Positions 1 to 64,000 of a DNA stretch of 64,000 nucleotides are shown piece after piece. The stretch's first letter is position 1. Each line of letters starts with the position of its first letter. Under the pieces are notes generated by a model. That model had not been told where the DNA came from. It was given only the letters and a program-made list of their open reading frames with translations, and did no database searches. Origin of the DNA: Massalongia carnosa (taxonomy: Eukaryota); contig OZ287082.1 in NCBI GenBank assembly GCA_965645245.1, forward strand, positions 558,001-622,000, given 5' to 3'. The translations under genes and the position numbers were made by a program.

Positions 1-1194
1 ACTGTCAAAGTTATAGAGTATCAAAAGTTGCGGTACATGTGTTTCGATAGGTGTGCGGTGGTTCTTGCCATCTCTTCCTTTACTCTCCACTTTCTTGTCA
101 CCCCTACCCTCTCCACCCCCCTCCTCTACCTCATCCTCCACCACACCCTCCTCCTCCTCTTCCTCCTCCCCCACCTCATCCACTACACCCTTTTCCCTCC
201 TCCTCCTCCTCCTCCTCCACCTCATCCACCACACCCTCCTCTATCATACCCTCGTTCACCTCCTCGCTTGATGGAAGCCTACCCCTTCTTGTGCGCGTTG
301 CAATCCTCTTATTCCTATCGCGTTGCTCGGAAATGGAGTTTCTGGTATTGTAAGTTCGTTTCTTACTTTTCTGTAGAATAATTAGCTCAAGAAGACACGA
401 AAGTAAGTGACTCGATGCGTACATCTCGCGCTGAGACCTGCTCAACCTGCGATGACCCGATCTGCGTTAACTGGTCCTCGTCATTGTTATCGTCTTCTTC
501 ATCACTAATGTAGACCTTCTGAAAAACCTGTTTTAGGTCTTCATGTCGCCTTTGTATCTCATTAGTCAAATCCTCAAGACTCATGCTTTCTTCTTCTTCT
601 AAATCTACGTGTAAATTTGCATCTGCATTCTCCTTCTGATCGTAGAAACGAACCATCATCATCGCGGAGAATGTATCCGGATGAAAATTCTTGCGATGAT
701 CGTTAAGTGCTCCCGCAACGCTATAAACGCGCTCACATCCAACGCCAGCGGCTGGTACAGCAAGGATGTCCCTGGCAACCATACTCATTTGTGAAAATTC
801 CGGCTCGAGATCTTTCCACTGTTGTAGAATAGGACCCGAACGATCATGCATCGCTGTGTATTGTAAATAAGTTGAACACAATGAGAAAAGACCTGATTTA
901 TTATATCAGTTAACCTACCTCGCTGACGATAGCAGTTGAACTCGTCATCTAGAGCGAGCGGAGTAGCATTATTCGTACTTAGAAGAAGATCCAGATTATT
1001 CAAGTCCCGAATTACTGCGACATTACGCCCGCGTACTTGTGAGGGTTGAGAATTCTCGTTGATATCTAAATCCGCTTCCAGAGATTGCCAATATTGATCT
1101 TCCCATCGACTTTCCCCATAGGGCGCATCCCAATTGGGACCCTTGAAAATTAGGTCCTTCTTATTGGGACATAGCAATGCCGCCTTTCCATATA

Positions 1195-3008
1195 ACGTCT
1201 AAGCCACCCATTCGGGCTAGCAACCCAATCGGGCCACCCTTCGAAATCTAGTAGCTGAATATTAATCTTTTCCTTCCAATCTACCACCATTACTCCTTTA
1301 TCGATAAACTATATATAAAATGCCTAAAAACATACCCGTACATGACTCTGCTACTAGATTACAGTTGGCTATTGACGAAATACGCAAAAACCCGGGCATT
1401 TCGCAGCGGGAGATAGCGCGCATTTACGGAGTTCCCCGATCGACCTTACAAGCCCGTCTTCGAGGCAGACGGGACGCAAAAACCTCCCATGAGGCCACTC
1501 AAAGACTATCAGTAGAAGAAGAACAGGGCTTGCTCACGTGGATAGATCGTGACTGCATGGGGTTGGCCACCTAGTATACAACACCTTGAGGGCATGACCA
1601 AAAGTCTGCTGGAAGCAAAAGGAGACACAAAACCCCTAGGACATCATTGGTATAAAAATTTCATGAATAGACATCCCCAATACAGAACTAAATTTAAAAG
1701 AAACTTGGATCAATCCATAAAAGACGCAAGTCATCCCAAAATCCTGAAGGAATGGTTTAAACTGTACATGACCGCCCGAACAAAGTGTGGAGTCGCAGAT
1801 GAAGATATTTACAATATGGATGAAAAGGATTTTGCCATAGGCATTGCGGATAGTTCTGAAGTGATAATCAAGAGGGAAACAACCCCATTCAATGTGCATC
1901 CAGGGAATAGGGACTGGGCTTCTTTAATCGAATGCATATCCTCTCGCGGAACAGTTCTCCCTGCCTATATCATTTTCCAGGATAATCAGGTTCAAAAAGA
2001 TTGGTTAGAGGCCATTGCTGATCCTTTGACCACTCTGCAAGTCAGCCCTAATGGTTAGACGGATGCAGAGATAGGGTTTCTTTAGCTAGAATATGTCTTC
2101 CATCCGCAGATAAAACGCACACAGGGGATTTATAGAATGTTGATAGGGGATGGTCATGAAAGTCATATATCCATGAACTTTATTAAGTTCTGCGACCAGG
2201 AGAAAATCATAGCCCTTTGTTTGCCACCTCATTCTACTCATCTATTGCAGCCATTAGATGTGGGTGTTTTTGGCCCGCTATCTAAGGCTTATAAGACGCT
2301 TGTTTCTGCGCGATCTCGATACGGGGCCGTAAATATCTCGAAATTGGAGTTCCTACACCTTATTCAGGATGCTAGAAAGCAAGCTATGACGTTCATTAAT
2401 ATCCTGAATGCATGGCGCGGGGCAGGTCTTATTCCATACAATCCCGAGCATGTTTTAGGCAAATTGTCTAGATCTATCATTCCTTCACCTCGTGACATCG
2501 TCACCACTACCCCCACAACGAACAAACGAATTCAGGTAGCTAGCAATGCTTTGTTAACCCGTGTAACTTCATCTCTCCGCGCGCATGTTGAATTGCTTCA
2601 AACAACCGCATTGAATGCCGTGGCTTATAGAGTTATCCTACGGCATACCAATCAGGAACTAGTTGAAAAACAGGCTCAGCGACGCCAAAAGGCGTATAGG
2701 ATGGGGTGTGATAAAGCGAGGGTGCTAACTGTAGGTGAGGGGCTGGCTAAGATCGAAGAGAAACAGCAAAAAGAGGAGACATTAGCCAGAGAAAAGGAGG
2801 GATATCATGCTTTAAACAGTAAAGTAAAGTTCGGAAATGCCGTCCGGAAAGAAATGCGTATGGATAGTAAAATTTTTAGTTAATTTTGGGGATGGTAGAA
2901 GCATCGTGGTGATGTTGATTTACTTTTGGTAGAGGGGGATAGTTGGCCAGGATATTTTTGATAGGGTGGCCCGAGTGGGTGGCTGGCCCGAATAGGTGGC
3001 TAATACGT
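1195..3008 (+). mobile_element. pogo/Fot1-type Tc1-mariner transposon, family A copy 1
   Basis: ~45-bp TIRs (ACGTCTAAGCCACCCATTCGGG / CCCGAATAGGTGGCTAATACGT). TA TSD at 1193-1194 and 3009-3010; the empty site is visible in hAT copy 2. Confidence 0.95.
1320..2883 (+). pseudogene. Fot1/pogo DDE_1 transposase with frameshift and stops
   Basis: HTH_psq (ARIYGVPRSTL), CENP-B-like HTH, YNMDEK, DGHESH, LPPHSTHLLQPLDVGVF across ORFs 1320-1574, 1549-2058 and 2137-2883. Confidence 0.92.
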
Positions 3009-3746
3009 TAGATAACCTAATGACCCTGAGTTTTAGAATAGTATTGACGTAATTTCGTTGCAGCCGCCTCGATGCCATTCAATAGCGCACGTTTCCACGA
3101 TACTCGCTTACGAGATAATCTTGCGCGAGCTTGATCCAGATGATCGAACAGCTTATTGTAGACCTCGAACACCTGATGAATGGTCGGTTGCTTTGATTCA
3201 CAAATCATCTTTGTGAATACGCAGAATAGCTTCGTTAAATCGATAAGATATTCTATCTGTGACCATTCCATGTCGAGCAATCTCAAATACTCGGCTTCAT
3301 GTTTATCATGATATCTATTCAGCGCTTGTCGCAACTTGAGCGCTCGAATTAACATGTGACATGTGGAGTCCCATCGAGTATTTACATCTTGAAAAAGCTT
3401 AAGTACTGTACCGCTGACCGAGTTTCCAGTGCGTCTCTCTTCGTCATTCAATGCTCGTTGAACAGCGTAGAAGTTCTCCTTACGTAAATTGCTCCTGTTA
3501 ATGTAAACAGCTAATGCTCGAACCTAATAGAAATTTAGAACGACTACCACAACGACTACCACGAAATAAATCTTGCCTTAGCTAGCGTAAGGGGAACTCA
3601 AGGTGTCGGGTTTTCGAAATCCCGTCTATCTTGCTTATCATCACAGCTAGTTTTGAAATCGGCATTTTTGGGATTAATGTGAATACACCCAAGTAGCTGT
3701 TTCACGGTAAGTTGAATTACATGCGATAAACAAGGCACTCGCTGTA

Positions 3747-5613
3747 ATCGTCGGCCTGGCTTAGCTGCCTCCATACGAGGTGTACCACCTCTAGTCGGGG
3801 AAAGCGGTCTGCGTAGGCAAGCGATCTGCGTAGTTTCAATCTCAGGATTCACCCATTTTACCACCTATTTTGCAGCTTTTTGCAACACTTTTCGACCGCA
3901 ACCTACGACCGTTAGCTGATATTATTCATACCATAGATAGATATCAACTGCAAATCCTAACTACTTATTGATTAACCGGGATATTCACCTTTATTCAATC
4001 CCGACCGCATCAGTTGCATGCCTCCTATTTCGTCAATCACTCTCTTCCTATTTCATCAACCGCTCCCCACCTCAATCATGAATAGCAGCAGCATCATGAA
4101 TAAGAACCTTATTAAAACCTATGATTCTATTGCAACGCGCGTGCAAAATGCTGAGCAGTTTTATTAGAAAACCCCAAGGAGAGCATCGTTTGCGCTGCTC
4201 GAATCTTCAACCTCGTCGACATCACTCTATACAGTTCAATTGAACGTGAAAAGATGCCGTCGAAAAAAATTGAAGTGTAGAACAAAATACTGGAGGAGCA
4301 TCAGGTCAGAGCCATTCACGAATTCATTCGATCTCTGAATGCGTATGGCATTCAACCTACTCATAAAGTGGCTTTTGCTGCCATTAAGACTCTGAAACGT
4401 GCTCAAGATGCCGAATTCAATGATCCAAGTCCGCGGTGGTTTAGGCAACGGTGGAAAGACAATGGCCTGCACAAGATAAAGACTAAGCCGCTGGCAGTTG
4501 TTCGATATACTGCGGCTCAGGAGTCAGACGTAAAATTATAGTTTGATCGATATCAGCGGGTTCTTGCAGAGTTGGGGATAACTCATTCACAAGATATCTG
4601 GAACTTTGATAAAGCAGGATATCGAGTTGGGTGTATGAAGGGTCATGAAATTCTAGTTCTATCAGATATTAAGGAGTTCTATTCAATCAGTCCAGAAAAT
4701 CGCAAATCTCTTATCATAATCGAAAGCATCAACGCCGCCGGTCATCAACCACCTTCTCCCGTTTTAATTATGCAAGGTCGTAGAATAATGCAGAACTGCT
4801 TCTAAGAGGGGCTGCCCACGGGGACTCTGACTGAAGTATTAAAAAGTGGGTTCATCACCGATAAAATAGCAATTGAATTTTTGAAGCATTTCATTGCGAA
4901 TACATACTCGGGGCCTACAAAGCAGTAGAAATTGATGCTCATGGATAATCATGGGACTTAGTTATTGCACCCCTGAGTTTATAAAGCTTGCCAATGAAAA
5001 TCACATTCGCCCTCTCCCCCTGATACCACATCTGACTCATTGTATGCAACCCCTTGATGTGGGCGTATTTCAACCCTATAAGCATTGGCATGATAAGGTT
5101 ATCCAAGATATCCTTGCAAAGATCAACAATAAGAATAATGAGAATAATTAGGGTGATGAGGGTGATGAGGATGTGCAGTTTAACTTTTATCAAGGGGGCT
5201 ATCGTCAGACTAGGAGTAAATATTAGAACGCACAGTTGATATATATCTACTTATTAATAATATTTGCAAATGAGGTTGAAAATAAAGCAAATGGAGGTTG
5301 CAAATCATGATGAGACGGCGTCGCAAATGAGTTGTAAATAGGTGATAAAACTGGTGAAATTGGAAAAATATAATGCATTCCCGGTTGATAAATGAGCAGT
5401 TAGGATGTGCAGTTGATATCTATCTATGGTATGATTAATAACAGCTAACGGTCGTAGGTTGCGGTCGAGAAGTGTTGCAAAAAGCTGCAAAATAGGTGGT
5501 AAAATGGGTAAATCCTAAGATTGAAACTACGCAGATCGCTTGCCTACGCAGACCGCTTTCCCCGACTAGAGGTGGTACACCTCGTATGGAGGCAGCTAAG
5601 CGAGGCCGACGAT
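3747..5613 (+). mobile_element. pogo-like Tc1-mariner element, family B, long TIRs, degenerate and internally deleted
   Basis: Ends ATCGTCGGCC/GGCCGACGAT with TIRs extending ~230 bp. TA TSD at 3745-3746 and 5614-5615. Transposase fragments IWNFDKAGYRVG and LIPHLTHCMQPLDVGVFQPYK. Confidence 0.92.
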
Positions 5614-6932
5614 TATCTCATTAGCATCAGTTTGTAGAAGTACCAAGGCTCGATTGCTTCGTATCATTCGTCGCAACTCATCTACCATCGTTGTGTTATT
5701 AGATGCACTGTCCGTGGTTAATGCCAAAACACGATCTTCAATAGAATATCTATTTAAAACGCTGTTCAATACTTCAGCAAGTTTTATTCCCGTGTGTGAG
5801 CCTCCAACGTGTTTGAAGGCAAGAAGCACTTCGTGATAATTTCATTTATCGTCAATGAAGTAAGCATTGATAGCCAGATAACCTTGACGATTATTTGACG
5901 ACCAACAATCGAAAGCCAGAGAGACCTTTGAACTACCCCTTGGTAGCCTCTCGAGCAAAAGCGGAATAATCTCTTGACTTCGGGTTATCAAGCGATTCAT
6001 GTTTGTCGATAGTGAAGGAAACTGTACATTATCGAGCAGACAGTTGAACGCTCTTTGCAATTCGACATCGGCGACACTTCGTAACGGTAGCCCAAGAGCA
6101 ACAATCATACGAAGCAATTGAGGCGTGAAATTATCCTTTTTTAGTCTACGCCCGTTGAGAGTTAAGGCCTCTTGTCTATTTGCTTCAATCTAATATTGAT
6201 TAGCAAAGCAAGTAATCTGGTAGTCATTGTGGTAGTCATACTTCGGCACGATATCTAACCTTTAAGGAAAGTTGCTTAATTCCTTTCAATGTCGACCTCT
6301 TTTTACAGGACTCGGAATTTAAGTGATTAGTCATGCAGTTATTTCCGGAGCCCAGTGAGGGATGAGCCAAGACCAGGGAGCATCGCGAGCAGATTATTTT
6401 GGGATTACCATCGCCCACAGTGGCGCCTTCCTGAAACTCTTTCCATTCCGCCACCTTTCTTTTGGTCGATCCCCAATCGATCTTCTTCATCGCCTTTCTA
6501 CTCTTCTCTTCACTAGCACAATGCCATCTCGTACTTCGCCACCATTCCAAAAACTCCTCGCTCTTCTCGGCCACATATGCGTAGCATCTGGTAGGTTTGC
6601 CCACAACTTGAAGATCGTATATCTCTGAATCTATCATCTGCGAGCTGCTTATTGTTGCTAATGACGAGGACTGTATATATAGGAATGTATATATCGGATG
6701 TAGCAGTAGGAATATAGCTGTAGGAATGTAACTTTATTGATTAGATTATGCTGCGATAAATCATTAATTACTACGTTTACGTTCTAAAAACTCAGTCAAA
6801 TCAAACGCATGCATACATATTCAACCTAAACTAGCCAGCCCAACCTAGTCATACTGAATCTAACCATACCCAAACTAACCTAGTTGCCACGCGCGACCAC
6901 TGATAACCTGTCTGCTTGCCTGTTTGCTTTTA

Positions 6933-8795
6933 CGAGGTGCTTAGGGATAGTCCCCCCTGACCGTCCCCCCCCCCCTGTAGTAAATCTTTGCTAGTAAACA
7001 GCCATTTCACTTCTTATCCAGGTTGCGTACAAGCTAGTAATGCAACTGCCAACAGCACATTAAACTCTTTTCGGTTTAAATCGTATGACGTGTTATTGCT
7101 ACTAATAATTACCCTACTCGGTCTGATAAAGCATACCCTCACCCTCACCCTCACTTACCATTTGCCCTTGCCTATAAGACAATCGGTGCAGAAAATATAT
7201 GATGAGGTGCGGAAAAAACAGTTAGATCAGGAGACTTTGTGCATTCAACAGTGAATACGCAATCCTAGATTGATCAATAAAAATGCTTTTACGCTACTCA
7301 TTGGGAAAATTACGCATCGTGCCATTGGCCTCGTTTCAAGAGAACTCGATGCCGCCAAACCATTAGCTGAAAGAATCATTTCTATTGTCCCTGATGGTTG
7401 AAGCTGTGTTTATGATTGTGGATTGCCTTTAAGGTACGATCTCCCATGTAAATGCTGGTTGTATAACTGCATCATCGACTCAGTCCCTATTTCCATTTCC
7501 CTCCTCCACCCCCGCTGGTTTTTTGATGGCCCACCTTATGTGGTCTCTTGGCGAATGACCTTCGATTTCGCTCGCGGCTCGGAGCCCGAGGTCGAAAAGA
7601 TCGTCGATGAGGTCGAAGGAACGGGAGAGATTGAGGCGGATAAGGATGAGGTCGAGCTCGAAGAAAGCATGTTGAGTGAGGATAGATTTCGCCGCGGGGG
7701 CCTTGATTTGCTACGTTCTGTGGCATATCAATCTATTGACATGCATCAATCAATAGAAGGTTCTCATCGAAGGGAGGAGTACGCTCGCGAGCATGCTCAC
7801 ATCGTTGAAAAATTCAATAATAAATGGCAAATGAAGGAGCTGGTAAGACCTCTCATCCCCACCACATTCCCTAACGAAATCCGGCCTAATGAAAACCTCA
7901 TGTATAAGAAAGGAAGGAGTCGTCGACGTGTTTACACTAGTCGCGCGGCAGCTGAGGCTAGAGAAACTGAACAGCGACGTACTAGGCGAAGGGACTCTAT
8001 TGAACAAAGGAGGAAGCTTAGATATAATAGATTGCGTGCTGGGGGCGACGATGAGGTTGAAGGTGAAACAGAAGGTGAAACGGATTGTAAAATTTACGAT
8101 ATTGCAAAGTTATTGCGCTCGGGTCGGCTAATATTGGGTACAATAGGTTTAGGAGAAAAATTAGTTATGGAGAGAATTGAAAACGCGTCTATCGTCTCCG
8201 ACGACGATGACGAGGTGCAGTATATAAGCACTCAGCCCATTCTCGGTCGCTCTATGGATCCTATGCTTCCTTCGGATGACGAAAATGATATTATTCATAC
8301 ATCAGAAGCATTGTCGGATTCGCTCGAAGATATTGACGATGTGCTTGCCAAGCATAATCAAAAAGCCCTACCTCAGGCAGCGCCGGCTCTATCTCTTTAT
8401 AGTCTTATCCAAAACGTGCGCGCCAGTCAAATTCTCCCTACTTCCTCTGCAACAACGCGAAGGTCTCGTGGTGTGGCGAAGAAATCAAAGGCTCAGTTGG
8501 ATTTGGAATCTCAGCAAAGAGTCGAGAATCAGTCAATCAGGCTAGGGCTCAAGTGAGAAAGATAACCAAAACCATGAAGCCTAGAAAAGATTATGTATCG
8601 CAATTAGCTGACGAGTTTTTGGAGTTGAAGTCATCGCAATAGGTAGATTTGTAGGTGTTGAATACACTTAGTCAGTAATAGCAACATTATTAATACGTAG
8701 TGTAACTGCTAGCTTATACGTACCCTGGATGAGTAGTAAAATGGCTGCTTACTAGTAAAGATTTACACAGGGGAGGACTGTCCGTAAGCATCTCG
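6933..8795 (+). mobile_element. Mutator-like element (MULE), internally deleted
   Basis: 9-bp TSD TTGCTTTTA (6924-6932, 8796-8804). ~100-bp imperfect TIRs starting CGAGRTGCTTA. Confidence 0.88.
7423..8556 (+). pseudogene. MULE transposase C-terminal remnant (SWIM-like zinc finger plus low-complexity tail; DDE core absent)
   Basis: DCGLPLRYDLPCKCWLY resembles the SWIM finger region of fungal MULE transposases; lies within the TIRs. Confidence 0.7.
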
Positions 8796-11700
8796 TTGCT
8801 TTTAGATATGGCACCGAAGACTCCGTGCAAGCGTACGCGCAAACCTGCGCGAATTCCACACTTAACACTCGACAGAATACCCGGACCAGGTGCCAGAACT
8901 GGTGCGTTAAGAAAACTAACCACCAGGAAGAGTAGGCTTAGTGGTAAGTAGATGGTATAGTTGAGAATACATAAGATACTAACGCCGATCGCCACGTTGA
9001 TAAGTCAAGGTTATTGATTACCATTACTAAGCATGTGATTTGGGTAACCCAATGAAATCCCAACCCGAACCCAACCCATCCCATTCCGCGGCGTAGTTAT
9101 GATAATGATGATTATTGATTCTTGTACCGATCTGACACCGGTCGAAGGCCGGCCCATGCGGGCTATCTACTTATTCTTACAGGGAAACCTTTTTAAAGGG
9201 ATAAAAACCATGCAGACTGCGCCATTATCCCAAACGTGTTCCGTTTCTGGACTGCATTCTTCGCTCGATGTTCTGTGAAATCCTTGACAAAATGAGAGTT
9301 ATCACTCGTATAACAGTTGCGATGCTAGTGAAAATTGGGTCAGCAAATTTGCTTTTATTATCCATGTGGTTAGTTTTTCAACTTTTTCGACGAGCTTATG
9401 ATCGTTCGATAGTCGTTGGTGCCTATTTGTTTTAGCACTTCGTATCTGCCGTCGATTATGCAATGTAGAATAATATGTTTTGCTGTCTGCTTCTGCCATC
9501 CGCACGAGCAGGCCCGGGTCATAACGCCCGGTACCCGACGATTGAACAGGAAGTTTGCCAAGCCTATGTTTTCGGTGCGGATTTGCATTGTAAGCGCGCT
9601 TTCCGCTTTTATCAGGTTGTTGTGAATCTTCAGTCTCATCCTACTGAGAGATCCCAACTGTGCCACTGTCGGGCGGGGAATGCGGTTCTGGTACGTCTTC
9701 CATTTGGAGTCCCAGCGTTCCTTGATGTGTTCTGTGGTGGCCTTTATGTGTTTCTCTATGTTATGGCGTGTCGTGGTGCATTTTTCGAGGTGCACCGGGT
9801 CGGGTGTGGACCAGGGCGGGGGCGATGGGGGCATTGTGACTGGTGCCTCGTTATTCAACATTTTGCTGGCCTATACGTATTTCAACTCTCCTTGGGTGAG
9901 GTGTTGCGTTCTTTTGCTTCCTGCCTTACCCCGTAGCTTGTTCGCTATTGTGTTGCAGGCTTTGGAAGTCAGTTTCGCCTACGCCGCGGAATGGGTTGGG
10001 TTGGGTTGGGTTCTCACGTAAAGAACCCAACCCAATGATGGGTTGGGTTCGGGTTGGGTTATTGTTGGGTTGGGTTGGGTTCGGGTTGGGTTTTCATTGA
10101 GTTACCCAAATCACATGCTTAGTAATGGTAATCAATAACCTTGACTTATCAACGTGGCGATCGGCGTTAGTATCTTATGTATTCTCAACTATACCATCTA
10201 CTTACCTCCAGGCATACTCTTCCTGGTGGTTGGTTTTCTTATCGCACCAGTTCTGGCACCTGGTCCGGGTATTCTGTCGAGTGTTCAGTTTGGAATTCGC
10301 GCAGGTTTGCGCGTACGCTTGCGCGGAGTCTTCGGTGCCATATCTAAAAGCAAACAGGCAAGCGGACAGGTTATCAGTGGTCGCGCGTGGCAACTAGGTT
10401 AGTTTGGGTATGGTTAGGTTCAGTATGACTAGGTTGGGCTGGCTAGTTTAGGTGGAATATGTATGCATGCGTTTGATTTGACTGAGTTTTTAGAACGTAA
10501 ACGTAGTTATTAATGCTTTATCGTAGCATAATCTAGTCAATAAAGTTACATTCCTACAGCTACATTCCTACTGCTACATCCGATATATACATTCCTATAT
10601 ATACAATCCTCGTCATTAGCAACAATAAGCAGCTCGCAGATGATAGATTCAGAGATATACGATCTTCAAGTTGTGGGCAAACCCACCAGATGCTACGCAT
10701 ATGTGGCCGAGAAGAGCGAGGAGTTTTTGGAATGGTGGCGAAGTACGAGATGGCAATGTGCTAATGAAGAGAAGAGTAGAAAGGCGATGAAGAAGATCGA
10801 TTGGGGATCGACCAAAAGAAAGGTGGCGGAATGGAAAGAGTTTCAGGAAGGCGCTACTGTGGGCGATGGTAATCCCAAAATAATCTGCTCGCGATGCTCC
10901 CTGGTCTTGGCTCATCCCTCACTGGGCTCCTGAAATAACTGCATGACTAATCACTTAAATTCCGAGTCCTGTAAAAAGACGTCGACATTGAAAGGAATTA
11001 AGCAACTTTCCTTAAAGGTTAGATATCGTGCCGAAGTATGACTACCACAATGACTACCAGATTACGTGCTTTGCTAATCAAGATTAGATTGAAGCAAATA
11101 GACAAGAGGCCTTAACTCTCAACGGGCGTAGACTAAAAAAGGATGATTTCACGCCTCAATTGCTTCGTATGATTGTTGCTCTTGGACTACCGTTACGAAG
11201 TGTCGCCGATGTCGAATTGCAAAGAGCGTTCAACTGTCTGCTCGATAATGAACAGTTTCCTACACCATCGACAATCAAGAATCGCTTGATGACCCGAAGT
11301 CAAGAGATTATTCCGCTTTTGCTCGAGAGGCTACCGAGGGGTAGTTCAAAGCTCTCTCTGGCTTTGGATTGTTGGTCGTCATTTAATCGTCAAGGTTTTC
11401 TGGCCATCAATGCTTACTTCATTGACAATAAATGGAATTATCACGAAGTGCTTCTTGCCTTCGAACACGTTGAAGACTCACACACGGGAATAAAAGTTGC
11501 TGAAGTATTGAACAGCGTTTTAATTAGAAATTCTATTGAAGATCGTGTTTTGGCATTAACCACGGACAGTAGATCAAATAACACAACGTTGGTAGATGAG
11601 TTGCGACGAATGATACGAAGCAATCGAGCCTTGGCACTTCTACACACTAATGCTAATGAGATACAGCGAGTGCCTTATTTATCGTATGTAATTCAACTTG

Positions 11701-12782
11701 CCGTGAAACAGCTACTTGGGTGTATTTATATTAATCCCAAAAATGCCGATTTCAAAACTAGCTGGGATGATAAGCAAGATAGACGGGATTTCAAAAACCC
11801 GACACCTGGAGTTCCCCTTGCGCTAGCTAAGGCAAGATTTATTTTGTGGTAGTCGATGTGGTAGTCGTTCTAAATTTCGATTAGGATCGAGCATTAGCTG
11901 TTTACATTTACAGTAGTAATTTACGTAAGGAGAACTTCTACGCTGTTCAGCGAGCATTGAATGACGAAGAGAGACGCACTGGAAACTCGGTCAGCGGTAC
12001 AGTACTTAAGCTTTTTCAAGATTTAAATACTCGATGGGACTCCACATGTCACATATTAATTCGAGCGCTCAAGTTGCGACAAGCGCTGAATAGATATCAT
12101 GATAAACATGAAGGCGAGTATTTGAGATTACTCGACGTGGAATAGTTACAGATAGAATATCTTATTGATTTAACGAAGCTATTCTGCGTCTTCACAAAGA
12201 TGATTTGTCAATCAAAGCAACCGACCATTCATCAGGTGTTCGAGATCTACAATAAGCTGTTCGATTATCTGGATCAAGCTCGCGTAAGATTATCTCGTAA
12301 GCGAGTATCGTGGAAACGTGCGCTATTGAATGGCATCGAGGCGGCTGCAACGAAATTACGTCAATACTATTCTAAAACTCAGGGGTCATTAGGTTATCTA
12401 TATGGAAAGGCGGCATTGCTATCTCCCAAAAAGAAGGACCTAATTTTCAGGGGTCCCAATTGGGATTCGCCCTATGGGGAAAGTCGATTGGAAGATCAAT
12501 ATTGGCAATCTCTGGAAGCGGAATTCGATATTATCAAGCTGTATGGGCTAATGTGGAATATGGGTGAAAAGGAGTGGTGTGTATTGATCTATGGGAGGTC
12601 TAGGCTAGCTAACTAAGGGATATCTCATAGGGGTTCCTGGTTCATGTGACCCATGGCGGGTCATGTGACCCATAATCGCCTGACACACCCCCCCAGCTTT
12701 GACCAAAGCAGCCATGACCAAAAAACCTATATTAGGTGAAAATTTCCATGTTTTACCTTGATTTCTAGTGATTTTAGCCGAT

Positions 12783-15700
12783 TCAATTCGTGGCCGTATT
12801 TCCCTTCTTCTGATTGGCCAATTTCTTCTGATTGTTGACTAGGTCCATGGCATTGACTAGCCCTAATAGCTTGACGAAATGTTGATGCTTTTGAGGAGGT
12901 AGGATCTTGGTTAAACCATCTGCGACCATCTGATTGGTTGGCACATAGTTATCACATAATTCCCCCCTTTGCACAGATTGCCTAAGCCAGCATTGGGCGA
13001 CGTCTATATGCCTCAATTTAGTGTCAGTTTTTCCCATTTCGGAGGTTAAAATGCGAATTGTCTGTAGATTATCGTTATAGATAACTATATCTTGATCCGG
13101 GTTAAATTGTAGCTTTTCAAATAGATGTATCTACCATATGAGCTCTTTACCCGCATGAAGCATAGACAATAACTCGGCCTCAGTGGTTGACGTGGTCACG
13201 GTCAGTTGCTTCCTAGCGGCCCAGTCAATCATCCCACCAAATAACTTGAATGTATAGCCCTCGGAGCTTTTCCTATCTGGGTTATTTGCATAGGATGCAT
13301 CAGCCGTTGCCTCAAAAACCTGCTTATTAGCCGGGACCGGTCCATGATTTGCCATAGTAGTGATTTCACCGCCCCCTTTGGCCGAGTACTGGATTCCCAG
13401 ATATTTCGTCCCATATAGATAACGTAGGCAATGGTCTGCAGCCCTCATATGACTAGGTCCCGGGTTGGTCAGATATTCCGCTAATTTTGAAGCTGATTTT
13501 GCTATATCTGGCCGAGTCATAATAGCTGGGTAGCATATTGATCCAACTTTCTTCCTATATAGATACATTCTGGCCGGATCTACCTCCCCCTTATATGGCG
13601 CCAGTTCTTTATTGAATATGGGCGTTAGAGGTGTTTTAGCCTCCGACTTTTCATCTATATCATATTCCTTGGCTAATTTGTTTATATAGGAGTCCTGAAT
13701 CAAGTGGATCGTCTTTTCTTCTATGTTATGAATGACCCGTACGCCTAGAAAATAGGTTAATGGGCCCATATCCCGTATTTCGATCATCTTCATAAAACGT
13801 TGCATATATTCCTCGACTTCGGCTTCTTTTTCGGGCCGATACGCCATTACTATGTCGTCCACATAGAAGAATAGTATGATTCCCTCCGTATAGAATAGGC
13901 ATGGTTCGCCTGGCACCTGTTTTAACCCTAGTTCTATGCATTTGCCTATTAGCATTCGTAGCCATAGAAGGGGTGATTTTCTTTTGCCATATAGCGCTTT
14001 TTCCACTTTTAGCACCTTCTTTCTAAGCTTATAACCATCAGGCAAAAAGCAGGAAATAGGCTCGTTATTGTGAGCGTTTAGAAAGGCGTTAATAGCGTCC
14101 AACTGCCTCGTTTTCAGCCCAAATGCAGCAACTAATGCCATTAATGCCCTAAACACCTTGAAGGCTAGTGTAGCTGCATAAACATCTTGAGCATTATCTT
14201 GCTATAGGTCACCTCTAACCACTAGACGTGCTTTGAACTTTGCCAAATAGCCGTCCGAATCAGTCTTATAGGTGAAAACCCATTTGAGGGGCAATATTGG
14301 CTGTATAGCCTCATCTTGATCAACTATTTCCCATGTTTCTTTGTGGAAAAGTGCCTCGCATTTAACGTTAGCTGCTTTCATCAACTCATCTGCATAGGGA
14401 TGCCTTAGCAGAGCTCGCCAATGAGATGGGGGGTCGGGCAAATCATCAGTTCGGAGCTGATTAGTCATTCTCGCCGTCCCCGCCATTAACGCTGTATAAA
14501 ATTGAGGGAATTTCGACATTTCTTCTGCTGACCAAGCTCCATTTGCAGCGTATCTAGGGTTTGGTTTCCTAGTACGTTTTCCCTCTATAACGTTTGCCTC
14601 ATTTATCCAATCGCTCCTTTTTCCTAATGATTGCTCTATTTCCGTCACATTGAGGGGCGTTCGGCCCGTTTGCGGGAGTTGTGGAGGGTCAATTGTTGAT
14701 GCCCTCACCTTTTTGGCCCTTCTTTTATCTATGGAGACATTAGGGCTGATATCTGGTTCATGAAACGGGGAGACCTTCTCCCAGCAGGCATTCACTACTG
14801 GAAGATGGGATCCACAGGGGCTACACAACGTGATGGTCGCAATAGAGGTACAAAACAGGTAGGGTCGGGTCAAAGGGTAGACTAAATGCTACCCTTTTAA
14901 AGTGCTTGATCATTGATCTATATAGGATAGGACAATCCATAACCTAAGCTCTTCTTCCATACCTTGCCCATACTACCTGGTATTTTCGGACTCCGAAATA
15001 CTTCGGACACCGAAAGACACGGGTAGATAAGACTAGGCAGGTGAGCTAGGGGAGGTGAGGCGAGGCGAGGGGATACTTCGTGTACTACGAAAACACCTCC
15101 ATAATAAGTTAAGTCCCCACACTATGCCTAACTGGGTTAGGCGGGACCTTATTGTCTTGGTGGTTGTTTTGGCTGTACGTATCCCACATAGCCACATAGG
15201 CCAGTCTTACGTTCAACGATCGCATACTAGGCCTACCCTATTACAGTTCAGGTGTTACTATCGGCGTTTCCAGTTGCATGGGCGTTGATGAGGGAGTTAT
15301 TTTCTCCTGTATTTCGTCCTGACTAGGTGAGTTATCTTCTATGGTCAATTGCTCTATACGCTTATTGACTGATAAGTCTAGCCATTCTTCTTCCTCACTA
15401 TCTATCTCCTGAAATGCGGGGCGTGGTTTAACTACATGAAACTCTATAAAGCTCGCTTTTTCAGTCTCCTTTAGCATTAGCTCCTTATTCGACGTATAGG
15501 CGCTATAAAGCTCATCTTCGTTGAATATGACGTCTCTATAACCGCTGACATCTTCCTTTTCTGGATTCCATATCCTGAAGATATTGGTTGAATCATAGCC
15601 AATCAAATAGTCAACAAATGCCCTAGGTTTCAACTTATTGCTTTTGGGAGGAGCATTGGCCCCTTTTAGCAATGGATACTCCTTGCAACCAAACACTTTT

Positions 15701-18057
15701 AGATGAGCCAGCTCGTATCTGACTGATTGACCCGGATTAGTCAGTTTCTGCAATTTGACCAATGGGGAGTCCCATTCCAGAGCTTTATTGGGGGTTCGAT
15801 TCATCAGATGGGCTGCAGCTAAATAGCACTCCGGATACAGGTCTTCTGGCATTTTTGCATATTCCCTGATGCATCGAGCTTTTTCAGTTAATAGGGCTCC
15901 GAAACGCTCCGAAACGCCATTTTGCTCAGGGGTATTCTTTGCTGACCATGACCATTCTATGCCTTGCTGACTGATCTATGCTTCTAGGGCTTTTCCTATT
16001 GATGTTTCTTGCCCCGTGCGAATCGTGGTTACCATTTAATTAATGGAAATACCAGCCCTATCGCATTGATTGATCAAGCTTTTGAAGATGGGCAATAGGG
16101 TCTTTTCCTTATGATCATTCAATTGATAAACCCATACATATGAGGTAAATTCGTCCGTAAAATAATGAGCTATACAGCTCGTTCCATCGAACCCCTTATC
16201 ATTGATTGTTAGGTCAAAATGAAGCAGCTGATATGGCTTGATGGCACGCCCTGACGGAGCTTTATTGATGACCCTATGCATTTTGGAGACTGCACACGTT
16301 TCGCATTGAATGGTCCTAGGTGCGTTTTCACCCCCTACGCCTTTTGAAACTGTCACCTCATCGATCTTCTTTAGCTGGTCAATCACCTCTGGCAGGCAAT
16401 GACCGAGCCGAAGATGCCATTTCCATGGAGTTGCTTTTGACGTATCACGTAGCTGCACTGAGTTAGCAAACCCTATATCTAGGGATTCAGGGTTATATTC
16501 TATGATTGAGAGCCCATAGTGCTCCTTTATTTCACATATTTGTTGCCCTGTCTCCTCAACTATAAGGGTATCAGTGAACATATCCCAGAAAAAGCCTCGT
16601 TTTTTCAACTTATTGGCCGAAACCAACGTCACTGATGAATCAGGAATATAATCTGTTCCTTCGAATAATAGCTCCCTTTTCTGGCCATTCAATAGGCCAT
16701 TTACCCTCATTGTACAATGACCATGGATTTTCATCTCCCCGTCGGGGGTGTCCACCCACATGTCTGACGCAGTTGGGGTTATTTCTCCTATAAACCGTGA
16801 TTTATCATAGGTCAGAGGGTTATCGCATCCAGAGTCAAATATGACGCTTTTATGCAAGGGGTTATTTGCCCTAGATGTAACGTTCGCAAATGAGAAGGAT
16901 TGACCAGGCAATTCAATGTGATTGCCCTGATTATGTTGATCATTCTCTGCTTTATGGGAGCTCTTTTTGACTGACTCCTCAGTTATTCCGTCTAGTATAT
17001 TGGTGTCGGTGACCTTCTTAATGGCCATGAAAAACCGAATGTTTGACTGAATTTTCTGACGCATTTCATTGCGTACGGTTTTATCTTCCTTCCATGCAGG
17101 GGGGCGAGCTGATTTGACGATATATGGGCATAGCCTAAACAGGTGTATTTTCCCACATACGCACTTTCTATCCTTGAATCTGGCCTCTTTTGATTGGCCA
17201 TTCCATTGACTTGATTGGCTAGGCCCCGGACCTTTATTTTCGTCTTGCATTTGCCCCTGCAGCGAGGCTGCATTAGCTTGATTTCTAGACGTTGATTTTG
17301 CCTCATTCAGGAATGATTCCACGGCTAAACGATATTCCCTAGTTGTCTCGTAAAATTCAACCGTCGTCTTAGCAGCCCTATGCTGCATTACCCAGTTTTC
17401 ACAGAAATTAGGCGCCCATTTCTTCCCTGATCGGAAAAATTCATTGATGAATATGGTCTCGGAGCCAAATAGGCCCGTTACATTGAGCTCAACAATTTGT
17501 CCCTTAATATTTTCCCAATCAGCTACCCATGCCTCTATTTTACCTTTAATGGGCGGGGTTTTCAGGGCTAGAAATTGCTCATGCAATTGCTCTATGACTT
17601 GGTCATCTGATCGCTTATACCTTGCAGCCAGAATTTTCACTATTTCCCTAACCGATGAAGCCATCTTATTGGGGGGGATGTATGCTCGTAGGGAGCTCTT
17701 TAGTGCATTGTCTACTATTCTGAGTCCTTGGGCGACCTTCTCCACCTGTTTGTCCTTCATCTTATAGGCTGATATCTCCATTTCATAGTCCTCCTTTTGC
17801 TCAGCCGATAAATCGCCGTATTTCTCATCCGATTTGGTGGCTATTACAACTCCACCTTCTATAATGGGGTAAGCAATTCCACCTGCTGGCTGTGCTTGAA
17901 TAGGGACTTGATATTGTGAAAATTCCGGATATTCTCCCACTTCGGGCTCCGGTTTTGAACTATTGGGGTCCACATATTGCCATACCTTCGCTTTCTCGGA
18001 TATTACTTGTAATTCGCTAATCCATAGATGATAATTCTTGGGAGTTAGGGCGATCAT
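12783..18057 (-). pseudogene. Copia gag-pol polyprotein (gag, protease, integrase, RT, RNase H), several stops and a solo-LTR insertion
   Basis: CVCGKIHLFRLC knuckle, IFDSGC protease, WHLRLGH, integrase, KARLVVRGDL, FYVDD, ADASYA/STTEAE, KLRHIDV, in Copia domain order. Confidence 0.93.
14761..15245. mobile_element. Solo LTR (485 bp) inside the Copia
   Basis: TG...CA ends; 5-bp TSD GTTCA (14756-14760, 15246-15250). Confidence 0.88.
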
Positions 18058-20408
18058 CGTTGCTTTGTTGGTCTCCTCTATTTTGATCGTTTTGTTGGAT
18101 CGTTTTTAGAAGAGGTTTTTATTCAACTCGATCAATGAGTGGGAATTTGAAGCTTCTATGCTCACCAGGCTCATAACTATCAAGCTGTATGGGCTAATGT
18201 GGAATATGGGTGAAAAGGAGTGGTGTGTATTGATCTATGGGAGGTCTAGGCTAGCTAATTAAGGGATATCTCATGGGGGTTCGTGGGTCATGTGACCCAT
18301 GGCGGGTCATGTGACCCCTAATCGCCTGACAGATATCTACGAAAATTCTCAAATCTCACAAGTACGCGGGCGTAATGTCGCGGCCATTCGAGACTTGAAT
18401 AATCTGGATCTTATTTTGAGTAAGAATAATACTACTCCGCTCGCTCTAGATGACGAGTTCAACTGCTATCGTCAGCGAGGTAGGTTAACTGATACAATAT
18501 ATCAGATCTTTTCTCATTGTGTTCAACTTATTTACAATACACAGCGATGCATGATCGTTCGGGTCCTATTCTACAACAGTGGAAATATCTCGAGCCGGAA
18601 TTTCCACAAATGAGTATGGTTACCAGGGACATCCTTGCTGTACCAGCCGCTGGCGTTGGATGAGAGCGCGTTTTTAGCGTTGCGGGAGCCCTTTACGATC
18701 ATCGGATCATCGCAAGAATTTTCATCCGGATACATTCTCCGCGATGATGATGGTTCGTTTCTACGATCAGAAGGAGAATGCAGATGCAAGTTTACACGTA
18801 GATTTGGAAGAAGAAGAAAGCATGAGTCTTGAGGATTTGACTAATGAGATGCAACGGCGACATGAAGACCTAACACAGGTTATTCAGAAGGTCTAAATTA
18901 GTGATGAAGAAGACGATAATAATGACGAGGATCAGTTAACGCAGATCGGGTCATCGCAGGTTGAGCAGGTCTTAGCGCGTGATATAAGCATCGAGTCTCT
19001 TATTTTCGTGTCTTCTTGAGCTAATTATTCTACAGAAAAGTAAGAAACGAACTTACAATAACAGAAAACAATAACAGAAACTCCATTTCCGAGCAATGCG
19101 ATAGGAATAAGAGGATTGCAACGCGCACAAGAAGGGGTAGGCTTCCATCAAGCGAGAAGGTGAAGGAGGGTATGATAGAGGAGGGTATGGTAGATGAGGT
19201 GGAGGAGGAGGAGGAGGAAGAGGGTGTAGTGGATGAGGAAGAGGAGGAGGAGGGTGTGGTGGAGGATGAGGTAGAGGAGGGGGGTGGAGAGGGTAGGGGT
19301 GACAAGAAGGTGGAGAGTAAAGGAAGAGATGGCGAGAGACTTCCTTTACGAGTTTGGAATAGGAAGCGATAAATGGGCGACATACTTCGATATTCGATAG
19401 AAGATAGCATATGAATTTGTGATAGTCTTTATGGTGGTTCGACGTCAACGAAATAAATGTTTTATCTATAATCTACATTTTACTTTGTGATACTCATTAA
19501 AATAAATCTACAATGATTGAAAATCCGGAAGGGGTGTGTCTAGGTAGCCGGAGAGGGTGTGTCTAGGTAGCGGATGGGGTGTCCATATATCAGTACCCTT
19601 TTCTGTTGGGTAACCCAACGATAACCCAACCCAACCCAAAACCCATTGGGTTGGGTTCTCATTTTTAATAACCCAACCCAACCCAACCTATTCCGCGGCG
19701 TAGTTTCGCCTGCCCTGCGGCCCGTAGACGATACCTTGATTTTATCTGTAGATTGTCCAGATGCAACTCCATGGGGGCGATGAACGTTTCCGCTTCGAGA
19801 ACTTCGACGGGTATTGCCTTGAACGCCCCTGTCACGGTGCGTAAGAATTTGTTCTGCATGACACTGAGTTTGGACGTCGTGGCCTTGTTTTTCTTGATTT
19901 CCCTGGGTGTGTGCCACACAGTGCTTCCATAAGTCATTGCCGGGCGAACGACGGCGGTGTAAACCTGCCGGTCCTTCGCGAAAGAACCTCCCCAGGTAGA
20001 TGTCGATGTTTTTATGAGCGCCAGCGACTGCGACGTCAGCTTTTCCTGTGTTTTCCGTATGTAGGCTTCCCATTTCAATTTGGTGTCGATTTGGAGGCCC
20101 AGAACTCGTATGTCCGTTTTCAGTTCTATTAGGTTATTTTCTATTTGAATAGTAGCCGACATGTCGAATTTCTTTGGATTTCTGGACAAATGAAGGAGCT
20201 TATACTTATCCGGTGCAAATACGGACCCGTGGCGTGCTGCCCATAGTTCGCATTTTCTGTGAATTTTTTCGAGGGTTCTGCAGTTTTCTTCCGTGCTTTT
20301 GCCGTATGCCAACACAGTTACGTCGTCTACAAATACTAGCACGCTCGTGTTTATGCCGGGTCTCTCGCATATCTCTAAAAGGTCCGTATTGTAGAACAGG
20401 TATAGATT

Positions 20409-20509
20409 GGTTATAAACGGTTGATTTATTTGTATTATAGAAACATATCCTAAAATAGTTTAGTGTCATAATATTTAGTTGAATACACTTAAATGATTAA
20501 ATAAAAAAA
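20409..20509 (+). mobile_element. 3' UTR and poly(A) tail of the AT-rich LINE family
   Basis: Near-identical to 62811-62913 and to the reverse complement of 63899-64000. Confidence 0.85.
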
Positions 20510-22419
20510 GAACTGGGTTTTACAACTGTACGCCTGGGGCTGGCCTGCTATAATAGCTCAGCTACGTCAGATGGCCATAGAATTACTACGAGTAAGGGAG
20601 AATCATACTCAACTAGGAGTCAATTGGCAACAGTATATTTTACATCGTCATCCTGATCTGCTGGCTGAATACAGTCGCACACTAGATCAAGAACGATTAT
20701 TCGCTGAGAATGAAGAGATATTTCAGTACTGGTTTGACCTTTTCCTCTCCACGAAAGAAAAGCACGGAATTCTTGATGAAGATATCTACAACATGGACGA
20801 AAAGGGATTCATGATGGGGGTAGCTGCTAGTGCTAAAGTAGTAATTTCTTAGCACGAAAAGGAAGCCTTTTCAGCAAAGTCAGGTAATCGAGAATGGGTG
20901 TCATTGATCGTTTCCATTTGTACTACCGGAGGAAGTTTACCTCTTTTCGTCATCTTCAAAGGAGTCAACAAGCAAAAGGCCTAGTACGATGCACTGGAGG
21001 ACATTGACACTGAAATAGCTACCAGCGAAAACGGATGGACAGACAATGAACTAGGTCTTGATTGGTTGAATAAGTCTTTAAACCTGCTACTGCAAAATAT
21101 CTACACGGTGAATATCGATTTCTTATAGTAGATAGTCATGCTTCCCATGTTTCTACCGAATTCATCAAGTTTTGCAAATAAAAGAAGATTATTCTTTTGT
21201 GTCTACCTGCACATACTACCCATATGTTGCAACCTCTAGACGTGAGTGTTTTTGGGCCCTTATCACGGGTATACAAAAAACAATTGGAGGTCGTTTCCAG
21301 ATTCAACGTCTGCTCAGTGGACAAGGTGGATTATCTGAAGATCATTTAATCAGCAAGAAAAGAAGCAATCAACACAAAAAACGTGCTGACTACATGGAGA
21401 GCAACCGGATTAGTACCATACAATCCGTTATTAGTTCTTCAAAAACTCAATATTAGACAATCGGTGTTGCGAAAGACTGATAGCATCATCACCACCACTA
21501 TCACCACCACCACCACTACCACCACTATTACTACTACCACCACCACCACCACGAATATTACCTCCTCTCATCCTATCACTCCGACAACCCTTCAAAACTT
21601 TCACGAAATTGAAAAGACACCTGCAAATATCGATCAAATAAATCAACTGATTCGTCGAATTCGAAATGATGAAGAATCAGACTCGACTCCCGTTCAAGCG
21701 CTCATTAAATTTATAAAAGGCGCTAAATATGCCTTCGCAGAATCTAACTTGCTACGTATCACCAATAACGAGCTTCTTCAGGCTATTGTACGGCGCCATC
21801 ATCGAGCCAATCGTAGCAAGGCTCACTATAGAGTAAAGGCTCGAGTTCTAAGCCTTGAAGACGATCAACAATGACAGGAATTGGCCAAAGATAAACAAAA
21901 GGTGAAAGACAAAAAAAAGGAGGCCGCTCAGCTAAAACGAGCTGAGCAGGACCTTATCAAAACATTCAGGGAAATGTGTCGATTTGGACCAGATTTACTA
22001 GGACAAACGTCTACTGCATCTTCGACGAAAGGTCCTCAGAAAAGTCCTCAGAAAGTACCTGATAGTTCACAAAGTAAGCCTATTTGTTCTTTTCAAAGAC
22101 GATTACTACCTCCTCCCGTGCTTCAACCAATGACAGAAGAGGTAGAGGGGGTAGAGGAGGTGAAGGTGAGTGTGGGGATAGAGGTGGAGGTGTACGTGGT
22201 GGAGGGGGTGAAGACGGTTCAAACTACCAGACGGGGTCATATTGTATGTCAACTACGTAAAATGTGATTAAGTTGCATGCAGACAAAATATCAATTTCAC
22301 GTCTAATAGACATTAAAGCCGAATTTTTTTGTAAAACGGGTGAGAGGGAGGCCGGAGAAATTAAGCGAAACTTAGTTAGTCCCGTTGCCTAGTTTGTCCC
22401 GTTGCCCAGTGAGTTACGT
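20510..22419 (+). mobile_element. pogo/Fot1-type transposon, family C; 3' part with right TIR, 5' end not in the window
   Basis: IYNMDEKGFMMG, SGNREWVS, LPAHTTHMLQPLDV. Ends CCCGTTGCCCAGTGAGTTACGT followed by TA. Confidence 0.88.
21486..21552 (+). repeat. (ACC/ACT)n microsatellite encoding poly-Thr in the pogo C transposase
   Basis: Direct reading of the sequence. Confidence 0.9.
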
Positions 22420-22526
22420 TAGTAAGTCCGGGGAACGTCAGAATATATTATTTAGTGGCGATAAAAGAGATATCGCAAAGGCAAAAAACAATATGCTCAA
22501 TCGAAGATTTAACCCGATGGGTCATA

Positions 22527-24008
22527 ACGTATTAGCCACCCATTCGGGCCAGCCACCCAATCGGGCCACCCCATTAAAAATATCCTGGCCAACTATCCTC
22601 TTCTACCAAAAGGAAAACAACATTACCACGATGCTTCTACCATCCCCAAAATTAAGTAAAAATATCACTATCCATACGCATTTCTTACCAGACGGCCTTT
22701 GCGAACTTCACTTTACCATTTAAAGCATGATATCGCTCCTTTTCTCTGGCTAATGCCTCCTCTTTTTGCTGTTTCTCTTCGATCTTAGCCAGCTCCTCAC
22801 CCATAGTTAGCACCCTCACTTTATCACACCCCTTTCTAGACGCCTTTTCGCGTCGCTGAGCCTGTTTTTCAAATAGTTCCTGATTGAAATGCCGTAGAAT
22901 AACTCTATCAGCCACGGCATTCAATGCGGTTGTTTGAAGCAATTCAACATGCGCGCGGAGAGATGGAGTTACACGGGTAAACAAAGCATCGCTAGCTACC
23001 TAAATGCGTTTGTTCGTTGTAGGGGTAGTGGTAACGATTTTGCGAGGTGAAGGAATGATAGATCTCGGCAGTTTGCCTAAAACATGCTCGGGATTGTATG
23101 GAATAAGACTTGCCCCCCGCCATGCATTCATGATATTGATGAGGTTGTTTCCCTCTGGACTATCATTTTAGAACTATCCGCAATGCCCATGGCACACCCC
23201 TTTTCATCCATATTATAAATATCTTCATCTGCGACTCCATACTTTGCTCGGGTGGTCATGTACAGTTCATACCATTCCTTCAGGATTTTGGGATTGTGAC
23301 GAAGCGAGATAGTGAATAGATTTCTACCATTGCGCCACCTGTCCTCCCGACCAAAAGGCACAATACTTAGTCCGCAGACCAAGCTCTATGCTACTATAAC
23401 TGGGACTCCTACTATGTTCGCTGTAGGTCCTGCCGTCCGCACCACGCATGGTCGAACCGTTACAGGGATAACTTGCGTCTTTTCTGGATTGATCCAAGTT
23501 TCTTTTAAATTTAGTTTTGAATTGGGGATGTCTATTCATAATAGTTTTATACCAATGATGTTCTAGGGGTTTGAGTCCCCTTTTGCTTCCAGCAGACTTT
23601 TAGTCATGCCCTCAAGGTGTTGAATACTAGGTGGCCAGCCCCATGCAGTTATCCGATCTATCCACGTAATCAAGCCCTGTTCTTCTTCTACTTATAGTCT
23701 TTGATTGGCCTCAAGGGAGGTTTTTGCGTTACGTCTGCCTTGAAAACTGGCCTGTAAGGTCGATCGGGGGAATCTGTAAATGCGCGCTATCTCCCGCGGC
23801 GAAATGCCCGGGTTTTTGCGTATTTCTTCAATAGCCAAGTGTAATCTAGTAGCAGAGTCATATACGGGTATGTTTTTAGGCATTTTATATATATTTTATC
23901 GATAAAGGAGTGATGGTGCTGGATTGGAAGGAAAAGATTTATATTCGGCTACTAGATTTTGAGGGGTGGCCCGATTGGGTGGCTGGCCCGAATGGGTAGC
24001 TAATACGT
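22527..24008 (-). mobile_element. pogo family A copy 2, internally deleted (DDE core missing), in LINE ORF1
   Basis: Same TIRs as 1195-3008; TA TSD at 22525-22526 and 24009-24010. Confidence 0.94.
23295..23464. mobile_element. Solo LTR (170 bp)
   Basis: TGTGACG...CGTTACA ends; TSD GGGAT (23290-23294, 23465-23469); empty site seen in pogo A copy 1. Confidence 0.9.
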
Positions 24009-24803
24009 TAGACCAAATCGATTGATGCCATCAACTCCACCCCAACGCCCCACTCCGAAACACCTATTGGTCCCCCCGACGACGCCCCCGGGCCCCCCGC
24101 CAACCGACTCCCCCGCGTAATGTTCGGAAGCGATAATTGGGAGCACCCCCCTTACCGTAGAGTCCACGGAGGCTATTGACCAATGGCGAGAATTATCGTA
24201 CGCACCGTCCACACCCACCCTAAAAGCGAAATCTTTTGTAGCGCCATCTGGTAAATTCAGTACTAATCTGCCCATGCCATTATTGAATTCTGATATTCGA
24301 CTGAGTCTACCAATTAAACGCAAAAAAATATGAACATTTGACGAACATTCGATTAAATGTCAAGAAGTCATCAATCGAACAAAATCGACCCAAGTATTGA
24401 ATACGGCAAAAAACGCACTATTGGAGTCATTCGTACTAGATCAAAACCCCGAAACGGCTATTGTCATTGATTACGTCAATTCTCTACTGGCAAAGAAATC
24501 GATCAAGCCTAAGGCAACATTAGAAATGATTGATTGGAAATTGAATAGGGTGCTAGAATAAACTAGCAAAATTCCAGAAACAAAGAGAAAATTGGTGCGA
24601 CCTATACAGACAAGTTCAAATGGAAATTTGACTAAAAACGTAAACCCAACAATTCGGAGCGGAACCGCCGGGGTCCCGGGACCACAGGTCAATAACACAG
24701 CTAGAACATGGAGCCAAATACTGGGAAAAGCGACTGTCAATTCAAAAAATTGGACTACCGTTCCTCGATCGAAAAAAGCCAACAACAACAACAACAAAAA
24801 TTC

Positions 24804-25821
24804 TGTAATGGGCTACGATACCAGTAAGCTTATCACGAGCGACACTGATCTCGAAAGGGGAATTGATCAGCGTGAGAGGTGGAAGATAGCTACTACGTGC
24901 TGGTCTCCGAGAGTATATGTGATTTAAAGAACTAATGGATATGGAATTGCTTAGACCAAGAGATCTCGTCCGAGACCCAAACGTAGGTTGTTCATAGAAT
25001 AAAGACTAATTGCTAACGAATACTACAGGATTCGTTCTGGTATTTATCCTACTCACCCCAAGCCTATAGCCTTGGGAGCTTTGGAACCTTAGGAGCCTTG
25101 CAACCCACTTCTGGCCTTATCGCCTTACATCTAACCATCCCTCAGGATCCATCAACGAACTCTGCGTTCGCTGGATCATCTAGTCAGCCTCGAGCAGCCT
25201 TCTAGACCTTCCCTTGCAAGGTTGAACACTTCTACCTCCGGCTAGATCCCTCACTACATTGCTAGCCCGCCTCTAAACATAAAGTCTAGACGCCGAAGCT
25301 ATGTAGCTTCATTTCGCCGTCACCACTACCAACGTAGCGATGGAAGGTTACCTCCGACTGAATCTCTATCTACACTGCGGACCTGCCTCTAGACACAAGG
25401 TCTAGACCACAAGGTCATGTAGGTTCACTCAGTCGACATCACTACCAACGTAGCAATAAAGGTGGAAGCTGAAGTGTACACCGGGGAGGCCGAGCTCAAG
25501 CTGGTCCAGCTAGCCGTGCCTCCTGCTACAACTCTTGATCCATCAAGAGATCGAGTAGCTCCGAGTAGGCCAGTAGATCCTATATAGAGTTCACGGCTTC
25601 TCCACAGGAGTTCGCCTTACTCTATGGCAATCTACCACCACGGCCTCGACAGGTGTTTGATCTGTAAGCAGTCTGGAACGTAGGATTCGGAGTTGTATGG
25701 CAAGGTGGCGTCGTGTCAACCTCGACGGCTGTGCTACTAAATACTACGGCCTGGCTCATGCTAGTTAATCCCGCAACCGCCGTAGGCGATCACGTATTCT
25801 TCTAGCGCCATCCGTATTACA
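24804..25821 (-). mobile_element. Solo LTR (~1.0 kb), copy 1
   Basis: TGTAAT...ATTACA ends; TSD AATTC; second copy at 37300-38923. Strand is inferred from a minus-strand TATA-like GATAAATA. Confidence 0.9.
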
Positions 25822-27191
25822 AATTCAAATGCGAGCAAATTCGATAATACTAACGATTCAGGGCGAACAAATCTTGAAGGTTGATAATAACACCGAAAGC
25901 TCAAATCGGCGATATCGATTCACTGTTGCTTCGAAACCAAATCAATTAGCTATTTAAAGACGCGAATTTGACTATCGTTGTTAACACGGTCGAAAAGTCT
26001 AAAACGGATCAAAAATTCGTTCTGACTACTAGTCCTGAAAACACTGCTAAAGATTTATTGAACAATAATAGTTCGAAAGGATAAATCGTGGTTTAAAGTA
26101 ATCGCCCATGGCATAAATATTGCAACGTTTGCTGAAAACATGCAATATATGCAGGATAAAATTCAAAAGGTTCAATTCGAATATGTAATTATGCGATATT
26201 CGAAGATGGCTAGCACGTGATCGTCAAAACAAGATCAAATCATCTTTTGTTTTGACGTTCAATGATCGAAATATGGCTTTGAACGCGATGAAAGGTGTTA
26301 ATATCCCGGGAAGATACTGTGACATGGAAATATTTACCTTCTTCCGTCTGAATACGCAATGCACCAATTGCCAAAAATTTGTACACAAGAATTATCAATG
26401 CAAAAATCAAGCGAAATACAATATATGTGCCCAAAATTATGAAACTCATAGTCATGAATGCACAACTTGCAAATCAAAAATCGCCTGTGCATATGTCGTA
26501 GTCAAATGCGTCAATTGCAATCAAAATTATCAATCAAATAATGAACGGTATGAAATGATTGCATCGTTAAACGTTCGAAAATCAACTGACGAATTATCCG
26601 TTTTGTACTAGCAGGACATCATTCGTTGACAAATATCGAAAATATACAAAAACTCAAGTTTATTCAACACAACTGTCATGAAATCGAACCAATCCGATCC
26701 AGAATCAATCCCGCAGATGAATCTGACTAAGCTCCCGTTCCTCTATTCAGCTTAGTCAGAATCTCATTAACTAAATCGAGTTTAGACCCCTCTCAACGGC
26801 TTCAGGTCAAAGCTGTACCATCACCATCAAAGCGTACCAACGACAGGAGAACCTCATCTCCACCTTTTATCGTCAAACACCTCGTCAAACCTTCGTGCCG
26901 TACGTCTCCTAATAGGGGGAGATGAACACTGATCGAATCTTCATGCAAAGGGGTTCGAGACAAATATAAAAGGAAGGACAAGTTAATTAGATAGTTGACT
27001 CCTTGTCCGACGTCTTGTATAGCAATCCATCACCTAGCTATAGCCTTATTAATAAAGACATCTTGATCACCCAATCCAATTCCTAGGAACATTAGTTCAA
27101 TCCCCTGCCCAGTCCTTGACATTACGTCGGACCTACATCGAAAGGTGCCTTTCATAGCACTAGCCCCTGTCCCCCCTCATATTCCACCATC

Positions 27192-28385
27192 ATGTCTTCG
27201 TCTTCAGAAGAGATGACCGTCCCCCAAAATCCTCTCATCGACGAGAACGTGAAGTTGTTTCAAAACCAGTTCCAAACCAATCCTGAAGCATTCGTCGCGG
27301 AAATACGACGACTTCAAGACGAGGTGGCCCGGTTGCAGGCCGCCCCAGCTCCCGACCCCCCTATACCCACTCCAGCATCAACCTCGTCTCCCTCGTCCGT
27401 TCCGGCAATGGACCCTCAGATAGCTGCCCTCCTGCAGCTCCTTTTGACCCGGAATTCCGAGTCCAAAACCGATCTTCGTTCCGAAAAACTTCCCGACATC
27501 TCCGAGTACGATGGAGATGAAGCCAAGTTGGACTCCTGGGAACAGAGCCTGATTCAACGGATGCACGTTAATCATGATCGATACTCCACCGATGCCTCCA
27601 AGATTGCATACGCGGAGAATCGGCTCACCATCGGGAAACGAGCTCACAACCTTATGAATGCGTATCGAGTGGATGGCATTTGTAGACTCACCACCTTCTC
27701 CGAATGGCGTTCTGCTCTTCGCCTAGCCTGCGGCAACCCCTTCGAACAAGAGGATGCCCGTAAGTACCTTCGAGAAACCCTCAAGCAGGGCTCTCTGAGT
27801 TTCGAAGAGTACAACACTCTCTTCTCTCAGAAAAAAGACCGATCCAGAATGGAAGACGCTTCGTTGATTGATGCCATGAAGGCAAACATCAACTACTCCG
27901 TTCAAACAGCGGCCGTCCACTACCGAGTCCCCGGCACCAATCTGGAGCCAATCACCTTCGACGAGCACGTCGCAATGTGGTTAAGCACGGACCGGAAAAT
28001 CCGTCAGATCCGTCATCTGGCACCCAAGGCCACGACTCCGGCCACATCAGCTCCCGCCAATCGAAGAAACGGCACCAACCTTCCTGCTGCCCCTTTCCCC
28101 CGCACTGTCGTCACGGGCACGGTCACCCCATTGATCCCAACCCCCGCCTTCCCCCCAGCTGGAGACCCCATGGACCTAAGTCAGGCCATGGCGGCTGTCA
28201 AAGGTCAGTCGTTGAAAACCGAGGGAGTAAGGAAGATCTGCGAGAATTGGAACCTGTGCTTCTATTGCAAATTGCAACACCTCGGGTCGGCCTCCGACTG
28301 TCCAAATAAGCCTACCAAACGCCTTCGCAACATGGAAGTCGTCTCGACCCTCACTCCCGAGACTGACGACTCGGGAAACGTCTAG
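27192..28385 (+). CDS. gag: Gypsy Gag
   Basis: 397-aa open ORF after the 5' LTR; PMDL motif; CFYC..H..C knuckle. Confidence 0.9.
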   Translation: MSSSSEEMTVPQNPLIDENVKLFQNQFQTNPEAFVAEIRRLQDEVARLQAAPAPDPPIPTPASTSSPSSVPAMDPQIAALLQLLLTRNSESKTDLRSEKLPDISEYDGDEAKLDSWEQSLIQRMHVNHDRYSTDASKIAYAENRLTIGKRAHNLMNAYRVDGICRLTTFSEWRSALRLACGNPFEQEDARKYLRETLKQGSLSFEEYNTLFSQKKDRSRMEDASLIDAMKANINYSVQTAAVHYRVPGTNLEPITFDEHVAMWLSTDRKIRQIRHLAPKATTPATSAPANRRNGTNLPAAPFPRTVVTGTVTPLIPTPAFPPAGDPMDLSQAMAAVKGQSLKTEGVRKICENWNLCFYCKLQHLGSASDCPNKPTKRLRNMEVVSTLTPETDDSGNV

Positions 28386-28428
28386 ACTCTGCGCATCGTC
28401 GCGCGCAGAGCCCTATTTTAATTTCTTC

Positions 28429-31400
28429 TTGTCTGTTAGCCAACTCGTTTTCTCCCCCCTTCAATCAAACACTCGTTTTTCCGCAGCCTCCGCTTTGGAG
28501 CTGTTTGAAACCGAAGAAGCGTTTCGAGATAGCCACCTAGTGGTATCATGTATCTTACGTTTAGGTAGATCTCGAATTCAAGCTCTCAATCTGATTGATT
28601 GTGGTGCATCTGGCTATGCATTCATTGACAAGAAGTTTGCGCAAACTCACCAAATCCCCCTTCATCCCCTCAAATACGCCCGACGCCTTGAAGGCTTCGA
28701 CGGTCAGCCGGCTCTGACTGGAAATATCACTCATGTGGCCGAGGTAATCATGGACTTAAACGGACATGTAGAAAGATTATTCCTTTTCGTAACAGGACTG
28801 AAAACCTACCCCATCGTCCTGGGACACCCGTGGTTGCGACGACATCAAGCTCTCGCTGATTTCGAGTCCAACTCTCTCTCCCTGTCTTCCTCTTTCTGCC
28901 TGGCTCATTGTAGCCCTCATCCAGTCAAGGTGAAGGCCTACACGGGCGAGAAATTCCTATCTCCTGCGGAAAGTCAGGAAGTATGGGAATCGGAAAACTA
29001 CTCGTCCAATAGTCAAATCCTGTCCGAAAAACCTGTCCTGTCCGATAAAACCACGCTGCGCGATAGTAAGACAACTTCTCTCGAAAATCAGGACATCAGT
29101 CGTATCGAAAAAGCGATTGAACAGGGCGAGTCACCGAAAATCCGATATCGAAGTCCCTCTTCGTATCGCACCTCCACTCAGCGACATGCTGCCCAGCAGA
29201 ATCGCAATCCTCCTGTTTTGGACGTCTGTGAAATCGGCGCCCTCAACTTCAACTATCTCGGACGAAAAAAGAGTCACGAGATGTTTGCTCTCTCCTTGAA
29301 AGAAATCGATCACTTTCTCGGCCTGACTCAACCTGAACCTAAGCCTGAACCCAAACCCGAATCTCGCCTTCGTCAAGAGACTGACTGGGCACACTCAAAA
29401 CCAACCTACCAACCCAACCCCCGGTCCAGCCCTAGTGAAAAGAAATATCACTTAGCCCTGTTCCGTATGAACCAGGCTCTGACACAGTTATGTTCAGTGA
29501 CCGAACCCGAACCTCAACCCTTGACACTGCAATCAGCAGTGACCGCCGAAGAACTGAACGCTTATCGTGAGCGAAAGAACGTCGACCCAGCCCCCCTTCT
29601 ACCCAAACAGTATCACGACTTTCTGGATGTCTTCTCCAAAAAAGAATCGGACGTCCTGCCCGAACACCGACCCTACGACCATGCCATAAAGCTAAAAGAA
29701 GGCTCTCCAATCCCGAATCAAGCTCTTTATGGCATGAGTCGAACCAAAATCGAAGAACTCCGACGCTACCTTGATGAGAACCTGTCGAAAGGCTTCATCC
29801 GAGCTAGTAAATCCCCCGCTGCCTCCCCAGTCATGTTCGTAAAGAAGCCAGGAGGAGGACTTCGCTTCTGTGTCGACTATCGAGGCCTCAATGCCATCAC
29901 GATTAAGAATCGGTATCCGCTTCCCCTGATCACCGAAACCCTGAATCGCCTGAGTCGGGCTAAGATATTCACCAAGCTGGACATTATTTCAGCGTTCAAT
30001 CGGCTCCGCATCAAGGAAGGAGATGAAGAACTCACCGCATTCAGAACCCGTTTTGGCCTCTTCGAATCCCTGGTCCTACCATTCGGCCTCTGTAACGGCC
30101 CCGCCTCCTTTCAACACTTCATCAATGATACTCTTCGAGAGTATCTCGACGACTTTTGCACGGCCTATCTAGATGACATTCTCATCTACAGCGAAATTGA
30201 AGGCGAGCATGAAATCCACGTCAAACGTATCCTCATCAAGCTGAGAGAAGCCGGGCTGCAAGTAGACATCACCAAATGCAAATTTCATGTCACAGAAGTT
30301 GCCTATCTCGGACTAATCGTAACCACCGAGGGAATCAAAATGGACCCCGCTAAAATCGAAACAGTAACTCATTGGCCAATACCGATCAATATGAAAGATG
30401 TACAAAGCTTTCTGGGATTTGCTAACTTCTATAGACGATTCGTATACGGCTTTAGTAAGATAGCCGGCCCACTGACGAATCTAACCAAAAAGGAGGTCAG
30501 CTTTCAATGGACTGACAAATGTCAACAGGCATTCGAAACTCTAAAAAAAGCTTTCACCTCGGAACTAATACTGATGCATTTCGATCCCGATCGTCCTATC
30601 ATCGTGGAAACCGATGCTTCGGACTACGTCTCTGGTGGTATCCTTTCTCATTATGACAACGAGAACGTGCTTCGCCCCATCGCATACTTCTCCAAGAAAC
30701 ACAACCCGGCCGAATGCAATTATGAGATCTATGACAAGGAACTCATGGCCATCGTCCGATGCTTCGAAGAATGGAGACCGGAATTGGAAGGTTCTGCTCA
30801 CCCCATCAGCGTTATCTCAGATCATAAGAATTTGGAATACTTCGCTTCAACCAAACAACTCAGTCGTCGTCAAGCTCGCTGGTCCGAATTCTTATCCCGA
30901 TTTGACTTTAAAATAGTCTATCGACCCGGAAAAGCTGGTGGAAAACCAGATGCACTGACTCGTCGCTCAGGAGACCTCCCTAAAGAGGGGGATGAAACTG
31001 ATGAAAGACATAAACATCAGCATCAAACCATCCTGAAATCTCATAACCTGGACGACGAAGTGGCGAAAAGTTTCTTATCCACGATTATCCTAGCCCCCGC
31101 GTTCATCGAACAGGATCCCGAGTCCGTTGAACATGATCACGAGTTCATTGAACCTGAACCACAGCTGGATCAGCCTGCCGACCAAACCAATCCTGGCCAA
31201 GACCCGACCGACGTCCCAACTCAGCTGTTATGGGAACAAGCTCTGGAACAGGATCAATTCTCTCTGAAAGTTCTAGACATGCTTCGCAATAATGTCAGAT
31301 ATCATAACGGCATTCAGCTAGCCGAATGTGAAGATAAAGAAGGGATTCTTTATTTTCGAAACCGTCGATACGTACCCAATTCGGATCGGCTCCGTCTCCG

Positions 31401-32763
31401 TCTCATTCAACAGGCACACGACAGCGTAGCAGGTGGCCATCCCGGTCGTTCCAAATGCTACGAACTAATGAATCGATCATACTGGTGGCCCAGTATGCAT
31501 CAAACCGTCAAACGATTCATTCGTAACTGTCACACCTGTAGACGATCCAAACCATCCCGCCAACGATACCAAGGATGGCTACGCCCTCTGTCCCCACCCG
31601 AACGTCGATGGCGTGACGTTTCCATGGACTACGTAGGTCCGCTGCCTCCGAGCACCTTCATGGGTATAACCTATCGTTATATCCTCGTCTTCATCGATCG
31701 CCTTTCCAAGATGCGACATTTCGTCCCCACCACCTCCATGGAGGTAGAAGAGGCTGCTAACTCCTTCTACCAAAATGTATGGAAATTACACGGTCTCCCA
31801 GACGCCTTGATTTCGGATCGAGGCACCCAATTCACCTCCGATTTCTGGGACATCATGTGTAAACGGCTTAGAATTGATGCTAGGCTATCAACCAGTTTTC
31901 ATCCCGAGACAGATGGCCAAACCGAGAGGGCTAATGCAACCATGGAGCACTATCTTCGGGCATACGTCAATTACATGCAAGATGACTGGGCCCAGTACTT
32001 ACCCGGTGCCGAATTCTCCAGCAATAACACCGACTCCTCCAGCATTCTCGCCTCTCCCTTCCTGGCTAATTATGGACAACACCCCAGGGTAGGATTCGAA
32101 CCCGAAGAGCCCCTTCCGCAAGACCTGACCGCCCAGGGAATCGCTAACCTGATCGCCGCCAATCGATTCGTAGACAAGATGCGAGACGTAGACACTCACC
32201 TACGAGAAGAGATGTTGATCGCGCAGGCCTCATACGAATCTTCCGCCAATGAGAACCGCCGTCCCTGTCCTCGTTATCTTGTAGGAGACATGGTATGGCT
32301 GAACACCCGAAATATCCAGACAGCCCGTCCGGCAGCCAAACTGGACGATCGAAATGTCGGTCCTTACCGAGTCTGTAAGGTGTTCGCCAACCCTCTTGTT
32401 GTTTAACTGGAACTCCCCGACACGGTTAAAATTCATCCGGTCTTTCATGTAAATCTGCTACAACACGACGCAGACGACCCCCTCCCAGGACAAATTCCCG
32501 AGCTTCGCGACCCAATAATAGCCGAAGATGGACAGCGAGAATGGTATGTCAACAGCATTCTGAACTCGAAACTGGACAGACGTTATCAATCTCCGCTTCT
32601 CAAGTATTTCGTCAACTGGGAAGGACATACCCCCACCTGGGAGCCATTTCACCTACTAACCAACTGTCAACAAGCTCTGGACGAATTCCACGAAGCCTAT
32701 CCTGGTGCATCCGGCCCACATCTCACCCCCTGTTCCATTCCTCGATGTCGCTGTCATGAATAA
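28429..32763 (+). CDS. pol: Gypsy Pol (protease, RT, RNase H, integrase, chromodomain); one in-frame TAA at 32404-32406
   Basis: LIDCGAS, YLDD, ETDAS, GHPG, SDRGTQF, FHPETDGQTER. After the stop the same frame reads IHPVFHVNLL..EWYVNSILNS..YFVNWEGH..TWEP (chromodomain) to TAA at 32763. Confidence 0.93.
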
Positions 32764-33942
32764 AACTGCTTCGCAGGAGCTCAGCTCTTGAAAGGGGAGC
32801 TACTGTCATGAAATCGAACCAACCCGATCCAGAATCAATCCCGCAGATGAATCTGACTAAGCTCCCGTTCCTCTATTCAGCTTAGTCAGAATCTCATTAA
32901 CTAAATCGAGTTTAGACCCCTCTCAACGGCTTCAGGTCAAAGCTGTACCATCACCATCAAAGCGTACCAACGACAGGAGAACCTCATCTCCACCTTTTAT
33001 CGTCAAACACCTCGTCAAACCTTCGTGCCGTACGTCTCCTAATAGGGGGAGATGAACACTGATCGAATCTTCATGCAAAGGGGTTCGAGACAAATATAAA
33101 AGGAAGGACAAGTTAATTAGATAGTTGACTCCTTGTCCGACGTCTTGTATAGCAATCCATCACCTAGCTATAGCCTTATTAATAAAGACATCTTGATCAC
33201 CCAATCCAATTCCTAGGAACATTAGTTCAATCCCCTGCCCAGTCCTTGACAACAACTTTGTAAAGTCAACGAATGCAATGATTTGTGTCTGGAATATGCA
33301 GTATTAAACCAAATTGATATTTTTTTATTACAGGAACCTTGGACACGCGATGAAAAAACAATTTTTTATCCGTCATTCACATGCATTATCCCGAAAATAG
33401 CAGCTTATCGCTCGAGAGTAGCTATATTTGTCAGAAAATGTAATTCGAAATTACAATGCACGCCTAGAACGGATCTTATTGACGATACCGATATGCAAAT
33501 TATACAGGATACAATTGATGAAGTTCGAAAAGTGCATATTATCAACAGTTACAATGCAAAAAGTAAAAACGATCGAGAAACATATACAATCGACCGAACT
33601 TTAGTCAAATATCAACCTAAATTCAATGATCAATTCGGAATGTGTGGAGATTTTAGTGCAAATCATATCTAGTGGAATATCGAAAATTCAGCATGTAATT
33701 CGATCTGAAAAGCTAGTGAAATTGTTAAAATTAAACAAGTGTAGTTTGATTAATACGCTTGATTTATGCCCATTTTACGCCCATTCTGGAAGCTCTTCAT
33801 CTGTTATTGATTTCACCTTAGCAAATACTAAAATAGAAAATGCAATAAAAAATTGGTCAATCGATGAAAATGCAGTCACAGGTTCAGATCATGAAGTTTT
33901 CGATTTGAATTAATAACTTCTTTTAAGAGTTTGAGAACATAT

Positions 33943-35127
33943 TGATTGATTGATTTTTCTTACGCCGATATGACACCAGCTGAAGCTGGCCCATGCGGGA
34001 GATACTACATAGGCTATATAAAGGCAGAAAACCCGAACGGGTAAAAAACTGCTCCTGCGTACCAGGTTTGTAGAGGACTCGCTCTTTCCCCGGGTTGATC
34101 TCTACGGTTTGGGAAACCCGCTATACCCGTTATGCGCCTGAGTAAGTGCAAGAATAAAAGAGAAGAAAAGAAAATAAGTAGAAGAAAAAACCAATTCTCC
34201 TCTCATTATTGCTCCGTCATTTGCGCGGCAATGGTGTACTGTGTTAGTATGCCCGTACGCATAAGCCATGCAGTGATTATTTTGATCGCTTTGGGGTCTG
34301 TTATCAGTTTTTGATAATCCAGCGAGCCAGCTGCACGCAACATATCGATTCTATTATGCAATCCGCAGAACATTATCACATGTTTCGCCGTTTGAAAGCG
34401 GCTTCCGCACAGGCAGGCCGCGGACTCAATGTCTGGCACCTTGCGTTTGAATAGAAAACTCGCTAACCCGATTTTCTCTGTTCTAATTTGAATTGCGAGG
34501 GAGCTTTGCGCCTTATTCAGCAGCTTGTGCGTGTTCAACCTGTTTTTGTGCAATGGACCCGACTGTGCTATTGTTGGATCAAGCGTATGTATTGATTGAT
34601 ACGCTATCCATTTGTCCTTCCATTTTTCTTTAAATCGTTTCGCTATGATTCCGTCTCTTTCTCTTTGAAGTGCGGCATATTCTGCTCGTTTTTCCTCTTG
34701 TGCATTCTCCGCTTTTTCCCATGGTGGTGTGCGTTTGGGCTTTCTCTTTGTTGATACTTCAGCTGTCAGCTTGGCCACCCATCTCTGTCTACGAGCTCCC
34801 GGTGTTTCTCCAATAATCCGTTGTCGCCCTCTTTTCCCTTTCAATCTCGTTCTGATTTTCTCGCATGCCTGTTCTATGACTTTTGCCTGACCGTTGTGTT
34901 GTAGCCTCGATCTACCTTTAGCCTGCAGATGATCCAAATGTTGCGTCAATGGACAGATGAATGTTTCCGCCTGTAACACCTCGATGGGTGTGGCCCTGTA
35001 CGCTCCGGCTACTACTCGTAAACATTTGTTTTGTACGATCTCGAGTTTGCTTTTCCTTGTGACTTTGACGTGCTTTTGTGTTTCCTCCGGCGTGTGCCAT
35101 ACCAGAGAACCATGGGTCATTGCCGGG
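33943..35127 (-). mobile_element. Tad1-like LINE B, 5'-truncated
   Basis: 14-bp TSD GTTTGAGAACATAT (33929-33942, 35128-35141). ORF2 C-terminus (GAYRATP, CLCG..HVIMFC). (TCAA)n tail. Confidence 0.92.
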
Positions 35128-37299
35128 GTTTGAGAACATATGCAACCGCATAATCAAACAAATACAATTGCAATAAAGCCGATTGGGAAAAGTTCGCAAA
35201 GTTTTTAGATTAAAATTCAATAAGCTACGAAACACAAGTTCAAAGTTTATTGAATAATCATCAATTCGACGAATTAGCGATTTATTTGCATGATATTTTT
35301 AAAGAGGCAGCTGAACTGTTTATTCTGAAGACTAAAATATGTGCCAAATCGAAAAATTGGTAGTCGCAAGATTTAACCGAAGTTCGAAAAATTATGTCTA
35401 GACATCGTCGAGAATGGAAGAATTATCCGTCTGATTTTAGTAATAGAACGTTTAAACATAGTCGTATCGAATATTTTCATACAATTCGAAAAGCAAAACA
35501 ACAAACTTGGTTGACTTTTCTAGAAAATGCAGCGAATAAAGACGTATTTACCGCGTATAAATACACTAAACAGCGCATGTTCGAAAAAATACCACCGATT
35601 CAATATGAAAATAAGTTAAATTTTCAATTCGATGACCAATACGATGCATTTGTTGCAGCAATGTACACAAAAAATCCATTTAAAGACGATAATTTCAAAG
35701 ATTTATCGAATCAAGCCAATGAAGATGACTATATTTTGCCGGATTTGGCAGAAAACGAAAGGCAAAACGCGATTAGTTTGTTTAATCCGAAAAAAGAATG
35801 TGGACCTGATGCTGTCAATTTCACAATTGTTCAAAAATGGTTTCAATCATTGAAAAACCTGTTTTTTATGATTTATTCAAAATTCATACAAACCGGTTTT
35901 CATCAGTTGTGCTGGCGACCAGGTCTCGGTGCAGTTTTGAAAAAACCTAATAAATCAGACTATTCGCTGCTTAAATTATAACGAATTATAACATTACTAA
36001 ATTGTTTTGGTAAAATTGCTGAGAAAATCGTTGCAAATCGGCTTGCCTATATCGGCGAAAATTCGAATTTATTAGAAATCGAACAGATGGGCGGACGGAA
36101 AAATAATTCTGCAATTGACGCAGTCATGACCGTCGTTCATGATATCGAAATAGCAAGTCGAAAAAAGAAGGTTTTATCATGTTTATTTCTCGACATCAAG
36201 GGCGCTTTTGACTTTGTGTCGATTAATCAGCTGTTAAATTTCATGAAAAACCTTAAATTATCTTGCATAGTTATTTAATGGGTCAAATATTTTATGACAT
36301 AACGATCGGTCAATCTAATATTGGATAAAAATAAAAGAAAAACCTGCTATGTTGAATCAGGAACTCCACAAGGAACACCTATTTCGCCTATATTATTTTC
36401 GATATATATTCGTCACTTATTTTCGAAAGTACGAATGAAATTCAATGCATATTCTCCTAGTTTTATTGACGATATTGCAAATATGTCGAAAATAAAACAG
36501 CAAAACAGAAATGCAAAGAAATCGAAATTATAGTTAAAACAGCATTTGATTGGGCCGCATCGAATAATGTCAAATTTGATAACGATAAATCCGAGCTGAT
36601 TTACTTCGAAAAGACAAGAAATTCATCGAAAGAGACACTGCAATTACCAAACGGAACTATACTAGAATCGAATAATATAGTCAAATGGTTGGGAATCTGG
36701 CTAGATCGAAAACTGAATTACAAAAAACACGTCGAAACTCAAATCCATCTGCAAATCGGTCGTTCTTTGCGATTCAAAATTTGATGAACTCGGAATGGTG
36801 TCTAAAATCGACTGCATGCAGATAGCTTTATTTGTCATGCATCGTTCCTATTTCGGATTATGGTTCAGAAATTTGGTACAATAGTCAAAAGAAATATGAA
36901 AAACCTTTACAGAATTTTGCAAAATCGGATGATTCGAAAGATTTTAGGAATATTCAAAACTACACCTTTTCAGGCGATGAAAATTGAATCACATGTATTA
37001 CTAGTTAGATTACGATTATTTATGAAAAATCAAAAATATACTTTTCGATTGTTGAAGATTGCCGAAAATAATCCATTTGTCAAAGAATTCCAAACACATA
37101 TTCGATTAAATTCGAAAATATCGGTTTTCATACTAGCTTATGGAACAACAAATATGCCGAATGGAACGAAGACGAAAAATAAAAAACTAAACGACATCCT
37201 AGTCAGCTTATTCGCGTTCTGTCCTCCGTTTCGGTCATAGTTTACAAAAATGACGAATTCGAACAATCAAATAACTTTATAAACAATGGAATTCGTCGT

Positions 37300-38923
37300 T
37301 GTAATGGGCTACAAGACCAGTAAGCTAATCACGAGCGACACTGATTCTCGAAAGGGGAAATGCTAAGCGTGAGAGGAGGAAGATAGCTACTAGGTTCTAG
37401 TCTCCGAGAGTATACGTGATCCAAAGAACTAATGGATGTGGAAGTGCTCAGACCAAGAGATCTCGTCCGAGACCCAAACGTAGGTTGTTCATAGAATAAA
37501 GACTAATTGCTAACGAATACTACAGGTGTTACAGCGGTACTCAGTACTGCTAGCCAGCGGGCCCAATACATGAGCGCCTAAGGAGGTACGGTGACGTACC
37601 GGGCGCGGGGCATCTTTATGTAGTGTAATAAGCGGTAGTGTCTCTATAGGAGAACTACCATAGTAGCCTTTTGGCCCAGTAGATTAGGTGACTTATTACC
37701 ACCCTTGTTACAGTATGGTAGTTCTCCTATGGGGCGCCTGTTCGAGTCCCGCTGTAGACGAAGACTTTTACCTGTGTCTGTGTGAGCAGGCTAGCCAGAG
37801 GGCGGGTCTGGAAGCTACAGGGGATGAGCGTTCGGCTCAGCATGCAGGTCTACTGGCGCATGTGGGACTTACTATTCATAGACCCCCCCAACGGATGACT
37901 GAGGACAGTCATCCGGGTGGGAGGGGTGTATTGTTACAGCGGTACTCAGTACTGCTAGTCAGCGGGCGCAATACATGAGCGCCTAAGGAGGTACGGTGAC
38001 GTACCGGGTGCGGGGCACCTATATGTAGTGTAATAAGCGGTAGTGTCTCTATAAGAGAACTACCATATTAGCCTTTTGGCTCAGTGGCTTAGGTGACTTA
38101 TTACCACCCTTGTTACAACAGGATTCGTTCTGGTATTTATCCTACTCACCCCAAGTCTATAGCCTTGGGAGCCTTGGAACCTTAGGAGCCTTGCAACCCA
38201 CTTCTGACCTTATCGCCTTATATCTAACCATCCCTCAGGATCCATCTACGAACTCGGCGTTCGCTGGATCATCTAGTCAGCCTCGAGCAGCCTTCTAGAC
38301 CTTCCCTTGCAAGGTTGAACACTTCTACCTCCGGCTAGATCCCTCACTACATTGCTAGCCCGCCTCTAAACATAAAGTCTAGACGCCGAGGCTATGTAGC
38401 TTCATTTCGCCGTCACCACTACCAACGTAGCGATAGAAGGTTACCTCCGACTGAATCTCTATCTACACTGCGGACCTGCCTCTAGACATAAGGTCTAGAC
38501 CACAAGGTCATGTAGGTTCACTCAGTCGACATCACTAACAACGCAGCAATAAAGGTGGAAGCTGAAGTTTACACCGGGGAGGCCGAGCTCAAGCTGCGTC
38601 CAGCTAGCCGTGCCTCCTGCTACAACTCTTGATCCATCGAGAGATCGAGTAGCTCCGAGTAGGCCAGTAGATTCCATATAGAGTTCACGGCTTCTCCACA
38701 GGAGTTCGCCTTACACCATGGCAATCTACCACCACGGCCTCGACAGGTGTTTGATCTGTAAGCAGTCTAGAACGTAGTAACAACTAATTCGGAGTTGTGT
38801 GGCAAGGTGGTGTCGTGTCAACCTCGACAGCTGTGCGACTAAGTACTACGGCCTGGCTCATGCTAGTTAATCCCGCAACCGCCGTAGGCGATCACGTATC
38901 CTTCTAGCGCCATCCGTATTACA
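37300..38923 (-). mobile_element. Solo LTR (~1.0 kb), copy 2, carrying a TRIM
   Basis: Same family as 24804-25821; own TSD GTCGT (37295-37299, 38924-38928). Confidence 0.9.
37527..38117 (+). mobile_element. TRIM (miniature non-coding LTR retrotransposon), 591 bp
   Basis: 186-bp direct repeats TGTTACA...TGTTACA at 37527-37712 and 37932-38117. 219-bp internal region. PPT GGGTGGGAGGGG. TSD ACAGG. Empty site seen in solo LTR copy 1. Confidence 0.93.
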
Positions 38924-39453
38924 GTCGTGTAAAGTCGAATTTCAATCGAAAAGTAAAAAGAAACAGCTAAATCAAGCTATTATTCGACATTGTCTAAAAT
39001 TCAATCTATGAATTCCGATATATCACGAATATTACTTTATACGGATAGATCAAAATTCGTATTTGCAACTTATGATCTCACATTTGCACCAATTATTATT
39101 TGAAAGCAATTATCAGGTTATTTTGCAATTGGTTCCGAGTCATTCCAAAATTACCGGAAACAAAATTGCAGACAAAACAGCAAAGACGGGCCGTAGTCGA
39201 ATCCTAGTCGAGTCCTCGGAGATGACATATGATTATGTAAAAGAACAAATAAATCAAAATATTCTAATAACATAGACGAATCAATGGCAACAATGCAAAT
39301 CAAAAGGCAAATACTACGAGAAATTCGAAATGAAACCTGGCATATCGAGTTTTTATTATTTGTTAAACAACTATTCCAAATTGATATTTGCTACTATTAT
39401 ACAATTAAATTCGGAAATGGCTATTTGCGATCATATTTTTATCGATTGAAATA

Positions 39454-39532
39454 ATCGGTCCTCCTCCTTCTACACCATCGGTCCTCCTCCTTCTACACCA
39501 TCGGTTCTTCTTCTTCTACACTATCGGTCCTC
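39454..39532. repeat. 23-bp tandem repeat, about 3.4 copies (ATCGGTCCTCCTCCTTCTACACC)
   Basis: Direct reading of the sequence. Confidence 0.9.
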
Positions 39533-41219
39533 ACCGTGGGCCGACCGTCAAATATATAGATTTGCTCCAATCTCTTCGCATCAAAACAATGCTAATTTAA
39601 CTCGTTCACACGCGTCGCAGACGTACGTACGGAAGAGAATACGAAGGCCAACCGCCGGGGGGGTAGAATGCGCGCGTCCCTGCACCATGCTTCTAAGGGT
39701 TCATGTCCCTTCATGCAGTCATCAGCTGCAAGAAGATGTGGACCAAAGGAGCCACATTATCCCCCACCCGGGCATAGTCGACACGCGTTCTAGCTCCTGA
39801 GAGTTCAAGTCTCCCCATGCAGTCATCAGCTGGGATCAACAGAACGCGTCAAGGCACCGGGGCGAATGCTGTCACCTCAAGAAAACTCTATCTCGGAGCA
39901 GAATAACAATATCCCATTTAATAAGCCCGGCCTGTTAATTAAAATCGAGGAAAACACAGAGTCACAAAATATATAGTCATTAATCACACGTTGTACAAAG
40001 CTCACAGTCACAAATTACTCAGTCACAAACATACATTTTAAACGCACAGTCACAAAATCTACAGTCAAAAAAAACACAGTCACAAATCAATAACACGTCC
40101 TTGTAAAGGGGCTTCTGCGGGGACTCGTTAAAACAGATCTGCACACCGTTAATATCGAAGTACATAATTTTAGAGGTTCAAGTCCTTTCAAGCAGTTATC
40201 AGCTGAAAATAATGTGTTTTGACACGAGAATGGTGTGGATTTGACACGGGTAGACCTCGATGGATCACAAAACGACACAAAAGAGATCAGCGGAAGTTCG
40301 TTAATATTGTTCTCGAAGACCTCGTTATAAGATTTTCATAGACCTCGTTAACAACGTTCTGTCATATTGTTAATGGTTTAAGTCCGTTCATGCAGTTATC
40401 GGCTGAGAGCTAAAGACGGAAACCACGGGTCAGCTATATCTATCACACGGGTCTCCTTCTTCTACAATACGGAGCCCTCCAGCTGAAAGAAATAAAACAT
40501 ATAGAAACATAGTATAGGGTCACACCCTACACGATACAAGGGATTTGGGTTATGAAAACCATCCGATTGATGGCTACCGTGAGCAATACGGCCCGAACCG
40601 GAGTCGTACCGGGGATGGTAGAGGCAACCTAGTCATCAAATAGGACAGTCTTGGGACAAGAAGAGTGCAATATACGAGGAACCCTTTAATTGATAACAGT
40701 CTAGGCCCTGAGCTAATAGACGAATTTCAAACGAGCACCCCTCCGAGTTTTACTCGACTCGTTTTGGTTAGTAGGGACGGAAAATCGATACTATAACTCC
40801 CTGGTCAGGAGCATAGTAGTCGAAATTACTTCGAGAAATATTCTGTTCATAAACGGGAGTCCTTTTTGAGTAACACGAAGTGGGCGTGAAAACCCCGTGA
40901 GCCGTAGTATGCAATGGCGGCTACCGTACGGAGACCGTCTGCATAGCCCGAGAGGACAGTATGCGTATGTTGGTGTATACAGAGCAGGGAATGTTTATCT
41001 CGCTCTTAACGTGACCCCGTCGGTTCGCCGGCGCATGGGCTACGGCTAGACTCACCTTTGATATATGTTTAAGTAGTAAACTGGGTTTGACCTGGGCGAA
41101 ATGGACGTCGTTCACCCTAATCGTAGAATCTATCAATAGTCTCGGGCCGTAAAACGTACCAGTGAGATGAACGAAAACTGGGATAGAGACTTCACGAAGG
41201 AGATATAAGATTTATTTTA

Positions 41220-44200
41220 TCATTCTTAGCCCACGAACGGGAATATCCTGGGCTGACACGGGTATCATAAATACAGAAAACTTGACAAAGGCCTTTGCAA
41301 AACCAGATGTAGGTAGACCCCCACTCAGACCCCGAGCTGTATCTACTGCCCCGGCTATAATCAGAGTAAACAACACCACCAACGACCCCTCGACATCCCA
41401 AGCCGAATCAATGGACGTCTTATAAAGACACGAAATCTCTCTCAATATTGCAGTACAAGATCAGAAATGACAAAGTGAGTATAATGTTACATCTCTTAGC
41501 CGATCCGAATACTCAAGACTATGACATTATCGCAATTCAGGAACTCTGGCGCAATCCATCTATTCCTACCACCTTAAGCTCTCATCAAAGTGGGTTTCAT
41601 TTATTATTTCACCCAAATAGAGACACCAGAGTGTGTTTCTACATAAATGATACTATTGACCCTGATTACTGGGAAGTAGAGTATCCGTCGGCCGACATGT
41701 GCACCCTAAAAATTCGAATGAAAATTAGAAACACATCAAACGTGATCCACATCTATAATGTATATAATCCCTCTCCTATTTTCTATTCTTCTATAGACAG
41801 TCCGTCTACGCTGGCAACATTAAAACGCCAATTAATTGCAGAGATATCACATTTTACTGGGCGACTTTAACCTATATCATCAATTTTGGAATCATTCGAC
41901 GAGGCCTACTCAAAATGCGGAGTCGGAACAATTACTGAACATAATTAAAGAGGCAAATCTATTACTAACACTTCCAAAGGGCACCATTATATGGGAGGCT
42001 AGACAATCGTCTAGCACAATTGATCATGTATTCCTGTCAGAAGAATTAACGGATAGACTAGAACATTGCATGTCAAGACCGGAACTCAATCAGTCGTCCG
42101 ATCATATTCCGATCTCCCCTCGAATTGCGCTGAAAAGTGAGGTTCAAACAATCAGAGAACGCAGGGCCTGGAAACTGACCAACATGAGAAAACTGAAAGA
42201 AGCGGACATGAGGGCGCCCCTCACGACAACCCCCCGATCTCCCGCCGAAATCGATGCTTATACCGTATCAATTCAGTATTTTCTTCAAGAAGTGATAGAA
42301 ACCTCTATACCTTAGGCTAGACCCAGTAAGTACGCCAAACCCTTTTGGAATAATAAATGCAGTTTGATCACGAAAGAAACTCGTAGGCTCAGACGTGTCT
42401 GGTCTAATTTCAGAGTCATCTCTGATTGGATAACATACACAAAATCCAATTACAGAAAACAAAAAATCATTCTAAAGGCTAAAAGACTGTCGTTCCGCAA
42501 GGAAAGAGAAAAAGCCACCGAATCGCCTACTGGTCTCATGCGACTAGCCAAATGGGCGAAAGACAAAAGTGACCAGACAAGAGAAATTCCCAAAATGCCC
42601 AATCTCGTTCGAGACGACCAAGTAGCAGAGACGTTCGAGGAGAAATCGGACATGTTAAAACAGAAAATCTTTCCACCCGCCCCTCCGGCCGACCTCAGCG
42701 ACATAGAGGGTTTATTTTACCCCAGCCCGCCACAATGTCCAATAATCATAACCAAACTGTAGGTGATGGAAGCCATACGCCGACTCAAGCCCGATACGGC
42801 CCCGGGTCCGGACGGAATAGCCAACAGAATTGTAAAGTCATGCTCGGAAAAGCTAGTCGAATTACTCACCCCACTGTTTCAAGCATGTGTAGATCAAGCA
42901 TATCATCCTCGTGCATTCAAAACCGCCAACACAATTACTCTCAAGAAAAGATGCAAGGATGACTATTCGGCCCCGAACGCCTACCGACCCATATCACTCC
43001 TAAACACGCTAGGAAAAGTGACGGAATCCATCATGTCACAAAAAATAACCCATCTAGCGGAAACCCACCGACTCCTGCCTGACACCCAGATGGGCGCCAC
43101 ACGAGAAAGATCAACCGAATCTGCAATAGAATTGTTGACTGAACAAATTCTTACAGTGTGGGGCCAAGGCACAGCACATCTTTGAGCATGGACGTAGCAG
43201 AAGCCTATGACACAGTGACACATCGAAGACTGATTCACAATCTTCGCAAAAGGAAAATCCCAAAATTTTTACTGACTGGGTGAACAGTTTTCTGAATAAA
43301 AGAAGTACTACCCTGGCGATTCACAGCCGAGTCACGGGCATATTCGATGTATAAACCGGAATCCTACAAGTCTTCCCTATTTCTCCTATTCTTTATCTGT
43401 TCTACTATGCAGACCTACTAGACATATGTGAAAGACCAGGCAGCAACACGGGTCCTCTAGGCTTCGTAGATGACATTAATGTGCTAGCATACGGAAAAAG
43501 CATCGAAGAAAATTGCAAGACGCCAGAGGTAATTTACAAAAAATGTGAAAAATGGGCAAGTCGACATGGTTCAGTCTTCGCTCCGAAGAAATACGAATTG
43601 ATACATCTGTCAAGAAATCCGAAGAAATTCAACATGTTCACTGTTATTCAAATAGGAAATAAATTCATAAAACCAAAGACAGATATCAGAATTCTAGACT
43701 TCAGATCGATTCAAATTTGAAATGGGGTGCTCACACAAGGAAAATCCAGGGAAAAATGACAAAACAATCCAGGACATTGACAAAAATATCCACCTCTACA
43801 TGGAGCGCAACTCTTCTAAAGGCACGCCAGGGTTACACTACCGTAGTCCAGCCGGCCATGACGTACGGGTCTACCATTTGGCACATGCAAAAAGAAATTC
43901 AAAAATCAAAGGTCATCTCAAACAAACTGGCTGTCATACAAAACAAATGGCTAAGAAACATAGCCGGAGCCTTCAAAGCAACGACTATAGCTGTACTAGA
44001 AGCAGAGACATTTATAGCCTCAATTGACATACATTTAGATCAACTACAGGCCCAGACCAGACAACGCCTATGTCGAAATGGCCAAAAGAGTTTCATCACA
44101 AATGCATGCAACAAAATAGCCAATAAACTTCGAGGTCGGGCAGGACGCAAGAGGGCCCCAGTCATCACTCCAGGAACGCTGAAATACTCCTGGGCCAAGA

Positions 44201-44998
44201 GAATCATATCGGAGGCACACAACCCTCCAACACCTACACCAAATCCACCATGGGCCGAATCCCCCCCGAATCTCGCCCGAGAAATAAGGGAGGCACGCGC
44301 CGCTCATAACAAAATAACTGCTCAAATCAAAAAACGACACACAGTTGCATGGCAGGACTCGTGGAGATCATATCAGGAACGCACACCGGTTCCCACCCCG
44401 GCACAATCAGGTTTACTCTCTAAAAAACGCATCAAATTGCACGAAACTCTAGCCAAAGCGGAGAGCGCGCTAGAAATTCAGATACGCTCAGAAAAGAGAG
44501 GCCTAGCCGCCTTCCTCTATAGACTTCGAGTCCCAGACGTCTCGTCCCCGAACTGCTCATGCGGTTGGCACAAACAGACTGCAAAACATGATCACATGTT
44601 TTGCAAACTCAACGACAACAGAAAAACTCTGCTAAATACGATGGGCACAAACAACTATCGATTAATCACTGAGTCATCTAAAGCAATGAAATTAGTCACA
44701 AAGTGGCTAATGAAGACAGGTTTGTTGTCACAATTTTCGCTGACAGCATAGCATCTATACTGCTAACAGTAGGCATCCTTTGTTTCATTTTTCATACTTG
44801 TCTTAGGTCAAAAGTTTTTTCATGGAGCACACGGCTGGGACCCGTAGGGCCCTCGGCCGGACACAGGAATGCATGGTTTTTCTTCCTCAAAAGGTTTTCC
44901 ATGTACTATAAAACTAGATAGACTCGCCCGCATGGGCCGGCCTTCGGCCGGTACCACATCGGAATAAGAATAATCATCATCATCATCATCATCATCAT
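41220..44998 (+). mobile_element. Tad1-like LINE C (end of ORF1 plus ORF2 APE-RT), frameshifted
   Basis: IAIQEL, LGDFN, SSDH, APGPDGI, YRPISLLNTLGK, FVDD, CSCG..H finger, (ATC)n tail at 44973-44998. 5' boundary approximate. Confidence 0.9.
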
Positions 44999-45006
44999 GA
45001 ATCGCT

Positions 45007-48000
45007 TTAAGACTCTAACGATAAACTCTCCATCTGCCACCCATTGAGAAGCTCAAGCGAAGACTCTGTATCAGGATGTTGAGGACCCAATTTGTGTCAT
45101 CGTAGCTGAAAACATTCCTTTAGCAGTGAGAGAGCCTCATCATTGCGGCCTTGAAACTTCCACGTGAATGCAAGGTTGCTCATGCTAGTCAGCGTGTCTG
45201 GATGCTCCGCCCCTAGCACCCTCTTTCTCGTCGTCATCACTTGCACCTGCAACTCTTCGGCCTCCGTCCATCGTCCTTGATTCCTGTACGTCAACGCAAG
45301 ATTGTTCATGCTAGTCTGCGTGGAAGGATGCTCCGCCCCTAGCACCCTCGCACTCGTCTCCATCACTTGCACCTTCAGCTCTCCGGCCTCCGTCAATCGT
45401 CCTTGATTCCAATATGTTAACGCAAGATTGGCCATGCTAGTCAGCATGTCTGGATGCTCCGCCCCTAGCACCCTCTTTCTCGTCGTCATCACTTGCACCT
45501 GCAACTCTTCGGCCTCCGTCCATCGTCCTTGATTCCTGTACGTCAACGCAAGATTGTTCATGCTAGTCTGCGTGGAAGGATGCTCCGCCCCTAGCACCCT
45601 CGCACTCATCTCCATCACTTGCACCTCCAGCTTTTCGGCCTCCGTCCATCGTCCTTGATTCCTGTACGTCGACGCAAGATTGGCCATGCTAGTCAGCGTG
45701 GAAGGATGCTCCGCCCCTAGCACCCTCGCACTCATCTCCATCACTTGCACCTCCAGCTTTTCGGCCTCCGTCCATCGTCCTTGATTCCTGTACGTCGACG
45801 CAAGATTGGCCATGCTAGTCAGCGTGGAAGGATGCTCCGCCCCTAGCACCCTCGCACTCGTCTCCATCACTTGCACCCGCAGCTCTTCGGCCTCCGTCCA
45901 TCGTCCTTGATTCGAATACGTTAACGCAAGATTGGCCATGATAGTTAGCGTGTCTGGATGCTCCGCCCCTAGCACCCTCGCACTCGTCTCCATCACTTGC
46001 ACCTGCAGCTCTTCGGCCTCCGTCCATTGTCCTTGATTCCTGTACGTCAACGTAAGATTGGCCATGCTACTCAGCGTGGAAGGATGCTCCGCCCCTAGCA
46101 CCCTCGCACTCATCTCCATCACTTGCACCTGCAGCTCTTCGGCCTCCGTCCATCGTCCTTGATTCGAATACGTTAACGCAAGATTGGCCATGCAAGTCAG
46201 CGTGTCTGGATGCTCCGCCCCTAGCACCCTCGCACTCGTCTCCATCACTTGCACCTGCAGCTCTTCGGCCTCCGTCCATCGTCCTTGATTCCAATGCGTC
46301 AACGCAAGATTGGCCATGCTAGTCAGCGTGGAAGGATGCTCCGCCCCTAGCACCCTCGCACTCGTCTCCATCACTTGCACCTGCAGCTCTTCGGCCTTCG
46401 TCCATCGTCCTTGTCCCGTGTATGCCGATGCTAGCATAGCCATACTATTCAATGTCTCTTCATCCTCTGGACCAAGCACTTTTTGCCTGGTTCTTGTTGC
46501 TTTTAGGGCCATTGTCGCTGCTTCAGCGTAACTCCCTTTCGCCCACGCATACCATGCAGCGTGATATAGTATCAAGGCCCAATCTTGTAATGAGCTTTCG
46601 ACAGCTGGCTCCTGCGCTACTGCCGACTTTGCGTGAGGAAAAAGCGCTTGACACTTTGTCTAATTCTCGTAATTTCCCGTCGGAAATACTGTACTGAGAT
46701 TCTTGATGTACTGCTGCTTCCATCTTTCGAGCTGATTGGATGCTTCTAGCCACTTTCTGATCGCTAGCTGCACTAGCCCGTGCATCTCAAAGGTGGTTTC
46801 ATCCATGCTGATGGTGATGAACGAGAAGTTTCTCAAGACAAGTATGTCGTCTTCAAACTCGTCGACGCTGGAATCGGATACGGTATCCTTATCGCTATCG
46901 TCTTCGTGGTCATCATCTTCGTCATTTCCAGCATTTTCACCCGTATTTTCATTTCCTGCCTCGTTTTGTGTCTTGAGTAAAGCCTCAGGAATTCCCTGTC
47001 GATCGAAAAAGCTCATAAGCGACAGCAGATTAGCTGCCGAAGGCTTGATCTGATGAATATGATCAAACGATATTTGCCAGGTTATAATGATTGAATTTTT
47101 AGCCTCCAGGTCCCTGCGAAGATGTCCCGCTTCGTGATTCAACAGACTGGTCTTTCTTTTATCGTTTTTATAGAACTCTTTTATGTACTGTCGAACAGAA
47201 TATCTTGGTACTCTTTGTCGAATGTATGCGGCCGCTTGAATGATGGCAAGCGGCATGAATTCGAGTGCTGCTGCTTGCTCAGCAGTATCATCTCTGTCCA
47301 TCTGTTCTCCCAGCTTCTTTTCAAGGAGCGCTAGCGCATGTGTATCGTCCATCGGCTCAACCGGTATTATGTCGCTTTCTTCTGCTAGCCGCAATGCCAC
47401 GCTTTTAGTCCGGGAGGTGATGAGAATCGAGCCGTTTCGACTCTGAGGTAGATATGCTAACAGTGATTGCGTGAGCCCGCTTCTAATGCCGCCATCCTGC
47501 GCCTTCTGGCCTGTAGCATGAGTTTCGAAAAGCACAGTAGCTTCGTCGGCATTATCGAGGACCAGAGCCCACTTTCCGTTCTTCTCGTCGCGTAACCACT
47601 TGTCAACTAGCCGGAATATGTCCGCCTTTGGGTCCTCCCTGCCAGGAATCTTGACTTGCTCTGCAACATCCCGATAACCTTGCTCGATACGGGCTGCATT
47701 ACTAGCGTGTATCCAGAACACCCACGTCGTCGGCAACTGCTCTCTGATTCGATAGCAGTACTCGATAGCAAGCTGCGACTTTCTTTGCGAAAGTAAGCTA
47801 TTAGAACTAGCCTGAGGCCTTTTGGCTTACCCAACGCCGCCTAGGCCGACAAGCGCTACCCTTGATGCTGGCGCCGAGCACTTTTCGTGGATCTAATCAA
47901 GTAGCGTTCCGCGATCGACGAAATCAGGGTCGCGGCGGAAAGGAACAGCAGATGATGAGCTTGGTGGGGTATCGGGTCTTTCTACAAACGCAAAATGCTA

Positions 48001-48191
48001 TCAGCCTCGGCTCACAGGACGCTATATCATTGCGAATGGCGACTTGCCTGGACATTGAACAATATTGTTTGTCTGAGAGCCTAATCAGGATTTAGCATAA
48101 GATCAATATCGATGTGAACAGGACGCAAACCAATCACTTTCGCATAGCCTGAGACGTCACCGATCACAGCGCCTTGGTTGCCAGAAATCAT
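45007..48191 (-). pseudogene. Fungal NLR: short N-terminal peptide, NB-ARC, TPR array; three in-frame stops
   Basis: Exons 48191-48131, 48080-48048, 47981-47831 and 47782-45007. ERPDTPP..VPFRRDPDFVDR linker, Walker A GLGGVGKS, Walker B LVLDNAD, ILITSR, MPLAI, MHGLV. Stops at 47893, 46660 and 45097. Confidence 0.9.
45130..46480 (-). repeat. About 11 high-identity 126-bp (42-aa) TPR repeats
   Basis: Unit VLGAEHPxTLTSMANLALTYxNQGRWTEAEELQVQVMETSAR. Confidence 0.95.
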
Positions 48192-48597
48192 GCCAAAATC
48201 CTTCGCGCCTGTAGAGACTGCTGGCGTGTTACCGGCCATTGCTGCGTCGGAAGATTATAGACATTAGAGCTCAGGGATGTATTGAATAAGACTGAAACCC
48301 TATCTTTACCGTCCTCGGGACCGCACCTAGGCTCGGTCAGAAACTCGACGCCCAAGACTTTCCAAAAGCACGGTTCATCTATATAAATACAGGCACGGAC
48401 TCGCCGATGGAAGGCCCCCGCCATCATGCGGGCACGGGATAGATGACTGGCTGATAGAGCCAAGGCTATGCACGTGCTCAAGCGCCTGGTCTATCCATGC
48501 AGGCGGTACTGCGGTGTACAATTATCTCGCATCAGTTATAGTGCTAAGTTTGAAGTATAAGGGTACGACTCCTCTGTGTTGCGATGACAACGCCAGC

Positions 48598-49424
48598 ATG
48601 GCCGAACCGTACGGATTAGGCGACCCCCTCTTTGATTCTCCAGACGCGAATATAGAGTACGCACCAGATGTCTCGTCCGAGTTGCTTGGTACTGACCATA
48701 CAGCATTGTCTTCGTCCACGGGCTCGGCGGTGATAGAGTGAAAACCTGGACATGGGAGGGTCGCGATAGATCGCTGTTGTGGCCGCTAGATCTCTTACCT
48801 CAAGCCTGCCCAACAACTCGCATCCTTTCTTTTGGGTACAACACGGACTTTGCTCACTTCTTTCCGTTTGTTGGGCCGAAATTCATCCCGGAGCATTTAG
48901 CTATTGATGATCACGCGACTGCAATGTTCCAAAGCCTAATCGGTCTTCGCGAGAAAACGAAAACTGTAGGAATTGGCGCACCCCTTGTCTTTCCACCGGA
49001 AATACGCTAATAGGATGTCTATGTCCAGGCTGAATGTCCGATTATTTTCGTCTCGCACAGTCTATAGGGTCTCGTTTGCGCCAATGCGTTGTCAAGGCAC
49101 AATGGTACCGACATGGCTAGCACTAACCTCGTGGAGAGAACGATTGGAGTCGTCTTCCTTGGAACGCCCTTTGAAGGATCGTCAAAAGCACAATGGGGAA
49201 GCAGAGCTCTACAGATATTGGGCTGGATAAGCACCACGCATAAGCAGGATATAAAGGATCTTGAAGAGCGTTCGGCAAAGCTCATCAGCGTTAACGAGGC
49301 CTTTCAGAAATTCCTGAAAGCACGGGATCGTTCAGAATCAAGAGAGTTTGTGGAAGTAGCTTGCTTCTTTGAACAGTATGCTATGTACAAGGAGTGCACG
49401 GACGAGAAATTCAAGAAAAGGTGA
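48598..49424 (+). pseudogene. SesB-like alpha/beta hydrolase (NLR effector type), divergent from the NLR; stop in the nucleophile elbow, 3' end apparently lost
   Basis: Introns 48657-48703 and 48966-49028 give DIVFVHGLGG..TW..WPLDLLP..RILSFGYN..PIIFVSHSL*GLVC..GVVFLGTPFEGS..CFFE. TAG at 49065-49067. Confidence 0.85.
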
Positions 49425-49708
49425 ACAGCTTTGTGATGAATTTCGGAGAAGATGATAACTGATATCTGCGTAATCGATACAGATGAAAAGTGATGGTCAG
49501 GATCTTTCAACGATCATCATGGCCTCAGTCTTCTAAATGATTTCCATTGCGAAATAGACTTCAGCTTGCTTTCTCACTCAACAACTTCACGAAATCTCAA
49601 GCAATGGATCTTCTACCACTCCTCTAAAATCTTACATAAGGCAATCACATAGCCATACGAAAATACTGAACCACATACCACATACCTACACCACCTACAA
49701 ACACAAAC

Positions 49709-50135
49709 ATGTCCTCCTTCTACTCCCTCCGCGCCGCGCTCTAGGCACCACGAGCCCGCGCCTTTGCGCCGCGCTAGCTCGCCGCTAACTACCACAGTTC
49801 ATCGCTGCTGCGGATGCCCTACAAGGATGACCAAGACCGAAAGTCGCTGAAGCCCAAGTCGACCGAGGGTAGCAAGTTCGGTACGGATCAAGGCGCCGCC
49901 GAGACGGACGCAGCGTTTGAACCGTCCAATACACGCCCTGAGGAGGAGAAAGAAGCTGCGGGCAATAAGAACGAAGGTAACCCGCTGGCTGTGAGCGGTG
50001 CTAACCTGAAGAAGTCCGTTCCGCTGGGTGATAAGGGCGGTCCGACTATGAAGGGCACGACGAAGAATGAGGGGGAATGAGAAGGCTAGTGGTGGTGGTA
50101 GTCCGGAGAAGAAGGGAAAGCCGCCTGCGATCTAG
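49709..50135 (+). pseudogene. Small conserved-looking fungal hypothetical protein with mitochondrial-targeting-like N-terminus, disrupted
   Basis: R/S/A/L-rich start, then PYKDDQDRKSLKPKSTEGSK..AF..NPLAVSGAN; stops in the 5' part and a frameshift near the end. Recognised from memory only. Confidence 0.55.
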
Positions 50136-50348
50136 AGATGCTGCCGAAAGGTGATGGGAGAAATAATTCATTGAGGAAAACGGAAGCTTTGCATTAGTCT
50201 GCATTTTCGGTAACCGAAGTTATGGAGTAACTCAAGTTTATCGCGAGGTGAAATAAAAGTCTCGAACCCTGCCCCTGATCACGCCCCTGAACGCCGTTGC
50301 TCATCTGTGGCCGTGTGTATGCTCTTCGATACGCTAGTCCTACCAAGT

Positions 50349-51035
50349 TCAGTCGTATAGCATGTCTGAATCCTTATCTTCCCCCTTCTCTTGTACGGGC
50401 TTGCCCTTTTGGTCCTATATCTTCTTTATCCTGTCCGACGTATCCTCGCATCTGGGATTATACTTTGTTAAATGCGTTCAGCATATCGGGCAGGTTCCTT
50501 TCAGCTGCAGCCAAGGTCCCACGCACTGAACTTGTGATTTTGATGGCACTGCAGCTCGACCATAAGGGGTATAGATCGTTCAAGAACTTCTCGGTGCATA
50601 TGGGACACGCGTTATCTGGTTTTGGGCTCTTCTTCGGTATCCGCTCCAGCACATTTAAGAATTCCTGCGAAACTCCCTTCACATCCTTCGGCGGGTTGAA
50701 GATGTCGCTGTTCAGAGATTCTATGAGAGATATAAGGAAGTCCTTGTTGGCAGTCTCAGGTGCATCTCGAGCGAGGGTTTTAAACTGGACATGTACGAGG
50801 CGAAAGAGATATTTTGTACGGTAAGCGGACTGTTGCGCTGAGCTGACTCATTTGAAGAGAAGGAATCATTGCTGATTTGATGGCGCAGGGAGTTGAAGCT
50901 GAATATGACGATCTGCCTTCGGCAACGCGGCGCCGGTTCGATCTTGATGCCGTGCTCGACTGAGTGATGCTGTTAGCTTCTGCTTCAAGGTGGACATGGA
51001 GAGTGGGATGACCAAACTTAGTGTTGGGTCGTCAT
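50349..51035 (-). pseudogene. RING-H2 finger protein (resembles the yeast YBR062C-like family), frameshifted
   Basis: GVSQEFLNVLERIPKK..CPICTEKFLND.YPL, then in other frames VELQCHQNHKF and CVGPWLQLKGTCPIC. Short first exon and intron. Confidence 0.75.
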
Positions 51036-51445
51036 GCTAGAATTGTGTCTTGAAAGGCGATGAGATGTTGGCATTAATACTTCCTGAAGGAGCTATAATT
51101 CTGGGGAGAATGAGGTCGAGAGAATGGAACTTTCAAAGGTGAGCTTTGAGGAAGCAACCCTACTGACGTGAGCTTTTCAGGCACAAGCTGCTGACGCGGG
51201 ACCTTGGGTTATACAGGCTTAGTCCCAATAGTTCTGGCTCAGCCCTGCAGGCTGTCATGACTGCTATAAGCAGTCACCTTCTTAGTGATTTCAGCATTAT
51301 GCCGTCAACTGTTCATGTAACATACAGATCCAACGAAAACGCCAAATCCCTTCAATCACCCCGGTTTTTGCTCAAACCGCGCTGTAGCAGCAAATGCAAC
51401 GACCGGTCCCTTCTCCATGCGTGCTAAAGATGTAATTGTCTATGA

Positions 51446-51700
51446 TCATCTGTGTCCCATGTCAAACTGATGCTGAGGGATCCGACCTGTAAGTCTGAGG
51501 CTACAGCTATCGATCTGCTTAAACCAACGATCTGTGAGCGCATCTTTCATGGAAATGCGTTTCACCGGATCTGGATGTATTATTCGCAAGGCTAAGCTTT
51601 TTAGCACTGGATTTTTGAGATTGACAAACACCGGATCACAGTTGGGGAGCTCGAAGCCCGATGATGAGTCCGTCGGGATACGTGACCGTGAACTTCTCAC
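51446..51700 (-). pseudogene. Ser/Thr protein kinase C-terminal fragment (subdomain XI)
   Basis: LKSLALRIIHPDPVKRISMKDALTDRWF; no catalytic motifs seen upstream. Confidence 0.6.
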
Positions 51701-52591
51701 AGCAAAACTTGCTAGGTCTCAGGCCGAATGAAAGATTAGGCACGGGTTACCAGCCTACCTAATGATGATCTCTTGATTCACAGTCAAAATAATTCCAAGA
51801 GTTATCCTTAGAACTTTGGCCTCTGAGGCTTAAAGTTTAGGTGTATTGACTCTGATTCATTAGGACCGTAAGACATGAGCTTCTTGATATCAGAGTTGAT
51901 CTTGGATTCACTCGTTTGAAGAGGTCCTTGTCGCTTCCCGAGATCTCAGTACTACTATTTGAGACCGAGTTCTTTCAATTCGATTCATCCTTGTTCTTTT
52001 CTTTCTCGTCTTCGATAACGCTTTCTGGCACATCTTCATTCCGGCCTTCACTTTGTCTGCAGCCGCAGGAGCCTTATTGAGCGAGGTCTCATTTTCAAGA
52101 AGCCGTTGAAAGGCAACTCTCGATTGACTTTCTTCTGCAGCCACTTTAAGCTCTATCTCGGCGTTTCTAGGTTCTTGAAAGAAAAGTCGAGAGATTGACC
52201 CTGAAGGATCTGATTGTCTCACCGCTTCTATTTTAAAATTTCAGCTATATTGACAATCGCAGTTAAAATTTCTTGTTTCTTAAACTTGAGAGTAATTCGG
52301 CAATGTAATTATTGAGAAGAGCTTCACTTATTAATCGCGCGATAGTCACATTCAACTCTTTCAGGGGCTTTTCCGCGAAAAGGATTTCATGAGCCTTGAT
52401 AAATATTGTCTAGTTCATGTGACCTCGTATTGCTTCTATTTCTAAGGTTGGCGGAAACACAGCGATCTGCACCTCGCTGGCGCCGTCACTCTCGCCGGCG
52501 CCTCTACCTAGCGCCCCCTTTCTGGCCTTGGTGCAGATCGCGGTGGATACTCCCAAGCCCAAGATGGAAACGGCTCGCGCGGCGATGCTGT

Positions 52592-53623
52592 TCAGGAGGC
52601 TGTGGGAGGGTGTTGAAAACGGCGTGAGGTGGCTAAGATGTGGGATTGATGCGTTTGGATATAAAGCTTGTAGGAGTCTGACTTCCACCGGCCTAGTAAT
52701 TGAATGTCGTTCTCGCTAAGACCGGCTTCCTTGGCCGACGTCGCTGCACCTCTTCGGAAAGAGTGACCTGAATAATTACCTGATATGCCTAATCTCTTAA
52801 GGCCTGATCGCATCGCGGTAGTCAAATATTCGCGTGTGAAAGCCTTTTGTTTATAGAATAGAGGGGAGGATGCAGGTAGTGGAAACCGGGTGATCAAATT
52901 ACGAAGGGATTTTACCGCGCAGGCCTCGTCCCCTGATGCGGCTATCGTTAGCGTAATGCCTCGACGAAAGGGGTCGGTTTTGGACGCCGGCAAGGAGAGG
53001 AACAGCTTATCTGCTTCTAAGTGGACGGATTTCCTAGTTAAATGCCATGATTCGAAGCTTGGGTCTGTTAGGTCTCTGATAGTGTACGTAAATTTGCCTG
53101 CGCGAAGAAATCCTGCGAATGCCAGACAGTATGCTGCGTGTAGAGTGGCCTGCGCGTTGTCGGCTAAGTCCAATCGTTTCACTAATCGAAGGAGTATGTT
53201 TTTCGTAATGGGCATTCGCTCTTTCTTGTCGGCTTCGCCATTCTTTCGCTTTATGCCTGCAATGATTCTATTTAGTACGGGATGGTGAAACGTTTCTAGA
53301 TCCTCAAAGCCCGTGTCGATTTGGCTAGACCGAACTCCGGCTAGATAGGCCTTAATGGTTTTGGGCTGTATTTTGTGTTCTCCTAGCATCGCTATCCAAG
53401 ATGACAAGGTCTGTATGGTTGCCGGAAATGGAGTCGCGTTCATTGATATTCTGCAGTGTGTTACATAGCTTCTTCTCCCTGTGTCATACAGATTGCGGGT
53501 TTTGACTGCCAAGCCCCACCACAGGTATCTAGCTGCTGGTCGGGATAGAGGTATTTCGCTATACCAGCTTTCGGGAGGTTCGCGTGCTAGGATTTGAGTA
53601 GAGGTTCCTGTAAATTGGGCCAT
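52592..53623 (-). CDS. Tyrosine recombinase of a DIRS/Ngaro-like element
   Basis: FAGFLRAG (R), ASKTD (K), SGHSFRRGAAT (HxxR), LLGRWKSDSYKLYI (W, Y); 343 aa open. Confidence 0.92.
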   Translation of the reverse strand: MAQFTGTSTQILAREPPESWYSEIPLSRPAARYLWWGLAVKTRNLYDTGRRSYVTHCRISMNATPFPATIQTLSSWIAMLGEHKIQPKTIKAYLAGVRSSQIDTGFEDLETFHHPVLNRIIAGIKRKNGEADKKERMPITKNILLRLVKRLDLADNAQATLHAAYCLAFAGFLRAGKFTYTIRDLTDPSFESWHLTRKSVHLEADKLFLSLPASKTDPFRRGITLTIAASGDEACAVKSLRNLITRFPLPASSPLFYKQKAFTREYLTTAMRSGLKRLGISGNYSGHSFRRGAATSAKEAGLSENDIQLLGRWKSDSYKLYIQTHQSHILATSRRFQHPPTAS

Positions 53624-54268
53624 TTGTTAGCGATTTTCTCCAATTTGCTCCGTGATAGGAGGTCAGCGAGCTCATTTGACTTTGTTGGGATCCAACGTAT
53701 TTCAATCCGAATATCATGAATAGCGGTCAGCATTGCGATTGCCCGAAGGGGCCGCATAGCGTTTCCACGAATAGATGATTTCCTTATTCCTGACGTGACA
53801 GCAAAGTTGTCACAGTGGAAAATCACATGGCTCCCTGCACAAAGGGGGAGCCATTTACGCAAAGCGTGTAATATCGCTGTCATTTCTTTGACATTGATGT
53901 GAGTTGGCCTAAGCCGAGACGTGAAACGTTCAGAAAGTGCATGCTCAGCGGGCATGGTAAAACTGGTATGATCCTCCACTAGGATGTAGGCCCCAATGCC
54001 GTACCCTGATGCGTCCGTCCAAAGACGAAATGTCTCGCGAGGACGGTCTAACATGCGAATGCCATTCCATTTAGGTAAAAAAAGATGCCACCACTGCAGG
54101 TCGGCTTTGATATTCTCGTTAATATGAATATGACGCCCACGAGACATGGCTTTTGCGTTAAAAAGACGTCGGAGGAAAGCTCTCCCTGGCACTACCACTT
54201 TAGGTGCGAATGACAAAAATCCCAACAAGGAGTCTAATTCCTCCCTATTAAAGCTTGATTTATTGATC
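53587..54268 (-). CDS. RT thumb and RNase H of a DIRS-like element (5' partial)
   Basis: LLGFLSF..VVPGRAFLRRL, DLQWW, TDASG, HINVKEM, HCDN, WIPTKSNELADLLSR. Confidence 0.88.
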
Positions 54269-56922
54269 TAAGCTCTTGGTGATTGGAGAATGATTTACGT
54301 TTTAGATAGACACTTGGAATTGAGGTGATGATTGCTTGCATTGAAAGGATTTTGCACCCATTCTCTCAGTTACTAGAATGTTGGGATTCGGTTAATAGAT
54401 TACCGTATCCGAGCTACATATCGCTTACTGCTTGACCACTAAACTGGCTGACACATCCCCTTGATGAAGATTTTCTCCTTCAGTGGAATCTTCATCATTT
54501 CCTTTCTTATATCCTAGGCCTAATAGCCTGATGAATTGCTTTTGACGTTGGGGGGGTAATGACTTTGTTAGTCCATCAGCTAGAATGTTATTTGTTGAAA
54601 CCCATTCTATACCGATTTTCCCCCTAGATATTTCCTGGCGGAGCCAATGCTTGTGAAATCCACATGCCTAAGCTTGGTAATAAGGCGGTTAGTGGTTAGG
54701 GCTCGAATGGTTTGACGGTTATCGCATTGAATACTAGTTGGATGATCGAGGTGGAAATTTATTGATTGAAAAAAGCGAGTCCACCATATCAGTTCTTTCC
54801 CTGCGGCTGATATAGCTATCAATTCGGCCTCGGTTGAGCTAGTTGTGACTGTGCGCTGCTTATAAGCCTTCCAATCGATCATTCCATTGAATAGTTTGAA
54901 TGCATAGCCTTAAGAGCTATATCTAGTGCTTGAATCATCTGCGAAGGATGCATCGCTACTAGCCAAGAATATCTCTCGTGAATAAGTAGCCTGTGTGTTA
55001 AATACAATTGCTAGATGCTTAGTATGGGCTAGATATTTGAGGGTACGATTGACGCATTCCATATGGTGTTTGGATGGGTTGGTAAGAAATTCCGATAATT
55101 TGGAAGCTGCTTGGGCCACATCGAGCCTAGTGATGACTGCGGCAAAATTCAATGATCCTACCCGCTGTTGATAGGAGTGAATTTCTTGAGCTGTTGCTAT
55201 GGAATTATTTTTGGTTAATTCTTCTAGTTGTAGTGGTGATTGTGTTGAACGCTTGGTGAGGTCCAAGTTGATGTTGAACTTGGCTATTAGCTTGTCAATG
55301 TATAAATCTTGGCATAGCCATAGCTGACGAATATTCCTATCCCTGATGAAGTGAATTCCTAGAAACCTTTCCAATTGGCCCAAGTATCGCATCTCGTACT
55401 TCTGAAATAGTAGAGCTTGAAACTGATCCACTTGATTGGTGTAGCGGCGATCATATAATATGACGATATCATCCACGAAGAAGAATAGCAAGATATGGGT
55501 ATCTTGACTAATTAAAAGGCAGTCCACCCCCGGGACGGGTTCAAGATTCATCTCGATTCGGACTTTTGATAGATTTTGATACCATAGGGCCGGTGATTGC
55601 TCGAGACCGTATAATGCTCGCAATAGGAGTAGTAGAATATTGACTTTTTCTGATCCAGGCTACCCCTCGGGCAATTTACAATAGGTAGGTTCATCAATAG
55701 GACTATTTGCAAATGCATTGACAGCGTCGTATTGGCGTGTTTCAAGGTCAAATGCGGCTAGTATAGCCATTAGCGCTCTAAAAATCCGTGCGGCCAAGGT
55801 AGCTGTAAAGGTATCTTGCTCGGTACGTTGAAGATCACCCCTAGCACATAGTCTTGATTTATATTTGACTAAATACCCCTTTTCATCGAGTTTGTACTTG
55901 AACACCCACATGGTTGGAATATGTGTTTTCCCTGCTATTGTTGCTGCATTGATGTTGACCTCGGTCCAGGTGTTCTTTGAAACAAGCGCCTGAATTTCTA
56001 TCTGCATGGCTAATTTGAAGCCCTCTGCATGCGGATACTTTAGCATTTGACGATAGTTCTCAGGTTCAATAGGTAAGCTATCTCTATGAAAGCGAGTGCT
56101 TTGAGTCGGGGTATAGTCCTTTTTAGGCTCTTGATTGGAAATGTAGTAGGAACTTGCCATGATATTGGCCGAGAATGTAGCGTGATATGAATTCAACTCG
56201 CCATTCTTGGCTTGTGCTAAGGCGGTTGAATAGGCTTCATAGCGTCTATTGCGATTGCGACTTCTTCCCATCCCCTCAGGTAAGATATTATCCGTATCGA
56301 GACTTGAATTGATATCCCTTGATGCTTTTCTAGACTTGTTACTCTATGCGGTGATTGATTCTGATGGATTTGAACCATGAATTGATGGGTTTGGGCTTGA
56401 TGAGCTGGTAATGGAGGGGCTCGGTGTAAATAGGTAAGTGTCGTCTGATAAAATTTCGGCAGCATTTCCGTATCAAGAATTTTTGTCCAGAATTATTTCC
56501 TCCGTATTTTCTTCCATACCTTGTATGTTTTCCCTCATGCCGATTCCACTTTCCTCCTCTTCATCATCCGATCCTATTTCGGTGATAAGAGTGATGGGAT
56601 CCAGATCATGAAGCTCATAGGTAATTTCAAGCATAGGTTCGTTGACAGCTTGTAGTAGGTCAATATCGTGTGCATCATAGTAGGTGTTCTCATTAAACAT
56701 CACATCTCTCGTACGAATTACTTTTCTTTGACTTGGTATCCATACTCGAAAGATATTTCTGGCTTCATACCCTACTAGATGACCGATATGTGCTCGTTCT
56801 TGAAGTTTTTGCTTCTTTGGTATCTACTTGTTTAGTGTGTCCGCTTTGCATCCATAGTGGTGGAGAAGGCTGAGATCGGGCGGGTTTCCTATGACTAGCT
56901 CATAATGTATTTTCCATTGGTG
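54269..56922 (-). mobile_element. Second Copia family: 3' LTR, RNase H, RT and integrase C-terminus; 5' half missing
   Basis: LTR about 54269-54453 with adjacent PPT. KSRLCARGDLQ, FFVDD, SDASFAD, SSTEAE, KLRHVD. Multiple stops. Confidence 0.88.
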
Positions 56923-57099
56923 TGTCAGGACAGCTTCCTACAAGACATGAAGCGGTCGCACACTTCTGCAGGTGGTGCGCGGGAAGACACCCATGCGATA
57001 GTCTCAACCGGTCCAATCATGTAATAGTAATTAGTTTGACTAACGTGGCCTGATCAAGGTGGGGCTATCCCTCTCGCTGTCATTGTAGCACCCCCCCCC
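56923..57099 (-). mobile_element. 3' LTR (~168 bp) plus poly-G PPT of an otherwise missing LTR element
   Basis: TG...CA segment 56923-57090 followed by C9 on the plus strand; interrupts the Copia integrase. Confidence 0.65.
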
Positions 57100-57130
57100 A
57101 AGCTAAACCATTGTTGGTTAGAAAGTGCTA

Positions 57131-59890
57131 AACCTCAAAATTTTGACCAATCAATGTTATTCCTATTCACAAGAAGTTCATTTTCATATGTACGGAGTAT
57201 CAGATACCTATTTACTCGTCCCCTATCATATGAATAGCTTCCCAACAGCTGGCTTTCTTACAGCAGGGCTTGATTGGATTGCATCCTCCACAAGCCCATA
57301 TAGTCTGAGCACCCCTTCGCCTTCTTTTTCGCACATCGACACTTATTTCAGCCAGTGGCTCTCCCTTCCGCTTTGAAGGTCGTTTTTTCTCGGCGTTACA
57401 TTACACACATCTTTTTCTGCCTTCAAGACAAACGTAATGATGAATGGGAGATGGTACTAAAGCATCAATCGCGGTATTGATACTTATCTTTGATGAGCCG
57501 GGCCTGATGCCCGGTTGATTTGATATCAGTTCAAGAGCAATCCGACGAAGAAATTAAGAACGAGTAAATTTTATCTCCTCGGAATCGAAAGAGTTCAGCG
57601 AGTAAAGTTTATAGGCATTCAATCCGGCTGCATCTAAAATAAAAATGAACAAAGGCCACCAGTAACGATCCGTTCGACGATTGTATGAGTAAATCGCTCA
57701 TTGCTGAGCGATTCCATCCGATCCCCCCATATGAAGATTATATTCTTTGATTGGGGCTGGTATCGGTAATCCTAAGGGCCGTTGAACCTCTTGATTGAGC
57801 AAGGGAATGGAGTGAGCCAGAGTTGGTGGGAAATACGGTACAATAGGTTGAAGAGAGGTCTCGGGAATTCCATATCTCTTGTGCGGATTTATATAGTGCA
57901 TTTCGTACAAGTCCTGAGGAGAATGACCGGTGGTCATGTACTGCACACCATTATTATCCACCCAGCCCAAACAAAGCACCTCATCGTCGACCACCATATG
58001 GGCCTGAAGACCCCAGTCTTTTCCTTTTGAAGTGACGTCCCGTATGGCCAACAATTCTTCTGGAAAGCCCGAGCCCTTTTTAGCAGTTCCACTGGCAGCT
58101 ATTCCGATTGATCGAAGTGCCTTGAATAATTTCGTACTAGTAAAGAAATTATCACAGAAAAGATGATAATTCAGTGAGGATGGAAGTTCTTTACATAACT
58201 GAATCACTAGTAAAGCACTAGGAGTTAGTTTATCTTTTGGCAAAAATCCCAATTGTCTGACGGTTATCAATTCACTTATTCTGCTACTTTCGAGGCAAAC
58301 ATAAATGACAACAGATAATTATCCTGACAGAGACTGTAGATTTTGAATCCTTTACGGGCACTTTTTGTAGTAATCTGCAAGGTATGTCGAGAACGGCCCT
58401 TGAATATCACCAGCTGTTCATCTATAGATATCATACTTCCTGGTCTGCAATGTTTTAATGAAGTCTTTCGGAAATCAGTAGCCAACGGTTCCAGTTTCTT
58501 CCACCAATCAGGTCCTTGACCAAGTCCGATAGGCTCAGTCCGTCCATTATTGATTTTCAAAAATCGTTTGATTTGTTGAAATCGACCAAGCGACATCGCG
58601 GACAGAATAGGCATGATGACTGGTTTGTCAGGACGTTGATTCCAATAATCCTCTGTAGCAGGTAGATGATCGAGTCCCATAAAAATTATTATGCCTAAAA
58701 AAACCTCAATTTCCAAGTCAGTAGTGTCAGTCCAAACCCGATAATTGTTCTCCTTCTCCTTTTCCATGTAGTTATATGCCTTGTGGTGCAGCTTCGGTGT
58801 TATCACAATAGATCCAAAGATCTATCATTTTGAGACAATCTCGCATGGCTCGCTTCCATGCTGGAAAACCCTCGTGGTCCACTAGCTTAGGGATCCTATC
58901 AATAGCGCTATAGGACCCCGATCCAGAGATTTTTTCACTCATGATGGAAAGGGTTTATTGGAAGAGCTTGATGGATTGTCCTTGTTAACGGACTGGCTTG
59001 AACTGGTGTTTGGTTTTACCGGATTCCGACGGAGTGCTATTATAAGTGCTTAGTGACTTGGTTCTGGCTCTTAGATCGAAAGGATCACAGTCGCTGGGCG
59101 GTTCTAGGTCCGATTTTGATGTGGACTAACCGGGAGCGACTGGAGGCTCAGGGATGATGGTACAAAGCAATCCAATTTTGATTGATCTGAGTTATCCTCT
59201 AAGAGAAAAGCAACGATTTCCGCACTAGCCGCCTGTAATGTATGTTGTGAATCCCGTTCAAGCCTTGTTGCCGGCCTATTATTTGGTTGAGGCTCTGAGA
59301 GTCATTGGATCTCGGCAAGAGTGCCACGTAGGAATGGGTCAGTGATTGATATAATAGATCTAAATGCAGAAGCAGATGCAGGTGCAAAGATAGATTTGGG
59401 GCGATTAGTTGTGCCTTTGGGGTTGATAAATGGAGAGCATTTTTTGTTGCTCGAAGCCATAATCCTGCAGTCTAATAACTGATACGCAGATGCTGACTAT
59501 GAATAGAGGGCAAAATCGATTACAGGGAGATTTGGTTTCATCCCAATGGATGTCACATTCCCGGTTTTTTGTTGGGAACGGAGATCATCCGAGACATCTA
59601 GATGTCACATTCCCGATTTTTTGTTGGGAATGTAGATAATCCGAGACATCGAAGTGAATGTCACATTTCCGGTTTTTTATTGGAAATGTAGATCATCCTA
59701 GACACCTGGATGTCACATTTCCGATTTTTTGTTGGGAATGTAGATCATCCGAGACATCAAAGTGAAGTGGATGTCACATTCCCGGTTTTTTATTGGGAAC
59801 GTAGATCATCCGAGACATCTGGATGTCACATTCCCGGTTTTTTGTGGGGAATATAGATCATCCGAGACATCGAAACGAAGTGCAAGGAGG
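57131..59890 (-). mobile_element. piggyBac-like transposon, decayed
   Basis: DDE_Tnp_1_7 motifs: SIDEQLVIFKGRS, GFKIYSLC, CDNFFTS, WVDNNGV, YNLHMGGSD. Cys-rich remnant near 57250-57420. Ends uncertain; no TTAA pair found. Confidence 0.85.
59549..59871. repeat. Six palindromic 51-61-bp tandem units upstream of the piggyBac ORF
   Basis: Unit GATGTCACATTCCCGGTTTTTTGTTGGGAATGTAGATCATCCGAGACATC. Confidence 0.93.
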
Positions 59891-60309
59891 TTCCTGTTAA
59901 AATATTTGTTAGCGTTCGTTTAGTAAGGCGCAAAGAAGAAGCCGGGCGCCCGATAGTAGTGCTTAGCCATCTCAAACACTGCCGACTGTTTTATGTGTCG
60001 ATTTGTGTCGGATTTTTTTGTAGGAGATTATTCGCGACGGTAAGGAGGCTTGTGTTAGGGTAGGTAAAGTAAGACAAGCAAACACATGTAAAGAGGCGCC
60101 CTGCGGCCGGGCTCATAACCTATCAAAAGGTAGTATAGTAGATAGAGGATAGAACGCTTGCTATTGTTCTATATAGTGGGAATAGCTAGATTTATAGACA
60201 ATGTACGGTATGCTAGTATTAGAGTAGCGATACTTCTAGCCATTAGCGTGCGCCATACTCATGCGGTAGAAGGTGAGTGCGGCTGAAATGAAGTAGCCTG
60301 ATTTGTACA
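59891..60309 (-). mobile_element. 5' LTR (60121-60309), PBS and leader of a third Copia-type family
   Basis: Minus strand TGTAC...TGATA immediately followed by GGTTATGAGCCC. Sequence differs from the LTRs at 54269 and 56923. Confidence 0.8.
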
Positions 60310-62913
60310 TTCTAATAGACTAGCCTACTTCGGCGAAATTCGAATTTACTAGATATCGAACATATGGGCGGACGCAAAAATCATTCTGCAATTGACGCAG
60401 TAATAAACTTTGTTCATGATATCGAAATTGCAAATCGAAATAAAAACGTCTTATCATGTTTATTACTCGATGTCAAAGGCGCATTTGACTTTATCTCGAT
60501 TAATCAACTGTTTAATGTCATGAAAAAGCTGAAATTATCTCGCATAATAATTCAATGGGTCAAGCATTTCATGACAAAACGATCGATCAATTTGATATTC
60601 AATGAAAACAAAAGCAAAACATATTATGTCGAATCAGGAATTCCACAAGGCTCACCAATCTCGTCTATTCTATTTCTGATATAAATTCTTCACTTGTTTC
60701 CGAAAATACGAATGAAATTAAATGCACATTATCCTAGTTTTATTGACGATTTTGAAATATATGTCGAAAATAAAACTGCAATACAGAATTGCAAAGAAAT
60801 CGAAATCATAGTCAAAACAGCCTTTGATTGGGCCGCATCGAATAATGTCAAATTTGTTGACGATTAATCCGAGCTGATTCACTTCGAAAAGAAAAGAAAA
60901 GTATCGAAAGATACATTGGAATTACCAAACGGGACAGTACTAGAACCGAAAAATGTAATCAAATGGTTAGGCGTCTGGCTAGACCATAAACTAAATTTCA
61001 AAAAACACGTCGAAAGGCGAATCTCTTCTGCGAACCGATCGTTTTTTGCAATTCAGAATTTGATGAAATCCGAATGGGGTCTAAATCCGACCGCATGCAG
61101 AAAGCTCTATTTGTCATGCATTATTCCTATCTCGGACTACGGTTCAGAAATTTGGTATAATGGTAAAAAGAAATATGAAAAACTATTTCAGAACCTTCAA
61201 AATCGAATGATTCGAAAGATTTTAGGAACTTTCAAAACCACACATATTCAGGCGATGGAAATTAAATCACTTGTTTTACTAGTCAAACTTCGATTATCAA
61301 TAAAAAATCAAAAATACACAATTCGGTTATTGAAGATTGCCGAAAATAACCCCATATGTCAAAGAACTCCAAATACATATTCGATAAAATTCGAAAACAT
61401 CGGTTTTGACACTAATTTATAGAACAACAAATATGCCGAATGGAACGAAGAAGAAAAACAAACAAATAAACGACATTCTAGTCAGCTTTGTCGCGTTCTT
61501 CATTCCTTTTCCGAAATAGTTCACAAAACTGATGAATTTGAAAAATCAAATCATTTTATTAAACCTTGGAAATCGTTTTGCAAAATTGAATTTTAAATCG
61601 AAAATACAAAAGAATCTGCTAAATCAAGTTATTATTCGAACTTATTCAAAATCCAATCAATGAACTCCAATAAATCCCGAGTTTTACTTTACACGGATGG
61701 ACCGAAAATCGAATTTGCAACGTCTGCAGTCACATTTGCACCAATTAGGCGGAATTGGAGTAGTATTATCAATAATTTTGATCTATTTATCGAAAAAAGA
61801 TTGTCTGATCAAGTATCATATGATTTAGAAAAGCTGGAAATTAAGCAAACAGTCAAGCATTAAAAATGCTGAACTGCATGCGATTTTAAAAACAATGAAA
61901 TGGGTCTATAAATTGTCGAATACTAATATTTTATCGAAATTAGAAAAAACGATTTGGATTTTTTCTTAATAGTATAAACGCTATAAACGAAATTCAAAAC
62001 TTGACAAATTATATTTTCGCAAAACATATTCGAAATCTCGCAAAATGTTTATTTGAAATCAATTATCACATTATTTTGCAATGGGTTCCGAATCATTCAA
62101 AAATTACCGGAAACGAAATTGCGGACAAAACAGCAAAGACGGGCCATAATCGAATCCCAGTCGAGTCCTTGGCGATAACATTTAATTATGTAAAAGAACA
62201 ACTAAATCAAAATATGCAAACCGCATGGACTAATCAATGGCAATAATGCAAATCGAAAGGCAAATACGAGAAATTCGAAATGAAGCCTGGCATATCGAGA
62301 TTCTATTATTTATCAAACAACTGTTCCACATTGATATTTACTACTATTATAAAAATTTAAAATTCTGACACGGCTATTTTCGATCATATTAACATCTATT
62401 GAAAGATTATAACTCGTCAAAATGCTCAAATCGATGAAATCAACGACAAACGCCAGAACACTTGTTATTGAATTGCAGTCACTATTTTGATGAAATTCAA
62501 CACATGAAACAAACTGTCGATACTATGATCAATTTGAATATGTTGTTTAATACAAAAATCGGAAATGATATTTTGATTAAATTCATTGTCAATTACAAAA
62601 TCGCGACTAGAAAATGGATACTAGGACAGCTTGATGACGAAATTGTCGAAACTGGAGGTTGGGGAGAGATCGAACAGTAAAATCGGAAATGATTCGTGCT
62701 GAAATATTTACGAACTTACAAAGATAAATTTTAAAATCGATTATTATTCTATTACTATAGGTTGTTACTAAAACGGAGTAAAAACGGGAAAAAATTGACG
62801 ATACATAGATGGGTTATAAAGGGTTGATTTAATTGTATTATAGAAACATATCCTAAAATAGTTTAGTGTCATAACCTTAGGTTGAATACACTCAATGAAT
62901 AAATAAAAAAAAA
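60310..62913 (+). mobile_element. AT-rich LINE copy 2 (RT, RNase H, 3' UTR, poly-A)
   Basis: LLDVKGAFD, GIPQGSPIS, KWLGVWLD, LLYTDG, LQWVPNHSKITGNEIAD; A-tail at 62901-62913. Confidence 0.9.
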
Positions 62914-62914
62914 T

Positions 62915-62962
62915 AACAATAACAAGTTTTCTGTCCTCTATCTACTATACTACCATTTGATA
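62915..62962 (+). mobile_element. LTR 3'-end fragment of the 60121-60309 family, opposite orientation
   Basis: Close match to the reverse complement of 60121-60168. Confidence 0.8.
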
Positions 62963-63898
62963 GTTGCAATATATGTCGAAAACAAAACTGCAAAACAGAA
63001 TTGTAAAGAAATTGAAATCATAGTTAAAACAGAATTTGATTGGGCCGCATCGAATACAATCAAATTTGTTGACGATAAATCCGAACTAATTCACTTCGAA
63101 AAGACAAGAAACGCATCGAAAGACAAACTGCAATTACCAAACGGAATCATACTAGAACCGCAAAATGTAGTCAAATGGTTGGGAATCTGGCTAGATCGAA
63201 AACTGAATTACAAAAAACATGTCGAAACTCGAACTTCATCTGCAAATCGGTCGTTCTTTGCGATTCATAATTTGATGAACTCAGAATGGGATCTAAAACA
63301 GATTGCATGCAGACAGCTTTATTTGTCATGCATCGTTCCTATTTCAGATTATAGTTCAGAAATTTGGTACAGTGGTCAAAAGAATAGGAAAAACTATTTC
63401 AGAATTTGAAAAATAGGATGAGACGAAAGATTTTAGGAACATTCAAAACTACACCTGTTCAGGTGATAGAACTTGAATCACATTTTTTACCAGTCAGACT
63501 ACAATTATTGATAAAAAATAAAAAGTATGCTATTCGATTATTTAAGATTGCCGAAAATAATCCCATTTGTCAAAGAATTCCAAATACATATTCATTGAAA
63601 TTCCAAAACATCTGTTTTAATACTAGCTTAGGGAACAACAAATATGCCGAATGGAACGAAGACGAAAAACAAACAAATAAACGATATCCTTGTCAGCTTA
63701 TTTGCGTTCTGCACTCCGTTTCGGACATAGTTCACAAAACAAATGAATTAGAACAATCAAATAACTTTATAAAAGCATTGAAATCGTCGTGTAAAATCGA
63801 ATTTCAAAATGAAAAGTCAAAAGAAACAGCAAAATCGACTTATTATTCGACTTGGTCAAAAATTCAATCTATGTATTCCGATATATCACGAATATAAC
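62963..63898 (+). mobile_element. AT-rich LINE copy 3, RT C-terminal fragment
   Basis: Paralogous to 36470-37290 and 60750-61680. Confidence 0.88.
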
Positions 63899-64000
63899 TT
63901 TTTTTTTAATTTATTCATTAAGTGTATTCAACCTAAGGTTATGACACTAAACTATTTTAGGATATGTTTCTATATTACAAATAAATCTACCCTTTATAAC
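63899..64000 (-). mobile_element. 3' tail of another AT-rich LINE inserted antisense (runs off the window)
   Basis: Poly-T followed by the reverse complement of 62811-62900. Confidence 0.85.

Follow-up and report, generated by a model that had tools for sequence, protein, structure and literature searches.

The window analyzed here, by which we mean the whole stretch of 64,000 nucleotides from Massalongia carnosa, contains an NLR gene that lies beside a SesB-like hydrolase gene on the opposite strand, and the locus raises the question of how a receptor without a folded effector domain might be connected to the enzyme next to it. From the letters of the DNA, the initial annotation had inferred that the N-terminal peptide of the NLR is an amyloid-type signaling motif. 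Comparison of related sequences now favors that inference, as hydrolase tails with a matching motif exist, the two genes are also adjacent elsewhere, and the motif is not matched by the described motifs that we compared.

The broken gene pair in the window

Both genes were thought to be pseudogenes and this is the case, with premature stops in each and with the 3' end of the hydrolase lost (Table 1). The truncation had been placed near 49390-49424, and similarity to the sister copies indeed stops at 49392. The NLR has no folded N-terminal effector domain, as was proposed (no Pfam family is found in exon 1), but the start assigned to it at 48191 must be rejected, since this Met occurs in no copy but that of the window, the other modeled copies having Thr in its place and one having Pro. 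The start codon is at 48239, 48 bases earlier, and the N-terminal peptide preceding the linker is therefore 47 residues long. Likewise, the hydrolase does lie beside the NLR on the opposite strand, although the two start codons are separated by 358 bases rather than by 406. The NLR shows Pfam matches to NB-ARC (weak), DUF7779, and TPR_10 (12 times), and its three predicted introns are of 50 (GT-AG), 66 (GC-AG), and 48 (GT-AG) bases, the position of the first being seen again in the partner genes of five metagenome loci. An assembly error as the origin of shared 2-base and 1-base deletions was considered and rejected, as both are also present in contigs of public runs, among which the source sample may be included.

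Table 1. Features of the NLR and hydrolase gene pair, in positions of the window.
Feature	Position	Strand	Remarks
NLR exon 1	48131..48239	-	start 48239; most of receptor-side motif, about 48131-48218; 34 genome matches
NLR intron 1	48081..48130	-	predicted; phase 1; behind second ..I-G of motif
NLR exon 2	48048..48080	-	end of motif
NLR exon 3	47831..47981	-	proline-rich linker up to P-loop; premature stop 47893-47895 (codon 77)
NLR exon 4	45007..47782	-	NB-ARC, DUF7779, array of 42-residue TPR repeats; premature stops 46660-46662, 45097-45099; natural stop 45007-45009
Divergent intergenic region	48240..48597	.	299-360 bases in uninterrupted sister copies
Hydrolase exon 1	48598..48656	+	start 48598
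Hydrolase exon 2	48704..48965	+	oxyanion-hole region
Hydrolase exon 3, truncated	49029..49392	+	stop 49065-49067, within nucleophile elbow; catalytic His region and exons 4-5 (effector-side motif) deleted in window copy
Unrelated DNA in place of hydrolase 3' end	49393..51481	.	shared, at 99%, with twin locus on contig C20

The shared motif and its copies within the genome

In the genome of Massalongia carnosa the first exon of the NLR is present 34 times and the hydrolase about 30 times, and intact copies are far from evenly distributed, with 22/34 on the NLR side and only 4/30 on the hydrolase side. At two loci, L020 and L031, the neighboring genes are both intact; the intact pairs lie at C19:503 kb and C19:1013 kb. 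No motif had been found initially at the C-terminus of the window hydrolase, and there is none: the effector-side motif is encoded by the penultimate exon, which is deleted here and kept in 27/30 copies, in 25 of them in frame.

The motif on both partners is V-x-x-G-x-[VK]-x-F ... I-x-x-N-x-G-V-V-x-G ... I-[TI]-G-S, about 35-40 residues in all, with the core N-x-G-V-V-x-G, and three of its Gly are near-invariant between fungal classes. Its composition is rich in G/V/T/N/I/A/S, with 1% Pro. The peptide first singled out is part of a motif that had been drawn too short, the real one being longer and starting further upstream. In the hydrolase, the motif sits after a variable linker (conservation of 0.64 in the tail core vs 0.32-0.38 in the linker), and the tail is modeled as lying beyond the predicted fold, with pLDDT block means below 60 from residue 291. 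The motif profile gave no match at E 10 among PDB sequences, the hydrolase tail no usable match in the ESM Atlas, and a word-based search with one NLR N-terminus only that sequence itself. Complex prediction with three hydrolase motif exons and three NLR exon-1 peptides returned a score of 0.01, which is outside the calibration of the tool.

Within this genome, receptor and effector motifs are of low likeness (HMM scores of 8.6-12.9 bits). When the window NLR peptide is compared with the tail of an intact sister hydrolase, the score is modestly above chance, being reached in 92/5000 shuffles; the case rests on the family evidence below. The L060 pair taken by itself is not significant (274/2000 shuffles). 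The nonsynonymous-to-synonymous ratio among own-genome copies is higher in the motif exons (0.74, 0.80) than in the cores (0.21-0.35), the counts being small and pseudogenes being among the copies. Some copies lie in a segment that is duplicated sixfold, and a Starship origin is a candidate for it; among the matches listed from 60 scored candidates, there was no DUF3435 captain (PF11917) near the six loci, in a covered region that stops short of the element ends.

The motif family in other fungi

In several classes of Pezizomycotina the motif closes hydrolases, and it opens NLRs of both the NB-ARC/TPR and the NACHT/ankyrin type. Motif-bearing tails, chosen by eye, are present in 38/120 hydrolase matches, such that intact hydrolases ending in a matching motif are available from other fungi as well as from the sister copies. 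On the effector side the family consists of hydrolases only, in the matches examined. These putative enzymes match Abhydrolase_6 and DUF676 in Pfam, S118 and H256 are at least 90% conserved, and the model resembles lipases and esterases, as expected of a SesB-like alpha/beta hydrolase with a nucleophile-elbow Ser and a catalytic His. On the receptor side, the motif is carried by four named NB-ARC/TPR NLRs among 120 matches and by the NACHT/ankyrin NLR KAF9893432.1. The latter and the motif hydrolase KAF9893431.1, both from Aspergillus nanangensis, have consecutive accessions on contigs of equal length, and at locus L053 the motif genes are head-to-head on a contig that stops before NB-ARC; the adjacency of the pair is thus not confined to the window. 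The motif NLRs and hydrolases found in Lindgomyces and Dendryphion are without neighboring accessions. Locus L059 has three motif-bearing genes.

Two further analyses connect the partners. An HMM trained only on effector tails ranked all 8 NLR N-termini of the same type among the top 9 of 125, with an NLR carrying the known PP motif in sixth place. In addition, the two motifs co-vary within loci: the true pairing was matched or beaten in 1/120 permutations with hand-set borders, in 4/720 with rule-set borders at six loci, and in 1/24 with four lineages, in tests that span few loci, four of them with non-NLR partners. The partner at those four divergent loci starts with the motif and is a helical-bundle protein in which no NLR domain was found (at L056 by eye, on a short contig). 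The bundle was matched in a fold search to Rx-CC (Z 10.2, rmsd 2.8 over 107 aligned positions) and MLKL (Z 9.7, rmsd 2.9 over 115 aligned positions), matches that are to be taken as a lead only since they rank below unrelated bundles and a Z of about 13 is needed for helical bundles.

Hypothetical mechanism

At the sequence level, an NLR without an effector domain opens with the motif, the adjacent SesB-like hydrolase ends with a homologous motif outside its predicted fold, and the pair co-varies in loci. We consider it likely that these genes encode the two components of a fungal immune module in which the signal passes by amyloid templating, the window containing a dead copy from a large family. 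Specifically, by analogy with HET-S/NWD2, PP, and sigma, a ligand on the TPR array would cause the NLR to oligomerize, the N-termini gathered in this way would form a cross-beta seed, and the seed would convert the hydrolase tails, with the resulting clustering turning on a lipid-hydrolyzing effector, probably for regulated cell death. That such a templating module exists and that its motif family is also undescribed is a joint claim that we hold with rather less assurance, though we still favor it.

A more extended version is tentative and, as a whole, rather doubtful. It supposes that the non-NLR proteins with the motif before a HeLo-like four-helix bundle could also signal, with the effector layout reversed, and that this genome runs a fan-in network in which more than 20 NLRs, whose variable TPR repeats number 4 to 30 and whose spread is owed in part to the sixfold-duplicated segment with its inverted arms, would all seed in trans a few intact lipases, the surplus lipase copies having been lost. 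The family would then be an undescribed one, dedicated to hydrolases, across Pezizomycotina.

Any mechanism put forward here has to be weighed against other accounts of the same ends. If they were relics or a compositional coincidence, functionless G/N/V-rich low-complexity sequence, then the weak pairwise score, the relaxed appearance of the substitution ratio in this genome, and the predominance of pseudogenes among the local hydrolases would all follow, but three near-invariant Gly are kept across fungal classes, and the motif has moved between two NLR classes and co-varies within loci, making this account very improbable. The motif might also be a non-amyloid interaction tag, working by beta-strand addition or as a small beta-helix, by which the partner binds and holds or recruits the hydrolase, an arrangement more akin to a toxin-antitoxin or adaptor pair. 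This would accommodate both the low likeness between partners in this genome and the occurrence of the motif at the start of helical-bundle proteins; however, its position, adjacency, within-locus co-variation, and composition repeat the pattern of the tested amyloid motifs (PMC3321046, PMC9815663), and we regard a tag as quite unlikely.

The remaining account keeps the templating mechanism and takes the motif as merely a divergent PP/RHIM branch able to cross-seed with PP. The spacing N-x-G-x-x-x-G-x-x-x-G is common to both, hhalign aligns 16 columns of the two (probability 38.7, E 3e-4), the new HMM scores PP instances up to 14.3 bits, and the PP NLR in the effector-tail ranking points the same way. 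Most of the close NB-ARC/TPR relatives that share the linker carry PP, and PP clusters, e.g., PNT1 / HELLP / SBP of Chaetomium globosum, likewise combine a SesB-like lipase with an adjacent NLR that lacks an effector domain, a terminal motif being common to the two (PMC5485727, PMC3321046). Yet the core of PP, RHIM, and BASS3 is defined as G-hydrophobic-Q-hydrophobic-G, NxGxQxGxN (PMC3321046; bioRxiv 10.1101/2020.01.06.895854; PMC9815663), and the central Gln is present in 2/32 sequences here vs 27/30 in PP, the core pattern occurring in 0/32 and 0/53. The PP HMM gives at most 7.5 bits on the new set vs 39.9-65.5 on its own training set; PP is 17-18 residues long, whereas here extra conserved blocks flank the core on both sides; and a HeLo-like effector ending in the motif was not found. 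PF17046, the PP family that is misnamed Ses_B (PMC12261475), matched 0/23 hydrolases and the motif exon not at all, and is absent among the matches listed for four motif NLRs, although the PP controls P0129 and P0236 match it (the PP-like ends P0127 and P0120 are missed). On balance we find a PP branch unlikely, if less so than a tag. The weak likeness to PP is real and the choice between a new family and a divergent PP branch is thus a judgement, and ours is that amyloid templating here probably relies on a family separate from those of PP, sigma, HRAM, and PUASM, a distant PP/RHIM cousin in which a hydrophobic residue has taken the position of the central Gln.

Surveys count four to five fungal amyloid signaling families (PMC12261475, PMC9815663), and the evidence that the SesB-like lipase acts as a death effector is described as indirect only (PMC9815663). 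A further family with the lipase only would offer clean two-gene systems, one of them in Aspergillus, to probe the seeded enzyme. With a PP-like core that lacks the central Gln, the requirements of the RHIM-type core and the origin of cross-seeding barriers could be tested, and many sensors with few effectors in one genome would make testable the published speculation of many NLRs per unlinked effector.

Comparison with known amyloid signaling motifs

The initial annotation had placed the motif outside the HRAM, PP, and sigma consensus, which holds and extends to PUASM. The comparison covers these four. The 2022 survey also has orphan motifs (NLR34, NLR19, NLR39, NLR40, PF01048_015), and the listed carriers of NLR34 are mostly Fusarium NACHT and Tuber proteins without a neighbor motif, which counts against identity with the motif here, and six accessions were not found in the searched rows of 8/11 supplements.

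HET-S / NWD2 (PF11558, PF17108) is likewise a divergent gene pair. HRAM is defined by Arg/Lys at position 15, Asn, Gln, or His at 3, hydrophobic residues at 5, 8, 10, 16, and 18, and Gly at 19 (PMC4518210). By ungapped count, the motif here has hydrophobic positions 16 and 18 followed by the terminal Gly 19, often also 10, but position 15 is Gly in 32/32, position 3 is mostly Gly/Asp, and 8 does not fit. There is a single copy on a hydrolase rather than two repeats on a HeLo domain, and no PF11558 or PF17108 match. In PUASM (PMC9815663) one enzyme class of effector is tied to the motif, as here, although that effector is PNP_UDP rather than a hydrolase and FxGxGxQxxGxGxF occurs in 0/32 and 0/53.

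The sigma locus sesA / sesB / het-eN of Nectria haematococca (PF17106) differs in its motif, which is made up of GxGxQFN and GGTQNINT blocks repeated threefold: GxGxQFN repeats are found in 0/32 and a GGTQN-like block in 1/32 sequences here, the threefold repeat is absent, and PF17106 has no match in the hydrolases or, among the matches listed, in the motif NLRs. Its helical partner has the motif C-terminally, whereas the non-NLR partner here has it N-terminally. Nevertheless, the effector is a SesB-like hydrolase in both, an intron splits the motif in the 5' end of the NLR in both, and sigma motifs are more alike inside a cluster than between orthologues (PMC3321046).

The window pair and its sister copies

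The M. carnosa genome (52 Mb, 25 contigs) carries in the window, on contig C16, an NB-ARC/TPR NLR with three introns on the minus strand and, head-to-head with it on the plus strand, a SesB-like hydrolase. The gene models bear out this arrangement as the initial annotation had read it, and likewise its view that both genes are pseudogenes: the NLR has three premature stops, and the hydrolase has a stop codon inside the nucleophile elbow and has lost all sequence 3' of 49392. The window pair is a dead copy of the family. The start codon that had been assigned to the NLR is a private change of the window copy; from the conserved start at 48239 the N-terminal peptide has 47 residues, not 31, and the intergenic gap is 358 bases, not 406 bp. 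Among named proteins, the closest relative of this NLR comes from Lobaria immixta (78% across the searched region).

Sister copies supply the effector-side motif that could not be found at the end of the window hydrolase. The hydrolase exon has about 30 matches in the genome at 88-100% identity and NLR exon 1 has 34, and the motif is encoded by the penultimate hydrolase exon, which is kept in 27 of the 30 modelled copies (in frame in 25) and is absent from the window, its C20 twin and one other. The predicted introns have canonical ends in most copies and are consistent with annotated homologues. In both partners the core (receptor ISGNQGAVIG in the window exon, effector IDNNRGVIMG in a sister exon) is preceded by a Gly-x-x-x-Phe block and followed by a (V/I)-x-G-S block. 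The match between these two exons is weak when taken alone, its score being reached in 92 of 5000 shuffles.

Conservation of the motif across fungi

Judged by eye, the motif lies at the C-terminal end of 38 of 120 hydrolase matches, many of the remainder being single-exon fragments that end at the intron ahead of it; a PP-like tail occurs in one. Named carriers include Lindgomyces, Dendryphion, Polyplosphaeria, Zopfia, Phyllosticta and Aspergillus nanangensis, as well as Penicillium, Xylaria, Bombardia, Fusarium oxysporum, Pseudogymnoascus and Orbilia. Among 120 NLR matches the motif stands at the start of four, and a PP-type motif at the start of 30. An HMM built from effector tails only (one tail left out as it had no anchor, three mis-anchored) placed all 8 same-type NLR N-termini within the top 9 of 125, at low scores (8.6-12.9 bits) and with a PP carrier at rank 6. 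A combined-profile search of 1.84 billion proteins gave 60 matches at E <= 0.001, some of them training sequences, which by pattern comprise 14 receptor-side, 44 effector-side and 2 unrelated repeat proteins; every longer effector-side match that was read is a hydrolase, and many others are short exon fragments. The receptor-effector motif is real and conserved.

One receptor-side match is a NACHT/winged-helix/ankyrin protein (KAF9893432.1, A. nanangensis) whose accession directly follows that of a motif-bearing hydrolase of the same species (KAF9893431.1), so the motif has passed from one NLR class to another while staying beside its hydrolase. Counting against adjacency, the Lindgomyces and Dendryphion motif proteins have no neighbouring accessions among those checked. 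Fifteen metagenome loci were inspected for a partner motif. A head-to-head partner with the motif is present at four distinct loci (L056, L058/L059, L060 and L061-L063, the last with a tail-less hydrolase fragment), L053 has the first two exons head-to-head as in the window, its contig ending ahead of the NB-ARC, and no partner motif was seen at L054, L055, L057, L066 and L067. L064 and L065 have PP-like ends and an ankyrin partner, in whose reading frame no nucleotide-binding domain was found. Within loci the two motifs co-vary. When borders were set by hand, 1 of 120 permutations equalled or exceeded the true pairing; when they were set by rule, 4 of 720 did (1 of 24 for four lineages). The L060 pair is not significant by itself.

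At these four loci, all divergent, the partner shows no NLR domain: the exon that encodes the motif, interrupted by an intron at the position seen in the NLRs, precedes about 150 helical residues and a tail without Pfam match, and no nucleotide-binding domain follows it (L056 judged by eye only). Structure prediction makes this domain a helical bundle (mean pLDDT 70), and in the ESM Atlas it lies near PF17111 HeLo-like proteins (0.92, 164 shared features); a separate fold search gave a suggestive result only. Such proteins may either send the signal or receive it at the 'wrong' terminus. L059 carries a third motif-bearing gene, also of the helical-bundle kind.

Coordinates of features (C, contigs of this genome; L053-L067, metagenome loci; other L numbers, loci in this genome)
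Feature	Location	Strand	Remark
Sixfold segment	C1:111-188, C7:1903-1986, C12:1848-1923 kb		>70 kb, ~99% identity where probed
Sixfold segment, further copies	C13:39-118, C16:1783-1861, C17:1734-1807 kb
Non-NLR motif-first genes	L059:3433-4060 and 117-693; L060:892-2937; L063:1-1390; L056:430-890	all -	L059, L060 and L063 tails have a short conserved stretch in common (by eye)
Pair of a distant PP-like-tailed hydrolase and an ankyrin protein beginning in PP-like motif	L064:1160-2518, 3240-4180	-, +	head-to-head; also at L065
Decayed LINE-like, tyrosine-recombinase and copia-like retroelements	window 41370-44760, 52592-54267, 54400-56343	+, -, -	flank window pair; named by eye from translations
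Window-locus twin (L033, L094, L096)	C20:698-716 kb		identical hydrolase truncation, 1.3 kb intergenic insertion, intact 1484-residue NLR
Distant hydrolases	C2:2738091, C2:2790865	-, +	inverted, 53 kb apart, equal scores
DUF3435 pair	C17:50 kb, C17:155 kb	+, -	inverted, 105 kb apart
DUF3435 (Starship captain-like) genes	C12:204 kb, C8:2217 kb		oriented towards two other pair copies, 56 kb and 83 kb off

Expansion in the genome

In our models 22 of the 34 NLR copies run to their natural end; their TPR repeats number between 4 and 30, and several positions within the repeat are variable. Two more NLRs are cut near the end, and only 4 of the 30 hydrolases are open, one with an altered last donor site. 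Intact neighbouring pairs occur at two loci (L020, L031), and four NLRs have no adjoining hydrolase. Twelve hydrolase copies, forming six inverted pairs 54-66 kb apart, have two small deletions in common. The twelve represent one loss event, so that the asymmetry between NLR and hydrolase is less marked when events, not copies, are counted. They belong to a sixfold segment (spanning L016-L019, L026-L030, L032, L036, L037, L043-L051 and L068-L087) whose inverted arms, up to 13 kb long (13 kb at 97-98% identity on C17), hold a copia element and an NLR-hydrolase pair and whose interior holds NRPS, TPR-NLR, MULE and retroelement pieces. A 4-kb probe from the interior matches all six loci at 99% identity, their flanks agree for up to 23.7 kb, and five of the six copies lie within ~200 kb of a contig end. 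No Starship captain was found near them among the matches listed (60 candidates scored).

Proposed mechanism

By analogy with known amyloid signalling, we propose that NLR oligomerisation would nucleate a cross-beta fold at the N-termini, which would convert the hydrolase tail and so may activate a lipid-hydrolysing effector. The tail lies outside the hydrolase fold in the structure model, its core is conserved more strongly than its linker, and the hydrolase Ser and His are conserved. The nonsynonymous-to-synonymous ratio among the genome's own copies is higher in the motif exons (0.74 and 0.80) than in the cores (0.21-0.35), which speaks against strong constraint on the motif, the counts being small and pseudogenes being among the sequences used.

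Comparison with known amyloid motifs

The published definitions used comprise the PP consensus FxGx(x)NxGLQLxGxNxGxL and the sigma A and B blocks (PMC3321046), the HRAM position rules (PMC4518210), the PUASM pattern (PMC9815663), the PP profile PF17046 (PMC12261475) and a G-x-Q-x-G core common to RHIM, PP and BASS3 (bioRxiv 10.1101/2020.01.06.895854). The initial annotation saw by eye no match to HRAM, PP or sigma, and the tests that follow agree for PP, sigma and the HET-s end. Of 32 new-motif sequences, none contains the PP core, the sigma A block, the PUASM pattern or our own shorthand for the HET-s end, one contains the sigma B block and two contain G-x-Q-x-G; Pfam motif families matched neither 23 hydrolases nor the motif exon, and did match two PP controls. 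The PP HMM scores at most 7.5 bits on the new set and the new HMM at most 14.3 bits on PP sequences, and hhalign aligns 16 columns of the two (probability 38.7). We take this to mean that the motif forms a family of its own, akin to PP. It may be identical with one of the published orphan motifs, for example NLR34, whose listed carriers are for the most part Fusarium NACHT and Tuber proteins (PMC9815663). Text searches of the open-access literature found no description of the family. The motif most likely defines a previously undescribed family of amyloid signalling in fungi, one associated with SesB-like lipases.
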